Positions 1 to 64,000 of a stretch of 64,000 nt of DNA are shown here, one piece after another. This DNA comes from Patescibacteria group bacterium (lineage in GTDB: Bacteria; Patescibacteriota; Patescibacteriia; UBA9570; JAHJKD01): NCBI GenBank assembly GCA_018822435.1, contig JAHJKD010000049.1:6511-70510 (forward strand), written 5' to 3'. Under the pieces are notes generated by a model that was not told the origin of the DNA, did not search any database, and was given only the letters and a program-made list of their open reading frames with translations. The stretch's first letter is position 1. Each line of letters starts with the position of its first letter. Both the position numbers and the translations under genes were made by a program.

Positions 1-146
1 CCATTGATAGTACAATACCAGCCAGTAAAGCCGGCTTCAAAGTCGCCGTTAACCATGATGTTCTTATTATAAGATGCTTGAGCAGTTGCTCCGCCTACTA
101 ATGCGCCCAAAGCGCAAAATAGCGAGATTATTAATAGTTTTTTCAT
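1..146 (-). CDS. Secreted protein, N-terminal part (signal peptide MKKLLIISLFCALGALVGGATAQA); gene continues beyond window start
   Basis: ATG at 144-146 (minus), hydrophobic signal peptide, open frame to position 1. Confidence 0.4.
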   Translation of the reverse strand, partial: MKKLLIISLFCALGALVGGATAQASYNKNIMVNGDFEAGFTGWYCTIN

Positions 147-207
147 ATATTTTAGTTAAAAATATTCTATATTTTATTTTACTTGGTGGAATCAGTATTG
201 GCAAGAA

Positions 208-756
208 TTATAAGATAAACCAAGATTTAATGAAATAATAAATTCCTAATATATATTGAACATAATCTTTATATATTTTCTGTTCAAAACCGTCACAGGC
301 ATCATCAGCCCATAAACCAACTTTATCTAAATATGCCTGTTGTTCGTAATCAATAAAATCATCGTATAATTTATAATTCTCATCCGTATAAGCATAAGCA
401 TAGCCTTCTTTTATCAATAACTCATTTACAAAAACATCGTCCACATAAACATATCTTAATAAACGATTATATTTATCTCTATCCCCGGCTCCGGCATCAG
501 GTTCTAAAACTACATCTTTTCCTTCTAGTAAATCTTTTGTTCTTTGTGATGCTTCTTTACCGAAACACTCCTCATCACGATACGGATTCTGAACTTCAGG
601 CGTGTCTATTCCTAAAAACCTGACGCTTTCGATTGTCCCATCTATGTCAGCTTTAATTGTATCACCGTCGATTACTTCAACTACTTCATAAGCAAATAAG
701 GGCAGAGGGGCTGCCAAGAATACAAGCACAAATATTTTAAAGAAATATTTAGCCAA
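208..756 (-). CDS. Secreted thermonuclease (staphylococcal/micrococcal nuclease, SNase-like)
   Basis: Signal peptide then VIDGDT motif and Ca-binding D/E pattern typical of the SNc fold. Confidence 0.8.
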   Translation of the reverse strand: MAKYFFKIFVLVFLAAPLPLFAYEVVEVIDGDTIKADIDGTIESVRFLGIDTPEVQNPYRDEECFGKEASQRTKDLLEGKDVVLEPDAGAGDRDKYNRLLRYVYVDDVFVNELLIKEGYAYAYTDENYKLYDDFIDYEQQAYLDKVGLWADDACDGFEQKIYKDYVQYILGIYYFIKSWFIL

Positions 757-1231
757 GATAAGGATAATTAAGATACCAAAAGGCCAGATTCAGGAAAGAG
801 GCAAACGTGACCCAGACAATATACGGCACCATGAGCCAGCCGGCCGCTTTGTCTATCTTGAAGAAAAATATAGTAGTAATGATTATTAAACCGAGGAGGA
901 GTAGGATCTCAAGATATGCCAAACCTAGATTATGCCAGCCAAAGAAAATATGGCTCCAAAGAGCGTTGAAGTAGAGCTGGGTGAAGAAGAATATAATAGC
1001 CGCACCAAAACGATTGTCCTGCCTTTTTTCCCAGACCAGGAACAAGGCGATGCCCATAAGCGTGTAGAGGAGAACCCAGGCCGGGCCAAAGAGCCAGTTG
1101 GGCGGCGCAAAGACCGGTTCGATCAAAGTGTCGTACCAGGTGGCGATATTAGGATATGTGGCAATGGCGCCGATACCGCCGGCTACCTGACATATTAAAA
1201 TGGCGAGTAATGCTTGGCCAAATCTTTTCAT
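749..1231 (-). CDS. tspO: TspO/MBR tryptophan-rich sensory protein
   Basis: 5-TM protein with Trp-rich PPNWLFGPAWVLLY motif; 160 aa. Confidence 0.8.
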   Translation of the reverse strand: MKRFGQALLAILICQVAGGIGAIATYPNIATWYDTLIEPVFAPPNWLFGPAWVLLYTLMGIALFLVWEKRQDNRFGAAIIFFFTQLYFNALWSHIFFGWHNLGLAYLEILLLLGLIIITTIFFFKIDKAAGWLMVPYIVWVTFASFLNLAFWYLNYPYLG

Positions 1232-1249
1232 ATCTATTTTTATTAATTT

Positions 1250-1543
1250 TTATAGATTAATTATAGCAGATGGGACCAGGATTATAAAGACAACAAGGGC
1301 TTGGATTAGAATTATTATGGCTAAAAAAAATTGGAAAGATATTTTCTTAGTTTTATGTCTGAATAAAAACATGCTAAAAAGAGCCCCGATAGAACCCCCG
1401 ATCAGAGCTAAAATCCAAAGAAGACTTTCGGGAATGCGCCAAGACTTTGCTGATGCCATCCATTTATCAAACCAAAAAATAATAAATGCAATTAAATTTA
1501 TTATCCCTAAATATATTAATATGCCTAGTTGTAGGTTGGTCAT
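1250..1543 (-). CDS. DUF1294 small membrane protein
   Basis: W-R-I-P-E ... FRHKTKK motif between two TM helices. Confidence 0.55.
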   Translation of the reverse strand: MTNLQLGILIYLGIINLIAFIIFWFDKWMASAKSWRIPESLLWILALIGGSIGALFSMFLFRHKTKKISFQFFLAIIILIQALVVFIILVPSAIINL

Positions 1544-1544
1544 T

Positions 1545-1910
1545 TTATTTTAGAAAATTCTTGATATTTTCAGCAACTATTTTTGGGGGGTTTTCATTTT
1601 TAAACCAGTAATCGCGCAGGCCAATCATCATTCCTTTTTGCTTGTATTCGTCAATGGCCATGCTAGATAAGGCAAATATAGGCACGTCTTTAGTGCGGTC
1701 GTCTTCCAGAACACGCTGGCCCATTTCAAAGCCGTTCATTTCCGGCATCATTATATCAGTGAGGATAATATCAGGTTTTATTTCGAGAACCTTTTCAACC
1801 ACGTCTTTAGGCGGGTATTCAAAATGGATGACTTCAAAACCGGCTTTTTCTAAAGCGGTTTTATACATAGCATAAAATCTAGGAGTGTCTTCAAAATATA
1901 GGATTTTCAT
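1545..1910 (-). CDS. Stand-alone response-regulator receiver domain (CheY-like)
   Basis: D-D-T...K receiver signature (DIILTDIMMPEMNG), 121 aa, no output domain. Confidence 0.8.
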   Translation of the reverse strand: MKILYFEDTPRFYAMYKTALEKAGFEVIHFEYPPKDVVEKVLEIKPDIILTDIMMPEMNGFEMGQRVLEDDRTKDVPIFALSSMAIDEYKQKGMMIGLRDYWFKNENPPKIVAENIKNFLK

Positions 1911-2094
1911 ATATGAATTCTACCAATTTTGCCCAAAGAAAGCCACCAACCAATTATAACCCCTCCATTGGCTGGTGGCTGGTGAAAGCCTCTGGCCAAG
2001 AATGGTAATTGGCAGTGGCTTTCCTTGTTTGTTGTTGACCCGTTTACGCTGTTTGTTTCAGAAGTCTCCGTCGTCATAGGCAGCTGTCCTCTTA

Positions 2095-2265
2095 TCCACG
2101 TGGATCGTGGCCGGCTCCGGAGGCTTGGCCGGCTCGCCCGTGTCCGCCTGGACAGCGGACTGATCCTCCATCTTCTGGGGGGCGGCCTGCAAAGAGACGC
2201 GCCCGGGCGACGCAAGGCACCCCTGCGGCGAGTGCCAAAGAAATCAGGCAAATCAGTAATTTCAT
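2095..2265 (-). CDS. Small secreted peptide (57 aa, MKLLICLISLALAAGVPC...), GC-rich; not in supplied ORF track
   Basis: ATG at 2263-2265 (minus) with AAGGA upstream; clean signal peptide; only protein-like frame in 1.91-2.27 kb; downstream hairpin 1945-1985. Confidence 0.25.
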
Positions 2266-2488
2266 GAGTTTTTTCCTTTCTTTTCTTTCCTCTGAGCCAA
2301 CAACACTTATAATTTCATATATTTAATGTTCTGTGCCAATTTTTAGGTTCCTCCATGCGAGGCGCGTTCCTTTGCTGACCGGCGGGTACAAGTAATATGA
2401 ATATTTACATATAAAAACTTGACATTAAATATGATTATTACTAAGCTATGTCGGAAAACTTAAAGCCCTTTAAGGAGGAAAACGGGAA

Positions 2489-2869
2489 ATGAAGAGAAGG
2501 TATTACGTATTGTTTGAGAATGAAGATGCGCGGGAACAAAAGGAATTGTTCATCAGCCGGCAGGAAGCGGCGGCAATCAAGTCCCTGGCCGTCCTGATGG
2601 ACAACCCGGCTTTCAACGGGGATGCGGAGGGCGTATTCGCCTACCTGTGCGGGTTTGTCTGGTTCCGCAAGTTCCATGGCCTGAAACCAGGCGAGGCCGT
2701 CCGGTTCCGCACGGGCCAGTCTGCCTACCACCCCCGGGAGGAGAACCAGGACGACGACATCATCCATGTCTGGACGCAGGAGTACTTCCTGGCCGGAAAC
2801 CGATGGATGCTGAGCCTGCTCATCAAGATCGAAGACGACGAGGACGTCGACGTAGTGGTGCAGGAGTAG
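2489..2869 (+). CDS. Hypothetical protein, GC-rich island gene A (126 aa, acidic C-terminus)
   Basis: AAGGAGG SD 8 nt upstream; about 60% GC CDS in AT-rich flanks; terminator follows. Confidence 0.6.
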   Translation: MKRRYYVLFENEDAREQKELFISRQEAAAIKSLAVLMDNPAFNGDAEGVFAYLCGFVWFRKFHGLKPGEAVRFRTGQSAYHPREENQDDDIIHVWTQEYFLAGNRWMLSLLIKIEDDEDVDVVVQE

Positions 2870-2888
2870 GCCGGCATGGCCGGTAAAA

Positions 2889-2930
2889 GGCCCTGGATAG
2901 CAAGAAGCTGTCCAGGGCCAAATTTTTTTC
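2889..2930 (+). terminator. Rho-independent terminator (GGCCCTGGA...TCCAGGGCC + T7)
   Basis: 9-bp GC stem, T-run. Confidence 0.7.
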
Positions 2931-2964
2931 TAAAAAATACAATAAATTGTCAATTGAAAAAGCC

Positions 2965-2996
2965 TTGACAAATTTATACTTACAGTGTAACTTGGC
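2965..2996 (+). promoter_or_regulatory. Sigma70-like promoter (TTGACA -35) for island gene B
   Basis: TTGACA at 2965-2970, TG-n-TAACTT-like -10 about 17 nt downstream; AT-rich. Confidence 0.3.
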
Positions 2997-3042
2997 GAAG
3001 ATTCTAAGGCCAATTTTTTAACCAACAAGGAGGGCACGAAAC

Positions 3043-3435
3043 ATGGCTGATTGGATTCTGAAGCACGTGATGGGCGAGAGCGAAGAGCAGAAACGATGGG
3101 AGATGGAGATGGCCGAGGACCTGGGCCTGGCTCTCCTGCACTTCGACTACACGGGCATGACCAAGGACAACGGCTCCCTGGTGTGGCGTTTCCTGCAGGA
3201 CTTCCCCCAGTTCTGCCAGGCCAATGGCGTCACCAGGATGGGCCGCCCCAAAGTCAAGTTCATCGACTGCCACAAGGTACCCAGGGATCAGCTTGAAGAT
3301 TCCCAGGGCGTGGTCTGGTACCTGGAAATCACGGTGAACGACAACCCGCAGCGGATGGAGATTACCCGCGTCGATCCGGACGCGCGGCAGGTACACCTGC
3401 CCGTGCATCACGATCTGGCCTGGTCGCCCACATAG
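3043..3435 (+). CDS. Hypothetical protein, GC-rich island gene B (130 aa)
   Basis: AAGGAGGG SD 7 nt upstream; about 58% GC; own terminator. Confidence 0.6.
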   Translation: MADWILKHVMGESEEQKRWEMEMAEDLGLALLHFDYTGMTKDNGSLVWRFLQDFPQFCQANGVTRMGRPKVKFIDCHKVPRDQLEDSQGVVWYLEITVNDNPQRMEITRVDPDARQVHLPVHHDLAWSPT

Positions 3436-3446
3436 GAGGAGCAAAA

Positions 3447-3488
3447 CCCCCCGACTTAGCAATGCTAAGCCGGGGGTGCTCTTTTTTA
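3447..3488 (+). terminator. Rho-independent terminator (CCCCCG..CGGGGG + T-run)
   Basis: Hairpin 3447-3476 then TTTTTT. Confidence 0.7.
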
Positions 3489-3499
3489 ATAGGTTTTTT

Positions 3500-4288
3500 T
3501 TACTTTGATTCTAAATTTTTAATCTCTTCTTTAAGTTCAATAATCTTCTTTTCCCGGCCCACCATGAGTTTGTTCATCTTATCGGATTGTTCTTTTTTGG
3601 CTTCCAACTCTTGCATTACAATTTCGCGCTGCTTCGCCTCTTTCTTTAACTCTATATTGGCTTTCTCTAAATCAGAAGTTGCATGACGAATATCTCCGGC
3701 CTGGCTTTCAATAAGCCTGGACCGGGCTTCTTGGCCCCGCGCATAAATAAGAACCACCAAAGATATAATGGCCATGCTTATTACAGTAAGCCAGGTTTCA
3801 TATGGTATATACGGCATATCAATGACTCGTATTGACTGAAGTATGGCTGCGGTAATCATAAAAGCGAATAATGCAAGGGTCCAATAAACGCCTTTTCTAT
3901 AACCCATTAATAAGAAAATTGCCGGGGGATATAAATAAATCCACAAGTTTCCCGTAGCAAAAAATCCGCCGGTCCCAAAATTATGAATAGACATTGCAGT
4001 AATCACAAAAGCTCCAATTTGAAAAGAAATCTCCATTTTTTTTGTAACCCGTAATATTATTAAGGCAGTCAGTAAAAGTATTATAAATGTAATTTCTAAG
4101 AAAGCTGGGTAATAATCTTTTATTTGCAGGTTTACAATGACATAATATGTGAAAATAATAATACCGAGAAAAGCGACGATATGAAAAAACCGAATACGGG
4201 AATAATTAATATCCGTACGTTTGAGCTCTATGCCAGATTGTAATATATTATCAATCCATTTCATGTTAATCATTATAACAAAAAACAA
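3500..4288 (-). CDS. Membrane sensor protein (5-6 TM) with C-terminal coiled coil ending in the G-R-E motif (KLMVGREKKIIELKEEI); no kinase domain
   Basis: TM helices plus Lys/Glu coiled coil; C-terminal motif shared with ORFs 20822-22120 and 22185-23591. Confidence 0.55.
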   Translation of the reverse strand: MFFVIMINMKWIDNILQSGIELKRTDINYSRIRFFHIVAFLGIIIFTYYVIVNLQIKDYYPAFLEITFIILLLTALIILRVTKKMEISFQIGAFVITAMSIHNFGTGGFFATGNLWIYLYPPAIFLLMGYRKGVYWTLALFAFMITAAILQSIRVIDMPYIPYETWLTVISMAIISLVVLIYARGQEARSRLIESQAGDIRHATSDLEKANIELKKEAKQREIVMQELEAKKEQSDKMNKLMVGREKKIIELKEEIKNLESK

Positions 4289-4329
4289 GGCACTTGTATA
4301 AGCGCCCTGTTTTTATTTACACTGTTTAA

Positions 4330-4791
4330 TTATTTCATAAAACCTTTGCCCATGCCTTTGCCCATGCCGGGTCCGTGGCCCATGCCCATGCCGTCAGGCA
4401 GTCCCAGTTCCTCGCGGATTTCCTGGGCGCCATCGAAATCGCCTTCTTGCATAAGTTTATGCATTTCAGCGAAGCGGTCAAAATTGCCTTCATTCACATA
4501 ATCCGTGATTTGAGGGCGGGAATCGATGATCTCTTTCCATTTGGCGTAATCGCCATCAGTCAGAGCGTTTTCCATCTCATCCTTTTGCGCCTGCATTTCT
4601 TCGCGATGCTGGCCCATTTCGGCCTGTACTTCCTGCTTTTGCTCGTCAGTAAGCTTGTCCCATACTGACGAGATGCCAGGGCCGGCCGCTTTGGTGGCGG
4701 CTGTGGCCGTCATCAGGCCGACAACGCCGACCGCGGCGACCGCGGCGACTAAGGAAAATGCGGTCAGGCTTTTTTTAACCTTTTGCTTCAT
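4330..4791 (-). CDS. Periplasmic CpxP/Spy-like (LTxxQ) protein with Gly/Met-rich tail
   Basis: Signal peptide; LTDEQKQ repeat motif; MGMGHGPGMGKGMGKG tail. Confidence 0.45.
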   Translation of the reverse strand: MKQKVKKSLTAFSLVAAVAAVGVVGLMTATAATKAAGPGISSVWDKLTDEQKQEVQAEMGQHREEMQAQKDEMENALTDGDYAKWKEIIDSRPQITDYVNEGNFDRFAEMHKLMQEGDFDGAQEIREELGLPDGMGMGHGPGMGKGMGKGFMK

Positions 4792-4832
4792 AAATAAATT
4801 ATTTAATTATTAAGATGACTTGGCCAGTCACT

Positions 4833-5612
4833 TTAATAATACGAGGGTTGATATTCTTTTATTTCAATATTTAATTTTTTACCTCTTGGATTAGGTTGTT
4901 CAGGATGGAAAGGTTTGTTCTTTCCTTTATCCCAAGGCCTGATGCCAAAGGCTTCTATCTCGTCTTCATCAATCCTTTCGCCAATAACCCTTATTTTTCC
5001 GCCTTGTAATAATTCTAATTCAGGTGGAACCATTGTTTCTCTAGAAAACATTACTTCCCACTCATCTCCGTTCCAATCAATTAAAATCAGGCTATCAGAC
5101 GATACGCTACCGATAATACCGGCAATTGTGCCGGCGTCAGGCTGCATCCAGATCATATGCGGGACAGGGACAACACGATGGTAGCCAGGCAAATGCTGCT
5201 CTAATTTATTCTCAATATATTGTGTCAGGCCAGTATAATAAAATAAAGCCGCCAATAATATTGTGCCAATCAAGATGACTATAACAATAAAATGCCATTT
5301 AATTTTATAGCCTTGCTTAGTTTTTCTGAATTCAACAAATGCCAGGATGGCCAGAGCCAGAGATAATATCAGCCAGAAATAAGGCAAAGCCCTCAGCATA
5401 TTGAGTACCCGTCCCGGCATAGCCATAAATAAACGAAAATCCTGCTGAACGGTAATTTCCCAACTTAGAGCAATAGCTAAAGCAATTATTGGAATACCAA
5501 TTATAAGAAGAGACCATAATAAAACTTCGCTAAAAGTATACCGCCATTTTGGCCTAGGCTTAATGTCGTTTTTCTTGATTTGTTCGTTGATCTTGTCTGA
5601 TATATTGGTCAT
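4833..5612 (-). CDS. Membrane protein translationally coupled to the ECF sigma factor (putative anti-sigma/regulator)
   Basis: 4-nt overlap with sigma gene; 4 TM helices + extracytoplasmic domain. Confidence 0.4.
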   Translation of the reverse strand: MTNISDKINEQIKKNDIKPRPKWRYTFSEVLLWSLLIIGIPIIALAIALSWEITVQQDFRLFMAMPGRVLNMLRALPYFWLILSLALAILAFVEFRKTKQGYKIKWHFIVIVILIGTILLAALFYYTGLTQYIENKLEQHLPGYHRVVPVPHMIWMQPDAGTIAGIIGSVSSDSLILIDWNGDEWEVMFSRETMVPPELELLQGGKIRVIGERIDEDEIEAFGIRPWDKGKNKPFHPEQPNPRGKKLNIEIKEYQPSYY

Positions 5613-6178
5613 AAGTTTGTTCCCTCCATTTCCTTTTTCAATTGTTTCTTGGCCCGGTTGATTAATGTTCCGACTGTATTTACTGGTTTTTTTATAATGT
5701 CTGAGATTTCTTCATATGAGTATTCATTGAGATATTTAAGCTGCAGGACTTCCCTATATTTGAAATCCAGCTTATTTATTGCCTGCTGGACTTCCTCTTT
5801 AAGAGCTTTTTCATCCAGTTTTTCTTTTATGTCAAAATCATCTTTCAAAAGATAAGCAATTTCATCATCCTCCAGATCTGGCATGCCCATTTCTTTCTTG
5901 TGCTTGCGCCAATAAGAGATAGTTTCATTGTGAGCAATAGAAAATAACCAGGAGGAAAATTTCCGCTTCTGGTCAAAGGCATTGAGGTTTTGGTAGGCTT
6001 TGAGGAATATTTCCTGGGCAATGTCTTCCGCTTCTTCGCGGCGGACACCGGAAATCCGAACTATATAGTTGATTATTTTGCTTTCGTATTTTTTTACCAA
6101 ATCAGTGTATATAGCCGGGTTTTCCAGAGTCATCTGAACCAAAACAATATCCTCATTTGAGCCTTCTTTTTCAGGCAT
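5609..6178 (-). CDS. ECF-type RNA polymerase sigma-70 factor
   Basis: Region 2 (IAQEIFLKAY, SWLFSIAHN) and region 4 HTH (YSYEEISDIIKKPVNTVGTLINRAKKQL). Confidence 0.8.
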   Translation of the reverse strand: MPEKEGSNEDIVLVQMTLENPAIYTDLVKKYESKIINYIVRISGVRREEAEDIAQEIFLKAYQNLNAFDQKRKFSSWLFSIAHNETISYWRKHKKEMGMPDLEDDEIAYLLKDDFDIKEKLDEKALKEEVQQAINKLDFKYREVLQLKYLNEYSYEEISDIIKKPVNTVGTLINRAKKQLKKEMEGTNL

Positions 6179-6236
6179 ACTCTAATTAATACGCATAATT
6201 TATGTATAATATTTCAAATGGTAGCTAGCGTCAATA

Positions 6237-6252
6237 GAACCGCAGATTACGC
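6237..6252. repeat. 5' arm of an imperfect inverted repeat (GAACCGCAGATTACGC) enclosing the GxxExxY ORF
   Basis: 14/16 reverse-complement match to 6684-6699 and 6723-6738. Confidence 0.6.
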
Positions 6253-6266
6253 TGATTTGGCAGATT

Positions 6267-6656
6267 TCACAGATTTTTTCTTTTAGAATTTATTAATCTT
6301 TTAAATTGGAGGCTGCGAGTGCCGAAATTTAGTAATAAGCCAATTTCCATATTAAAGGCCTCAAGATAATTGATTGCCTGGGCATAATGGACTTTTTCCA
6401 ATTCTGAAACTGCCTTTAATTCGACCAAAACTTTCCCTTCCACCATCATATCAACTCTTCTACGGCCCATCATGATGCCATCGTAAAAAATAGGCATCTC
6501 TTTTTCACGAATATGGCTAATATTATTTTTCTGGAACTCTCGAGCCAAACATCTTTGATAAATTGATTCTTGGTATCCACTACCAAGACTACTATGCACA
6601 TTCATAGCACAACCAATAATTTTACCAGTTAAATCTTTATATTTATATTTTTCCAT
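6267..6656 (-). CDS. GxxExxY family protein (PD-(D/E)XK nuclease superfamily)
   Basis: GYQESIY motif, D...E.K core (VDMMVEGKVLVELK), 129 aa. Confidence 0.7.
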   Translation of the reverse strand: MEKYKYKDLTGKIIGCAMNVHSSLGSGYQESIYQRCLAREFQKNNISHIREKEMPIFYDGIMMGRRRVDMMVEGKVLVELKAVSELEKVHYAQAINYLEAFNMEIGLLLNFGTRSLQFKRLINSKRKNL

Positions 6657-6677
6657 TTTTTATTATTTAAAAAAATA

Positions 6678-6739
6678 AATCTGCGTAATCTATGGTTCCA
6701 TCTGCGAAATCATTCCAATCTGCGTAATCTATGGTTCCA
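6678..6739. repeat. 23-nt perfect tandem direct repeat x2 (AATCTGCGTAATCTATGGTTCCA) with a partial third copy; 3' arm of the inverted repeat
   Basis: Copies at 6678-6700 and 6717-6739. Confidence 0.8.
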
Positions 6740-6791
6740 AACCACAAAAAAACAGAGGCGCCGAGCCTCTATTTCCTGATTTGATATTAAA

Positions 6792-8267
6792 TTATTTACT
6801 TTGTGATGTCAACCATTTATATAAGTATTCGGTGGCCCGGACATCATCTTCGTTGTAATTGATAATATCCTGCAAGACTTGCTTGTCCCCTGTTTCCAGC
6901 CATTTCTCATACCAGAAAATTGACTGGGCACCGCCGGCCTTGGGATGGCGCCATTTGAAGTCTAAAAATTTTGACTTGGCAATATCTTTAACAGAATAAA
7001 AATACAAAGGAAAAATTACACTGTCTAAAACAATTTCATATAAATCTACCAGACGTGAATGAAATTTTTCAAAAGCGTCATTACGGCCGTATTCGTCAGC
7101 CATTTTTCTGGTGCGGATTTTTTCATACGGGGCATAATGATAAACCAGATAATCTTCGGGCAAAGTTTCCAGCCAGTCAATAAAATCTTCCCACATGGCT
7201 TTTTCATCTTCTGGTTTTTCCGCCAGGAAATAAATAAAATATTTTTCTTCTTTTCCATCGGGCACAACATTGGCATGTTCGTATAATAATTCCATTTTAG
7301 GATCGCCGGAAACCCAAAAACCGAACATATATTCCACCTGCAACAACGGATCGCCTTCTATATCAAAAAATAATTTTAATTTTGCGTCTGGAATTTTTGG
7401 ATTTTTCAACCATTTAAGATCGCCGTCCTGCAAGGCTTGGGCTTGTATCTTTGCGCGCTCTAATATTTTTCGGCTGGCATGCGGTATCTTGGGTAGTGAG
7501 CCGACATCCATTTTTGCTGCCTGCTCAACTGTTTTTATCCCTAGCTCTCTTAGTTTTTCGTGAGCGCGAGAATCAAGTTTGTATATTAAGGCAATGTCGT
7601 TTTCTTTTTCCGCGTCTTTGACGCATTTATCAAACCAGGGGGAATTTTTATAGGTGCTGGTTAATTTTAACGGCGGTTTTTTGCCTCTGATTATTTCAAG
7701 TATTTCCTCTATTTGGGCTTTTGTTTTTATAATAAGGCTTTTTGTGATCTTAACCTCTTTTTGAATACCATCTTTATTGATAATAGCGGCAGTGGCAGGC
7801 AGCTTGCCCTGAACTTTCTCCAAAATCAGAGAATACAGAACAAGCTGTTGGCGCTGTTCTTTTTTTATGTCTTTTGATGATTTAATATCTATGGCAATAT
7901 ATCCGCCATCTTCCCGCTTTAAGAAATCGGGCCGGCCGCGATAAATAATGCCCTTTTCTTCATACTGGATTTCACCCTGATAGATCAGGTCAGCGCCTTC
8001 TTGCATCAGCTTTTTTGTGTGCTGGAAGGCAGGCAAAGGTGAAGTTTCTTTCACTTCTCTAAATTTTAAATTTTTTACATATTCTTCTTCATACAACACA
8101 CCCTGCTCAAGAAGCTTTTCCATGAGTTCAGGCATTTCACCTTTTTCTTTTTTTTCAGTGTAGATATCGTGCCAGAGCCAATGAGGAGCCGTGCCGTATT
8201 TAAAAAATAGCTGAGGAGTAAAAATAATTTTTTTTGTCTGAATTTTCATATTTTTATTATAACACAT
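6792..8267 (-). CDS. RecB-family nuclease (TM0106-like): N-terminal PD-(D/E)XK domain + C-terminal RNase H-like exonuclease domain
   Basis: IAIDIKSSK nuclease motif; FFDIEG ... YHYAPYE ... NEDDVRAT motifs. Confidence 0.6.
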   Translation of the reverse strand: MCYNKNMKIQTKKIIFTPQLFFKYGTAPHWLWHDIYTEKKEKGEMPELMEKLLEQGVLYEEEYVKNLKFREVKETSPLPAFQHTKKLMQEGADLIYQGEIQYEEKGIIYRGRPDFLKREDGGYIAIDIKSSKDIKKEQRQQLVLYSLILEKVQGKLPATAAIINKDGIQKEVKITKSLIIKTKAQIEEILEIIRGKKPPLKLTSTYKNSPWFDKCVKDAEKENDIALIYKLDSRAHEKLRELGIKTVEQAAKMDVGSLPKIPHASRKILERAKIQAQALQDGDLKWLKNPKIPDAKLKLFFDIEGDPLLQVEYMFGFWVSGDPKMELLYEHANVVPDGKEEKYFIYFLAEKPEDEKAMWEDFIDWLETLPEDYLVYHYAPYEKIRTRKMADEYGRNDAFEKFHSRLVDLYEIVLDSVIFPLYFYSVKDIAKSKFLDFKWRHPKAGGAQSIFWYEKWLETGDKQVLQDIINYNEDDVRATEYLYKWLTSQSK

Positions 8268-8426
8268 TTAAGTCATTGACTTTTTTGGGTTTCGGAGTAT
8301 GATAGGAAGGCTTTATACAGACCCTGGCCGACCGAAAAATAATGGCCGAACCAAAGGAAGCTGGCTGAAAACGCCGGCAATATAAGGCTTATTTAAACAA
8401 ATGAGTCTTTTTTAGATGCCAAAATT

Positions 8427-9458
8427 ATGCTAAGCCAAAAAATTGTTGAAAAAATCCGGGTGGACGGACTGACTATTTCCACATCTCTTTTAGTCCACGC
8501 GGCTAAAAAAAACCGTCTGATAGTAAAACTGTTGCCAGAAAAAGCCCTGTCCATTTCTAATGATTCAGGACGAGAGTTTTTTTTCAAAGAAACCATGTTT
8601 CCGTGCAATGATTCGGTCGCTGCCCGTCTCTCTGACAATAAATATTTTGTCCGCCAGTTATTGCAAGCCGAAAACGTGGCTGTTCCTAAAACAAAAATTC
8701 TGGATAACGCAGCGGCCTGGGAAAAAACTTTAAAAAGCCGGCACCTCAGTTTTCCCCTTGTCGTCAAGCCCCTTAATGCGGCCCATGGCCATGGCATCAC
8801 AGTAAAAATTATGCGTAAATCTGTATTGCGAGAAGCAGTCAAAAAAGCTTTCAAATTAACCCGAGAAGTCAACCGTAAAAAAAGAATACTAGTGGAAGAG
8901 TATTTTGAAGGCCATGACCTGAGATTTTTAACAGTCGGCAATAAAGTAATATCTGTGGTGGAAAGGAAACCAGCTTATGTAGTCGGCAACGGAGAAGATA
9001 ATATCAGAAAACTAATTAAAAATTATAATCAGGTGTGGCGTTCGCGCATATCACAATATGACATGCCTCTCTGCCCAATATTAATTGACAGTGAAGTTAC
9101 TCGTCGCCTTTCTCTTCAGAACCTGAAAATCGATTCCTTGCTGAAAAAAGGTCAGGTTGCTCATCTTAGATTTAATGCCAATGTCAGCACGGGCGGGCGC
9201 ACTTTTGATGTTACAGACGAGGTCTCACCGGCTTTGAAAAAACTGGCCCTGAAGTGCATGGATATAACAAAATTACAGGTGGCCGGCGTGGACATGCTTT
9301 GCAAGGATATAAAATCTTCAGATACGACTTACAATAATCTCTGCATCCTGGAGGTGAATGACGAACCAGGCCTGGACATCCATTATTTTCCGTTCCAGGG
9401 AAAATCAAGGGACATCGGCACGGCCATACTAAAACATATATTTAAGGTGAATAGCTAA
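8427..9458 (+). CDS. ATP-grasp ligase (RimK/cyanophycin synthetase N-terminal-like)
   Basis: FPLVVKPLNAAHGHGITV ATP-grasp core; E..N Mg site near C-terminus. Confidence 0.5.
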   Translation: MLSQKIVEKIRVDGLTISTSLLVHAAKKNRLIVKLLPEKALSISNDSGREFFFKETMFPCNDSVAARLSDNKYFVRQLLQAENVAVPKTKILDNAAAWEKTLKSRHLSFPLVVKPLNAAHGHGITVKIMRKSVLREAVKKAFKLTREVNRKKRILVEEYFEGHDLRFLTVGNKVISVVERKPAYVVGNGEDNIRKLIKNYNQVWRSRISQYDMPLCPILIDSEVTRRLSLQNLKIDSLLKKGQVAHLRFNANVSTGGRTFDVTDEVSPALKKLALKCMDITKLQVAGVDMLCKDIKSSDTTYNNLCILEVNDEPGLDIHYFPFQGKSRDIGTAILKHIFKVNS

Positions 9459-10317
9459 TTTGGAAATCACGCCAGCTTAGGTCATTACCTTCTATAAGGC
9501 TAAATTTATAAACCATGCCATTTACTAAAACTATGTATTCTTCTTCGGGGGTGAAATATATATCGGCTTCGGATGGAAGAAGTTTCGTGAACCACGGCAC
9601 AGCCGTTACTTTTTCACCCTGAATCTCAAATTCATTTGCTTCCTCGCATTGAATTAAATAATCAGACACAGAATCGCCAGAATGAAAAAGCTTCATACTA
9701 TAAGCTGATAGTTCTTCAGAGAAAATAATTTCGAAATATCTAACAACATCTTTTTTCAAATAAACTTTTAGGTTACAGCGCAACAATTCTTTTTCATCAT
9801 AACTGCTGGGATCATCAATCGGTTCAAAAATTGTCCCCTCTTCGACAAACAGAGTTTTCTCTAAAAATGGAATATTAGGTATCGGCTGTTTGCCATATAA
9901 AATCATGCCATAAGGACTGGCGTAAGATTTGTAAACATTCACAATACCGCCTTTTTCAGACACCTTCTGAGAATAAACTAATTCTTGGCCCATTGGTTCT
10001 AAAAATTCGTACGAACCTAAACTGGCATAGGGAGTGGACAGAGTAAGAAAAGCAAACAAGATAGCGACCAGAGCGGGAACCTGAACGATAATACCGGTAA
10101 TCTCGACCCACCTTTTTTTTAGTTTCATACGAATCAACATGTAAATTCCGAATATGGAAAAAATTCCGGCGATGAAGTAGAAATAAAAATCAAAAGCATA
10201 TCCGCTAAATGAATAAGGGGTAAAAAGCAGGATGAAAATTATAACGTTTAAAATAAAGGAGATGGCCAGGTATGTTCCTTCCAGAGCATGATTATTGTTT
10301 TTTTTCTTTTTGGCCAT
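9442..10317 (-). CDS. Hypothetical integral membrane protein
   Basis: 4 N-terminal TM helices, no recognisable motif. Confidence 0.45.
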   Translation of the reverse strand: MAKKKKNNNHALEGTYLAISFILNVIIFILLFTPYSFSGYAFDFYFYFIAGIFSIFGIYMLIRMKLKKRWVEITGIIVQVPALVAILFAFLTLSTPYASLGSYEFLEPMGQELVYSQKVSEKGGIVNVYKSYASPYGMILYGKQPIPNIPFLEKTLFVEEGTIFEPIDDPSSYDEKELLRCNLKVYLKKDVVRYFEIIFSEELSAYSMKLFHSGDSVSDYLIQCEEANEFEIQGEKVTAVPWFTKLLPSEADIYFTPEEEYIVLVNGMVYKFSLIEGNDLSWRDFQISYSP

Positions 10318-10328
10318 ATGTTTTTTTA

Positions 10329-10862
10329 TTAATTAAATGTGCCTTCAAGCACTTTTGTTTCCATTTGGCCGTCCTGGCCGCTTTTTTCTGTTTCCTGAGA
10401 AATGATAACAGTCTGGTATTCATCCATATCCTGGTCGTTATTATATTCCAGCATAAAAGCAGAACCTGATTTTTCTATTTTCCCCACAGACATATGGTCG
10501 CCATCACTTTTTTGGATCCAAGCTTCATAAAAATAGCCGACTGGCGGATCAAGCAATTCAGCATCAATATTTAAAACATAATTATTTTCAAAATAACGGC
10601 TCGCCTTCCCAGAACCTTCAAAACCCTGGACTCCGCTTAGATCAGCGGTCTGGACAAGGGCAGCTGCTTCTTCTTGAGTTTTGGTAGGCTCTTTAAAGGA
10701 ATCACCAGACAGATCACCGTCTTCGCCTTGGACAACATTATTGTTAGGACTGGCATTGGTGGCCTGGTTATCAACTGGCTGGCTGCAAAGCGCGCCGACG
10801 AAAACCAAAACAGTAAGACTTGCAATAATGGGAAGGATTTTTTTCATATTTTTTATATTCAA
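10329..10862 (-). CDS. Secreted hypothetical protein (paralog 1)
   Basis: Signal peptide; C-terminal domain about 45% identical to next ORF. Confidence 0.5.
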   Translation of the reverse strand: MNIKNMKKILPIIASLTVLVFVGALCSQPVDNQATNASPNNNVVQGEDGDLSGDSFKEPTKTQEEAAALVQTADLSGVQGFEGSGKASRYFENNYVLNIDAELLDPPVGYFYEAWIQKSDGDHMSVGKIEKSGSAFMLEYNNDQDMDEYQTVIISQETEKSGQDGQMETKVLEGTFN

Positions 10863-10946
10863 TATTATATATTTATTTTACCAAAAATCGGCAAAAAAAA
10901 GAAGGCGAGCAATAAAGCCCGCCTTCTGCTATTTTATAGCCCTTCT

Positions 10947-11564
10947 TTAATCTTCGTCCTCATCCGTACATGGTCCAAGATAGTCGCCATGGGCTTCGTG
11001 TCCTGGCCAGTTATTGCCATTTATAGTCATGGTATTCTCAGCTGGGGTGCCTGGTTTATGGCAAATGACCATTTCTTCGTCTTCTCCTTGGCCAGCAATA
11101 AATTCACCTTCAAGGATCGGGGTTTCAGCAACACCGTCTAACCCGTTAGCTGTAGTTTCCTGAGTTACAACTACTTGAGAATAATCCATGTAATCTGTGC
11201 CAGATTCAAAATCTAAAACCCAAGTACCTTGGATTTTTTCAAGCATTCCCACTGATACTTCAGTTCCATTTAGCACGAGCCAGCCTTCATAAAAGAAGTC
11301 TTTATGAGGGTTAGGAAGATTTGCGCCAATGGAAAGGCTGTAATTACCGCCTTCGATTAAATCACCGCGGATGGCAGTGCCATCGCCAGGCACGTCGGCC
11401 ACAGCCACTAGAGTGGCCACGTTTGACTCTGTATAACCAGCAGTTACAATTTCTTCATTAACGTTTACGTCATTGACGTTTTCCACGTCAGAAGTCTGTT
11501 CGCATAAAGCACCGGCAAAAACTAGCATGGCCAGAACGCCCAGAAAGAGAGCTAATTTTTTCAT
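10947..11564 (-). CDS. Secreted hypothetical protein (paralog 2) with extra Cys/His-containing acidic C-terminal extension
   Basis: Same signal peptide (VFAGALCEQ) and conserved FYEGWL...VGMLEK...DYSQVVVTQET core. Confidence 0.5.
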   Translation of the reverse strand: MKKLALFLGVLAMLVFAGALCEQTSDVENVNDVNVNEEIVTAGYTESNVATLVAVADVPGDGTAIRGDLIEGGNYSLSIGANLPNPHKDFFYEGWLVLNGTEVSVGMLEKIQGTWVLDFESGTDYMDYSQVVVTQETTANGLDGVAETPILEGEFIAGQGEDEEMVICHKPGTPAENTMTINGNNWPGHEAHGDYLGPCTDEDED

Positions 11565-11723
11565 AGATTTATTATTAATTGTTCTAACTCTTAGTATTAT
11601 ATACTAATCTATATATAATACCACTTCTATCATCAGAAATATACATAGCACCGGAAGCGACTTCGAGATCAGTAAATTCTTCCTTAAATTCAATTACAGC
11701 CAAAAACCCCACAATGGAGGGGT

Positions 11724-12161
11724 TTAGCTGAAATAATCATTGACGGCGGCATTATCCAGCTTTTTTCTGTTGATTAATTTATTAATCAGTCTAATAAGCG
11801 TTTTAATTTCATTTTCATCTAATCCATCAATGGGTTCCGTGCCTTTTGCCAACATTAGCTTGCTATGTTTAGCAATCTGTTTTTGGCCGTTATAAGACAG
11901 TTTGTAAGTGTCTTCATTTTTATCTGATTTTATTTTATTTATCATGCCCTCTTTTTCTAGGGCTGATAATTTTTTGGTAATTTCGTCTTCAGATAAGGAA
12001 AAGAGTCCGGCCAGATAAGAAGCTGTGGTCGGATTTTTTTCAATATTGAAAAGGATAGTGTTAGTAAAAAGCAGATCGTGATTAAGATTGGCTGTTTGAG
12101 CCTGCATTTTTTTAAGCAGGACATATAGTTGTACTAATAAATTTACTCGATTACTGGACAT
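11724..12161 (-). CDS. MarR-family winged-helix transcriptional regulator
   Basis: Size and HTH-wing pattern (SYLAGLFSLSEDEITKKLSALEKEGMINK). Confidence 0.45.
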   Translation of the reverse strand: MSSNRVNLLVQLYVLLKKMQAQTANLNHDLLFTNTILFNIEKNPTTASYLAGLFSLSEDEITKKLSALEKEGMINKIKSDKNEDTYKLSYNGQKQIAKHSKLMLAKGTEPIDGLDENEIKTLIRLINKLINRKKLDNAAVNDYFS

Positions 12162-12285
12162 TTTATATTTTTTTAATAAATTCTCTAGATATAATAGATT
12201 AAAAATCTGAATAGGTCAATTCCTTAGTATAACCAAAAAAAAGACCCCGGCCAGTAGGCAGAGGTCTTTGTAATAAATTTGGCAC

Positions 12286-12345
12286 TTAGCAGCCGCCTTC
12301 GCCGCAGCAACCGCAGCCAGGGCATCCCGGTCCAAAATTTTTCAT
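12286..12345 (-). CDS. Tiny Cys/Gly-rich peptide ORF (MKNFGPGCPGCGCCGEGGC), followed by a terminator; speculative
   Basis: ATG..TAA 19 codons, 7 Cys; GC-rich patch in AT-rich spacer; hairpin AGACC..GGTCT + T8 at 12241-12275; no SD. Confidence 0.2.
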   Translation of the reverse strand: MKNFGPGCPGCGCCGEGGC

Positions 12346-12409
12346 ATGTGTATTGGCTTAATTATTAAATGTTTTTAGAGTCTATAGGAAATTTTCGATT
12401 TTGTCAATA

Positions 12410-13720
12410 TTACCAGTAGCGCAGCCAAAGATAAATATTACTGATAGCCACCGTAATGATCATAATTACAAGACCGGTTTTCATAAATTCCACAAAGGTA
12501 ATTTTATATCCGGCTTTTTCTGACATTCCGGCCACGACTAGATTTGCGCTCGCGCCAACTAAAGCGCCGTTGCCGCCAAGACAAGCTCCCAGAGCAAGCG
12601 ACCACCAAAGAGGATTAAGGTTGGAAAAAGTGCCTCCCATATCTTGAACTAGGGGTATCATAGTGGCGACAAAGGGTATATTGTCGACAAAGGCAGAGAT
12701 AAAGGCTGAGCCCCAGAGAATAACAGTGGAGGTAACGGCTAGGTTGCCTTGAGTAAATAGTAGTATTTGTTCTGCCAGCCAGGAAAGAACGCCGGTATTC
12801 TCTAGTCCGCCCACCAAAACGAACAGTCCGACGAAGAAGAATATAGTAGTCCATTCTACACCGTGCAAGGCTTTTTCTAAATTCTTATTTTCCAATAACA
12901 GTAGCAAACCAGCGCCGAAAATTGCAATCGTGGCTGCCTCTAATCCAAGGGCACCATGAAAAATAAAGCCGAGCATAACAAGCCCCAAGACAACTAATGA
13001 TTTTTTCAGTAGTTTCTTATCTTTAATGCTCTCTTTCTCTTTCAACTCCATAATGTTGTCCATATACTTCTGGTCCGTCTGGATCCGTTTATGATAACGC
13101 CAGTAAAAGAAAGGGATAATAGCCAGAAACATCAGCACAACTACAGGGCCGAGGTTTTTAACAAAATCCATAAAAGATAATCCGGCCGCGCTACCGATCA
13201 GGATATTGGGCGGATCGCCGATCAGGGTGGCCGTACCGCCGATGTTACTGGAAAAAACGACAACTAATAAAAATGGCTTGGGATTCACATGGAGGTTGTC
13301 ACAGATTACCATAGTTATCGGTACTAACAGAAGAACAGTCGTGACATTGTCCAGTAAGGCTGAAAATACAGCCGTAATGACAGCGAAGATGAGCATGATG
13401 GGCCAGGGGCGGCCTTTTACTTTTTTGGCTGCCTTAATCGCAATGTATTGAAATAAACCAGTATGCTTTACGATTTCTACGATGATCATCATTCCAATGA
13501 GCAGGCCGATGGTATTAAAATCAATGGCATTAATGGCTTGGTGCTGGTCGTAAAATTGTAAAAAAATACCGGCTATGATGATGATCGAAGCGCCGATAAG
13601 CGAAACGATGGTGCGATGGACCTTTTCCGATATGATCAGGCCGTAACTGGCCAGAAAAATTAAAAGAGCGGCGATTACAGCCGCAGTGGTCACTTCATTG
13701 TGGACGACTTCTTCTATCAT
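12410..13720 (-). CDS. ArsB/NhaD-superfamily permease (anion/Na+ transporter)
   Basis: About 11 TM helices, duplicated GDPPNI-type motif (LIGDPPNILIG). Confidence 0.7.
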   Translation of the reverse strand: MIEEVVHNEVTTAAVIAALLIFLASYGLIISEKVHRTIVSLIGASIIIIAGIFLQFYDQHQAINAIDFNTIGLLIGMMIIVEIVKHTGLFQYIAIKAAKKVKGRPWPIMLIFAVITAVFSALLDNVTTVLLLVPITMVICDNLHVNPKPFLLVVVFSSNIGGTATLIGDPPNILIGSAAGLSFMDFVKNLGPVVVLMFLAIIPFFYWRYHKRIQTDQKYMDNIMELKEKESIKDKKLLKKSLVVLGLVMLGFIFHGALGLEAATIAIFGAGLLLLLENKNLEKALHGVEWTTIFFFVGLFVLVGGLENTGVLSWLAEQILLFTQGNLAVTSTVILWGSAFISAFVDNIPFVATMIPLVQDMGGTFSNLNPLWWSLALGACLGGNGALVGASANLVVAGMSEKAGYKITFVEFMKTGLVIMIITVAISNIYLWLRYW

Positions 13721-14241
13721 ATTTCTTCTTGCTTACCTTTTTTTTCCATTTCCTCGGCTTCAGATAGGGCATCATGCAGAGCAATTTTAACAGAAGTCCG
13801 GGTAATGGCGCCAATTAGCTTGCCTTCTTTATCAACGACCGGCAGGACGCGGCGGGCGCCTTCCACGACATAAGTAGCGGCTTCGATCATGGCGTCATCA
13901 GGATCCAGAACATGGATATCTTTATACATGAAATCCTTAATCTTGTGGTGTTTAGCCTTTTTAGCATATTTGGCCAGCGTGCCTTTCACTCCAAACTGGG
14001 CCATTATTTCACTGCCCTTCAAATATTCAGGCACTATTTCTTTTATTAGGAGGTGCGAAGAAATAACGCCGATCGGCTTCTTGCTCTTATCGACCACGAC
14101 CAAGCTGTTCGTCTTTTTTTCAGACATTTTTTCCACGGCTTCTTCCAGGGTATTGTCCGGGCCAATGGTGTTGACCCAGGTTGTCATGTAATCTTTGACT
14201 TGCATAACATGAATTAAACACCTACTAATTAAATTCGTCAA
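13717..14241 (-). CDS. CBS-domain pair protein
   Basis: Two CBS motifs; 4-nt overlap with permease gene. Confidence 0.7.
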   Translation of the reverse strand: MTNLISRCLIHVMQVKDYMTTWVNTIGPDNTLEEAVEKMSEKKTNSLVVVDKSKKPIGVISSHLLIKEIVPEYLKGSEIMAQFGVKGTLAKYAKKAKHHKIKDFMYKDIHVLDPDDAMIEAATYVVEGARRVLPVVDKEGKLIGAITRTSVKIALHDALSEAEEMEKKGKQEEI

Positions 14242-14253
14242 TAAGAAAGCTGT

Positions 14254-15189
14254 TTATAATTTCTTCAGGGTGATCCTGGTTCCGTTAAAATCCAGACAGG
14301 CGCGCTTGTCCCATTTCCAAAAATTCAGAGGGGCCGGGACTTTGCCAGCGCCACCGGGCACGTCGATGACATAGAGCGGGCAGGCCAGGCCGGACAAGCG
14401 GCTCCGAAGCTTGGTCATGATCTCGGTTTCTTTCTTGAAATCAACGATAAAATGTTCAGCACCCGAGACGTAATCACAGCGAAAAATATAATAGGGCTTG
14501 ATGCCGATCTCGATCAGGCCGGAAAAAAGGTCGTAAAGAGTCTTGACGTTGTCATTGACTCCCTTTAGGAAGACGGATTGCGATAAAATCATGGTGACAT
14601 GAGGCTGGAGGCGGCGGATGGCCCGCACTGTGGCCGGATTGATCTCGGCCGGGTGCTCGAAGTGGACCATGAGATAGAGCGGCTGGCGTTTGACTGCATC
14701 CAGGGCGGCAAGCACTTTTTTGTCCGCCTGGCGCGGATCAGACACGGGCAAGCGCGTGCCCACGCGCAGGACCTTGATCTGGGGCAGGCGGGAAAAGCGG
14801 GTCAGGGCCTTTTTTAAAAGAATGGGAACGGTCAGAGGATCTCCCCCGGAAATTATCAGCTCTTTTATTTCCGGATGTTTCTTGAGGTAGGCCACGATAT
14901 TGTCCAGGTCCTTGTCTGTAATGACGCCTTTTTTGAGATCAGAAACCTTGCGCCGGCGCGTGCAAAAACGGCAATAGGCGGCGCAGTTCATGGTCAGGAG
15001 CACTAGGGCGCGGTTGCCGTATTTATGCACCAGGCCGCGGGTGGCGGTATGTTCCTCTTCCATAAGAGGATCAGCGGTGGTCATCTTTTCGTCCCAGCCC
15101 TCTTTTTTTGAAGGCACAAACTCGCGATGCACGGCCGGGCAGGTCTTGATGATGGTTTCTAAATGGGGTGATAAGCGCTTGCTGAGCAT
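14254..15189 (-). CDS. KamA-family radical SAM aminomutase (lysine 2,3-aminomutase / EpmB-like), GC-rich
   Basis: CAAYCRFCTRR (CxxxCxxC), ISGGDPL, VHFEHPAE, FLKGVNDN, GIKPYYIFRCDYVSGAEHF, IDVPGGAGKVP motifs. Confidence 0.8.
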   Translation of the reverse strand: MLSKRLSPHLETIIKTCPAVHREFVPSKKEGWDEKMTTADPLMEEEHTATRGLVHKYGNRALVLLTMNCAAYCRFCTRRRKVSDLKKGVITDKDLDNIVAYLKKHPEIKELIISGGDPLTVPILLKKALTRFSRLPQIKVLRVGTRLPVSDPRQADKKVLAALDAVKRQPLYLMVHFEHPAEINPATVRAIRRLQPHVTMILSQSVFLKGVNDNVKTLYDLFSGLIEIGIKPYYIFRCDYVSGAEHFIVDFKKETEIMTKLRSRLSGLACPLYVIDVPGGAGKVPAPLNFWKWDKRACLDFNGTRITLKKL

Positions 15190-15202
15190 TTTTTATTTAA
15201 AA

Positions 15203-16237
15203 TTATTTTTTTATGCAATTATATTTGATACCATAGCGGTGGCAGGCTGATTTCAGGATAGCGGCGATCATGCCGTCATAGGCCAGACCGGCCGCGCGGG
15301 CAGCGCGGGGAAAGCGCGAATTTTCACGCGGGTCTGGAATTATCCCGGGCGGGCAATTGATCTCAATCACATAGGGTGTGCTCTTCTTGAGCCGCAGGTC
15401 GATCCGCGCCCAGTCGGCCATTTCCAACGCCTGGAAAGTGTGGCGGCAGACCTGGCTGATCTTCTTGGCCAGGGCCGGGCTGATCTTGGCCGGGCAGACC
15501 AGGGGGTCGGCCTCGTGCTGGGGATCGTCATAGACCCATTTGGCCTCGTAGTGGTCGAATTTGGGCATGTGGGCAGGCAGAGCATCGAAAGTCACTTCTA
15601 TAATGGGCAGGACGCGAGGCGGCGTGCCCAGCAGGGCGACCGTGAACTCGCGACCCTCTATATATTCCTCGATAATGACGCTCTGGCCGTGCTGGCGGAT
15701 GATGTCATCCGCTACCCTGACCAGGTCGGCATGGTTGCCAACCAGATTGGCGCTGCCGATGCCCTTGCTCGAGCCTTCGCCGAGGGGCTTGACGATGGCC
15801 GGAAAAAAATCAACATTATCGGGCCGTATTTCCGCAGCGGCCCTAGCCGTGAACCAGCGCGGCGTCGGGATCTTGTGGGCCAGGAGGACTTCCTTGGCCT
15901 TAGCCTTGTGTAGGCCGAGGGCGTAGCCCAGCGGACTGGGGCCGGTATAGGGGATCTCGAGCATTTCCAGCATGGCCGGGATCTGGGCCTCGCGATCCAG
16001 GCCGTGCATGCCTTCGGCTATATTGAATACCAGGTCGAGCTGCTGCCTCAGGTCATGAAGCTTCTTATAGGCAGAATGATCGGCTTCGATGCAAAAAACA
16101 GTATGGCCGAGCCCTTGCAAGGCGTCGTAAATGCCGGCAATGGTGGCTGGTTCGTCAAATTCCGCTTCCATAATATATTGAGGGTCGTCCATGTCCGGTT
16201 TGACGTGGCGGACGTTGTAGGTGAAGCCGATATTCAT
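15203..16237 (-). CDS. D-alanine--D-alanine ligase-family ATP-grasp enzyme, GC-rich (ATG at 16237; track uses upstream TTG at 16258)
   Basis: Ddl-like N-domain, AIVKPLGEGSSKGI, IEEYIEGREFTV, RIDLRL...VIEINCPPG motifs. Confidence 0.75.
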   Translation of the reverse strand: MNIGFTYNVRHVKPDMDDPQYIMEAEFDEPATIAGIYDALQGLGHTVFCIEADHSAYKKLHDLRQQLDLVFNIAEGMHGLDREAQIPAMLEMLEIPYTGPSPLGYALGLHKAKAKEVLLAHKIPTPRWFTARAAAEIRPDNVDFFPAIVKPLGEGSSKGIGSANLVGNHADLVRVADDIIRQHGQSVIIEEYIEGREFTVALLGTPPRVLPIIEVTFDALPAHMPKFDHYEAKWVYDDPQHEADPLVCPAKISPALAKKISQVCRHTFQALEMADWARIDLRLKKSTPYVIEINCPPGIIPDPRENSRFPRAARAAGLAYDGMIAAILKSACHRYGIKYNCIKK

Positions 16238-16399
16238 AAAATTAAAAAAACCCAGCAAAGGGGCTCACTTTTAATGGGTCTTAAATTGAGGTTTTTAGCT
16301 TTAGCGGCTGTTGTCAGGCAGTCCGGAGGATGATCATCGTCATCCTTTAATATTTCTGTTTCCATTTTTTTATTCAAATATATTCTACTCCGGTTTTTT

Positions 16400-16850
16400 C
16401 CGGTGTCAATATCTGCCGGAAACAGGCTGTGTATAAATTAGAATAATACCGGTCGCTGCCTGATGGGATAGAACCACCAGACAGCGACCAGGATCCTGAT
16501 GCGGGGGAGAGAGGCCATTGGTCTGAAAGAAATCCATGGCTAGTTTCCCCTGCTCTGTACAGCCTCCGAGGCCATCCACCGCTTTCGCTGGGTTGGGCTC
16601 ATCCGGTTGTACTGGGCTCGTTGGTTACAGGAGAGCCTCAGATAGAACCTACGGAAAGGGTCAATCTGTGGACAGTTGGGATCATCTGTCCCGGAAGGTA
16701 CGGTTCGTTCATTTGGCTTGCTGACCTTGGTCATGAAACACCTCCTCATGGCGGCCGGTTGAACGGGCCTTTTTATCTTACCCCCATGGCAAAACAAAAA
16801 GCTTCTTACCCCGATAATGCAGAATAAGAAGCTTTTTGTCTTCTTGCCTT
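16400..16850 (+). ncRNA. Candidate structured noncoding RNA in a GC-rich island (family not identified)
   Basis: No credible ORF; extended -10 TGtTATAAA at 16430-16438; nested GC-rich hairpins such as GGUCGCUG..CAGCGACC; ends at a 13-bp hairpin. Confidence 0.25.
16805..16850. terminator. Bidirectional terminator-like perfect 13-bp hairpin (AAAAAGCTTCTTA ...16-nt loop... TAAGAAGCTTTTT)
   Basis: Seen directly; U-runs on both strands. Confidence 0.6.
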
Positions 16851-17032
16851 TCGATAAACTCAAGGCCATATCTTCCTCCAAGGGGGGCAGGACTTACCAC
16901 CCGGCTTATCCGGGTTGGCGAGCAGTCAACGGGCCTGATCCCTCGTGCTTCTCTTGATATTTTTGAATTGCAATGAACTATAAATATTCTAACAAATATT
17001 TCTTACCTTCGCAACGATTTTCTTGGGGATAA

Positions 17033-17278
17033 TTAAAACCAGCTCTTCTTCTGTTTATTTTTATCTTCATCCAGGGCATCTAACTGTTTTTGCCTCATTT
17101 CATCTTCAGCTTGTTGCTGGACTTTTTGCAAATTCATGTCAGCCATCTGTAATTTTTGCTCGGCCAGACGATAAGCTCTTTTAGAAGCGTCTAAATCCTG
17201 CTTGGCCCGATCAAACTCCTGCTTGACTCGTTGCTGTTCAGCCTCGGCCATGGGTAAATCTTGATCTACTAATGACAT
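17033..17278 (-). CDS. Small coiled-coil protein (81 aa from MSLVDQ...; track start overlaps tRNA)
   Basis: Heptad Gln/Glu/Lys-rich sequence; internal ATG avoids tRNA overlap. Confidence 0.4.
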   Translation of the reverse strand: MSLVDQDLPMAEAEQQRVKQEFDRAKQDLDASKRAYRLAEQKLQMADMNLQKVQQQAEDEMRQKQLDALDEDKNKQKKSWF

Positions 17279-17296
17279 ATTTTTTAAATTAATTTG

Positions 17297-17369
17297 TCGG
17301 ACTGGCGGGACTCGAACCCACGACCTCACGCACCCGAGGCGTGCGCGCTACCAACTGCGCTACAGTCCG
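17297..17369 (-). tRNA. tRNA-Pro (anticodon CGG)
   Basis: Manual fold: acceptor CGGACUG/CAGUCCG, anticodon stem CACGC/GCGUG, loop CUCGGGU, T-loop UUCGAGU; no encoded CCA. Confidence 0.85.
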
Positions 17370-17382
17370 TCTGGAACAGATA

Positions 17383-18132
17383 TTACCCTCCAAAAAAGAT
17401 TTTGACAACCCACATAAAGGCCACGCCCAAGACGAACATAAAAAAAGATAGCAAAGACTTGCTTAGCTTCTTTTCTTTATGCAATTCCGGGATTAAATCC
17501 GAGGCAGCAATATAAATAAATCCGCCCGCCGCAAACGGCAGGATAAAATCGATAAACTCATTGGTCTGATTGGCAAAATAAAAACCAATAATAGCGCCAA
17601 CTACAGCCAGAAGGGCCGTGCCAAAATTATATAGCAGAGCTTTGCCGCGGGACAAGCCGGCATGGATCAGGACGCCGAAGTCGGAAATTTCCTGCGGCAA
17701 TTCATGGAAAATGACAGCAATTGATGTGGCGACTCCCAACTGGAAATCGACGACAAAAGCGGCGGCAATAATAAGGCCGTCCAGAAAATTATGGACGCCA
17801 TCCCCGATCAGGTTCGTATAAGCAAAAGTGTGGACATCGCATTCCCCTTCATTTTCATGGCAATGATGCCATTGCAGAAGCCTCTCAATAATGAAGAAAA
17901 GGGAAAAACCGATAATAACTGCTAAACCGATTACATCCCAATCGCCCTCTTCAGCTGCTTCCGGGATCAAATGCAGAAGCGCGCCGCCCATCAGGGCACC
18001 GGCGGAAAAACCGACCAGTAAAATTGTGATCTTTTTTAATGTTTTTTTATTTATAGCCAAGAAGACAATGCCTAATAAAGAAATGAGGCTGATTATACCA
18101 GTGGCAATTAATGCGGCTAATAATGGGGACAT
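17383..18132 (-). CDS. ZIP-family metal (Zn2+/Fe2+) transporter
   Basis: His-rich loop (HHCHENEGECDVH) and HELPQE-type motif. Confidence 0.8.
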   Translation of the reverse strand: MSPLLAALIATGIISLISLLGIVFLAINKKTLKKITILLVGFSAGALMGGALLHLIPEAAEEGDWDVIGLAVIIGFSLFFIIERLLQWHHCHENEGECDVHTFAYTNLIGDGVHNFLDGLIIAAAFVVDFQLGVATSIAVIFHELPQEISDFGVLIHAGLSRGKALLYNFGTALLAVVGAIIGFYFANQTNEFIDFILPFAAGGFIYIAASDLIPELHKEKKLSKSLLSFFMFVLGVAFMWVVKIFFGG

Positions 18133-18137
18133 AATTA

Positions 18138-20471
18138 TTATATTAGTTTTTTCTTGCCTTTTTTCTCTTTCATGCCGGTAAGGGGAATGGTGACGGAGAA
18201 AGTTGTGCCTTTGTTTTCAACAGATTTAAACGAAATTGTTCCGCCTGAATTGTCCAATATCTGCTTAACAATATATAAACCAAGACCTGTTCCTTCGGTG
18301 TCTTTTTCCCGGACATTATCAGCCCGGAAGAGCTTGGAGAACATCTTGTCCTGCTGGTGGGTCGGGATGCCATAGCCGGTGTCTTTGACAGTGATGAGCA
18401 CGTTCGGCTTTTTGACTTTCATTTCCAGGTCTACTTTACCCTTGGGCGGGGTATATTTGATGGCATTAGAAAGCAGATTCTGTAAAATGATGCGCATGAG
18501 CTTGGGATCAACTTTTATTTTCGGGATCTTGTCGTATTTTTTTGTGACTTTGATTTTGCCTTTTTTAGACCGAACTTCAAGTTCCCGTAAAACACTATCC
18601 GCAATTTTTGTAATATCATCCAATTGCGGCTCGATCGTAAAGGTGCCATGCTCCAGGCGGGAGACGTTGAGCAAGCCGTTGACCAGGTCTATCATGCGCT
18701 GGTTTGATTCATGAATAGATTTTACAAAATCATTTTGTTCTGGATTCAGCTTGCCGGCATCCTGCTCCAATAACATTTCCGAGAACCAATTGATGGAAGT
18801 AAGCGGAGTTTGGAGCTGATGGGAGGCAAGAGAGACAAATTCGGTCTTTGCCCGATCCACTTCCTTTTCCCGGGTTATATCCCTTTCAATTCCCACGAAA
18901 AATTCAACTTCTTTTCTTTCATTTATAATTGGAACGATGTTCACAGCGGCATCATATTGGTCGCCGTTTTTTCTTTGGTTGATCAAACCTCCGATGAACG
19001 GTTTTTTTGATTTCTTGATGCCTTTCCATAATTCTTTATAGAAATCTTCATCCATCAAACCGCCCCAATTTTCCTTAGTTCCGGCCTTCTTGCCCAAAAT
19101 TTCTTTCCGGTCGAAACCGGTAATTCTTTGGGCAGCGTCATTCATGTAAATGACCAAACCGTCTGGGTTTGTAATAATAATATGGTCAGAAGCATTATCA
19201 ACCGCTAATTTATATTTTTCCAGGTCTTTGGCCAGCAGGCCGGTCTTTTTCTTTTCTTCTTCCACATCTTCCAGCACGGAAAGCATGGCTTCCTGCTGGT
19301 CTTCCAGTTCTTCCTGGCTGGCTTTCATGTCCTTAGTCTGATCTTCCACTTTTTTATCAACTTCCCGCTTTTCCTTCATGATTGCCGCTGTCATCTTGTC
19401 AAAAGAGCGTGCTAATTGGCCAATTTCATCCTTTGCTTTTGTGCCAACTTTATAATTAAAATCTCCGGCTTCAATTTTTTCCGTACCACGGTGCAATTGT
19501 TCTATAGGCTTACTAATGCGGCGTGAAACCAGCAAAGAAAGCAGAAGAAAAACACAAATAGCCAAAGACAGCGAGGAGCCAATAATCGTTAAAACCTGCA
19601 GCCTAGTTGACTCAGCTTCGGAAGAGTCTATCTCGGCTAAAACACACCAATTTGTTATTGGTATAGTGGCATGCCCGCCGATGACTCCTACCCCGCGATA
19701 ATCATCAAATTTTCCAGTCGCCGGATGGCCGACATGTTCATCGGTCATCGCCGCCAGCATTTGCCGGCAATGGGCGGCGTTTTCCGTATTAATCTCTATA
19801 TCTAAAAAATTTCCGTTCTTATAACGCAACGGGCTTAAAGCATATCCCTCTTCATTAATAATATAGGTTTCGCCTGTTTCTCCCATTTCTCCATTATTGG
19901 CAAGTCCTTCATATATGCCTTCAAGAGAATAATCAGCCACTAGGCCGCCGATGACACGGCCTTCTTCATCTCTAACGGGCATGCCAAAATCCATTCCTGG
20001 AGCACCCAAGAATTCGGAAAAATGAATGTCCTTAAAAAATATTTCATCCTGAGAAATAATGCTGATTATCTCCTCCTTGCTTGTATCAACCACGCTGGGA
20101 TCAGTTGACTGCAATATTTTTCCCTCGTTATTTATAACGCTAATTTTGAAAACTTCATTTTGGTTTCTTAAGAAATTTTCAAATTGGGCCTGGACTTCGT
20201 TTTTGTATTGTTCGTAATTATTACTGCCTTCCTGGGCTTGTAATAAATTTCTAACCTCCTCTTCGCTGGCCAGAATAACTAGAATCTCCCGCTCTTCTTC
20301 TATAGAGTTAATAATATTGTCAGCTTTTTGACTGGCTATTATTTCGTAATCAGAATAAATTTCTTTTTCCAAACCATTACTAACAATTGTACTTATAGTA
20401 AATCCTAATGCGCCAAGTATTATAGCCGGCGGCAATAGATAAGTTAGCAATATCCGACTTCTGATCTTCAT
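18138..20471 (-). CDS. Sensor histidine kinase (extracytoplasmic Cache-like domain, HAMP, PAS, HisKA, HATPase_c)
   Basis: H-box SHQLQTPL; N/G1/G2 boxes near C-terminus; 2 TM helices. Confidence 0.8.
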   Translation of the reverse strand: MKIRSRILLTYLLPPAIILGALGFTISTIVSNGLEKEIYSDYEIIASQKADNIINSIEEEREILVILASEEEVRNLLQAQEGSNNYEQYKNEVQAQFENFLRNQNEVFKISVINNEGKILQSTDPSVVDTSKEEIISIISQDEIFFKDIHFSEFLGAPGMDFGMPVRDEEGRVIGGLVADYSLEGIYEGLANNGEMGETGETYIINEEGYALSPLRYKNGNFLDIEINTENAAHCRQMLAAMTDEHVGHPATGKFDDYRGVGVIGGHATIPITNWCVLAEIDSSEAESTRLQVLTIIGSSLSLAICVFLLLSLLVSRRISKPIEQLHRGTEKIEAGDFNYKVGTKAKDEIGQLARSFDKMTAAIMKEKREVDKKVEDQTKDMKASQEELEDQQEAMLSVLEDVEEEKKKTGLLAKDLEKYKLAVDNASDHIIITNPDGLVIYMNDAAQRITGFDRKEILGKKAGTKENWGGLMDEDFYKELWKGIKKSKKPFIGGLINQRKNGDQYDAAVNIVPIINERKEVEFFVGIERDITREKEVDRAKTEFVSLASHQLQTPLTSINWFSEMLLEQDAGKLNPEQNDFVKSIHESNQRMIDLVNGLLNVSRLEHGTFTIEPQLDDITKIADSVLRELEVRSKKGKIKVTKKYDKIPKIKVDPKLMRIILQNLLSNAIKYTPPKGKVDLEMKVKKPNVLITVKDTGYGIPTHQQDKMFSKLFRADNVREKDTEGTGLGLYIVKQILDNSGGTISFKSVENKGTTFSVTIPLTGMKEKKGKKKLI

Positions 20472-20489
20472 CTTCCTGAATTAATATTG

Positions 20490-20816
20490 TTATTTTAATT
20501 TTTTTACCAAGCCCATAATCTGGCTGTAATGCTTTTCAATGATTTTCGGATCCCGAAAATTCCGGGAAAATTCAGCCAGCTGCTGCATAACGTCCATAAT
20601 CGCTTTTTTATCAGGATTATTATAGTCATGGCTCGTGTCCTCAAAGGCTTTTTCCACGATGGAATGGCAATATTCATGGCTGGCCTCTTTGCCGGCTTCG
20701 GCCACGTCCGAATCAGCACAATGCGCTTCATAAAAGCACTCGACAATGGCATCGCGGACTTCAAGCGGAGTCAGTTCCTTGTCCGGATCCACGCCGTAGA
20801 TCTTTTTTGTTGCCAT
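20490..20816 (-). CDS. Hypothetical small cytoplasmic protein (108 aa, His/Cys-containing)
   Basis: ORF between kinase and PAS protein, same strand. Confidence 0.4.
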   Translation of the reverse strand: MATKKIYGVDPDKELTPLEVRDAIVECFYEAHCADSDVAEAGKEASHEYCHSIVEKAFEDTSHDYNNPDKKAIMDVMQQLAEFSRNFRDPKIIEKHYSQIMGLVKKLK

Positions 20817-20821
20817 AAATT

Positions 20822-22120
20822 TTATTTATTTAATTTTTCCTGCAATTGCTTGTTCTTTTTTTTGAGATCGATGATGCGTATTTCCCGGCCGATCATGACC
20901 TTGTTCAGCCTTTTCAACTGGGTATTGCGCTTTTCGATCTCGGCCATGGCCGCTTCAGAGAGAGTAACGTCTTCGCCAGAACTCAAACTGCCGATGACAT
21001 CGCCTTTTTCATCTTTCAAAAGAGTATTGTGCCAGCGGATTTCCTTGGTTTGGCCGTCTTTGGTCAAAACCGCATTTTTATAGCCCTCAGGGAAGAGGGT
21101 TTCATATTTGTCAGGATTATTCAGGCCTTGAATATGCTTCTTTTTTAAATCTGCCCTTATCTTTGCGGGGACAAAGTTTTCAAACCAATTTTTACCATCA
21201 ATTTCTTTGACTGAATACCCTAATAATTCAGCGCCCTTGTTGTTGATCATTGTCACTTCTCCTTTTTTATCCAGAGCCATGATGATGGCGCCGGCCAGAT
21301 CGAGATAGTTTTGAGCTTTTTCCTGTTCCTGCTTTAATAAGAAATCAGCTTCTTTTTCTTTAGTAATATCGCGCACCAAAATCTGGACGGCATAGGGCTT
21401 CTCCCCCACTTTCAAGAGCCCGTTCCGGACCGATGCCAATACTTTCTTCTTTGATTTTGTCGTCATTTCAATCTCATATTCTTCGGGAATATTTCCGGAC
21501 ACCGCCTGATCAAATATCTTTTTTAATTTGGGAATATCTTTCTTGTAAAAAACCTTGAATTCAGTAAATTTCTTGCCTATCATTTCATCCCGGGTCAATT
21601 CAAGCATATTTAGGATGGCGTTATTGACGTCCGTAATCCGGCCTTCGAGATCAAAAACTACCATGCCGTCCGGGGCGAGTTCAAAAATTGTCTTGAACCT
21701 TTCTTCGGCTTTTACTCTTTCAGTAATATCGTGGGCAACGACAACTTCCCCGGTGATCTTGCCCTTTTCATTCCGGATGGGCGTGGCCGTGATCGTGCCG
21801 ATGCGTATTTCCCCTTTTTTTGTCTTTAATTCCACCTCATACGGAGGAATATGGCGGCCCAGCATGCGCAAAGCAAAATTTTTCCCAATGGTCGTGACCG
21901 CACTGCGCGTAAGAAAAGGCAGGCGAAGGATGCTCTTGCCGACAAGATCTTCCCTTTTATAACCCATGAGCTTGTAGACCTGCTCATTGATGTCGAGCAG
22001 TTTTCCGGATCGGTTCACGAACAGGATCGTCTCCGGAGACAATTCAAAAATGTTCTTATATCTTTGGTATTTTTCAAAATCTACTTTTTGTTCTGGTTGT
22101 TTTTCTGATTTTTTCGGCAT
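20822..22120 (-). CDS. Three-PAS-domain sensor protein without output domain; C-terminal G-R-E motif (KVMIGREIRIIDLKKK)
   Basis: Three PAS/PAC repeats; terminates about 20 aa after the motif. Confidence 0.6.
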   Translation of the reverse strand: MPKKSEKQPEQKVDFEKYQRYKNIFELSPETILFVNRSGKLLDINEQVYKLMGYKREDLVGKSILRLPFLTRSAVTTIGKNFALRMLGRHIPPYEVELKTKKGEIRIGTITATPIRNEKGKITGEVVVAHDITERVKAEERFKTIFELAPDGMVVFDLEGRITDVNNAILNMLELTRDEMIGKKFTEFKVFYKKDIPKLKKIFDQAVSGNIPEEYEIEMTTKSKKKVLASVRNGLLKVGEKPYAVQILVRDITKEKEADFLLKQEQEKAQNYLDLAGAIIMALDKKGEVTMINNKGAELLGYSVKEIDGKNWFENFVPAKIRADLKKKHIQGLNNPDKYETLFPEGYKNAVLTKDGQTKEIRWHNTLLKDEKGDVIGSLSSGEDVTLSEAAMAEIEKRNTQLKRLNKVMIGREIRIIDLKKKNKQLQEKLNK

Positions 22121-22184
22121 GTTTTTATTTTGAAGGGTATTTTTTTGCGAGTATATTATACCATAGAATCAAAATTTTCCCTAT

Positions 22185-23591
22185 TTACTGCTTTGCCTTA
22201 AACTTTTTTATTTCCTCTTTCAATTCCGTCATTTTTATTTCCCGGCCGGTCATCAGTCTCATGGCCTTTTCCAGTTCAGCGATCTTATTTTTCAGCTCGT
22301 CTTCCGCTTCTTTTTTCTTGGTGATGTCCCGGGCAATGATAGTTACTCCTGTCACTATACCTTTTATTTTATAAGGATAACTACTAATCTGTATGACTCC
22401 ATTGCTCTTGTCCTTCCGGATAAAGCCGTATTCGTCGACAACTGATTCGCCGTTCAGCACTTTTTTAAAAGCCATTAATGCCCTTGGTATGTCCTTCTTG
22501 ATGACAAACTTGGTAAAATCCAAATTAAGGACTTCCTTTTTATTAAATCCCCAAATCCGGGCAGCGGCATCATTGGCAAAAATCACTTTTCCATTTTTTC
22601 CGATCTGGACGATGCCGTCGATCGATGCTTCTGTTATTTGCCGATATTTTTCTTCTGACTTCTCAAATTGAGCTGTTTGTTCATGGACTTCTCTTTTTAA
22701 GGTCCTCTGATATGTCCTCATGACTATAATAAATAAGCCGGCTATCAATAATAAGAAACCGCCGCCGTATATTACCCATTTTGCCCAAATAGGAAAAATT
22801 TCCACTTCTTCTTTGATGCCCGGAAAATGCTCGTCGATCGATTGATAATAAATGCTATCGGGATTGCTTTTCATATTTTTCAGATACTGGTCAATAACAG
22901 GAATAATATAATTGTTGTCCGGCGCATTTTTAGGAAAAGCGAACCGCAATTCAACCAGATTGAACACGAGGGAGGTCTGCACGATATTATATTTCTCCGC
23001 ATTCGCTTCTCCGAAAAACCGACTGACTACGCCGATATCAGCTTCGCCCTGATCGAGTAACTGAAATACATCCGCGTATTCTTCGACATCGAAATAATTC
23101 ACCTCAATACCAAAGCTTTCAAGAAGTTTTTCAAGGCCAAGAGGTCCGGAAAAATGGATCCCGCTTTTCAGGATGGCAATTTTCTTGTCCTGAAAATCAA
23201 AAAATGAATTTATTTCGATCCCTTCACGGGCATAAACCTGCGCCCAAGAGCTAAGTACGGATTTCTCATTAAAATCATAAAGCCTCTCTCTTTCCTCTGA
23301 AAGCGCTATGTCAACCATAATGTCAATCTCATTATTAGCCAGACGCTCCAATCCTTCGTCCCATGTACCATAGACATACTGCACCTGCCAGCCTTCCTGT
23401 TCCGCCATATAATTGATAATATCAGCCCAGAATCCTTTTATCTCGCCGTCTTCGTCCATAAATATTTTAGGAGAATTGTCATACACTCCCACCCGCACGA
23501 TAGTCGGATCTTCTTGCGCGTTGACTAAATTTGGCGATAAAAAAGCTAAAAACAACGCTGTATAGCACAGTGTTTGTAAGAATTTTTTCAT
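22185..23591 (-). CDS. Periplasmic solute-binding (family 3, BvgS-like VFT) - TM - PAS sensor protein without kinase; C-terminal G-R-E motif (RLMTGREIKMTELKEEI)
   Basis: Signal peptide, SBP_bac_3-like domain, one TM, PAS, coiled coil. Confidence 0.6.
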   Translation of the reverse strand: MKKFLQTLCYTALFLAFLSPNLVNAQEDPTIVRVGVYDNSPKIFMDEDGEIKGFWADIINYMAEQEGWQVQYVYGTWDEGLERLANNEIDIMVDIALSEERERLYDFNEKSVLSSWAQVYAREGIEINSFFDFQDKKIAILKSGIHFSGPLGLEKLLESFGIEVNYFDVEEYADVFQLLDQGEADIGVVSRFFGEANAEKYNIVQTSLVFNLVELRFAFPKNAPDNNYIIPVIDQYLKNMKSNPDSIYYQSIDEHFPGIKEEVEIFPIWAKWVIYGGGFLLLIAGLFIIVMRTYQRTLKREVHEQTAQFEKSEEKYRQITEASIDGIVQIGKNGKVIFANDAAARIWGFNKKEVLNLDFTKFVIKKDIPRALMAFKKVLNGESVVDEYGFIRKDKSNGVIQISSYPYKIKGIVTGVTIIARDITKKKEAEDELKNKIAELEKAMRLMTGREIKMTELKEEIKKFKAKQ

Positions 23592-23723
23592 ATGAAATAT
23601 TGATAATTTAACTGTCTATTTTTAGTATACCACAAAATAAAAAATCCCCCATAGCGGGGTATCAGGTCGAGGGGGCTACAGTCCTGAGCGAGGAAATTCA
23701 CGAAGTGAATCCGAGTCAAAGGG

Positions 23724-23795
23724 CTGGGGAGGCAGGATTCGAACCTGCGAATGCATGGACCAGAACCATGTGCCTTACCACTTGGCGACTCCCCA
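23724..23795 (-). tRNA. tRNA-Gln (anticodon CUG)
   Basis: Manual fold: acceptor UGGGGAG/CUCCCCA (U1-A72), loop UUCUGGU, T-loop UUCGAAU; close to canonical bacterial tRNA-Gln. Confidence 0.85.
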
Positions 23796-23802
23796 ATGAA
23801 TT

Positions 23803-25476
23803 TTACGTCTCACTGCTTTTCATGACATCCGTGCCATAAGTATTTTTGGCCAGGTCCCAGACATTTTCGGCTTCTTCATCAGTCGGGACTTCGATGTTGT
23901 CAGATTTGGCCGCTTTGATGACATCGGCATTGACATCATATTCATCTCCGAGGATGCATTGCAACCGGACCGGGCGTTTTATCTTGTCAGAAATTATTTT
24001 TTCAATTATTTCCAGATTTTCAGCTTCACATATTCTATCAGAGTGGAATTTATATTTCAAGCCGAGCGTTAACGTCTCTCCTTCAATGCAAATTAAATGG
24101 GAAAGCTGGACAGTCAGGGCTAAAGAATGATTACTTTCTCTGATGGCTTTTACAACATCAGGCCAGGCTTTTTTAATGTCATCTATTTCATCGCATTTAA
24201 CGGCCTTGGGGTGATCTTCATCTTTTTTTTTCGGAATCGGTTGGGTTGACTTGAAGGGCGGGGGTGATTTTAACTCGGCTCTACTTCGCTCCATCCCTTC
24301 GCCCTTTGGGCTTCGGGGGAGCTTCGTAGGAGCCTGAGGTTGTTGCGGCTGCTCAGAAGGAGGGCCAGCCGGGGCGGAGGGAGGCGCGCCGAAACAAATT
24401 TCAACCACAGCAAGTTCAAGCGGTAGCTGAGGAATTTCCGCCGTTTTTAATTCCGGACCTTTTTTAATAAAGATTTCTATCATATCCATGATCTGATGAC
24501 CGCTGACTTTTTCCAGACTATTTTGGAGCTGATCATAATTTTCTTTGTCCAGCTCCATATATTCTAAATTTTCAAGTTTGTGATTGACCTTGTAAAGCAT
24601 GAGTTTTCTTAAAAACTCAACCATATCAGAATCGAAGTTGTTCAGGTCTATGCCCTGATCAATAAGCGAGTTTATGGTGGCAATCCCCTCAGAAGCATTT
24701 TTAGAAGCCAATTCGTCAAACAACTTATAAGCCAGATTGAGATCAGAATGAGGAATAACTAGTTCGGCCACTTCCAGGGTGACCGGGTCTTCGTCCAGAG
24801 ATAAAATTTGGCCGAGCAGGCTTTCTGAATCGCGAACAGCGCCTTCTGAATGGTGAACGATTTTTTTAATGACGTCCTCATTAACATTGGCTTTTTCTTT
24901 TTGGGAAATCATAGTGAGCCGTTCGGCTAATTTATTTGCCGGGACCTTTTTAAAATCAAATCTCTGGCACCGGGAAATTATTGTTTCCGGCAGTTTGTGG
25001 GATTCTGTAGTGGCTAAAATAAAATATGTATTAGCCGGCGGCTCTTCCAGAGTTTTTAATAAAGCATTAAAAGCAGAGATCGAAAGCATGTGGACTTCAT
25101 CGATAATAAAAACTTTATTCTTAAAATGCGACGGGGCGACCCGGGAATTGTCGATAATATTTTCGCGGACATTGTCTACGCCCGTATGGGAAGCGGCGTC
25201 TATTTCAATCACGTCCAAAGCCTTTCCGGCCATGACGGCCTGGCACGCTTCGCAAACATTGCACGGCTCGCCTTCTTTCAGGTTTTCACAGTTGATGCTT
25301 TTAGCAATCAAACGGGCCATAGTCGTCTTGCCGATGCCGCGAGGACCGGAAAATAAAAAAGCATGCGGCATGGATCCGCTTTTTAACTCATTCTGGATGA
25401 CCTGTTTGATATGGTCTTGGCCGACTACTTCGGTAAAGGATTGAGGCCGGTATTTTCGATATAATGTATTACTCAT
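23803..25476 (-). CDS. dnaX: DNA polymerase III subunit gamma/tau
   Basis: YRPQSF..VVGQ, GPRGIGKTT Walker A, Zn module CxxC..CxxC, DEVHML. Confidence 0.85.
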   Translation of the reverse strand: MSNTLYRKYRPQSFTEVVGQDHIKQVIQNELKSGSMPHAFLFSGPRGIGKTTMARLIAKSINCENLKEGEPCNVCEACQAVMAGKALDVIEIDAASHTGVDNVRENIIDNSRVAPSHFKNKVFIIDEVHMLSISAFNALLKTLEEPPANTYFILATTESHKLPETIISRCQRFDFKKVPANKLAERLTMISQKEKANVNEDVIKKIVHHSEGAVRDSESLLGQILSLDEDPVTLEVAELVIPHSDLNLAYKLFDELASKNASEGIATINSLIDQGIDLNNFDSDMVEFLRKLMLYKVNHKLENLEYMELDKENYDQLQNSLEKVSGHQIMDMIEIFIKKGPELKTAEIPQLPLELAVVEICFGAPPSAPAGPPSEQPQQPQAPTKLPRSPKGEGMERSRAELKSPPPFKSTQPIPKKKDEDHPKAVKCDEIDDIKKAWPDVVKAIRESNHSLALTVQLSHLICIEGETLTLGLKYKFHSDRICEAENLEIIEKIISDKIKRPVRLQCILGDEYDVNADVIKAAKSDNIEVPTDEEAENVWDLAKNTYGTDVMKSSET

Positions 25477-25526
25477 GGTTCAGATATTTTAAACTAAAAA
25501 TATTCTTTTGGCAAGTATAAAAATAG

Positions 25527-25544
25527 ACCAATACCCCGAATAAA
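25527..25544. repeat. Palindromic element CCCCGAATAAATTCGGGG (copy 1; copy 2 at 60077-60094)
   Basis: Identical 18-nt palindrome in two intercistronic spacers just upstream of start codons. Confidence 0.7.
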
Positions 25545-25614
25545 TTCGGGGCTTGGCCTATTTTTTTCTATCTAATTTTTTCAAACCCTGAATTTATTCA
25601 GGGTTTGAAAAAAT

Positions 25615-25863
25615 CTATTTTTCTAAGTCTTCTAGATTTTTTTTGGCTCCAGCCATCCATCGCTCATACGTCTCTCTTTTTTCTTCGGTTCCGGCATTTT
25701 TTGCCATGTCTGCGTATTGTTGAATCATTTTTCTGAGCTCAATTTTCTGTTTTGATTTGTCCTTCCTTAATATTTCTTGCAAAGCAGGATCATCTGCTTC
25801 AAAAGCCTCTAGGGCTTCTCGAGTAATTTTTGGGTGTCGTAAATTTTCTGCAGGGGCGACCAT
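25615..25863 (-). CDS. Hypothetical small protein (82 aa)
   Basis: ORF only. Confidence 0.35.
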   Translation of the reverse strand: MVAPAENLRHPKITREALEAFEADDPALQEILRKDKSKQKIELRKMIQQYADMAKNAGTEEKRETYERWMAGAKKNLEDLEK

Positions 25864-25873
25864 ATATTTTAAT

Positions 25874-26506
25874 TTAATCGTCTTCTTTATCTTCTAACTG
25901 GAAATCCATGCCCAGGCCAAGTTCGGCGTCAGCACCGTTTTCTAATAATTCGGCTGGTATTTCTTCGCCTTCTTTAATAATATTTTCAACTGCTGCCCAT
26001 TTAGATCCACCCTCTTTTGGAATCAGAACCACAACTTTATCACCCGGCTCGCCTTTATAATATGTGACTGAAGCAAGGATCAGCTTGTAACTGTCACTCC
26101 CCGCTACAGCTTTGAATTCACCTGATTCATCATCACGCACCAGAGAGCCTGTTACCCGGGATCTTTCTACCGGGCCGATCTGTTTATATACAAATGAACC
26201 GTCTTTAGAAATAGTGAGCTTTAAAATATCCCCTTCGACAAGTTTTGATTTTGAAGCATAATTGGCCGGTACGGTATAAATCTCACCTTCAGGCCCGATC
26301 ATATTCTGGCCATTAAAGACGCCTTCGACTATCTTCTGGGTTTTGTTTTGTTCTATATTTCCTACCTCCCGAGCTTTTTCCGCCACTTCTCTTAATTCGT
26401 CCGGGCCCATGCCTTCTATCAAAGTTTTGGCCTTTAAAAGGTTAGCTTGAGCATTTTCAATAGATTGCAATAAATCATTGATTTTGTCTTTGTTTTCTTC
26501 TGTCAT
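25874..26506 (-). CDS. Hypothetical conserved protein (210 aa, acidic C-terminus), probably highly expressed
   Basis: Preceded by the same leader hairpin as dnaK and gap. Confidence 0.45.
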   Translation of the reverse strand: MTEENKDKINDLLQSIENAQANLLKAKTLIEGMGPDELREVAEKAREVGNIEQNKTQKIVEGVFNGQNMIGPEGEIYTVPANYASKSKLVEGDILKLTISKDGSFVYKQIGPVERSRVTGSLVRDDESGEFKAVAGSDSYKLILASVTYYKGEPGDKVVVLIPKEGGSKWAAVENIIKEGEEIPAELLENGADAELGLGMDFQLEDKEDD

Positions 26507-26527
26507 TTTTTTATTTTATTTTTATCT

Positions 26528-26558
26528 TGAGACGCGAAAAATCGCGTCTTTACTTAAA
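26528..26558 (-). promoter_or_regulatory. Conserved leader hairpin family A (TGAGACGCGAAAAATCGCGTCTTTACTTAAAT), copy 1
   Basis: Near-identical 31-nt element also at 38990-39020 and 42896-42927, each 10-21 nt upstream of a start codon. Confidence 0.6.
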
Positions 26559-26591
26559 TATATATAGTTGTTTCTATGAACAGGACTCTAA

Positions 26592-29144
26592 TTATATAAA
26601 ACTCTCAGGACCGGTCAAGTCAGCCCCTCCGCCCAAGCGATCAAGCTGCCCTCTTTCGGCAATTTCCGCTTCCACAATAGCGCGATCACGGCCGAATTTA
26701 AGCCGGGAAAGCTGTTTGAGATTTTCTGCAATTTTGAGGTCACCAGGCGGCGGCATGATGGTTTTCATGTTAAATGGCCTTGAAGCAGTATTTTCAATCA
26801 GTAATTTGATATTAGCAGTGAATTTCTCCACATTAATAACGTCATTTTCATTAAATATAGGCGCGAATTCTTTAGCCAGGGTTTCCGCGTCTTCTACGCC
26901 AATACGGAATGAAATAATAGTACCGGCATTACCAAAGACAGCGTCTCTGATTTTAGTATCGTCCTTATTAACAAGCTGACTGACGTACTGATGGGCCAGG
27001 ATAAGGTCAAGCTTGTATTTTCTGGCTTCTGATAAAATCGTGGCAATCGAGTCAGTCGTATAGTTTTGGAACTCATCAATATATAAATAAAAATCCTTGC
27101 GCTTTTCTTTGGCCATGGTGGCCCGGCTCATGGCCGCCATCTGTAATTTGGAAACCATGATCAAACCAAGCAAAGAACTATTTACTTCCCCGACTGTGCC
27201 CTTACAAAGATTGACCAGGCAAATCTTCTGATTATCCATAATATCTTTAAAATTGAAACCAGATTTGTCCTGGCCGACGATATTGCGCATCATGTCATTA
27301 GTAAGGAAACGGCCGATCTTGGAAATAACGTAAGAGAGCATATCCGCGGCTTGCTGGCCAGACTGCGACTGCTCGTATTCCTGCTGCCAGAAATTCTTAA
27401 CAATTGGATTAGTAACATTCTTAACTTTATCCGCCCGGAATTTTTCATCAGTGAACATGCGCGGCACTTCAATAATGGTGGCGCCAGTGTCCTTGTCTTC
27501 CATTAATGCCAGCATGGCATTTCTCATGTAATGCTCGAACATAGGGCCGATCATTTCCTCGCCGAACAGCTTATAAAAAATGGCGATCATTTCCTGGACG
27601 GCAAAATCCTTTTGTTCATTAGAATCATATTCCATCATATTCAGGCCGACTGGCCTTTCAATGTCTGAAGGATTGAAGATAACAACGTCATCGGCACGTT
27701 CTTTAGGAATATGAGGCAAAACATCCTCGATCAAGTCGCCATGCGGATCAATAATGCCAACGCCCTCCCCATTCTGAATATCCTGAATAGCCATATTAGA
27801 CAGAAGAACAGATTTACCAGAACCAGAACGACCGATTACATAAACATGGCGCTGCCTATCTGGCCGTAAAATCCGCACTTGAGTAGTTTTTCCACGATAA
27901 TCAACTTCTCCCAGAATAACGCCCTCTTTGGGCATATTAAATGGCGGCGCTGCTTTCTTAGCCATGAGCCAACGAATATTCGGAGTTTCCGTAGTCGGCA
28001 GAGGCATATGATAAAGCGAGGTCAATTCTTTTGCATTCAGGATGTAATCGCCTTTTTCATGAAAATTTCGGTAAATAAAGTCATTGATCAATTCTTTGTC
28101 AGCGGAGGGATTATTGGCTTCAAAAGAATTGCCATATTCATGGCCGGAATACTGGGCAAATGCATTGACGATGTTATTGCATTTAAATTCCGCTATTTCT
28201 TTTGTGCCGGCTGAGGCAATAACCCGGATATTTGTTTCAAAACCGGCATGGGAGACTTTGTCTTCCAGAGATTTGACAGTTTCTTCTTCCATGGGGGACA
28301 GGCGGTATTCGCGGTCTGTTTTAATATCCAAACCCTGATCATATTTACGGGCACGATTCAGGAAAACGCGACGAAAATATAACCAGAATTTTGTGATGCC
28401 GCTGCCGACAACCTCTTTTTTAGCCTGAGAATATTTTTTTCCCTGTTGCATGACTGTGGCAATCCGGGCTGGCGCGTATTGCCACCTTTTCGGAGCAGAA
28501 CGAATAACATACTGGATAGCTGCCCCTTCGCCTTTCTCAAACTTGGAAAGGGCATTGGTCAGAGCGCTGAGAGGATCAGACTCCAGCTTGTCATAAGTAT
28601 TAATAGGGAAAAATTCTTCATTTGATAGTTTTAAACGCGAGGCAACCACAGCGCCCTGAGGATTGAAAATATTAAAATCATCAACTTCTTCAATAACTGA
28701 ATCTTCATACTGGGCCTGAATCTGTTGTTCCAATAATTTTTTTAAATAGGCCGGGCAAGTAGCAAAAAAACTTATCATTTGCTCTTCATCAGCCACAATC
28801 TCAAAAGTGAGATGGTCGTTGCGTCCGTACCAGAATGCTTCCCAGCCTCTTTGCGGCTTTAATCCGCCGAGCGTCGTATATATTGTTTCGGCGACGGAAA
28901 TAGACTGATACACGCTTTCACGCCGGAAAGAAGGATTGTCAGATTGCTGTTCCTTGGGTTCGTTCTTGGGGACTTTGATCAGGATCATCTTGCGGTGAAA
29001 AGCCTCTGGTTTTTTGACTAGATTTCTAGTAACAGTTCTAAGTAAAAAAACAACTCCCGTAAATATTAAAAACAAAACAATCACTCCTAAGAGGAGGAGG
29101 AATATTGGTGATTCAATGATTTGAAAGATGAAATTTATGTTCAT
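26592..29144 (-). CDS. Membrane-anchored FtsK/HerA-superfamily P-loop ATPase (VirB4/VirD4/TraG-like)
   Basis: N-terminal TM; Walker A VIGRSGSGKS; IIDPHGD; Walker B YIDEFQN; ARKYKLDLILAHQ. Confidence 0.6.
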   Translation of the reverse strand: MNINFIFQIIESPIFLLLLGVIVLFLIFTGVVFLLRTVTRNLVKKPEAFHRKMILIKVPKNEPKEQQSDNPSFRRESVYQSISVAETIYTTLGGLKPQRGWEAFWYGRNDHLTFEIVADEEQMISFFATCPAYLKKLLEQQIQAQYEDSVIEEVDDFNIFNPQGAVVASRLKLSNEEFFPINTYDKLESDPLSALTNALSKFEKGEGAAIQYVIRSAPKRWQYAPARIATVMQQGKKYSQAKKEVVGSGITKFWLYFRRVFLNRARKYDQGLDIKTDREYRLSPMEEETVKSLEDKVSHAGFETNIRVIASAGTKEIAEFKCNNIVNAFAQYSGHEYGNSFEANNPSADKELINDFIYRNFHEKGDYILNAKELTSLYHMPLPTTETPNIRWLMAKKAAPPFNMPKEGVILGEVDYRGKTTQVRILRPDRQRHVYVIGRSGSGKSVLLSNMAIQDIQNGEGVGIIDPHGDLIEDVLPHIPKERADDVVIFNPSDIERPVGLNMMEYDSNEQKDFAVQEMIAIFYKLFGEEMIGPMFEHYMRNAMLALMEDKDTGATIIEVPRMFTDEKFRADKVKNVTNPIVKNFWQQEYEQSQSGQQAADMLSYVISKIGRFLTNDMMRNIVGQDKSGFNFKDIMDNQKICLVNLCKGTVGEVNSSLLGLIMVSKLQMAAMSRATMAKEKRKDFYLYIDEFQNYTTDSIATILSEARKYKLDLILAHQYVSQLVNKDDTKIRDAVFGNAGTIISFRIGVEDAETLAKEFAPIFNENDVINVEKFTANIKLLIENTASRPFNMKTIMPPPGDLKIAENLKQLSRLKFGRDRAIVEAEIAERGQLDRLGGGADLTGPESFI

Positions 29145-29674
29145 GCCTTATTTTTTTCACGATTTCTTACTTCCGCAGCCAGGTCCATGATTTCTTCAGT
29201 TTTTTTCTTAGACTCTTGTTCCAGGTAGAACTTATTAGCCCGGGGAATTAAAAAAAGCCAGGACTTGATAAGGTTTAGCACCTTGCCAGCCTTGGCTTTC
29301 ATGCTGAGCACTAATTCCTCGATTTTATCGTTAACTTCAATGCCTTTTTCGCGGAACCGGTTTTGTTCATCCGTATTCATGGTCTGATAGATCTCCCGGA
29401 CATCTTCCTGCATTATTGCTTCAATTTGTTGACGGGTTGGAGTTTTTTTGCCAGACACAGACGCATCTGCAGGCGCAGGCTTGCTTTTTTTACCTTTTTT
29501 TGGGACAGGTGCTGCCTCTTTTTCCTTTTCTACAGGCAATGCTTCCGGCACTTCAGTTTCGAACTTTTTTTCCCTAATTTCAGGCTTAGCTGGTTTTTCC
29601 GGACCTTTTGTCACAGAAACCTCTGGGGCTTCATGTTCCAGATTGTTTATTGTCCTAAATTGAGGCTTTGCCAT
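29141..29674 (-). CDS. Lys/Glu-rich hypothetical protein, translationally coupled to the ATPase
   Basis: 4-nt overlap with downstream ATPase gene. Confidence 0.4.
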   Translation of the reverse strand: MAKPQFRTINNLEHEAPEVSVTKGPEKPAKPEIREKKFETEVPEALPVEKEKEAAPVPKKGKKSKPAPADASVSGKKTPTRQQIEAIMQEDVREIYQTMNTDEQNRFREKGIEVNDKIEELVLSMKAKAGKVLNLIKSWLFLIPRANKFYLEQESKKKTEEIMDLAAEVRNREKNKA

Positions 29675-29779
29675 TGATTTTTATTTTTATTGATTGCCAT
29701 TAAAATATAACACTTTTTATCAAAATAAACAACAAATAGATTTGACTTAAAGGCAAATTTGTGATACAATATATATACT

Positions 29780-30709
29780 ATGGGTAAAATACAAGAAATA
29801 AAATTCAACAGTCAAAAATGGGTTAACATTGAAAACCCTACTAAAGAAGATATGAATAAAATACGGGAGGAATATAAATTCCATCCTCTTGATATGGAAG
29901 ATGTCATATATCCAACGCAAAGATCCAAGATAGACAAATATAGGAATTATTTTTTCCTGATCCTTATGTTCCCTGTTTATAACCGGGAAACCAAGGAAAT
30001 TGACCCGACTGAAGTTGATTTTTTTGTGAGCAAGGATTTTGTCGTTACGATCCATCATGGCAATTTACCGCCGATAATTGACCTGTTCCAGATCTGCCAG
30101 TCAAATGATTCAGCCCGGGAAAATACCTTCGGCGGTTCAACAGACATGCTCCTTTATAATATCCTGAAAAAACTGCATCTTTATATTTACCCCATGCTTG
30201 ACCATGTTTCTCTGGACATCGCTGATATCAAAACGCACATATTTACGGGCAAGGAAAAGGAAATGGTCAAACAGATCCTGGAGATCCGCCGCAACATCAC
30301 TGATTTCCGAAAAATCATGGACGCGCATGAAGCCACTATTTCTCGCCTTCTTAAAAAAGGCACGGGTGTTTACCATGTAGATGAGAAATATCAAGATTAT
30401 TTTGACGACCTGATAGACTATACCAAAGAGATCTGGGACCAATTAGGGACTTTCAAAGAAGCGATTGAAGCCCTGCATGAGACAAATGAATCTTTGATAA
30501 GCTTTCGCCTTAATGACGTCATGAAAATTCTGACTATCTTCTCGGTCGTGCTGCTGCCGGCGACAGTGATCACTTCCCTTTTCGGGGTCAATGCCAAGTC
30601 CATGCCTCTCGCGAGCCATCCGAACGGCTTCTGGGCCATCTTCGGCATTACCATGCTGGCCTCGGCCATGACTCTCATTTATATCTGGAAAAAACACTGG
30701 ACTAAATAA
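29780..30709 (+). CDS. corA: CorA/MIT-family divalent cation (Mg2+) transporter
   Basis: Cytoplasmic domain + two C-terminal TM helices with GVN variant of the GMN motif. Confidence 0.65.
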   Translation: MGKIQEIKFNSQKWVNIENPTKEDMNKIREEYKFHPLDMEDVIYPTQRSKIDKYRNYFFLILMFPVYNRETKEIDPTEVDFFVSKDFVVTIHHGNLPPIIDLFQICQSNDSARENTFGGSTDMLLYNILKKLHLYIYPMLDHVSLDIADIKTHIFTGKEKEMVKQILEIRRNITDFRKIMDAHEATISRLLKKGTGVYHVDEKYQDYFDDLIDYTKEIWDQLGTFKEAIEALHETNESLISFRLNDVMKILTIFSVVLLPATVITSLFGVNAKSMPLASHPNGFWAIFGITMLASAMTLIYIWKKHWTK

Positions 30710-30714
30710 AATTT

Positions 30715-31293
30715 ATGAATGAAAGAAAAATATTCAATCCAAAGGAGGAATTTCCGGAAGTGGAAGCGCCGCCTGACACGCAGGAGCTGGATCTTGAAGA
30801 GGAGCCAACGGAAGATCTAGAGACGACTGAAGAGTTGGAACAAACTGAAGAAAATATTGATGAGCTTGCTTTGGAAAGCATGGATGATACTGAACATGAA
30901 GAAAAAGAACTAGCTGAAGGATTAGTAGAATTTTTTGTAGATAATGATGATACTAATCTTACGGATTTTATTAATGAAGCAAATGAAGATACCTTTAAAT
31001 TTCTTGTTAATGATGATCGATTTATGGAGGAAATTGCCCGAGCCATCAACGATAAATGGAAGGCGGAAATGAAATCTTTTGGAGATAAAATTAAAATGGC
31101 AAATATCCGTTTGCATTATTTTGAAGACTTAAACGTTGAAACATTACTGGCGACCGGAGAAATAAAAAATAAAAGTAAAAATAAATTTCTATTGGCGCGC
31201 CAGGCCGTTCAAAAAATTGTTCATGCTTTAGTAAAGGTGGCTAGGCCGGCCATAGACAAAAGTGCAGATCCTGAAGACGAATTTTTTAGATAA
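30715..31293 (+). CDS. Highly acidic hypothetical protein
   Basis: ORF, D/E-rich N-terminus. Confidence 0.4.
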   Translation: MNERKIFNPKEEFPEVEAPPDTQELDLEEEPTEDLETTEELEQTEENIDELALESMDDTEHEEKELAEGLVEFFVDNDDTNLTDFINEANEDTFKFLVNDDRFMEEIARAINDKWKAEMKSFGDKIKMANIRLHYFEDLNVETLLATGEIKNKSKNKFLLARQAVQKIVHALVKVARPAIDKSADPEDEFFR

Positions 31294-31301
31294 TTATATA
31301 T

Positions 31302-32114
31302 ATGGCTGAACCAATAGGAAAACAACCACCGAGAAGGAGGGAACCAACTGATCCTGATCTAGAGGAAACAGGCTATATTGAAGATCCTTCTGAAGACACA
31401 GAAGAAGATAGTGATCTGGATGTTATTGATGGAAGTGAATTAGAATTTCTGGTTCCGGAAGAAAAAGTTGAAGAAGAAACAAGAGATAGCATGGATGAAA
31501 GCGAAAAGCCGCCGATCGTATTGGGAGCAGATGAACAAATGGAAGTTGCTCCACATAAACGAACGACCTGGGATGATGAGGAAGAAATGACCCAATTCGG
31601 GGATGATGATGCCCTGTATATCGGCAAGGGTTTTGCCCAAGAATTAAAAACTAATGAACAGCTTGATGTGGTTGATAAAAAACTGATTACCAGAGTTGTT
31701 GTTACTTTGGGCGCTTACGTTGACAAAGCCATGGATGAAGTATTCCATATAAATTCATTTGCCGGCGGTGAAACGTTAGCAAATATTACAATGGATGTGC
31801 GCCGGGCGGATCGAATCCAAAAAGTCTCAATTTTTTTACATAGAAACGTTGAGAATTTATCTAAAGATTTTGCCGACATAATTGAACTGGAAATGAATAA
31901 TATTGAAGCAAACTCTGGCATGAAAATATCTCCCAAGCAAAAAATATATGAAGTAACTTTGATTTTCGATAAAATAAGAGAACAACTTGAAACTGATGTC
32001 TTAAATAAATACCTGACTGGTGAAGATAAAAAATTTATAACAAATCTGGAATTTTCCTTAGATAAGGCATTAAGCCGGGCCCAAGAAAAACTGGCGAAAT
32101 CATTCCGGGAATAG
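31302..32114 (+). CDS. Acidic hypothetical protein
   Basis: ORF, same strand and spacing as preceding. Confidence 0.4.
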   Translation: MAEPIGKQPPRRREPTDPDLEETGYIEDPSEDTEEDSDLDVIDGSELEFLVPEEKVEEETRDSMDESEKPPIVLGADEQMEVAPHKRTTWDDEEEMTQFGDDDALYIGKGFAQELKTNEQLDVVDKKLITRVVVTLGAYVDKAMDEVFHINSFAGGETLANITMDVRRADRIQKVSIFLHRNVENLSKDFADIIELEMNNIEANSGMKISPKQKIYEVTLIFDKIREQLETDVLNKYLTGEDKKFITNLEFSLDKALSRAQEKLAKSFRE

Positions 32115-32126
32115 TATAATATTTAC

Positions 32127-33521
32127 ATGAACAAAAAACTTCGCTTATACAATACTCTGACCAGGAAAAAGGAAGGATTCAAAGAAATCAACGACATGAA
32201 AGTCGGGCTATATACTTGTGGCCCGACTGTTTATAATTTTGCCCATATCGGCAATCTTCGCACTTATATATTTGAAGACGTCTTGAGACGGGTTTTGGAA
32301 TATAATGGCTATAAAGTCAATCATGTCATGAATATCACTGACGTAGGGCATCTTACTTCTGATGCCGATGAAGGTGAGGACAAGATGGAAAAGGGCGCGG
32401 CCAGAGAAAAAAAGTCTGTCTGGGATATTGCGAAAGAGTATGAAGAAACCTTTTTTAATGATTTAGAGGAATTGAATATAGAGATGCCGCATGCCAAGCC
32501 GAAAGCGACCGACCACATTACTGACCAGATGGAACTGATCCAGAAACTTGAAGAAAAAGGTTTTACTTATAAAACTTCAGACGGAATTTATTTTGATACA
32601 TCTAAATTAAAAGATTACGGGAAATTGGCCAAGCTGGATATAGCTGGCCTGGAAGAAGGCGCCCGGGTAGAAAAAAATCCCGAGAAGAAGAATGTGACTG
32701 ATTTTGCCTTATGGAAATTCTCACCTAAAGACAGTAAAAGAGAAATGGAATGGGACTCCCCTTGGGGCACCGGCTTTCCGGGATGGCACTTGGAATGTTC
32801 GGCCATGAGCACGAAGTTCCTGGGCCAGCCATTTGATATCCATGCCGGGGGCGTTGACCATGTGCCGGTTCACCATACAAATGAAATTGCCCAAAGCGAG
32901 GCCGCCGCAGACAAGGCCATGGCCAATTATTGGCTGCATGGAGAATTCCTGATCATGGATAAAGCTAAAATGGCTAAATCCAAAGGTGAATTCGTGACCT
33001 TGGATGTACTTAAAGAAAAAGGCTTTCATCCCCTCACCTATCGCTATTTCTGCTTAGGAGCGCACTACAGAAAAAAGCTGAACTTTTCTTGGCGCGCCTT
33101 AGAAGGAGCTGAAAATGCTTTAAAGAAATTATATGCGGCCATTTATGACTATGATGACCCGACCGAAGTAGATACGACTTATAAAGAAAAGTTTGTTGCC
33201 CACATCAACAATGATCTGGATATGCCGGGCGTACTGGCCCTGATGTGGGAATTGGTCAAATCTGACATGGAATCGTCAAAAAAACTGGCGACGCTTTATG
33301 AATTTGATAAAGTCCTAGGACTTTCCATAAGAGACGAGTTTGAAAAAGACGAAGAAGAAAAAGCGGAAATTCCTGATACAATTATTACCCTGGCAGAACA
33401 AAGACAAATGGCTCGCGACGAAAAAGAATGGAATGCGGCTGATGACCTGAGAATTCAAATTGAAAAAAAAGGCTATTCTATTGAAGATACAAAAGACGGT
33501 TGGGATTTAAAAAAGAAATAA
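32127..33521 (+). CDS. cysS: Cysteine--tRNA ligase
   Basis: HIGN (HIGH) and KMAKSKG (KMSKS) motifs, CGPTVY start. Confidence 0.9.
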
Positions 33522-33531
33522 AAAATAACAC

Positions 33532-34401
33532 ATGGGCTTTTTAGCCATTGCCATCGGCGCATTTCTATTTTCTCTTGTTGATGTCGGCCGGAAAAAATTA
33601 ATAACCAAGCGAAATACCTACATAACCATATGGGGTGTTTTTTTATGTTCACTTCCCCTTCTTATTATTCTTTCCATCATTTTCGGTTTTCCGGAAAGTA
33701 TTGGCTGGTTATTTTGGCCACTTGTACTTATTGTTATTGCGGCTATTTCCGTGGGAGAAGTTTTTCTTTACAAAGCCATTAAATATTCTGATCTCTCTGA
33801 TGTGATTCCATTTACGGCTTTCACGCCGGCTTTTTTAATTTTGACTTCCTGGATCATTCTCGGTGAATTGCCGAACCTTTGGGGCGCTTTAGGAATCAGC
33901 ATTACTGTTCTGGGGGCCTGGATCCATAATATGAAAGACCTGAAAAAGGGCTGGCTGGCGCCTCTGACACATATTTATAGACATAAAGGCGAAAGGTATA
34001 TAATTTTTATTGGTTTAATTTGGAGTGTGACTGGTCCTCTGGCTAAACTAGCGATATTTGAATCTTCAGAATTATTTTTTACTTTAGTATTTTGTACTGG
34101 CTTAGCTCTGGTTTTTACAGTAATAGTTTTACTTAAATATAGAGATAAAATCAAAGAACAATTTCTTAAACATATCTGGAAGTTTTTAATTGTTGGCTCC
34201 CTGTGGGCCATGGCAGCCTGGCTGGAAATGATAGCTATGGCCAAGCTTCTTGTGCCATATGTGGGGGCTATAAAACAAACTAGATCACTTTATTCCACCA
34301 TCTGGGGGAAAGTGATATTCAAAGAAAAAAATATAAAACCGCGCCTGGTCGGTGCGGTCGTTATGGTTATCGGAGCGATATTAATTGTGGTATTGGGTTA
34401 A
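33532..34401 (+). CDS. EamA/DMT-family transporter
   Basis: 10 TM helices in 5+5 arrangement. Confidence 0.65.
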   Translation: MGFLAIAIGAFLFSLVDVGRKKLITKRNTYITIWGVFLCSLPLLIILSIIFGFPESIGWLFWPLVLIVIAAISVGEVFLYKAIKYSDLSDVIPFTAFTPAFLILTSWIILGELPNLWGALGISITVLGAWIHNMKDLKKGWLAPLTHIYRHKGERYIIFIGLIWSVTGPLAKLAIFESSELFFTLVFCTGLALVFTVIVLLKYRDKIKEQFLKHIWKFLIVGSLWAMAAWLEMIAMAKLLVPYVGAIKQTRSLYSTIWGKVIFKEKNIKPRLVGAVVMVIGAILIVVLG

Positions 34402-35129
34402 TCGTCCTTAACGCCTTTTCTTCCTAAAACAATCATAGCCACAATCGGGGCGATGATCCAGCCGAAGTAAGCCCATTGATTGGTGAAGATTTCTATTGTA
34501 AGGGGTGAAAATTTACTTAATATTTCCGGAGGCATGAATGACATGGCCACGGCAATTATCAGGCCGACATGCAGAAAAGAGAAAACCACGGTCTGGATAA
34601 TGCCGCCGTCTGAATTTAAAGAAAGAGAACGGGACAAAGCCATGCGGGACATTAAAAAGAACATGCCCACAAATACGGCCAGGAATGTAGTTATCTGAAA
34701 AGCAAAGCCGCCCTGGAGATTTACATTTACAATAACATCAGGTAAAGCAGCTGTCACAGCCAGGGCGATATAGATACTCATTAAAATAGATATGATTCTG
34801 TCTCTGCCCAGAGACAAACCATAAAGCAGGGCGCCGACCACAAAAAAGCCGACCAGCATCATGTCCCAGGTCGGATTATTATAATCTAAATTCTTAAAAT
34901 CAATATCTTTAAAAGATTTTATATCAGAAGTCTGGATAGTGATCTCTTCTGTGTCTTTTTTACCACTATCTTTTTCCTTTTTTGTACCTTCTTTCTTTGT
35001 TTCTTCCTTTTTCTCGGTTTCTTTTTTGTTTGTTTCGTCAGAAGGAGCAGTAATCTTTATCTTGGGGATATCAATTTCCTTTTCTTTGGCTGCTAATTGT
35101 ACTACTTCTTCTTGTAGAGTTGCCTCCAT
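34398..35129 (-). CDS. Membrane protein with Lys/Glu-rich N-terminal region
   Basis: ORF, 4 TM helices. Confidence 0.4.
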   Translation of the reverse strand: MEATLQEEVVQLAAKEKEIDIPKIKITAPSDETNKKETEKKEETKKEGTKKEKDSGKKDTEEITIQTSDIKSFKDIDFKNLDYNNPTWDMMLVGFFVVGALLYGLSLGRDRIISILMSIYIALAVTAALPDVIVNVNLQGGFAFQITTFLAVFVGMFFLMSRMALSRSLSLNSDGGIIQTVVFSFLHVGLIIAVAMSFMPPEILSKFSPLTIEIFTNQWAYFGWIIAPIVAMIVLGRKGVKDD

Positions 35130-35172
35130 TTTTGTAGCTTAGGATTTTATCCTTTATATTATAGCATATTTT

Positions 35173-36306
35173 TTAACTCTCATCAAACTCCATTAATAGC
35201 TTTTTCTGCTTTCGGGAGAGTTTTGTGGGGGTTTTTACTATAACTTCGACTAATTGATCCCCTCTTCCGGAAGAGTGTAATTTGGGGATGCCTTTATTTT
35301 TAAGTTTAAATATCTTGCCTGATTGGGTTCCCGCTGGAATCTTTAATTCGCCCTGGCCATCTAAGGTTTTCACTTCGATTTTCGTACCCATGGTTGCAGC
35401 CGGAAAACTAATTTCAGCTTTAGTCAGTACATCAAAGTCCTGCCTTTCAAAATTCGGGTCCGGTTTTACAATTACATTTACATATAAATCCCCGGCTTGG
35501 CCGCCGCCTGAACCAGCCTCTCCTTGACCAGTTAGCCGGATGGCTTGGTCATTGTCAATGCCGGCCGGGATCTTAACTTTTACCTTGACATTGTCTTTAA
35601 TATTGCCTTCACCGTTGCATTTGCTGCATTTCTTTTCCGGGATCTTGCCTTCGCCCTGGCAGGCCGGGCAGACAGCCTGGCTGCGCATGACGCCTAAAAT
35701 TGTCTGGGATTGTTTTTCCACGACACCGCGGCCACTGCATTCCTGACAATCTTTAATAGGCGTCCCAGGTTCAGCTTTGTTGCCATGGCAATGCGGGCAT
35801 TTGATTGTTTTATATAATTCCATTTCTTGTTCCGTGCCAAAGACGGCATCTTTAAAAGGAAGTTCGACTGTGACTTGGATGTCATTGCCATGCGCAACGC
35901 CAGCTTTTCTGCGGGAGCGTCCGCCAAAACCAAAGCCGCTGAATATTTCGGAAAAGATATCGCCCAGGTCGCCCATGTCCACTTGACCGCCGCTAAAACC
36001 TTGGGCACCGCCAAAACCGCCTTGCTGGCCGCCGCCTTGCCGGGCGTAATTCATGAAGTCGTCCCAGTTCATGCCGCCGCCGAAGCCGCCTTGCTGGTCA
36101 AAGGTGGAGCCGAATTGGTCGAATTGCTTCCTTTTTTCTTCATTACCAAGAACCTGATAAGCTTCATTTATCTCTTTGAATTTCTCTTCATCACCGGTTT
36201 CTTTGTCGGGATGGTATTTGTGCGCGGCCTTGCGAAAGGCTTTTTTGATGTCTTCCTGCGGGGCGTCTTTGGCTACTCCCAGGATTTCGTAATAGTCTTT
36301 GCCCAT
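35173..36306 (-). CDS. dnaJ: Chaperone DnaJ (J domain, G/F region, 4x CxxCxGxG zinc finger, C-terminal domain)
   Basis: HPD motif, four CxxCxG repeats. Confidence 0.9.
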   Translation of the reverse strand: MGKDYYEILGVAKDAPQEDIKKAFRKAAHKYHPDKETGDEEKFKEINEAYQVLGNEEKRKQFDQFGSTFDQQGGFGGGMNWDDFMNYARQGGGQQGGFGGAQGFSGGQVDMGDLGDIFSEIFSGFGFGGRSRRKAGVAHGNDIQVTVELPFKDAVFGTEQEMELYKTIKCPHCHGNKAEPGTPIKDCQECSGRGVVEKQSQTILGVMRSQAVCPACQGEGKIPEKKCSKCNGEGNIKDNVKVKVKIPAGIDNDQAIRLTGQGEAGSGGGQAGDLYVNVIVKPDPNFERQDFDVLTKAEISFPAATMGTKIEVKTLDGQGELKIPAGTQSGKIFKLKNKGIPKLHSSGRGDQLVEVIVKTPTKLSRKQKKLLMEFDES

Positions 36307-36330
36307 AATTGTCTTCAGTCGTGTATATAG

Positions 36331-36358
36331 GCGGATTTGTGAAATCCGCTTTCATTAC
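36331..36358 (-). promoter_or_regulatory. Conserved leader hairpin family B (GGCGGATTTGTGAAATCCGCTTTCA), copy 1; copy 2 at 47729-47757
   Basis: Near-identical palindromic element 15-25 nt upstream of two start codons. Confidence 0.55.
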
Positions 36359-36368
36359 TATGAATTAG

Positions 36369-36914
36369 TTATTTATCTATTGTATCATCTTTTGGCCCGC
36401 CGGTCAGGTCGTCGAGAAAATTGCCGAGGAGTTCGCCGTCGGTGAAGTCGCGGGCCATGTCCGCGGCCGCGTCCATGGCGCCGCCCACGGCCTTGCCCTG
36501 GGCTATGCCCATGGTCCTTTCCATGGTCTCTTCCACGGCCCTTTCCACCGGCATTTTCGGGGATTTCATGCCCAGGATGCCGGCAAATATCATCTGCAGG
36601 CCGGTGAAGTCAAAATCCGTGTCTTGGCTGGCCATGTTTACGGCCTGGCCATTGGCGAAATTCATGAAATCGTCCCAGTTCTTTTCTTTACCAAAACCAC
36701 CCTGTTCTTCAAAGCTGGCGCCGGTCTTATCATAATGCTTCTTTTTTTCCGGACTGCCCAGGACCTGATAAGCTTCGTTTATTTCCTTGAACTTAGCTTC
36801 GTCTCCCCCTTTGTCAGGATGATAGACTTTGGCCAATTTAATAAAAGCCTGTTTAATTTCTTCGGGGCTTGATTCGCGGGTTACGTTGAGGGTTTGGTAG
36901 TAGTCTTGGGGCAT
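36369..36914 (-). CDS. Chimeric J-domain protein: DnaJ-like N-terminal 90 aa (AT-rich) fused to a unique Ala/Met/Asp-rich GC-rich C-terminal tail
   Basis: About 60% identity to DnaJ residues 1-90 incl. HPD and NWDDFMN; GC content jumps after about codon 70. Confidence 0.7.
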
Positions 36915-36935
36915 TATTTTATATTATGATCGTGC

Positions 36936-36967
36936 GTGAAGGCGGGCATGATAATGCCCGCCTTCAC
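36936..36967 (-). terminator. Intercistronic hairpin after dnaK (GUGAAGGCGGGCAU..AUGCCCGCCUUCAC), attenuator-like
   Basis: 14-bp stem between dnaK stop and J2 start. Confidence 0.45.
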
Positions 36968-36989
36968 ATTAATATAATATCGTTTATCT

Positions 36990-39020
<2,031 letters not shown>

Positions 39021-39031
39021 AAATAAATTAA

Positions 39032-39454
39032 TTAATCTTCTAACTGCACTTTAATAGACTTCTTTTTTGGCTCTTGTTTTTGTTTTTTTGGAACGGAGAT
39101 GGTGAGGATGCCTTTCTTGTAAGAAGCAGAGGCTTTGTCGCCATCGACTTCAACGGGGAAGGCAAATGAATTTTGAAATGCGCCGTATTGAACCTCCTGC
39201 CTATAATACTCTTTGTCATCTATTTCGCTTTTCTTCTCCGTAGTTCCCTTGATGGTGAGGATGTTGTCCTCAATGGACAGATCAACGTTCTTTTCATCAA
39301 ATCCAGCGACGGGGATTTCCACGACGATGTTGTTGTCTTTTTCGTAAACATCCATGGCCGGAGCCTGACTCTGGCCGCGGGCCATTTCTTCCATGTCCCA
39401 ATAGGGGGACCATTTGATCATTCTGTGCATATTATTTTTTCTCTTTAATGCCAT
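39032..39454 (-). CDS. Small heat-shock protein Hsp20 (alpha-crystallin domain); true start may be an internal Met
   Basis: ACD signature GILTISVPK; 23-nt overlap with grpE if first ATG is used. Confidence 0.8.
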   Translation of the reverse strand: MALKRKNNMHRMIKWSPYWDMEEMARGQSQAPAMDVYEKDNNIVVEIPVAGFDEKNVDLSIEDNILTIKGTTEKKSEIDDKEYYRQEVQYGAFQNSFAFPVEVDGDKASASYKKGILTISVPKKQKQEPKKKSIKVQLED

Positions 39455-39983
39455 CCTTCGCCGAGGCTTCGGATGGTCTTCGACTTATTATTACTTTGGC
39501 AGGCTGGACTACCTTGCCGTTTAATCTAAACCCGGATTGGGTTTCTTTGATTATAATATTATCTTTTTCTCCTTTTTCTTCTTTGATGGCTTCATGTAGT
39601 TCTGGATCAAACTTCTCGCCGACTGTTTTTATCTCTTCAATGTTATTATCTTCCAGAAATTTATAAAGATAGTCTTGAATATGTTTCATGCCTTGTATCC
39701 AGTCTGATTCTCTTTCATCTTCTGGAACAGCATTAAAGGCGTGTTTGAAATAATCGACCAGCGGCAGGATCTGCATGAGCATGTCTTCGCAGGCATATTT
39801 GCGAAATTCAGACATCTGCTTTTCTGTAGACTTTTGCAGGTTCTGCATTTCTGCCTGGGACCGTTTCCAGCCGTCTAGATATTCGGCGCATTTTTTCTCT
39901 AAATCAGCCCTTCGATACAATTCTCCGCTCCGCTCCGAATCACTCAGGGCTTCGCCCTTTTTATTTTTTTTATCTTTCTTCAT
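39432..39983 (-). CDS. grpE: Nucleotide exchange factor GrpE
   Basis: Long helix + C-terminal beta domain pattern. Confidence 0.8.
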   Translation of the reverse strand: MKKDKKNKKGEALSDSERSGELYRRADLEKKCAEYLDGWKRSQAEMQNLQKSTEKQMSEFRKYACEDMLMQILPLVDYFKHAFNAVPEDERESDWIQGMKHIQDYLYKFLEDNNIEEIKTVGEKFDPELHEAIKEEKGEKDNIIIKETQSGFRLNGKVVQPAKVIISRRPSEASAKDGIKEKK

Positions 39984-39987
39984 TAAT

Positions 39988-40692
39988 TTAATTAAATTGT
40001 TTGTTTAGATATTTAACAATAGAATAATTCTTGGAATAATCCATGCGCACCGGCCCTAATATGCCAATTACGCCTCTGACTTCAGCATTAAGGCTATAGC
40101 TGGTTAAGATAGCTGAGCAGTTATCTGAAAATGGATTATCTTTACCGACATATATCTCTACGTCATTTCTCATAAAATCGTTCACGTGAGACATGACTTC
40201 GTCTAATTGATCAACCACATCACCTAAATCATAGATGATATTAAGATCGGCAAATTCGGGTTTTTTCAGAATATTGGAAATGCCGGTGTAAAAAAAAGAA
40301 TTAGGGCTTAAAGAAAGGACGACGGCTTGCTCTGATAAGTCGGCGACTGTTTTGGCGATGTTTTTAATCACCTCTTCTTTTTGAACTGACTTGTCTTTGA
40401 GGAGTTTGTCGATGGTTTGGACCTGTTTGGCGTCCGGATCTTTGTCTTTGAGGAAATTGGCAATATAAAAAGAATAGCCCTTTTCGGTCGGGATGCGCCC
40501 GGCGGAAGTATGCGGAGCCGTGATAAAGCCCTCTTCTTCCAGAAAAGCCATGTAATTGCGGGCAGTGGCCGGAGAGATATCCAGCTTGCATTTTTCCACA
40601 ATATATTTGGAACCGACCGGCTTGGCCGTCTTGATATATTCTTCAATAATACGGCTTAAAAACGCCTTTTTCTTAGAATCCATTTGAGTCAT
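39988..40692 (-). CDS. hrcA: Heat-inducible repressor HrcA (start taken at MTQ; track start 40716 is GTG inside CIRCE)
   Basis: N-terminal wHTH (PVGSKYI), HrcA C-domain; CIRCE immediately upstream. Confidence 0.8.
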   Translation of the reverse strand: MTQMDSKKKAFLSRIIEEYIKTAKPVGSKYIVEKCKLDISPATARNYMAFLEEEGFITAPHTSAGRIPTEKGYSFYIANFLKDKDPDAKQVQTIDKLLKDKSVQKEEVIKNIAKTVADLSEQAVVLSLSPNSFFYTGISNILKKPEFADLNIIYDLGDVVDQLDEVMSHVNDFMRNDVEIYVGKDNPFSDNCSAILTSYSLNAEVRGVIGILGPVRMDYSKNYSIVKYLNKQFN

Positions 40693-40709
40693 AGAGATAT
40701 GATAAAACA

Positions 40710-40736
40710 TTAGCACTCTAGTGTCAAGAGTGCTAA
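40710..40736 (-). promoter_or_regulatory. CIRCE operator (TTAGCACTC-N9-GAGTGCTAA)
   Basis: Perfect 9-N9-9 inverted repeat matching the CIRCE consensus. Confidence 0.9.
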
Positions 40737-40994
40737 ATTAGGAACACGAAGATGCAAAATATCGAACATCTCGAAGGTAAAGACTTTTATATACAAATAT
40801 CAGTTTTAATACTATTGAGTGCGTCCAGATGATGGCATGAAGGTTTTCTTCGTGGTTTTCGCCATTTCGTGTTTTCGTGATCCAAATACCAACATCCCCT
40901 CTTAGAAGGCCTATATAAGTATAGAAATTCAGTTGAAGGGAGGAAAAGGAGCATGTGATAATCATTCTTTTACTGATTCCCTTCTGATGCGGAG

Positions 40995-41333
40995 TTATAC
41001 GTAGATAACGCGCATGCGTTTCCACTCGCTGGGCAATTCCGTTCGATTTCTGACCCAGGTAATCAGGTACCCGCCTCTTTTGTGGGAATAGAACGCTATT
41101 CCCTGGGGAGGCTGGTCCTGGGCCGCCGCTTGCAGGGCAGCCGGGACACAAGGATCAATTCTTTCGGGCAGCTTAATGAGAGCGGCCCGTTCGGGAATCA
41201 TCAAATTTTTAAATTCCCAGATAGCTTGTTCATTGAGCTCGAATCCGGCGGCGTTGCCACGGAGAATAGGCTCAATGATCATAATGCGAGGCATCCCTTT
41301 CGGGAACCAGCAACGGAAATACTTTTCGCTCAT
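40995..41333 (-). CDS. Hypothetical protein in GC-rich islet (112 aa)
   Basis: AAAGGAG SD 9 nt upstream of ATG; about 58% GC. Confidence 0.45.
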   Translation of the reverse strand: MSEKYFRCWFPKGMPRIMIIEPILRGNAAGFELNEQAIWEFKNLMIPERAALIKLPERIDPCVPAALQAAAQDQPPQGIAFYSHKRGGYLITWVRNRTELPSEWKRMRVIYV

Positions 41334-41468
41334 TTCTCAAGCTCCTTTTCCTCGAAACTAAACGCTTTTCCCCTAATAAGCGCTAAAAATAATGTACAAA
41401 AAATGGGGTGTTTATATTACACCTTTTATGTGAAATAATCAATATTAAATTTTAAGACTAAAAATTTG

Positions 41469-41540
41469 CACCGCCTAGGGGAATCGAACCCCTGTTGCAT
41501 GGATGAGAACCATGTGTCCTAGCCACTAGACGAAGGCGGC
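41469..41540 (-). tRNA. tRNA-Glu (anticodon CUC)
   Basis: Manual fold: acceptor GCCGCCU/AGGCGGU, loop UUCUCAU, T-loop UUCGAUU; resembles canonical tRNA-Glu. Confidence 0.8.
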
Positions 41541-41576
41541 AAAATTTAGGCCCCGATCTTTTCAGGGCCTATTATT

Positions 41577-41861
41577 TTAGAGTTTTTTGTTGATCATGTC
41601 AATCAGCATTTCCATGTTTTTTATTACCCCGTCACCCCAATTTGCCATGGGCCTGTTCTGGAGCAGACCGAATGTTTCATGCACGACCTCAGACAGTTCT
41701 TTGCGTAAATTATCATCTTCCACGTTTACTAAATTCCGGTCAAAATCTTTGAGAATGATGGTGACGTTTTCGACTTGCATCTCGTCAAAGTCAACGCCAT
41801 ATTCCATTTTCTCAAGAATATCTTCAATTTTATTTTTTTGTGCTTCCCAATCAGCTGCCAT
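41577..41861 (-). CDS. Hypothetical small acidic protein (94 aa)
   Basis: ORF only. Confidence 0.35.
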   Translation of the reverse strand: MAADWEAQKNKIEDILEKMEYGVDFDEMQVENVTIILKDFDRNLVNVEDDNLRKELSEVVHETFGLLQNRPMANWGDGVIKNMEMLIDMINKKL

Positions 41862-41871
41862 ATATTTTATT

Positions 41872-42885
41872 TTATTTTATTTGTTTTGCTATTTCTACGG
41901 CCTGATCAACCAAGCGAACAGAGTATCCCCATTCATTGTCATACCAGGAAATGATCTTTGCCAGATTTCCACCTGTGACCTTGGTTAAGGACAAATCAAC
42001 AATAGAAGAAGCCGGATTGCCAATGATGTCATGAGAAACAATCGGGTCTTCCGTGCATTCAAGGATGCCTTTTAAGTACCCTTTTTCGGCCGTTTTCAGA
42101 GCTTCGTTAATTTCTTCGGCTGTAGCGTCTTTCTTTAATAAAATGGTCATATCTGATAATGATCCGCAAGGCGTGGGGACCCTGACAGCCATGCCATCGA
42201 AAATTCCTTCTAAATCAGGAATAGTCAGGCCGACTGCTTTGGCCGCGCCGGTTTCCGTGGGAACCATGTTTAAGGCAGCGGCACGGGCACGACGGTAATC
42301 TTTATGCGTTCCATCAACCAGGTTCTGATCCGCAGTATAAGAATGAATAGTGGTCATAAAAGCTTTTTCAACACCAAAGTTATCATTGATAACACGCATT
42401 ACTGGAGCCATACAGTTGGTGGTGCAAGAAGCATTGGAAATAATCAGTTCATCATCTTTCATGTCTTCCTGGTTCACACCAAGAACATAAGTACCGACCG
42501 GGTCGTCCCCTTTGGCCGGAGCAGAAATGATCACGCGCTTGGCACCGGCTTTAAGATGTTTGGAAGCTTGTTCTTTGGTGCGAAAAACGCCAGTGCATTC
42601 CAAAGCGACGTCAACCTCCAGATCTTTCCAGGGAAGATTTTCCGGGTCCTTCTCAGAAAGCTTTAAATATTCTTTGCCGTCGACAATAAGCTTGTCATCT
42701 CCCCTTGCTTCAACCGTGCCCGGATAAACGCCGTAAACAGAATCATACTTAAATAGATAAGCCGACATTTCTACGGGTGAAAGTCCATTGATAGCAACGA
42801 TTTCAATATCATCTCTTTTGGCAGCAGATTTGAATGCGGATTGGCCGATGCGACCGAAACCATTGATGGCAATTTTGATAGGCAT
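41872..42885 (-). CDS. gap: Glyceraldehyde-3-phosphate dehydrogenase (start at MPIKIAINGFGRIG; track start is an upstream GTG)
   Basis: NGFGRIG Rossmann motif, catalytic SNASCTTNC. Confidence 0.9.
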   Translation of the reverse strand: MPIKIAINGFGRIGQSAFKSAAKRDDIEIVAINGLSPVEMSAYLFKYDSVYGVYPGTVEARGDDKLIVDGKEYLKLSEKDPENLPWKDLEVDVALECTGVFRTKEQASKHLKAGAKRVIISAPAKGDDPVGTYVLGVNQEDMKDDELIISNASCTTNCMAPVMRVINDNFGVEKAFMTTIHSYTADQNLVDGTHKDYRRARAAALNMVPTETGAAKAVGLTIPDLEGIFDGMAVRVPTPCGSLSDMTILLKKDATAEEINEALKTAEKGYLKGILECTEDPIVSHDIIGNPASSIVDLSLTKVTGGNLAKIISWYDNEWGYSVRLVDQAVEIAKQIK

Positions 42886-42895
42886 AATTTTTTTA

Positions 42896-42927
42896 TGAGA
42901 CACGATAAATCGCGTCTTTACTTAAAT
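42896..42927 (-). promoter_or_regulatory. Conserved leader hairpin family A, copy 3 (upstream of gap)
   Basis: TGAGACACGATAAATCGCGTCTTTACTTAAAT, 10 nt from gap ATG. Confidence 0.6.
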
Positions 42928-42940
42928 TATTAATAATGAT

Positions 42941-43444
42941 TTAAAAAATGGAGACAGCCCCCATTGTAAATAATGTTACTATTATCCCTGCTATTATAAC
43001 CCCTAAAAAGATCAAAGGCAAGGCATTTCTATACTTAATTCCGAACAGCCAGGCAGCTAAAGCTCCTGTATAAGCACCAGTCATGGGCAGGGGAATGGCG
43101 ACAAAAAATATAAGGGCAAAATCACCCCAGGATTTATGTTTGTCGTAAAATCTTTTTCTGGTTCTTTCAAATAACCAATTAAAAAATCTATCAAATATTT
43201 TTATTTTTTTAAGCAGTTTATAAACCGGATCCATTAGATATAAAATAAAAAATACCGGGATCATGTTACCAATAACGGCCGCCACAAAAACTGTTTTCCA
43301 GTCCAGCCCGAAAACACTAATTCCGATCGGGATGGCAGCGCGCAGCTCTCCGACTGGGATCATGGCAATAATAGCCGTGCCAAGCCAGGCCGGAATTCCA
43401 GAGACAAAATTAACTAAAATTTCATCCATATTATTTATTCCCAA
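42941..43444 (-). CDS. Small membrane protein (putative small multidrug export protein-like)
   Basis: 4 TM helices; weak family resemblance. Confidence 0.4.
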   Translation of the reverse strand: MGINNMDEILVNFVSGIPAWLGTAIIAMIPVGELRAAIPIGISVFGLDWKTVFVAAVIGNMIPVFFILYLMDPVYKLLKKIKIFDRFFNWLFERTRKRFYDKHKSWGDFALIFFVAIPLPMTGAYTGALAAWLFGIKYRNALPLIFLGVIIAGIIVTLFTMGAVSIF

Positions 43445-44385
43445 TTATAATTATTATAAACCCACTCTACGATATCCTGAGTTTCATAAAATCTCTCATT
43501 ATCATCTTCCACTCCTAAAACAGCCACGATTATTTCATGGCCCCATTCATCTGTATTTAAAGAGAGAAGGCAGAATCCCGCTTCATCTGTGTAACCTGTC
43601 TTGCCGCCGATCATAAATGCATCCCCCCAGGTAATAAGCTTATTTGTATTTTTAATGGCGATCTCTTCATCTGAATCAGTTCTTTTCATGCGGTGATAGT
43701 CCATGCCTAATGGCTCACGGATAACGTCCCGGGCAAAAGCGGCCTTAGCCAGCTTGACCAGATCCTGGGCCGTGGATTGATTGCCCTCTTCCAGGCCGGT
43801 TGGCTCCACAAATGTCGAATCATTCATGCCCAGCATCCGCGCCTTCTCATTCATGAGCTGTTTGTAAATATCGTCGGAAATTTCCGTGGAATGGGCCAAT
43901 GCCAAAGCGGCATTATTGCGGGAACCAACTAAAGCGGTTCTGAGCAAATCATAAGTAGAAAATTGCTCCCCCTCTCCCGCGGGCAGGCGGGCGCCAATCA
44001 GCCAGTTTTCGTCATTGGATATAGAATGCATATGGTTCCAACCCGGATTATGATCCAGAAAAACTAAAACATTCATCAGCTTGGTGATAGAAGCGATGGG
44101 CATGGGCTCTTCCGCGTTTTTCTGCCATAGGATCTTGCCGGAATTTTTATCCACAGCAATAGCCGCCCGAGAACCAATGTCTTCTGGTCCATTGCTTTCT
44201 GTGATTTTTTTTGGAGGTGGGATAGCCAGGGGCAACCGGGGGGAAGGTTCGATTTCCAAGACGGTATCATTGACCTGGTCATAAGTAGGCGGAATATAAA
44301 AAGTCTCTTCAACAAGAACGGCGGGCAGGCCTAAGCCTGTCAGCTGTGCGATTAAAGCTGCTCCGACAATAAAATTATTCAGCAT
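43435..44385 (-). CDS. D-alanyl-D-alanine carboxypeptidase (PBP5/6-type)
   Basis: SITK, SRNN, KTGYT active-site motifs. Confidence 0.8.
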   Translation of the reverse strand: MLNNFIVGAALIAQLTGLGLPAVLVEETFYIPPTYDQVNDTVLEIEPSPRLPLAIPPPKKITESNGPEDIGSRAAIAVDKNSGKILWQKNAEEPMPIASITKLMNVLVFLDHNPGWNHMHSISNDENWLIGARLPAGEGEQFSTYDLLRTALVGSRNNAALALAHSTEISDDIYKQLMNEKARMLGMNDSTFVEPTGLEEGNQSTAQDLVKLAKAAFARDVIREPLGMDYHRMKRTDSDEEIAIKNTNKLITWGDAFMIGGKTGYTDEAGFCLLSLNTDEWGHEIIVAVLGVEDDNERFYETQDIVEWVYNNYNWE

Positions 44386-44947
44386 GTTGGAAAAAGTCTT
44401 CTTTGTCTTTTTTCTGGTCTACTAATATCTGGCCCAGTTTGATGTCTTTATTCAAGCGTTCAAAATCCGGTAATTCAGAAATTTCTGATATACCTAAATA
44501 TTTCATAAAATCCATGGACACATCATAAACTTCTATGCCTTTTTTCTTTTCCACTTTTTCAGTGATCAATCCCCTGATCATTAAATTCCTGAGAATAAGA
44601 GAACAATTTATTCCCCTGATCATTTCTAGTTCTGCTTTTGTAATCGGACCGCGATAAGCAATGATCGTTAAAGTTTCCAGAGAAGGCCGGGTTAATTCAC
44701 CGGTGCGTTCATCCTTTAAATAAGTCCTGATAATTTCATTGTTATCCGGATGAGTGGCTAATTCTGCCTTGTCCGCCTGCCTGACTAAAATTAAACCAGC
44801 GCCTCTTTCTTCTAGAGAAGCGGATAATTCATTTAAGGCAGTTTTAATTTCCTCTTTGTCTGCGCCAGTCAGATCTGCTAATTTCTTAACAGCCATAGGC
44901 CGGCCAGAGGTAAATAAGAGGGATTCGATTTGTGATTTTAAATCCAT
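44375..44947 (-). CDS. scpB: Segregation and condensation protein B
   Basis: Tandem winged-helix pattern, operon with scpA. Confidence 0.75.
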   Translation of the reverse strand: MDLKSQIESLLFTSGRPMAVKKLADLTGADKEEIKTALNELSASLEERGAGLILVRQADKAELATHPDNNEIIRTYLKDERTGELTRPSLETLTIIAYRGPITKAELEMIRGINCSLILRNLMIRGLITEKVEKKKGIEVYDVSMDFMKYLGISEISELPDFERLNKDIKLGQILVDQKKDKEDFFQHAE

Positions 44948-45027
44948 ATATTTTTATTTCCTCACCCCCTAGCCCCCTCTCCGCTCCTTTCTGGAGAGGG
45001 GGAATATCTAAGTGAAGAGGTTATTTA

Positions 45028-45738
45028 TTATTCGCGATTCTTCTCTATCGTAATATCAGCAAAATGTTCGTCCTGGGTAACGCAGACCATTTGTTTGCGG
45101 ACCAATTCCAGAAGGGCAAGAAAAGTGACCACGATATCCGCTTTTTGTTCGCCTTTGCCGGTCAAATGATTGAATGATGTTTTTAACTCCTTATGTAAGA
45201 CATCCTGGATAGCGCATATCTTTTCCTTTAATGTAACGGCCTTATCAATGGCCGCCTTAGGCAGCCTAACAATAGGCTCCAAAGATTTCAAGACCAGCTG
45301 GAATATTTCCCTCAATTCCTTAGGTGTCATCTTCTTTTTAGGCGGAGAAAATATCACTTCTTCCGTGCTTGGCTTAGCCTGGGGGCGGCCATAGGCAAAA
45401 TTGCCCTTTAACAATATTTTCTCCATTACTTTCGAAGCTTCAGCATATTCTTTATAAACTTTAAGTTGCTCTTCTAGATTCGTTTCTTCTTCATCGTCAT
45501 CTACTTGTAAGTAAGGGAGTAAAGTCCGGGATTTTAACAATAAAAGCTTAGTGGCCACAACTAAAAAGTCAGCCAGCTCTTCCGGATACAGCTCTTCTAC
45601 TTTATCAAGGTGGTCCACGTATTGCTTCGTGACTTTGGAAAGCGATATTTCCGTAATATCAAGCTTTTCTTCCTCAATCAGATTGAGCAATAAATCTAAA
45701 GGACCTTGGAATTGTTCTAACCTGACTTTATATTCCAT
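45028..45738 (-). CDS. scpA: Segregation and condensation protein A (kleisin)
   Basis: LEQFQGPLDLLLNLI N-terminus typical of ScpA. Confidence 0.75.
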   Translation of the reverse strand: MEYKVRLEQFQGPLDLLLNLIEEEKLDITEISLSKVTKQYVDHLDKVEELYPEELADFLVVATKLLLLKSRTLLPYLQVDDDEEETNLEEQLKVYKEYAEASKVMEKILLKGNFAYGRPQAKPSTEEVIFSPPKKKMTPKELREIFQLVLKSLEPIVRLPKAAIDKAVTLKEKICAIQDVLHKELKTSFNHLTGKGEQKADIVVTFLALLELVRKQMVCVTQDEHFADITIEKNRE

Positions 45739-46239
45739 TTATTTCTTCTTGGAAAAACTGCCTTTTATTAATTCTGGTTCTAGTTTTAATAAATCTTGGG
45801 ATTTTATTTCTATAGATTCAGTATATTCCCCTGAACTGACTTGAAGTTTTTTCTGATTCAGAAGCGGGCCGTCCATATATGTTGGCATCTTAAATAAACT
45901 GCCAAAAGGCGGGGTTGCGCCGACTTTACCGATCAGGTTTTTCTTCATCCAGGGTTCCTTAGCAAAACTAATCTTCTTGATAGCTTTTTCCCCGGCTTTT
46001 TTTCGGGCCGTATTCACGACTTTCTTAAATTTGGCAGTATCCAGGTTTTTATTCGCCGGCAACATGGCAATAGCATGCTCGCTATCCAGCTTCATGACCA
46101 AAGTCTTAGCAGTTAGCTTAGGGTCCTGCTTTTGCGTGGCGGTACGATCCAGAGCAGTATAAACCTTACGATGTTCAACCACTTCGTATTTGACCTTGTT
46201 ATCGTCTAATAATTTTAATAGCTTCTTGGGAATGGCCAT
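45739..46239 (-). CDS. YbaK/ProX-type aminoacyl-tRNA deacylase domain protein
   Basis: Pattern YEVVEH...TAKTLVMK characteristic of the YbaK fold. Confidence 0.55.
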   Translation of the reverse strand: MAIPKKLLKLLDDNKVKYEVVEHRKVYTALDRTATQKQDPKLTAKTLVMKLDSEHAIAMLPANKNLDTAKFKKVVNTARKKAGEKAIKKISFAKEPWMKKNLIGKVGATPPFGSLFKMPTYMDGPLLNQKKLQVSSGEYTESIEIKSQDLLKLEPELIKGSFSKKK

Positions 46240-47714
46240 TATTTTTTCTTTTTGGATTTATCTTTTGGTTTAGCTTTGGTCTCGCCTTTATCGCGCTTGA
46301 ACTTTTTTCTTTCAACGCAGAGAATTATCAATTTACCGATAAATAATAAGCCGAGCACCTTAGCAGCCGCCAGAGCCGCAGCTGAGGCAATAATATCATC
46401 CTGTAAGTAATAGTAAGAGCCAACATTATCAAACATCTGGATCCAGGCAAACACCGTGATCACAGTGGCCAGAGCCATGAAGGCAAAAGTGACGATAGTG
46501 TCAATGATCTGCAAGACAATAAATACAATCCGAGCTTTAACATTTTTTGTCAGGAAGAAAATCGAAGTGTAGATAATAAAAAGAAGGCCGAATGGAGACA
46601 TAATGCCAATCACGATGCCGATGGCAATAAATACCAGAGTGTACATGACTAGCTGGGTCGTATCCTCACCAGACCATTCATAGCCGCCTTTTACAGTCGC
46701 GTCCTTTTCTGTGTCTTTGGGGAAGATGTCGTTATCCATGTCGGCGTAGGCCATGTAGGTGTAAAGTTTGGTCAGGTAATAATTTGACTGCTCCGCGGTA
46801 ACCCAGGGATCGCCGTTGGTGTCGACAGCCAGGTCCTGTACTTCTTTGCCGTCGATCTTGTCTGCGTATTCCGTGGTCCAGCCAGCCACTTCCTGCTGGT
46901 GGCCAGCAATGATATATAAAGTGATATCAACATAAGCGGGCGGTTCATACGGATAGGGCGGCATTAAAGCGATGTCTTCAGCCACATCGTTGGCAACTGT
47001 GGCCACTTCCCCTTCTATGGCTTCAATAGGCTGGGCGTCAGTCATGATAGTGGGGGCGTCCCCGCCGGAAATCTTGGAAATCTGCAAAGGAAAAACAATA
47101 TTCTTGGCCTGAAAAGTTAATTGCAACGGAGTAGCCGTGCCATAATTCAGCTCATCTTGAATATTTGTATCTTCAGCAAGTTTTGGCTGGATCTTAGCGG
47201 CCACAAAATACCAGCCATTGTTAATATAATCGTTAAAAATATAGGAATATTTTTCCGGATATTTGAAGCCGTTATTATTAAGCCATTTGGTCAAGGCATC
47301 AGGGTCAGTGGCAGACAAAACGGCCACATCATAATAATCAATCGTTTTTTCTTCGATGACGGTGACCTTATCACCGGCCGGAGCCGCAGCTGTTTCCGCC
47401 ATACCCAGGCCAATATCGTTATAATAATAATCACCGGTCTTTTCTTCTAAAGCGGTAAATAATTCCTGATTGCCTTTGGTGACTTCTGGTTTATTCGGAG
47501 TGGGGATAATCCAGGCGAAGTCTTTGGCATTCCCCTGGAAATTCATGCTGAGCACTAAAGTTTCCGTGGTGGTGTCTGATTCATAAAAAATAGCGCCTCT
47601 TTGCCCGGTTTCCCAGATATAGTAATCATCCGGCGGGATCAGTCCCCCGTCAGCCAGGGCCAGCCCTGGTAAGAGCAGGCAAAAAGCCAGTAATGAGAAG
47701 ATTAATTTTTTCAT
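46239..47714 (-). CDS. Secreted/membrane-anchored hypothetical protein (DUF2330-like), C-terminal TM helices and Lys-rich tail
   Basis: Signal peptide, 3-4 C-terminal TM helices. Confidence 0.4.
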   Translation of the reverse strand: MKKLIFSLLAFCLLLPGLALADGGLIPPDDYYIWETGQRGAIFYESDTTTETLVLSMNFQGNAKDFAWIIPTPNKPEVTKGNQELFTALEEKTGDYYYNDIGLGMAETAAAPAGDKVTVIEEKTIDYYDVAVLSATDPDALTKWLNNNGFKYPEKYSYIFNDYINNGWYFVAAKIQPKLAEDTNIQDELNYGTATPLQLTFQAKNIVFPLQISKISGGDAPTIMTDAQPIEAIEGEVATVANDVAEDIALMPPYPYEPPAYVDITLYIIAGHQQEVAGWTTEYADKIDGKEVQDLAVDTNGDPWVTAEQSNYYLTKLYTYMAYADMDNDIFPKDTEKDATVKGGYEWSGEDTTQLVMYTLVFIAIGIVIGIMSPFGLLFIIYTSIFFLTKNVKARIVFIVLQIIDTIVTFAFMALATVITVFAWIQMFDNVGSYYYLQDDIIASAAALAAAKVLGLLFIGKLIILCVERKKFKRDKGETKAKPKDKSKKKK

Positions 47715-47764
47715 AATTTTTTGTTTGAGGCGGATTTAGTGAAATCCGCTTTCAATTTTATTTT

Positions 47765-48061
47765 TTAAAATAATTTTTTTTGTTTTGAGGAGAGAATTTT
47801 TTCGGCCGCGGTTTTACCTCTTGTAGTCAGCTCGATTTTTTCCATGAACCACTTTTGCGGCGTTCTGCGGCCATAGCCGATCAACAAGCCTCTGTCAATC
47901 AATCTCTCAATGCTTTTAGTGATATTATTGTGCTGGTCTTTCTTGTCCGGTTTGTCTTTCTTATTTTTGTAAAAATTTAATAAATCCTCTTTTTTATAAT
48001 TATTATTGTGATTATAGACCTCCACTAGAATATATTTTTGCAAACGGGATAATTTTGTCAT
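47765..48061 (-). CDS. Small basic hypothetical protein (98 aa), possible DNA-binding
   Basis: ORF only. Confidence 0.35.
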   Translation of the reverse strand: MTKLSRLQKYILVEVYNHNNNYKKEDLLNFYKNKKDKPDKKDQHNNITKSIERLIDRGLLIGYGRRTPQKWFMEKIELTTRGKTAAEKILSSKQKKLF

Positions 48062-48128
48062 TGTAATTCGCCCTTCGATACAATTTTGCTCTACTTCGCC
48101 CTATCGGGCTTCGTAGGAGCAAAATCAC

Positions 48129-49532
48129 TCAGGGCTTCGGTCTAATTTGAATTCCTAATTCATTTAATTGGGATTTGCTGACCTCAGCCGGGGCTTCCAT
48201 CATCATGTCCCTTCCTTCCAGAGTTTTTGGGAAAGCCATAACATCGCGGATATTTTCCGCGCCAGCTAATATCATGACAATCCTATCTAGTCCGGCCGCT
48301 ATACCAGCATGCGGTGGCACGCCGTATTTAAAAGCCTCTAAAAGATGACCAAATTGTTCTTGTACATCTTTTTTGGAATGGCCCATGGCGGCAAAAACGT
48401 CAGCCAGGAGCTTAGGGTCAGGATTACGAACAGAACCACCAAATATTTCCTCGCCGTTTAAAACTAAATCGTATTGCAAGGCTTCAACTTCTTCTAGTTT
48501 GCCTTCAAATATTTTGTCTTTATCGTCTTCGCGAATCTGCGTAAAAGGATGATGAACAGCGGCCCAGGAGCCGTCTTCCCGTTTTTCAAACATAGGAAAG
48601 TCAGTTACCCAGCAAAAGGCCAGTTCGTCTTTGTCTTCTTTATTCTCTCTAATATCAGGCCGGTCTGTCTTATATTTGTCCATGGCCTCTTTGTAAGTCA
48701 TTTTTACAAAAGGCTTAATAGAAAGTTTTTTCTCAGGAGAAACTTTCTCGACTAATTTAATGAGCATGTCTTCTACCAATTTCATGATATCTTCCTGGTC
48801 AGCAAAGCTTACTTCTATGTCTAATTGGGTAAATTCGGCTTGTCGGTCGCCGCGGGCGTCTTCATCCCGGAAACAACGGGCGATCTGGAAATATCTTTCC
48901 ATGCCTGCCACCATTAACATTTGCTTGTATTGCTGGGGAGATTGGGCTAAAGAATAAAATAAACCAGGGAAATTTCTGGCAGGAACCAAATAATCTCTGG
49001 CTCCTTCTGGAGTAGACTTGCTCATATAAGGTGTCTCTATTTCCCAAAAGTCTTGTTTATATAGATATTCGCGAAAAAATCGGATGACATCGTGGCGAAG
49101 TTTGATGTTTTTCTGCATTTTTTCCCGCCTTAAATCAAGATAGCGATATTTCAGGCGATACGCTTCTCTGGATTCTTCTTTTTCCGTGTTTTCTTCAGCT
49201 ATTTCAAAAGGAGGTGTGGCAGATTTGTTCAAAACCTTTAAATCCAATGCCTCTATCTCAACATTTCCAGTAGGATCGCCTTCTTTTATTTGTTTAGGCG
49301 GTCGTTCGTTGACTTTACCCTTTATTTCAACGCAATATTCCGGGCCTAATTCCATGGCTCGAGCCACTAACTTCTTATTATTCGGTAAAAAAACAACCTG
49401 CGCCTTGGCAGAACGGTCGCGCAGGTCAATAAACACCATTTTCCCCATTTTCCGCATACTATGCACCCAACCAGCTAAAGTTACTTCTTGGCCGATATTT
49501 TCAGTTGTCTTTAAAATGTCGATTTTTTTCAT
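48129..49532 (-). CDS. aspS: Aspartate--tRNA ligase (compact type without GAD insertion; start at MKKIDIL)
   Basis: OB-fold N-domain, CFRDEDARGDRQAEFTQLD motif 2, GLDRIVMIL motif 3. Confidence 0.85.
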   Translation of the reverse strand: MKKIDILKTTENIGQEVTLAGWVHSMRKMGKMVFIDLRDRSAKAQVVFLPNNKKLVARAMELGPEYCVEIKGKVNERPPKQIKEGDPTGNVEIEALDLKVLNKSATPPFEIAEENTEKEESREAYRLKYRYLDLRREKMQKNIKLRHDVIRFFREYLYKQDFWEIETPYMSKSTPEGARDYLVPARNFPGLFYSLAQSPQQYKQMLMVAGMERYFQIARCFRDEDARGDRQAEFTQLDIEVSFADQEDIMKLVEDMLIKLVEKVSPEKKLSIKPFVKMTYKEAMDKYKTDRPDIRENKEDKDELAFCWVTDFPMFEKREDGSWAAVHHPFTQIREDDKDKIFEGKLEEVEALQYDLVLNGEEIFGGSVRNPDPKLLADVFAAMGHSKKDVQEQFGHLLEAFKYGVPPHAGIAAGLDRIVMILAGAENIRDVMAFPKTLEGRDMMMEAPAEVSKSQLNELGIQIRPKP

Positions 49533-49673
49533 ATATACTTTGTATATTATAAGATAAATATAATATAAAGACAAGCATTATTTTCGTCCGTAACCCACAT
49601 GTGTAAAACATGGGGTTACTACCGAAGTAGATTGTTTAACCCCACATTTTATATGTGTGGGTTAAACAGAATT

Positions 49674-50222
49674 TTAAAGTTGTTGCTTGATTTTTTCGAG
49701 AAGTAAGTCAAATTTTGTATAGCCGGCAGACTCATTGAAGTGGCCGGCATTGGGAATGAAAATTAAATCTACGCCCAGGTCTTTAGCGAGTTCCTCACCT
49801 TTTTTCAAAGGTACATATTGATCATTATCAGAATGAAACACATAAAAATTTGGACAATTCTCTTTAATTTTTTTCCAATTAAAAACTCTTTGCGCGAAAG
49901 TGACCATGCCGTCGTCAAACTGATTACCAGCCACGCCTGTAAATCCAGCCACAAGATAAGCGGCTTTAAAGGGATATCTTTCTGCAACATTTAAAACAAA
50001 AGGGGCGCCCAAGCTATGTCCGATAAAGATCGTGTCTTTATTGATTTTGTCTTTATAATAATCCAATACTTTCATCCATTCATCTAAAGTCTGATTTTCT
50101 GGAGTGGGAAATTGCGGAATAATAACATTACAATCTAACTTTTCCAACTCCTCATTCAACCAGGGAAACCAATTTTCTCCTGGATGACCGCCCACACCAT
50201 GGATTATAAATGCATTTGTCAT
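49674..50222 (-). CDS. Alpha/beta-hydrolase (YdeN/RBBP9-like serine hydrolase)
   Basis: GHSLG nucleophile elbow, 182 aa. Confidence 0.55.
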   Translation of the reverse strand: MTNAFIIHGVGGHPGENWFPWLNEELEKLDCNVIIPQFPTPENQTLDEWMKVLDYYKDKINKDTIFIGHSLGAPFVLNVAERYPFKAAYLVAGFTGVAGNQFDDGMVTFAQRVFNWKKIKENCPNFYVFHSDNDQYVPLKKGEELAKDLGVDLIFIPNAGHFNESAGYTKFDLLLEKIKQQL

Positions 50223-50281
50223 AAAATAAAAAAAGATTAATCTGTGTTAATCTTTATAATTAAGGTTAATCATGTTTCTGT

Positions 50282-51562
50282 TTATTTCTTATCCCACCGA
50301 CAATCAGAGCCGCCAGCATAAGAATGCACCCATTTCTCCCCATTGCAGGTGCAAAGTAAATAGTCTTTAGTCATGGCAATAGATCCAGACGTGTCTTTGT
50401 TGCATTCCACTGGTGCTTCTTTTTGCGGGGTCAGTTTCATGAAGCCGTCCACATCAAGGTCGGCCTGCGGTTCAGAAACGCCTACGCCCATGCGGCCGTC
50501 TTTGGTCAACACAAGGGCGTCTTTCATTTCAGAAGTTTCCCAGCCTTGGATGCGGAGGTTCTTGCCGCCAGTATATATCTGCCACTGGGCCAGGTCTTCA
50601 TTATTTTTATTGGTGCCTAATTTAATGCCAGCCTTGCTATCTTCAGGAGCAAATACTTTTATCCAGGTGTTTTGTTTTTTATTTGATAGTTTAATATCAC
50701 CGCCAGCTATATCTAATTTGTCTTGCGGCACGGTTACGCCGAATCCGATATTGCCTTCATTAACAATCATGCCACTTCTTTCCACTCTGATGTCGCCGTC
50801 ACCTTCGGCCTGACATTGGCCATCAATTTTTAAGGCAAAATAGCTTTGATCTTTGCCTGTGACTTTATAGGCTTTATTGCCGGCATCATAAAAAATATCT
50901 CCTTTTTCAATGCCGTTTAAATCAGTATTATTTTCAAATCTAACTTCATTAGGAGTAAGGCATCCAAGCTCCCGAATATCTAAGTCTTTTTTAATAATGC
51001 CTCCACCTTTTATATTAAGGTTAGAAGCCATTTTAACAGATCCATTACCTTGCAATATCATAGCAATATTATCTCCCCTTTTACTACCTGAACCGATGGA
51101 GAACTCATCTTTGTACGACCCCAACCAATAGTCCTGTCCGGATTTGGAATCAAGAATTAATGAAGGATTATTATTATTTACAGTGATGTTTTTATTGAAT
51201 GTATGGTTCCCTGTCCATGTCGGAGAATAACCTTCATTTAAAAAGAATTTATTATTCTTAAGGCTTATGCCTTTGCCGGCAAAGTAAGTAGTGCTTGGCT
51301 TTTTATTTGAGATTTTTGTTTGAGTTGTTGGAGATAAGTTGTTTATTGCTTCATTTACTTCTTGATGAGAAGGATCTGGATTTCCACCAACTGGGACAAC
51401 CGTATTATTAGGGACAAAAGTTCCAGGCATATCTGAAGGAATGATATCATCTTTGATTTCGTTCATTTTATCCGAAACATCAAACATCTCAAAAGCGCCT
51501 GTTTGCAAGGGCAGGATAAATGCAAGTGATAAAATTGTTGAGATGGTTAGAAATTTTTTCAT
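50282..51562 (-). CDS. Secreted hypothetical protein with internal repeats and Cys-rich C-terminus
   Basis: Signal peptide; repeated G.G..P...LD..G motifs; 6 Cys in last 40 aa. Confidence 0.4.
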   Translation of the reverse strand: MKKFLTISTILSLAFILPLQTGAFEMFDVSDKMNEIKDDIIPSDMPGTFVPNNTVVPVGGNPDPSHQEVNEAINNLSPTTQTKISNKKPSTTYFAGKGISLKNNKFFLNEGYSPTWTGNHTFNKNITVNNNNPSLILDSKSGQDYWLGSYKDEFSIGSGSKRGDNIAMILQGNGSVKMASNLNIKGGGIIKKDLDIRELGCLTPNEVRFENNTDLNGIEKGDIFYDAGNKAYKVTGKDQSYFALKIDGQCQAEGDGDIRVERSGMIVNEGNIGFGVTVPQDKLDIAGGDIKLSNKKQNTWIKVFAPEDSKAGIKLGTNKNNEDLAQWQIYTGGKNLRIQGWETSEMKDALVLTKDGRMGVGVSEPQADLDVDGFMKLTPQKEAPVECNKDTSGSIAMTKDYLLCTCNGEKWVHSYAGGSDCRWDKK

Positions 51563-51608
51563 AATAGAGCTTTCATATTATAGAATATTTCTCTAAATCA
51601 GGCAATCC

Positions 51609-52901
51609 TTATGGGGATAGCCTGTTAATAAGCCTTGGGAAGGCAATAGTCTCCCGAATATGCTGGGTACCGCACATCCAGCCAGTCAGGCGCTCTAAAC
51701 CGTATCCAAAGCCGGAATGAGGTACAGAGCCATATTTGCGTAAATCCAAATACCATTGAAAAGGTTTGGGATCTAGGTTAAAGTCTTTCATTGATTTTAG
51801 CAGAATGTCATAATCATCTTCTCTTTGTGAGCCGCCAATGATTTCGCCGTATCCCTCCGGAGCAATTAAATCACTGCCCAGAACTAAATCTGGATTATCA
51901 GGCGATTGTTTCATGTAAAAGGCCTTGATTTTTCTGGGCCATAGATCCACAAATAACGGACTGTCCAATCCCTTAGTCAGATTAGTTTCATCGTCCCCGC
52001 CGAAGTCTTCGTCCGGCTTGATGTCACTGCCCATTTTGTTTAATTTCACGACCGCTTCGGCATGGCTCATCCTGGGAAAAGGCGCTTTTATTTTTTCTAA
52101 GGCTTTAGTGTCTCTTTCTAAAATTTCTAAATCAGTTTTATTGTTTTTCAAAACCTGTTCAACAATATATAAAATTAATTTTTCCTGAATTTTCATATTT
52201 TCTTCATGCTCAACAAAAGCAGCTTCGGCATCCATCATCCAGAATTCAGTCAGATGTCTTCTGGTCTTTGACTTCTCTGCCCTGAATGTCGGACCAAAAT
52301 CAAAGCAACGATTGCTGGCCATAGTAGCCGCTTCCAAATATAATTGGCCGGATTGGGACAAATAAGCTTTGTCGTCTTCAAAGTAATCAACTTCAAATAA
52401 AGTTGTCGTTCCTTCACAAGATGTTGGCGTCAGAATAGGAGTATCGACTTTGATGAAATTTTCTTTATTGAGATGCTCATAAGTAGCGTTGATAATAGTG
52501 TTACGCACGCGCATGATGGCGAGCTGTTTTGTGGAACGCAACCAAAGATGACGGTTGTCCAATAGAAAATCAGGTCCGTGGTCTTTTTTTGAAATAGGAT
52601 ATTCTTCGGCGATCTGATAAACATTGATCTCTTTTACCTGCAGTTCATACTCTTCTTTTTTAGGATGCTTGGATACTTCTCCGATAAGTTCGACGGAAGA
52701 CTCCATAGTCAGCTCTCCGGCAATTTTCCAGACCTTGTCGTCAACCTCTTTTTCAGAGACGATCGCCTGCGTATAGCCGTAGCCATCCCGGAATTGCAGG
52801 AAAAACAGCTTGCCTGAAGAACGGATATTATAAATCCAGCCTTTTAGTGATACCTCCTTGCCAATGTGGTCTTTTAAGTCTTTAGTTAGAACAGTTTTCA
52901 T
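51609..52901 (-). CDS. asnS: Asparagine--tRNA ligase
   Basis: N-terminal OB fold; FGPTFRAEKSKTRRHLTEFWM motif 2; GFGYGLERL motif 3. Confidence 0.85.
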   Translation of the reverse strand: MKTVLTKDLKDHIGKEVSLKGWIYNIRSSGKLFFLQFRDGYGYTQAIVSEKEVDDKVWKIAGELTMESSVELIGEVSKHPKKEEYELQVKEINVYQIAEEYPISKKDHGPDFLLDNRHLWLRSTKQLAIMRVRNTIINATYEHLNKENFIKVDTPILTPTSCEGTTTLFEVDYFEDDKAYLSQSGQLYLEAATMASNRCFDFGPTFRAEKSKTRRHLTEFWMMDAEAAFVEHEENMKIQEKLILYIVEQVLKNNKTDLEILERDTKALEKIKAPFPRMSHAEAVVKLNKMGSDIKPDEDFGGDDETNLTKGLDSPLFVDLWPRKIKAFYMKQSPDNPDLVLGSDLIAPEGYGEIIGGSQREDDYDILLKSMKDFNLDPKPFQWYLDLRKYGSVPHSGFGYGLERLTGWMCGTQHIRETIAFPRLINRLSP

Positions 52902-52946
52902 AAAAAATATATTTAATTATAAAGTAATTTTACTAAATTTTAACAA

Positions 52947-53747
52947 TTAAAACAAGATTTTTCCCCGGGGAGATCGAGGAAATAATGTTGTTTTCTCTAT
53001 TTCTTTAACACCCCCTAAATAGCGCATTAATCTTTGCAATCCAAGACCAGCGCCGGCACTAGGTGGCAGTTTTCCTGCTTTAGCAATATCCAGATAGATT
53101 TCATAAGGCTTGAGATCCATTTTACGGTCTTTCATCTTCTTCAATATTGTCTTATAATCTGTTTCTCTTTCACCGCCGGAAAGGCCCTCGCCTAACTTAG
53201 GATAATAAAGATCATAGTTGGCGGTTTCCTTATCATAAAACTCCCTTTCAAAACCTTCCAGCCAATATGGTGTTGTTTTTGATTTTTTTCCTCTGGGAAA
53301 TGGAGTTTTGATATCAGGAATAAGTTGCTTAAATAATCCTTCCATTAATTTATAGACGTCTTTTTTCTTTCCCCTATAAATCTCAAAGTCTATTTGGTGG
53401 AATTCTATCAAGTGCCGGTCTTTGGCCTCTTTACTTGGCTCCAGGCGGACGTTCGGGGAAACGCAATAAATTTTCCTAATTTTTCCTTCCATGAGAGCTA
53501 ATTGCTTATGGAAAATCATGCTTTTTGTAATTTCTAGAGCCTGCCCCTCATATTCTACCCTAGCTTCATGAACAGGATGGGCCAAAGGATCAGTCAGGGG
53601 CGATAAAATTACAGGTGGTATTTCTATAAATCCTTTTTTCCGGAAATAACCATGGATAGTAGCCAAAACCTGGGATTGTAATTTTGCTATGCTAATTACT
53701 TGCGGATCAGTCAAGTGACTGATTAATTTTTTTGTTGTAGATTTCAT
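52947..53747 (-). CDS. AsnRS-like class IIb catalytic-core paralog lacking anticodon-binding domain (probable archaeal-type asparagine synthetase A / aspartate-ammonia ligase)
   Basis: 266 aa; motif 2 RHLIEFHQIDFE and motif 3 GAGLGLQRL of AsnRS type; no OB fold. Confidence 0.55.
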   Translation of the reverse strand: MKSTTKKLISHLTDPQVISIAKLQSQVLATIHGYFRKKGFIEIPPVILSPLTDPLAHPVHEARVEYEGQALEITKSMIFHKQLALMEGKIRKIYCVSPNVRLEPSKEAKDRHLIEFHQIDFEIYRGKKKDVYKLMEGLFKQLIPDIKTPFPRGKKSKTTPYWLEGFEREFYDKETANYDLYYPKLGEGLSGGERETDYKTILKKMKDRKMDLKPYEIYLDIAKAGKLPPSAGAGLGLQRLMRYLGGVKEIEKTTLFPRSPRGKILF

Positions 53748-53949
53748 AGTTTTTAAACTTAAATTATTATTAGAATATTAAAAAAACCAGCCCTTTAGGC
53801 TGGTCGTTATAGTTTTGATTAAATTATTTTACGGACACGACAAGTAGGCCAGCCTGGGGTGGTTGTTATTATTTTGATTATTATTTTGTCTATATATACT
53901 AGTCATATATAATATTTATCATGCCTTATAAAGCTTGTCAAATAATCAA

Positions 53950-54438
53950 TTATTTCATTTTCGGCCTAGGTCCTTTGAAAAATTCTTCCCATTGATCAAC
54001 TTCTGCATCATTTAATTCCACATCTTTTTTTGCACCTGGATCATTTTTTAGTTCAACATCTTCCTGAGTGTCTAATATTCTTCTGGCAAATTCTTCAGAA
54101 GGCATGGTCTGCCAACCACGGGCATTAGCTCTTCTTTTAATTTCATGGTCATTAGTGACGACAACATTTGCCTTGCCCCCGCTCATTTTATCCAAAATAT
54201 CCATTATAACCTCGTCAGCACTATGATGATCGCCTAATGTTGCCACTTGGATATAGCGATAATCAGCTGAAATATTTTTATCTGTCCTCCAATCCAAAGC
54301 TACAATTATTTTCTGTCCGGTCATTTGAGCATAGTTATCAACTAGCCTTAAAAATGGTTTAAAATGATCCGGGCCAGATGGCAGGTCAAATCCGATTTTA
54401 TCATTTTTCATTACATTGTGTCCGTCTACTATTATCAT
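53950..54438 (-). CDS. NYN-domain ribonuclease (YacP/Rae1-like)
   Basis: IIVDGHNV N-terminus and acidic residues typical of NYN/PIN-like fold. Confidence 0.65.
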   Translation of the reverse strand: MIIVDGHNVMKNDKIGFDLPSGPDHFKPFLRLVDNYAQMTGQKIIVALDWRTDKNISADYRYIQVATLGDHHSADEVIMDILDKMSGGKANVVVTNDHEIKRRANARGWQTMPSEEFARRILDTQEDVELKNDPGAKKDVELNDAEVDQWEEFFKGPRPKMK

Positions 54439-54908
54439 TTGAGCGTACTAAAATTACTTCCACTTATTTGGAAAATTCTGTCTGCATCCTCTCTCTTTTC
54501 CGCTCTCATGACTTCTCCCGCAAATAAGGCGTGATCCCCTGTTTTGATCTCTTCTTTGACTTGGCATTCTAAAAAGGCAGATGCTTGTTTGATGACGGGG
54601 CAGTCGATCATGGCTGCTTCCTCGCTTTCCAGGCTGGTTTCTTTGAATTTGTCATATTCTGATCCGGAATGTTTACCAATATAGAGGACTTCTCTTTCAT
54701 AATCCAGGCTCATGAAATTAACTACATAGACGCCGGACTTTTTTATCATTTCATATGAATATCTTGTGAATCCTAAAGCGATACCGTAGATCATGGGCTC
54801 AAATGACAAGGGCATATGCCAGGCAAGGGTGATGATGTTGTCTTTTTCGCCTTGCCTGCAAGTGATAAGCACGACTTGCCTCGGATTGGCGTAATCTGAT
54901 ATGCGCAT
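54435..54908 (-). CDS. Flavin reductase-like (FMN-binding split-barrel) protein
   Basis: About 160 aa, pattern resembling the flavin reductase-like domain; 4-nt overlap with NYN gene. Confidence 0.5.
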   Translation of the reverse strand: MRISDYANPRQVVLITCRQGEKDNIITLAWHMPLSFEPMIYGIALGFTRYSYEMIKKSGVYVVNFMSLDYEREVLYIGKHSGSEYDKFKETSLESEEAAMIDCPVIKQASAFLECQVKEEIKTGDHALFAGEVMRAEKREDADRIFQISGSNFSTLK

Positions 54909-54913
54909 ATTTA

Positions 54914-56374
54914 TTATTTAATAATTTCATAATTATCAACGCGAAGGCGGCCGAGCACTTCTTTACCTTCTTCAAAATCCATCCATCGAGGCTGGAAGTC
55001 GTAATCTATCTTAACGGGCTTGAATTGTATCTTCTTGACTTGATCGCCTTCCCACCAGACCTTAATGGCAGCCCCTAAAGTTGTTTCATGGGACCAGTCC
55101 TGATCAAAAATCAGATTGCCTAAAGAATAGAAAATATACTTACCATTATATTCTTCCATTCTTTGGACAACATGAGGATGATGGCCGATAACCATGTCCG
55201 CGCCGTGATCGATAGCGGTGTGAGCAAAGCCGGACTGGGAAGATGAGATGTTTTCCGTGTATTCAGAGCCGTTGTGCATACTGACTATAATGACATCAGC
55301 CTGGTCTTTAACGGAATTAATATCAGAAATTAATTTATTAGTGTCTAAATTGCGGTCATAAGCATAGCAGAGAAAGGCGAATTTAGTACCATTTACTTCC
55401 TCAATAGCCCAGGTTTCCAGGCAATAGCCGATGCCATTATTCACGAGATGCTCTTTGGTAAAGGCGATGCCGTCCTGGCCGGCGTTGCCGATGTGGTTGT
55501 TGGCCAGGGAGGCCATATCAATTCCGGCCAGATTCAGGCCGTCCATGAAGCGCGGATCCACGCGGAAAGACATGGCGTTGTCATCAACATAATAAGGCCC
55601 AGACCGGGCAAAGGGAGCTTCTAAATTAATAAAAGCAAGATCGTTTTGTTTTAGCTCATCAGCAATGCGTACAAACGGTTCCGAATAATTGCCCCGGGCT
55701 TCGGAGGCGCGAGCCACATAGCGAGACAGCATAACATCTCCTCCGAATATTGTCGTGACCTGAGGCGGAGGGGCGGAAGGGGTGTTAAAAGAAAGAGCTT
55801 TGGACCAGCGGGATTTGTTCCTTTTATTATATATAGCTTGAATTTTTACAAAATATTTTGTGTCTGGATTTATTCCAGTAAAAGTGAATTCCTCTTTCTT
55901 GATTTTTTTCTTGGCAACTAAATTTCTATCCTGATCTAAAAGACGGATATAAAATTTTACGCCCTGGTCTCTTTTTAAATCCCAGGCCAGGCTGACAGAA
56001 TCATTAGTCAGGCCGGTAAAAGAAATGTCACGGACTTTTTTAGGAACTGTACGAAACCTTTGGCCGTCTGACCATTCTCCTGTCTCTTCACTAACATCTT
56101 TTACTCTAAAAAAATATGACTGATTAGATTTAATATGATTTTTCTTTACCAGCTTCTCACTAACATCTGAATAAAAAGTTTTTAATCTCTCGCCGACTTT
56201 AGTAAATAATTGAATTTTAAAATAAGTGTCATCGGCGCCGTCCCAACTTAAAAGGACCCTTCTTGGGCCCTTGTCTTCGGAACTTAAATTTTGAGGACGA
56301 GTGACATTGAAAGCAATGATTGGAATAGTAATAACAACAATGGCAACGATAATTACAGGTATAGTCTTTTTCAT
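54914..56374 (-). CDS. Membrane-anchored CapA/PgsA-family metallophosphatase with two N-terminal fibronectin-III-like domains
   Basis: GGDVMLSR, GNHE-like NNHIGN, MHNGSEY motifs; N-terminal TM. Confidence 0.6.
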   Translation of the reverse strand: MKKTIPVIIVAIVVITIPIIAFNVTRPQNLSSEDKGPRRVLLSWDGADDTYFKIQLFTKVGERLKTFYSDVSEKLVKKNHIKSNQSYFFRVKDVSEETGEWSDGQRFRTVPKKVRDISFTGLTNDSVSLAWDLKRDQGVKFYIRLLDQDRNLVAKKKIKKEEFTFTGINPDTKYFVKIQAIYNKRNKSRWSKALSFNTPSAPPPQVTTIFGGDVMLSRYVARASEARGNYSEPFVRIADELKQNDLAFINLEAPFARSGPYYVDDNAMSFRVDPRFMDGLNLAGIDMASLANNHIGNAGQDGIAFTKEHLVNNGIGYCLETWAIEEVNGTKFAFLCYAYDRNLDTNKLISDINSVKDQADVIIVSMHNGSEYTENISSSQSGFAHTAIDHGADMVIGHHPHVVQRMEEYNGKYIFYSLGNLIFDQDWSHETTLGAAIKVWWEGDQVKKIQFKPVKIDYDFQPRWMDFEEGKEVLGRLRVDNYEIIK

Positions 56375-56379
56375 AAAAT

Positions 56380-57105
56380 TTATTTTTCTACTTCTCTTTG
56401 TTCCAGCATTTTAACAGCCCGTTCCATGGCTACGTTTTGGTCCTTAGATTCTTCAAATTGTTGTGCCTTTTTTTTCTCTTCTAATAATTCCAATAAATCT
56501 TTTCGGGCTTCTTCAGTCAGGAAAGCAATCCTGCCCTCTTCTAAGGCCACTTTGATGGCATCCAGGCGAATATGCATGTCTAGGGCGACTTTAAAGGCTT
56601 CATAGAGCTGCTGGGTGGCCATGCTTTCGTCGTATTTTGGTTCAATCTGTCTGACATTGTCGATCATCTCTCGCACTAAGCCATCGATTTCATCAAAGTG
56701 TCCGGCCAGGATCTTGCCCGGGATTATATGGTCGCGGTATTCGGTGTGGAATTCATCCGGAAATTGATAAGTTGGAAATTCAGTCCGGATCTCCTCGTGG
56801 AAAATATCAGTAATAAAATTTACTATTTCTGGTGAACAAGTTTCAGCGGCGTCTAAATATAAACCGAATTGAGCCTTGAAATATGGGGATTTAAAATGTT
56901 CAACTGACTGGGAAAGAAGCGTGAGGATCAGGCCCCGATCAGAAATTTCATTTTCAATGTTTGTATAATCAAGAATGGATTGAGCTAATTCTTCAATATT
57001 AGTAATTTCTTTTTGGTTAGCTACCTCTTCCTGAAGCTTGGCATGATAATGGTCGACTTCTTCTTGCAGGTCTGTTTTCTTTTGGTCTAATATTATTAAA
57101 TCCAT
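56380..57105 (-). CDS. Hypothetical acidic helical protein (241 aa)
   Basis: ORF only. Confidence 0.35.
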   Translation of the reverse strand: MDLIILDQKKTDLQEEVDHYHAKLQEEVANQKEITNIEELAQSILDYTNIENEISDRGLILTLLSQSVEHFKSPYFKAQFGLYLDAAETCSPEIVNFITDIFHEEIRTEFPTYQFPDEFHTEYRDHIIPGKILAGHFDEIDGLVREMIDNVRQIEPKYDESMATQQLYEAFKVALDMHIRLDAIKVALEEGRIAFLTEEARKDLLELLEEKKKAQQFEESKDQNVAMERAVKMLEQREVEK

Positions 57106-57116
57106 ATTTTTTAAAT

Positions 57117-59696
57117 TTAAATTTTTACTTTATGGCGCACTATAAATATATATTTGACTATTTCCATTGCTACCAATTCCATTAGTGCTAATAAAATCAG
57201 ACCAGCCCATTCAACCGGTCCTAAAGGAACGGTCTTTAAGGCAACCTGCAAGAAGGGCATATAGACGGCCGCCACTATCAGGCCAATACCGATAAGGACA
57301 GCCCCGTTAAGCCACCAGTTTGAAAATGGATTTCTTTGCCAGATAGTATGGCGCATGGTGCGAAAAGAAAAGGCTATGAAAGCAGTGTCTATACCAAGGG
57401 CAACAAAGATTATGGTCTGGCAATATGGCAGGTCATTAGTCCATTTCCATAGAACATAGAATAATGCCAGTAATATTATATCCCGAAAAATTCCAACTCC
57501 GAAAATCATTATTTTCATTTCCTTATCTAAAATCGGCTCCTTTTTAGGACGAGGCTTGTCTTGCATGACTTCTGGTTCGCCTTTTTCAAAAGCCAGAGCT
57601 AGATTCGGGAAAGAGTCTTCTACTAAATTAATCCAAAGAATCTGAACAGCTACAACTGGCAAAGGCAGGCCAAGGAGAAGAGCACCAATAACAACAATGA
57701 CTTCGGTAAAACTGCCTGACATTAAAAAGAGAATGATCTTTTTTATATTGGCGTATATTATGCGACCGCCTTCAACCGCCGAATTTATAGTTTTAAAATT
57801 ATCATCAAGCAATATTACATCAGCGGTTTCCTTGGCTACATCCGTGCCCGAGCCAAGAGCAATGCCCACATCAGCCGACTTAATGGCGGGTGCGTCATTA
57901 ACGCCGTCGCCGGCCATAGCCACAACTTCACCGCGCGCCTGCCAGGCATCGATAATGCGAAGTTTGTGCCGGGGCGTTACCCGGGCATATATATCAACAT
58001 CGACTACTTTTTCTTTTAGCTCTTCATCAGTCAGTTCCTCTAGAACCTTGCCTTCCATAATATTTTCATCAGCCACAGGCATGCCTAGTTCGCGTCCGAT
58101 GGCCTGGGCAGTCAGTTTATGGTCGCCAGTAATTATTACTGGTTTAATGCCGGCTTTAATGGTCATTTCCAAAGTTGACTTAGCTTCTTCCCGAAGCGGA
58201 TCTTTCAAACCAATAAATCCGACAAATTCACAATCCTCTATTGCCTTATCAGTCAGTTTTATTTTGCAAGACAAACGCTTTTGGGCAATAGCCAAAACAC
58301 GCAAACCGTGCGAAGTCATTTCTTCAAATTGTTTTCTGTATTTTTCCCTGTCTTCGTCTGATAATTTGGCAAACCCGAGAACTTTTTCCGGGGCGCCTTT
58401 GATAGCCAGCAAACAGCCGCGCTTGGTCTCGTGCTGGGTGATCATATACTTACGGTCCTCATCAAATGGAATCTCGCCTATGCGCGGGCATTCGGAGTAA
58501 CATTGCTTTTGATTAATGCCGGCATGGACAGCCCCTAAAACTAAAGCAGTTTCAGTTGGGTCGCCAAGCATTTTCCATTTAGCCAGTTCATCGTTTGGAT
58601 TCTGAATAACAGCATTATTACAAAGCATGCCCAGCTTTAGGGCTGCTTCTTTATTTTTTGCGTTTACAACCGCCACTTCCATGCGGCCGACAGTCAGAGT
58701 ACCGGTCTTATCAGAACAAATTACAGAAACACTGCCTAAGGTTTCGGCCGCGATCAGTTTCTTGATCAGAGCATTTTGCTTGACCACTTTTTGCATGCCA
58801 ATAGTCAGGACCACGGTCATAGAGATAATCAAGCCCTCAGGAATGGCCGCCACAGCAATAGCCACCGCCATGAGAAACATCTCAAATAAGCCCTTTCCTT
58901 GGATCAGGCCAATAACGAAAATTAAAATAGAAAGTCCCGCTACAATAACCGCCAGCCAGGTTGAGAATTTTCCCAGCTTCACTTGAAGGGGGGTCTTATC
59001 TTCCTTTACCTCTTTTACCATGGAAGCGATCTCGCCCAAATTGGTATGGATGCCCGTACTAATAATTATGGCCCGGCCTTTGCCGCGGGTGACATTCGTA
59101 CCCATATGGACCATGTTCTTGCGGTCAGCCATGGGCGTACCCGGGTCAACCTTATCAACCTGCTTTTTAATGGGCATGGACTCGCCGGTCAGGGGGGCTT
59201 CATTTATTTCCAGACTATTGCATTCAAAAAGCCGAGCATCAGCCGGCACTTTGTCTCCTGCTTCTAATAAAATTATATCGCCAGGCACCAACTCTTCAGC
59301 CGGCACCTCTTGCTTGACGCCTTTCCTTTTTACAATAGCCTCAAAATGGACTAGTTTGCTCAATTGCTCTACGGCATTGTCAGCCTTTAGTTCCTGTAAA
59401 AAACCGACAATAGTGTTGATAATAACAGAAGCAAGAATAACTCCGGCATCAACCCATTCTTTGACAGCCAGAGATATGATCGCTGCTACCACTAGAATAT
59501 AGACTAAAGGGCTTTTAAATTGACTAAGAAGTATAATTAACCAAGAAGCCCGCTTTTCTTGGGGCAACTTGTTTTTGCCATATTGCTCCAACCTCTTTTT
59601 GACCTCTTCCGTAGAAAGGCCGTCTTTAGAAGAGTTGAAGTGTTCAATAACTTGTTCTTTGGGTATAGCAAAGAATTCTTTTTTATCTTCTGGCAT
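57117..59696 (-). CDS. P-type cation-transporting ATPase (type II, Ca2+/Mg2+-like)
   Basis: CSDKTGTLT phosphorylation site, TGDH, GDGVNDAPAIK hinge, 10 TM helices. Confidence 0.9.
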   Translation of the reverse strand: MPEDKKEFFAIPKEQVIEHFNSSKDGLSTEEVKKRLEQYGKNKLPQEKRASWLIILLSQFKSPLVYILVVAAIISLAVKEWVDAGVILASVIINTIVGFLQELKADNAVEQLSKLVHFEAIVKRKGVKQEVPAEELVPGDIILLEAGDKVPADARLFECNSLEINEAPLTGESMPIKKQVDKVDPGTPMADRKNMVHMGTNVTRGKGRAIIISTGIHTNLGEIASMVKEVKEDKTPLQVKLGKFSTWLAVIVAGLSILIFVIGLIQGKGLFEMFLMAVAIAVAAIPEGLIISMTVVLTIGMQKVVKQNALIKKLIAAETLGSVSVICSDKTGTLTVGRMEVAVVNAKNKEAALKLGMLCNNAVIQNPNDELAKWKMLGDPTETALVLGAVHAGINQKQCYSECPRIGEIPFDEDRKYMITQHETKRGCLLAIKGAPEKVLGFAKLSDEDREKYRKQFEEMTSHGLRVLAIAQKRLSCKIKLTDKAIEDCEFVGFIGLKDPLREEAKSTLEMTIKAGIKPVIITGDHKLTAQAIGRELGMPVADENIMEGKVLEELTDEELKEKVVDVDIYARVTPRHKLRIIDAWQARGEVVAMAGDGVNDAPAIKSADVGIALGSGTDVAKETADVILLDDNFKTINSAVEGGRIIYANIKKIILFLMSGSFTEVIVVIGALLLGLPLPVVAVQILWINLVEDSFPNLALAFEKGEPEVMQDKPRPKKEPILDKEMKIMIFGVGIFRDIILLALFYVLWKWTNDLPYCQTIIFVALGIDTAFIAFSFRTMRHTIWQRNPFSNWWLNGAVLIGIGLIVAAVYMPFLQVALKTVPLGPVEWAGLILLALMELVAMEIVKYIFIVRHKVKI

Positions 59697-59724
59697 ATTG
59701 TTTTAATTATACCACAAAATTGCC

Positions 59725-60066
59725 TTATACGCCAGCCGAATTAAGGGATAACTTGACGACTACGCCGATAAAGACCATGAAGAGGAAGATGAGGATTATT
59801 GTTACTAAGCATGGGATGCCAAAAGCTTGGCCCGGACCCATTTGTTCGCGGAATGATTTTTTCTCTTCTGGTTCATTCTCTGTCCTCGTCGGCCCTACTT
59901 CGCTCTCCTTCGCACCTTCGGTGCTTCGGAGGAGCTTCGAAGGGGCCTTACTCGGGCTATTGGCTTTTTCCAGAGACTGTTCAACTGTTTTATTTATTTC
60001 TTCTTTGGCAGGTTTAGACAACTTTTTTGGAGCTGGCTTTTTGGTTGTTGTTTTTTTTGCGGGCAT
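59725..60066 (-). CDS. Hypothetical Lys/Pro-rich small protein with C-terminal TM
   Basis: ORF only; preceded by palindromic element copy 2. Confidence 0.3.
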   Translation of the reverse strand: MPAKKTTTKKPAPKKLSKPAKEEINKTVEQSLEKANSPSKAPSKLLRSTEGAKESEVGPTRTENEPEEKKSFREQMGPGQAFGIPCLVTIILIFLFMVFIGVVVKLSLNSAGV

Positions 60067-60076
60067 ATTGTATTAC

Positions 60077-60094
60077 CCCGAATAAATTCGGGGC
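60077..60094. repeat. Palindromic element CCCCGAATAAATTCGGGG (copy 2)
   Basis: Identical to 25527-25544. Confidence 0.7.
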
Positions 60095-60102
60095 TTAAAT
60101 AA

Positions 60103-62304
60103 TTATTCAAGAAGCGCGGGTAAAGTTAGTGAGAAAGTAGAGCCTTTGCCTTTTCCGGGCGATTCTACGGCCACTTCGCCGTTCATGGATTCAACCACTT
60201 TCTTGACGATGTAAAGACCGAGGCCGGTGCCATTAGGATTTATATGCAGGGCGTCCTTGCCGCGGACAAAACGTTTAAAGACTTCTTCCTTTTGCTGTTC
60301 ATCCAAACCGATGCCCGTGTCTTTCACCCATATAGTTATTTTACCAGGTTCTGTGTTAAAGCCAACTGTGACCGTGCCTTTGGGGGTGTAATGAATGCCA
60401 TTGTCGACCATATTACCAATCAGCTCGTGCAGTTTGATCTTATCAGCCATAATTGGAGCAAGTTTCTTCTTTGGCTTATCCAGCTTTAATTTCAACTTCT
60501 TTTCATCAGCCATCCATTGCCTCTCTTTGATTACGTCTTCTACTTCAGGCAAGATATCATACGGCTCGATATTATACTGGATCTTGCCGCCTTCTAATTC
60601 TGTGGCAGATAGTAAGTCATGGACGATGTGCTCAAGATTGTTAGAGGCCATATAGGCTTGGGCAATAAAATTCTCTCTGTCTTTCTTTGACATTGAGCTT
60701 CCTTCTTCATCAAGCATGGAGAGCATTCCCCTAACAACTGAAGTCGGGGTCCTTAACTGATGCGAGGCAACAGTCAAAAACTCTGACTTCATTTCCAGGA
60801 GTTCATTTAAGTGAACATTTTTTTCCTGGATCTCTTTGGTGGCTTCGTCAACTTTCTTTTCCAGATTTTTATTTAGGTCTTGGACTTCTTCGTAGAGTTG
60901 GGCGTTTTCCATGGCAACGGATGCTTGGTGCGTCATGGTTTCTAGTAAATCTAAATCTTCAACAGTGAAAGCGTCCTTTGAGGCTTTATTTCCAAGAATG
61001 ATAATCCCTATTAATTCCCCTTTTGCTAATAATGGCAAGCATATACTTATTCGTAAGTCCTTTAATTGTTTTTCCATCTTTTCCAGATTCGAAAGAACTG
61101 TAGTCTTATCATTATTTAAATCCTTTTCACGATGTAATTCGTTTACAACTAATATCCTTTTATATTTTTTTAAATACTTGGCAATGAAGTTTCCTTTTTT
61201 TAATTTATCAATTTCTGATTTATTAAAATTTTTATTTACCTGAACTCTATAAGTAAATCTATTTTTCCCTTCTTCCTTTGTCAGTAAAACACAAGCCGTC
61301 TCAATACCCATGGCGATACTAATGGAATCGATAATCAAAGAGAAAATTTTATCTATATCAATAATCGTAGTCAACTCTGTTGTTAAATTCTTCAAAGTTC
61401 GTTGATAGTTATAAAGACTTGTAAAAAAATATTTATTTGCGGTTTTAAAAAATAAATTCTTCAAAGGATCATAAGCAATAAGCGCCCCTATCATTAAAAT
61501 TATTCCTAATACCATCGCTGATATAGGAAAATTAAAATAACTATTCACATACATTAATAAACCTGCAACCACGACTATAACTATGATAGCTCCGAAATAT
61601 ACTAAGCCCTTTCTTATAACAATTCGGATGTCCATTAATCTATATCTAAATACTGTATAGGCCACACAACCTATAAAGAATAAAGACGAAGCGGGTCCGA
61701 ATATACTTGCTTGAGCAAAATCAAAAATAACTGAAAATAAATTTGTGATTATTGCGATAGTAAGGAATAAAACTATTCCTAAAAATAAATAGACGATCTG
61801 GAATCTGTAGATGCCTTCATATTCCTTATAACTTAAGTAAAAATTTCGAAGAGAAAAAAATAAATATATAATCAAATAAACTAATAAAACTTGATATAAA
61901 ATACCTGCCTCTGGATTTGATCCCCAGCTCTCAATTGTAACGCTTTCGATATTATATTTTGTAAAAACAAACGGTAATATAATTACCGGTGGGATTGCAA
62001 AAAGAACAGCTTTTAATTTACTAAACGATTCTTTTACTTTCGGAAATAAATATGAAAAAATTACTAAAAAATAAATAGCAAATATTGGACCAACGAGAGC
62101 CAGCCTTGTCCACCACAAAACGCTAAATTCATTTTTTCCACTATCTGCAAAAATTAAAGTAAAGACCCAAAATGCAAGTGATAAAATTACAAACGAAAAT
62201 ACTTTTGTGTCCGTTTTTCCCTTCTTTCTAATAAATAAAAAGAATAATACAAGAAGTATTAATAGAATTGGAATGTAGGTTAGATATACAAACATACTTG
62301 ACAA
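60103..62304 (-). CDS. Sensor histidine kinase with multi-TM N-terminal sensor, GAF domain, HisKA, HATPase_c
   Basis: H-box ASHQLRTPTSV; N, G1, G2 boxes; 7-8 TM helices. Confidence 0.8.
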   Translation of the reverse strand: MSSMFVYLTYIPILLILLVLFFLFIRKKGKTDTKVFSFVILSLAFWVFTLIFADSGKNEFSVLWWTRLALVGPIFAIYFLVIFSYLFPKVKESFSKLKAVLFAIPPVIILPFVFTKYNIESVTIESWGSNPEAGILYQVLLVYLIIYLFFSLRNFYLSYKEYEGIYRFQIVYLFLGIVLFLTIAIITNLFSVIFDFAQASIFGPASSLFFIGCVAYTVFRYRLMDIRIVIRKGLVYFGAIIVIVVVAGLLMYVNSYFNFPISAMVLGIILMIGALIAYDPLKNLFFKTANKYFFTSLYNYQRTLKNLTTELTTIIDIDKIFSLIIDSISIAMGIETACVLLTKEEGKNRFTYRVQVNKNFNKSEIDKLKKGNFIAKYLKKYKRILVVNELHREKDLNNDKTTVLSNLEKMEKQLKDLRISICLPLLAKGELIGIIILGNKASKDAFTVEDLDLLETMTHQASVAMENAQLYEEVQDLNKNLEKKVDEATKEIQEKNVHLNELLEMKSEFLTVASHQLRTPTSVVRGMLSMLDEEGSSMSKKDRENFIAQAYMASNNLEHIVHDLLSATELEGGKIQYNIEPYDILPEVEDVIKERQWMADEKKLKLKLDKPKKKLAPIMADKIKLHELIGNMVDNGIHYTPKGTVTVGFNTEPGKITIWVKDTGIGLDEQQKEEVFKRFVRGKDALHINPNGTGLGLYIVKKVVESMNGEVAVESPGKGKGSTFSLTLPALLE

Positions 62305-62400
62305 TTTCTTATAAATGTATTATAAAGGACGCGCTCAAAAGGCACAAGGACCTAAAATATAAAACATCAGGTAAAATAGCCTGAGAATGGGAGTTTGATC

Positions 62401-63000
62401 ATGTTCCGTAAGATATTGATTATGATAAAGTCCTTAGCAGCTTTGTTGGGCTTTAGTCGGAAAGGAAATGCCGATTACAGCCTTACCCTCGAAGACATTA
62501 TGCCGATGGCTTTGCGGGACGATCTGTTCGCAGATTACAATGTGGCCATGGGCAAGGAGCAGACCAAGTACCCGCACGATCAGATGAATTACGATCGTGA
62601 CGAGTTTGAGCAGGCCTGTGATGATCCTGAGATCATCAAGGCGGTCTTCAGGGTCAATGATGACGCCGCCGGATTCGCATTCCTGACCCGGCCCGTAGCG
62701 ACTAGCAAGGCGCCGTGGGTCTCGCCAACGTTCAACTGGAATGCGCAATCCGGTCTGTACTACATCACCATCCTGATGATGCGCAAGAACTACCGGGGTG
62801 CCGGCCATGTCATCGGATTCATGGAGCATCTCTACAAGGAACTGACCACGGCCTATCCGGGCCTTGTGGTCGGATTCGATGTTCCTACGAATGGGAAGGA
62901 ATGGCTGTACAAACTGATCTTCCGTCGAATTGGTAAACGGTTCGGAGTGAGGGTCACGCCTATCGGGAGCCAGAAGTATTTCCGGATGGAACAACTTTAA
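62401..63000 (+). CDS. GNAT-like acetyltransferase-fold protein in GC-rich islet (start ATG 62401; track uses TTG 62395)
   Basis: GGGAG SD 7 nt upstream; RKNYRGAGHVIGFMEHLYKEL resembles GNAT motif A; about 58% GC after an AT-rich first 25 codons. Confidence 0.45.
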   Translation: MFRKILIMIKSLAALLGFSRKGNADYSLTLEDIMPMALRDDLFADYNVAMGKEQTKYPHDQMNYDRDEFEQACDDPEIIKAVFRVNDDAAGFAFLTRPVATSKAPWVSPTFNWNAQSGLYYITILMMRKNYRGAGHVIGFMEHLYKELTTAYPGLVVGFDVPTNGKEWLYKLIFRRIGKRFGVRVTPIGSQKYFRMEQL

Positions 63001-63015
63001 ATGGAGGAAACAAAA

Positions 63016-63056
63016 AGCCCGGCCTGCGACTAATTTAAGTCGTTGGCCGGGCAAAA
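63016..63056 (+). terminator. Rho-independent terminator (GCCCGGCC...GGCCGGGC)
   Basis: 8-bp GC stem after GNAT-like ORF. Confidence 0.6.
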
Positions 63057-63067
63057 CACACGAATTA

Positions 63068-63538
63068 CTATTTTCTATATATTACATTTATAATTTCGTC
63101 ATTTGCTTCAAAGAATTTTTTTGAGTACTCTACTACCTTTACTGGATCGTAAGGTGCACAGCTGAAAATATCCAGATATGCAGCATTGCTATTGTCTGCA
63201 AAATGGCCCGATACTAATGATGTTTCAATTAACTGCGTGACAGAATATCCTGTCACTTTTTCATTTTCCCCAAACTTTACCACTACTGGATCACCGTACC
63301 TTTTGGCTCCAATTACATCGCAAACTTCAATTAAATACTTCTCAAGGTATTCTTTTGATGTAATTTTTTCATGAGAGCAGCCATACAAATCAAGCGAGGT
63401 TAACAAACCCCACATATCTTCATTAGCAAAGGCTTTTTTTATGGATTCGAAATCCATGATTTTATTTTTTTCCATATTTCTTAAAAAAATTGCACTTTTT
63501 AGCGCCATCTTTATATCATTATTTTGAATTATTTGCAA
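63068..63538 (-). CDS. S-adenosylmethionine decarboxylase proenzyme (SpeH/SpeD small type)
   Basis: ETS self-cleavage context (IETSLVSGHFADNSNAAYLDIFSC) matching ESHisiHTwPE...DvFtC pattern. Confidence 0.6.
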   Translation of the reverse strand: MQIIQNNDIKMALKSAIFLRNMEKNKIMDFESIKKAFANEDMWGLLTSLDLYGCSHEKITSKEYLEKYLIEVCDVIGAKRYGDPVVVKFGENEKVTGYSVTQLIETSLVSGHFADNSNAAYLDIFSCAPYDPVKVVEYSKKFFEANDEIINVIYRK

Positions 63539-63544
63539 ATAAGT

Positions 63545-63991
63545 TTATATCTGAATTCCTTCTATTCCTTTACTATATAAAATCAAATTAAGAAGTATTG
63601 GTGAAACAATCGTTTTAAAATCTATAAGCGCATCAATGTCCTCTTTTGAATAGGCATCATTATTTTCTTTTGGTCCGATGAAAAAGAAGCCCATTATATG
63701 GTCTCTGTCCCCGATTGGTAAAACCACAGCTATTTTATTCTTTTTTAAATATTTTTGTACATCTTTTAAATAATCTTTTTCATGTTGGCTTTCGTCTTCA
63801 ATAAGGAATGGAATCTCTTGTGTGACCAAGACACTTGGATTGTGACTAATATAAATATGTAAATGATTAGTAGGCTCTATGGAAATGTTTTCTTCCCTGG
63901 AATATATATTTTCAAATTTTTTTGTATTGGAATCAGCAATAAGGAAATTAATTTCAGATGCAGATAAAAAACTTAAATAAGTGGAGACCAT
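63545..63991 (-). CDS. Hypothetical protein; may extend past window end
   Basis: ORF only. Confidence 0.35.
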   Translation of the reverse strand: MVSTYLSFLSASEINFLIADSNTKKFENIYSREENISIEPTNHLHIYISHNPSVLVTQEIPFLIEDESQHEKDYLKDVQKYLKKNKIAVVLPIGDRDHIMGFFFIGPKENNDAYSKEDIDALIDFKTIVSPILLNLILYSKGIEGIQI

Positions 63992-64000
63992 CTCTGAAAT

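Follow-up and report, generated by a model that had tools for sequence, protein, structure and literature searches.

The interval 16259-17030 of the window (the whole stretch of 64,000 nucleotides analysed, from a Patescibacteria group bacterium) very probably consists of two ordinary transcription units, both read from the minus strand: a SAM-I riboswitch followed by a 64-codon gene, and the promoter and leader of an ATP-grasp/KamA operon (Table 1). The gene under riboswitch control is tiny and was previously unannotated. The original prediction had described the interval as a large, structured, noncoding RNA of about 60% GC, lacking any credible open reading frame (ORF) and adjacent to tRNA-Pro. 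The tRNA is indeed a neighbour, and a structured regulatory RNA does exist, but it is a riboswitch of a known family, about 100 nt long, confined to 16865-16963 and located on the strand opposite to the favoured one. The region is not noncoding, as it holds a 64-codon protein ORF, and that ORF is credible, having an AGGAGG site and homologues under purifying selection. GC content was measured as 47% over 16259-17030, and the sole GC-rich part is the core at 16449-16800 (55%), with 37% at 16259-16448. It is the small ORF and its hairpin that make the core GC-rich, not an ornate noncoding RNA (ncRNA), and the AT-rich remainder is the promoter and leader of the ATP-grasp operon. A false lead is thus removed, in that the region is no new large ornate RNA.

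Table 1. Positions of the features discussed, numbered from the first letter of the window
Feature	Position	Strand	Basis or context
tRNA-Pro(CGG)	17296-17369	-	context
Extended -10 promoter P1, TTGCGA-17-TAGAAT preceded by TG	16986-17014	-	promoter scan; drives riboswitch transcript
SAM-I (S-box) aptamer	16865-16963	-	Rfam RF00162, 47.9 bits (gathering score 44.4)
Intrinsic terminator (expression platform), bidirectional form	16791-16846	-	minimum free energy hairpin, z -6.9
Shine-Dalgarno (SD) sequence AGGAGG	16741-16746	-	6 nt before ATG of small ORF
64-codon small ORF (MTKVSKPNERTVPSGTDDPNCPQIDPFRRFYLRLSCNQRAQYNRMSPTQRKRWMASEAVQSRGN)	16540-16734	-	SD, ATG and homologues; riboswitch-controlled gene
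18-bp hairpin 3' of small ORF	16449-16491	-	dG -34.7 kcal/mol, z -6.7
Conserved block ATTTATACACAGC (minus), the plus-strand TGTGTATAAAT of the original prediction	16426-16440		invariant between window and L169 inside a diverged spacer
Promoter P2, TTGACA-16-TAGAAT, 11/12 matches	16382-16409	-	promoter scan; ATP-grasp/KamA operon
43-codon upstream ORF (uORF; METEILKDDDDHPPDCLTT...)	16234-16365	-	operon leader; TGA overlaps ATP-grasp ATG as ATGA
Weak terminator-like hairpin (AAGACCCA...UGGGUUUU) and U-run	16241-16282	-	inside uORF, just before ATP-grasp start; z -0.7
Ddl-like ATP-grasp ligase gene	15203-16237	-	Pfam, NCBIfam
KamA-family radical-SAM gene, after ATP-grasp gene	14254-15189	-	Pfam, NCBIfam (TIGR00238)

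A SAM-I riboswitch and its terminator

The aptamer matches the RF00162 model over its full length (positions 1-108 of 108), with an E value of 7e-8 over the 64-kb window and a score only 3.5 bits above the gathering threshold. All of the SAM-I core strings are present in the cmscan alignment, namely AUCAAGAG, GAGGGA, GGCCC, CAACC, GGUGNUAA and AGAUA. Helices P2 to P4 of the aptamer are made largely of standard pairs; helix P1 has only about five of these, its outer three pairs being non-standard. The core stem of the terminator, AAGCUUCUUA / UAAGAAGCUU, is followed by UUUGUUUUG, and the terminator (read from 16846 to 16791) is followed on the same strand by the SD sequence and the ATG, which begin at 16746 and 16734. 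On this arrangement, plentiful SAM would be bound by the aptamer, the terminator would form, and transcription would stop about 60 nt before the AGGAGG/ATG; under SAM scarcity, RNA polymerase would read through the terminator and the protein of the 64-codon gene would be made. Both SAM binding and the OFF logic are what we infer from the sequence. Constrained folds of the riboswitch region gave no classical antiterminator helix and no conserved long one, only a 6-7-bp pairing of the 5' arm of the terminator with AGAGAAGC of the aptamer or with the nearby AAGAAG.

Aptamer, terminator and ORF are present and conserved in relatives. In the syntenic Patescibacteria locus L169/L170, the order is promoter P1, aptamer, the same terminator, the same SD sequence, ORF, hairpin, promoter P2, uORF, ATP-grasp, KamA, CBS and transporter, and conservation between the window and L169 is concentrated in these functional parts. 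The L169/L170 aptamer is about 90% identical to that of the window and scores 47.7 bits, the L169 terminator is nearly identical, and a counterpart of promoter P1 (TTTGCA-17-TATAAT with TG) aligns at the matching place. On an unrelated contig, L168, a 5'-truncated SAM-I match of 37.4 bits lies upstream of a homologous 64-aa ORF, from which it is separated by an SD sequence and an equivalent but shorter terminator (GUCUUAC-ACGG-GUAAGAU, then a U-run of seven), so that the layout of the expression platform is kept in both L169 and L168. A further locus, L167, begins inside the same riboswitch terminator. Searches for DNA-level homologues of the region with blastn and nhmmer, across 160 ATP-grasp loci taken from genome and metagenome scans, gave none, the loci being too distant (at most 60% protein identity).

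No gene of sulfur, methionine or SAM metabolism or transport was found under the riboswitch; such a target is the usual association of S-box RNAs, not a structural requirement of the SAM-I family. Nothing was found in the literature on SAM riboswitches in the candidate phyla radiation (CPR). What we describe is a bona fide S-box riboswitch from a member of the Patescibacteria (CPR), predicted to control a very small protein that was missed in gene calling.

Promoter and leader of the ATP-grasp/KamA operon

Both hexamers of promoter P2 are kept in L169 (TTGACG-16-TAAAAT), with a diverged spacer. From P2 would start a leader of about 140 nt, encoding a uORF with the motif DDDDHPPD that extends across the weak terminator-like hairpin as far as the ATP-grasp start codon, which it overlaps. 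This uORF is a called gene in the source contig and has no SD sequence; its counterpart in L169 (MEQEPPDCLKTA) differs from it by an in-frame 24-nt indel. Related operons (L162, L165, L002, L163, L171, L174 and L178) likewise have acidic-proline uORFs in their leaders, with the motif variants EQEPPD, EEDDPPS and [ST]EDP[FL]. By a motif that was defined post hoc, an acidic-proline ORF was present in 7 of 10 leaders; shuffled sequences gave 0.06 on average. Stronger hairpins, of the form ACCCAAG...CUUGGGUUUUUU, are found at the matching place in L162, L165, L002, L177 and L178, and in 9 of 10 leaders the uORF stop lies between -48 and +10 nt from the 5' arm of the hairpin, as determined by script or by reading of the sequence. 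The geometry is that of a leader attenuator, in which the end of a short leader ORF abuts a terminator hairpin upstream of an operon. The ATGA overlap of uORF and ATP-grasp start suggests translational coupling, and operon expression is probably linked to leader translation, through attenuation or through translational coupling. The conserved combination of uORF and terminator is a candidate for a new regulatory element upstream of a widespread, uncharacterised ATP-grasp/KamA cluster, and offers a handle on what this cluster does. The window's own ATP-grasp and KamA genes have a GC content of 60% and 54%; the values for their syntenic counterparts in L169 are 41% and 40%.

The hairpin that follows the small ORF closes the riboswitch unit; it may terminate transcription or else stabilise the 3' end of the mRNA. 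Hairpins of different sequence are found at the matching position after the ORF in L169, L167 and L168, which indicates that the structure is conserved and the sequence is not. None of these post-ORF hairpins has a canonical U-tract directly 3' of the stem, so that some read-through into the ATP-grasp/KamA unit is possible. If such read-through were the rule, the small ORF would be the first cistron of a longer operon, and ATP-grasp and KamA would be under SAM control. The missing clean U-run is consistent with this arrangement, as are the adjacency of the riboswitch module and the operon in two species (the window and L169/L170) and the use of SAM by KamA-family enzymes (to which the TIGR00238 match assigns the gene). 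We nevertheless consider control of the whole operon by the riboswitch unlikely, because the well-matched and conserved promoter P2 stands between hairpin and operon, the riboswitch and ORF module stands alone beside unrelated genes in L168, and there is no regulatory sense in switching off a SAM-requiring enzyme at high SAM. In addition, a SAM riboswitch was found in 0 of 14 related ATP-grasp/KamA loci scanned, and it was therefore rejected as a general feature of such operons.

The 64-codon gene

The SD sequence and ATG of the small ORF are kept in all four loci (the window, L169, L167 and L168); AGGAGGTG at the SD site is invariant in L169, and GAGGAG is present in L167 and L168. A phmmer search of 1.84 billion representative proteins with the small ORF gave P0122, also of 64 aa, at an E value of 1.8e-4, and a profile search found P0122 and P0124. 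A word-indexed protein search gave no match, and the family was found only by exhaustive phmmer. Two further phmmer matches, P0121 and P0123, were disregarded as low-complexity repeat proteins. The family thus has three known members only, all of 64 aa, which share the motif P.[LI][DE]PFR.FYL[KR]LS....A.YN..S. When L167 and L168, both homologues from outside the window, were compared, pN/pS was 0.166, and 22 of 36 differences fell at third codon positions. This third-position excess, together with the low pN/pS, indicates that the small ORF codes for a protein. A ribosome-binding site, length-conserved homologues and purifying selection, the marks of a protein-coding gene, are all found. At the position of the small ORF, L169 has an ORF of only 39 codons with marginal similarity (hhalign E 0.0024, probability 12%), and BLASTP gave no alignment between the two. 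No gene was called across the small ORF in the source contig, or at the matching position in L169.

The predicted protein is basic (pI 10.5). AlphaFold2 models it as three helices, with a mean pLDDT of 67.6 and about 85 in the core. No match was obtained in Pfam, NCBIfam or PDB sequences, or with Foldseek against PDB. The string RRFYLRLS..N.R..Y.RMS resembles RRYYLDLKENARGRFLRVS of PUR-alpha, but PDB profile matches had E values of 2-3 and the ORF is too short, so the likeness to a PUR repeat was put down to chance; a likeness to an HMG box, seen by eye only, was rejected because the predicted helices do not fit. No relatives of the small ORF were found in viral contigs, and no second copy of the family was found. 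A repeat or mobile element was likewise rejected, since blastn of the region against the window revealed no second copy. Our guess is that the protein may be nucleic-acid-binding or regulatory, and expressed under SAM starvation.

Other readings of the interval

On the model of the original prediction, a structured ncRNA of about 400 nt would be transcribed from the plus strand, from a TATAAA box near 16432 to the bidirectional terminator at 16805-16846. Such an RNA would be antisense to the small ORF, and might act beside the riboswitch unit as an antisense regulator in cis. Several of the elements named are present. The local stems can be found in the sequence (GGACAG/CUGUCC at 16671-16695, UGACC/GGUCA at 16723-16735, besides the 18-bp hairpin after the ORF), and the terminator with its 13-bp hairpin is correct, being part of a long hairpin flanked by A- and U-tracts; a T-run is present on the plus strand too. 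As for the predicted extended -10 promoter, its sequence withstood comparison, as the 13-15-nt TATAAA block is invariant between the window and L169, and A/T-rich TATAAAT- or TAAAAT-like strings stand at the matching place in L167 and L168. Its function as a promoter did not, as it has no -35 box and the promoter scan called no plus-strand promoter at 16426-16440; the conserved block could just as well be a site that belongs to P2, or the U-rich end of the terminator of the ORF.

Folding is similarly divided. Folding of the 606 nt at 16259-16864 is much more stable than that of shuffled sequences on both strands (z -8.0 on the minus, -5.2 on the plus), because of the two big hairpins. The stretch that separates these hairpins (16495-16800) reaches only z -1.6 (minus) and -3.7 (plus), and this plus-strand excess is consistent with a plus-strand RNA. 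However, conserved structure and the absence of coding-type substitution would be expected of a novel large ncRNA, whereas the segment with GGACAG/CUGUCC and UGACC/GGUCA is deleted in L169, the internal stems named in the original prediction are deleted or unconserved there, and sequence change across the stretch follows codon structure (pN/pS 0.17). Rfam, searched for large structured ncRNAs, RNase P, tmRNA and SRP, gave nothing significant or at the gathering score; SAM-I and tRNA were the only families matched. On either strand, the other matches up to an E value of 5 were no better than noise, being short, far below gathering scores and drawn from miRNA, snoRNA, CRISPR-repeat, small-RNA and cis-regulatory models. 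A match to a known Rfam family was held in the original prediction to count against novelty, and SAM-I (RF00162) is such a match. The motif CCCGGCUUAUCC, which had been likened to P4 of RNase P, corresponds, once reverse-complemented, to the P3 hairpin within the SAM-I aptamer. Taken together, these data make a plus-strand ncRNA improbable.

The riboswitch transcript might instead be a regulatory RNA in its own right, with the small ORF left untranslated. Terminated S-box transcripts have been described as regulatory RNAs in Listeria, and termination here would leave a stable RNA, about 190 nt long, with a strong hairpin at its end; moreover, the ORF family is tiny and its L169 version is poorly conserved. 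This is very hard to reconcile with the pN/pS value and third-position excess, with an SD sequence and ATG conserved in all four loci and with a length of 64 aa kept in three members, and we regard it as most unlikely. Finally, a decayed second Ddl-like ATP-grasp paralogue as the source of the GC-rich core, suggested by a paralogue of about 340 aa directly upstream of the gene in most relatives (exactly here in L162-L166, L171-L177, L002 and L012) and by a core GC similar to that of the window's ATP-grasp gene, is essentially refuted, since tblastn with three paralogues against a 2.3-kb target gave a best E value of 1.7, hmmsearch --max with paralogue and A1 profiles gave only negative bit scores over all six-frame pieces, Pfam at E ≤ 10 matched none of ten six-frame pieces in any frame, and the stretch is accounted for by a conserved ORF of another family.

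Possible novel roles

With two minus-strand units as the preferred reading, two novel roles can be put forward tentatively, and either would be new. The acidic-proline uORF may be a translation-sensing attenuator or a substrate peptide of the enzymes, and the 64-aa protein may be a new regulator of SAM starvation. Asp/Glu-Pro-Pro motifs are classic EF-P-dependent ribosome stall sites. In an attenuator, slowing of the ribosome at Asp/Glu-Pro-Pro would decide whether the leader terminator forms, which, if true, would tie expression of an EpmB-like aminomutase and a ligase to translation capacity. A SAM-repressed, basic 64-aa protein would, if the second proposal holds, be an unseen SAM-starvation regulator in ultra-small bacteria that are unable to make methionine. 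Orphan small ORFs under metabolite control may be an inexpensive way to find new regulators where, as in these organisms, almost no regulation is known.

Comparison with known systems

The segment has three traits in common with the large ornate RNAs (OLE, GOLLD, ROOL, HEARO, raiA) and with RNase P RNA: a GC content above that of the genome, a large number of hairpins, and a tRNA gene as neighbour. It differs from them in that no such family was matched in Rfam even at E ≤ 5, its stems are unconserved in L169, it encodes a protein under purifying selection, and its P4-like motif is SAM-I P3 on the wrong strand.

For the uORF only, we considered clusters of the RiPP type, in which a short precursor gene and a leaky terminator precede modifying enzymes. 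In common with these, a small ORF with a short conserved motif is followed by a hairpin and then directly by two kinds of enzyme that modify peptides or amino acids, an ATP-grasp ligase and a radical-SAM enzyme. However, the ATP-grasp enzymes here are Ddl-like and not of the graspetide type, the aminomutase is of the KamA type, whose family is known to work on free amino acids, the cluster has no protease or exporter, and the peptide is a predicted one only. A literature search on clusters of ATP-grasp and aminomutase genes found nothing.

The attenuators of trp, his and pheA share with the ATP-grasp/KamA leader a short uORF whose stop lies in, or at most 10 nt from, a terminator-like hairpin before the first structural gene. 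Their leader peptides contain runs of codons for the pathway product, whereas those here have Asp/Glu and then Pro (DDDDHPPD, EEDDPP, EDPF). Folding of the leader found no second, alternative antiterminator hairpin, and the window's copy of the hairpin is weak, with an ATGA overlap between uORF and start codon.

With the SAM-I/S-box (RF00162) leaders of met and cys genes in B. subtilis the riboswitch unit contrasts in its host, which is a Patescibacteria (CPR) genome, in its target, a 64-codon ORF whose family lacks annotation, rather than a methionine, cysteine, SAM or transporter gene, and in its short helix P1, with no canonical antiterminator evident that uses the P1 3' strand. It has in common with them a full-length, four-helix aptamer with the conserved core and a score above gathering, placed in the 5' leader on the strand of the gene and with an intrinsic terminator behind it, as is classical for a transcriptional OFF switch.

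A SAM-I riboswitch and its terminator

Across the whole window, Rfam at gathering thresholds returned a single non-tRNA match, a SAM-I (S-box) riboswitch aptamer lying within the interval 16259-17030. Helices P2-P4 and the conserved strings of the core appear in the alignment, and helix P1 is short. The motif CCCGGCUUAUCC, which had been likened to P4 of RNase P, was read on the wrong strand; it is the aptamer's P3 hairpin. A permissive Rfam scan of 16100-17400 (E<=5) added nothing but chance matches far below threshold, most of them to models of miRNA, snoRNA and the like. All genes adjoining the interval are oriented on the minus strand. Downstream of the aptamer on that strand, the predicted 13-bp bidirectional terminator proved to be real (stem AAGCUUCUUA/UAAGAAGCUU, then UUUGUUUUG), and its place and build match those of an S-box expression platform. 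Constrained folding suggests a possible antiterminator pairing: near its 5' end the aptamer has AGAGAAGC, a mimic of the 3' arm of the terminator (UAAGAAGC), and this segment may pair with the terminator 5' arm. In S-box leaders, SAM binding stabilizes the aptamer, and the terminator is then able to form. By analogy, bound SAM would stabilize this aptamer and allow its terminator to form, and the small protein encoded downstream would be made only when SAM is low.

Coordinates of features in the window and at compared loci (window positions unless a locus is named)
Feature	Position	Strand	Remarks
tRNA-Pro(CGG)	17296-17369	minus	with small coiled-coil ORF, one flank of interval
Coiled-coil ORF together with tRNA-Pro	17033-17369; L169 1500-1866		
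P1, promoter-like	17014->16986	minus	TTGCGA-17-TAGAAT, TG before it; upstream of aptamer
SAM-I (S-box) aptamer	16865-16963	minus	47.9 bits (threshold 44.4), E 7e-8, full model length
Small ORF, 64 codons	ATG 16734, end 16540	minus	GAGGAGGTG before ATG
Small ORF at other loci	L167 101-295; L168 246-440; L169 2125-2244		
P2 promoter	16409->16382	minus	TTGACA-16-TAGAAT, 11/12 matches
uORF, 43 codons	ATG 16365	minus	METEILKDDDDHPPDCLTT...; ~10 nt past expected P2 start site
Ddl-like ATP-grasp gene	ATG at 16237	minus	other flank of interval; NCBI annotation, Patescibacteria group bacterium
Upstream ATP-grasp paralogue	L162 1969-2988; L163 1979-3004; L165 2003-3004; L171 1479-2504; L174 and L177 1476-2495		
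Region with noncoding element of ~270 nt	L167 465-813; L168 640-965		

A small protein-coding gene under the riboswitch

About 45 nt past the terminator U-tract, GAGGAGGTG precedes the ATG of a 64-codon ORF. The original prediction had dismissed this frame in a TTG-initiated, 113-codon version because a hairpin lay inside it; the real start is downstream of that hairpin. Pfam, NCBIfam and a word-indexed protein search gave no match to the ORF. Exhaustive phmmer against 1.84 billion representatives matched it to a 64-aa protein, P0122 (E 1.8e-4), and searching with a profile built from both added P0124 as the third member, the common core motif being P.[LI][DE]PFR.FYL[KR]LS....A.YN..S......W. 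The genomic contexts of these homologues, on contigs L167 and L168, are decisive. A SAM-I aptamer, truncated where the contig stops (37.4 bits, E 6.5e-6), lies upstream of the L168 homologue on the same strand. Next come a terminator of compact form and GAGGAG, and a hairpin lies 3' of the ORF; L167 begins inside the same terminator. The two ORFs differ at 36 of 195 positions, 22 of which are third codon positions (pS 0.53, pN 0.088, ratio 0.17), a pattern indicating that the small ORF evolves as protein-coding sequence and not as RNA structure. The S-box aptamer, its terminator and the small ORF, which is translatable and under selection, stand in series and are conserved as a module.

AlphaFold2, given a three-sequence alignment, predicted three short helices (26-33, 36-44 and 47-62) after a disordered N-terminus, with a mean pLDDT of 67.6 and about 85 in the core; neither Foldseek nor a sequence-profile search, both run on the PDB, found anything significant. 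The proteins are basic (pI 9.3-10.5), and this basic, helical character in the model suggests a nucleic-acid-binding protein or a regulatory partner protein.

Downstream of the ORF, L167 and L168 have in common a noncoding element (80% identity) with a promoter-like CTTTACA-N17-TGCTTAAAT, a GGTTCCTGTTTGC...AACAGGAACC hairpin and a terminator. It may be an sRNA; it had no Rfam match and no counterpart in the window.

Composition, folding and conservation

The interval had been described as about 60% GC; overall it is 47%, and only its core (16449-16800) is GC-rich, at 55%, with 16259-16448 at 37% and the genome background at about 42%. The small ORF has 53-58% GC at the four loci, versus 38-42% in the genomes or contigs, and the GC-rich island is due to this high-GC, riboswitch-controlled gene. 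The hairpins listed originally are present, and on either strand 16259-16864 (606 nt) folds far better than its shuffled controls do (z -8.0 and -5.2), mainly because of two long hairpins, 16791-16846 and 16449-16491 (z near -7 each). The intervening 16495-16800 does not stand out on the minus strand (z -1.6); on the plus strand its signal is moderate (z -3.7).

Since the closest ATP-grasp homologues were at most 66% identical to that of the window, the contigs carrying them were examined. Two NCBI Patescibacteria MAGs (L169/L170; ATP-grasp 61% identical) have the same neighborhood: coiled-coil ORF, tRNA-Pro, a gap of ~630 nt, ATP-grasp, KamA, CBS protein and an ArsB/CitMHS-type transporter. 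Their gap contains, in order, a TG-TATAAT promoter, a SAM-I aptamer (47.7 bits), a terminator nearly identical to the window copy, an invariant AGGAGGTG, a short ORF, a large hairpin unrelated in sequence to that of the window, an invariant ATTTATACACAGC block, a TTGACG-16-TAAAAT promoter and a leader alignable to window 16238-16380. It is thus the promoters, aptamer, terminator, SD and leader that hold most of the conservation. The body of the ORF has diverged: the L169 version has 39 codons and marginal similarity (hhalign E 0.0024, probability 12%), and BLASTP gave no alignment between it and the window ORF. The segment with both the GGACAG/CUGUCC and UGACC/GGUCA stems, cited as evidence for a structured RNA, is absent from L169, which is the opposite of what would be expected of a conserved structured RNA. 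The coiled-coil ORF is kept, with 81 aa in the window copy, 96 aa in that of L169 and a common ..KK[SG]WF ending; its order relative to tRNA-Pro is swapped.

In the spacer that separates P2 from the post-ORF hairpin, which has otherwise diverged, the ATTTATACACAGC block (window 16426-16440) is invariant between the window and L169; it may be an operator, the tail of a terminator or a -10 box for antisense transcription. A plus-strand antisense RNA starting from the conserved TATAAA block is possible as an additional feature, and folding is somewhat better on that strand; however, a -35 box is absent, the promoter scan makes no call at this site, and the structure is unconserved. It is also possible that the riboswitch controls the whole ATP-grasp/KamA operon by read-through, as a clean U-tract is missing after the post-ORF hairpins, but P2 is conserved, L168 has the module of riboswitch and ORF on its own, and a SAM riboswitch was found in none of 14 related ATP-grasp loci. 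A relic of the missing ATP-grasp paralogue (no similarity in any frame by tblastn or profile search) and a repeat or mobile element (no second copy found in the window) were rejected.

The original observation was partly right, in that hairpins, a terminator and a structured RNA are present; its interpretation was mostly wrong, as the RNA is not large, noncoding or novel.

The ATP-grasp/KamA cluster

In most Patescibacteria relatives, a second Ddl-like ATP-grasp paralogue lies directly upstream as the first gene of the operon, mostly with a 4-nt overlap or a gap of a few nt. The pair share ~27% identity, and the second paralogue is absent from the window, L169/L170 and L178. Within window 14254-16237, the ATP-grasp gene has 60% GC (GC3 0.72) and KamA 54% (GC3 0.67), against 42% for the genome; the syntenic L169 orthologues have 41% and 40%. 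This compositional island within an otherwise conserved gene order could be a xenologous replacement. Clusters of ATP-grasp (often two copies) with a KamA-family radical-SAM protein are widespread beyond Patescibacteria (L002-L161), in varying gene order, and occur in Ignavibacteria/Bacteroidota, Deltaproteobacteria, DPANN archaea and Thermoplasmatales; we found no literature on their function. At distant loci (L030, L041, L060, L077, L092, L093 and L100; sources, five Deltaproteobacteria MAGs and three unassigned metagenome contigs), a conserved ORF of ~58 aa, MLASTLGIELDE.LGWDEKKEIYRISDKIV.TTN.TQSA.VKGDGK, lies immediately upstream of the ATP-grasp match; a longer gene may end here, with this ORF as its last part.

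A uORF leader and comparison with known systems

The AT-rich third of the interval, 16238-16448, belongs to the ATP-grasp/KamA operon. Its uORF spans a weak hairpin and U-run (16282->16241), and its TGA overlaps the ATP-grasp ATG as ATGA. The L169 uORF encodes MEQEPPDCLKTA... and differs from that of the window by an in-frame 24-nt indel. Leaders of related operons also have short ATG-ORFs with an acidic-proline motif (AEEPEPN, SKDPSPDG, SEDPFK, TEDPFPN, SEDPLTN and EEDDPPS). EDP is spelled GAG GAT CCT in L174 versus GAA GAC CCG or CCC at other loci, a synonymous difference that speaks for conservation of the peptide itself. With a motif picked after seeing the data, [DE][DE].{0,1}P, 7 of 10 leaders had a matching ATG-ORF of at least 15 aa (500 shuffles: mean 0.06, maximum 2), and the reverse strands had none. 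In 9 of the 10, the uORF stop falls inside, or at most 10 nt before, an ACCCAAG...CUUGGGUUUUUU-type terminator.

The riboswitch adds a member to the well-known SAM-I class, notable for an under-studied phylum and for a target gene that is unusual and unannotated. Novelty in the interval is greatest for the uORF-plus-terminator leader, whose stop/terminator geometry is the same as that of a leader-peptide attenuator and of a precursor gene before a leaky terminator; from sequence, it may be either.
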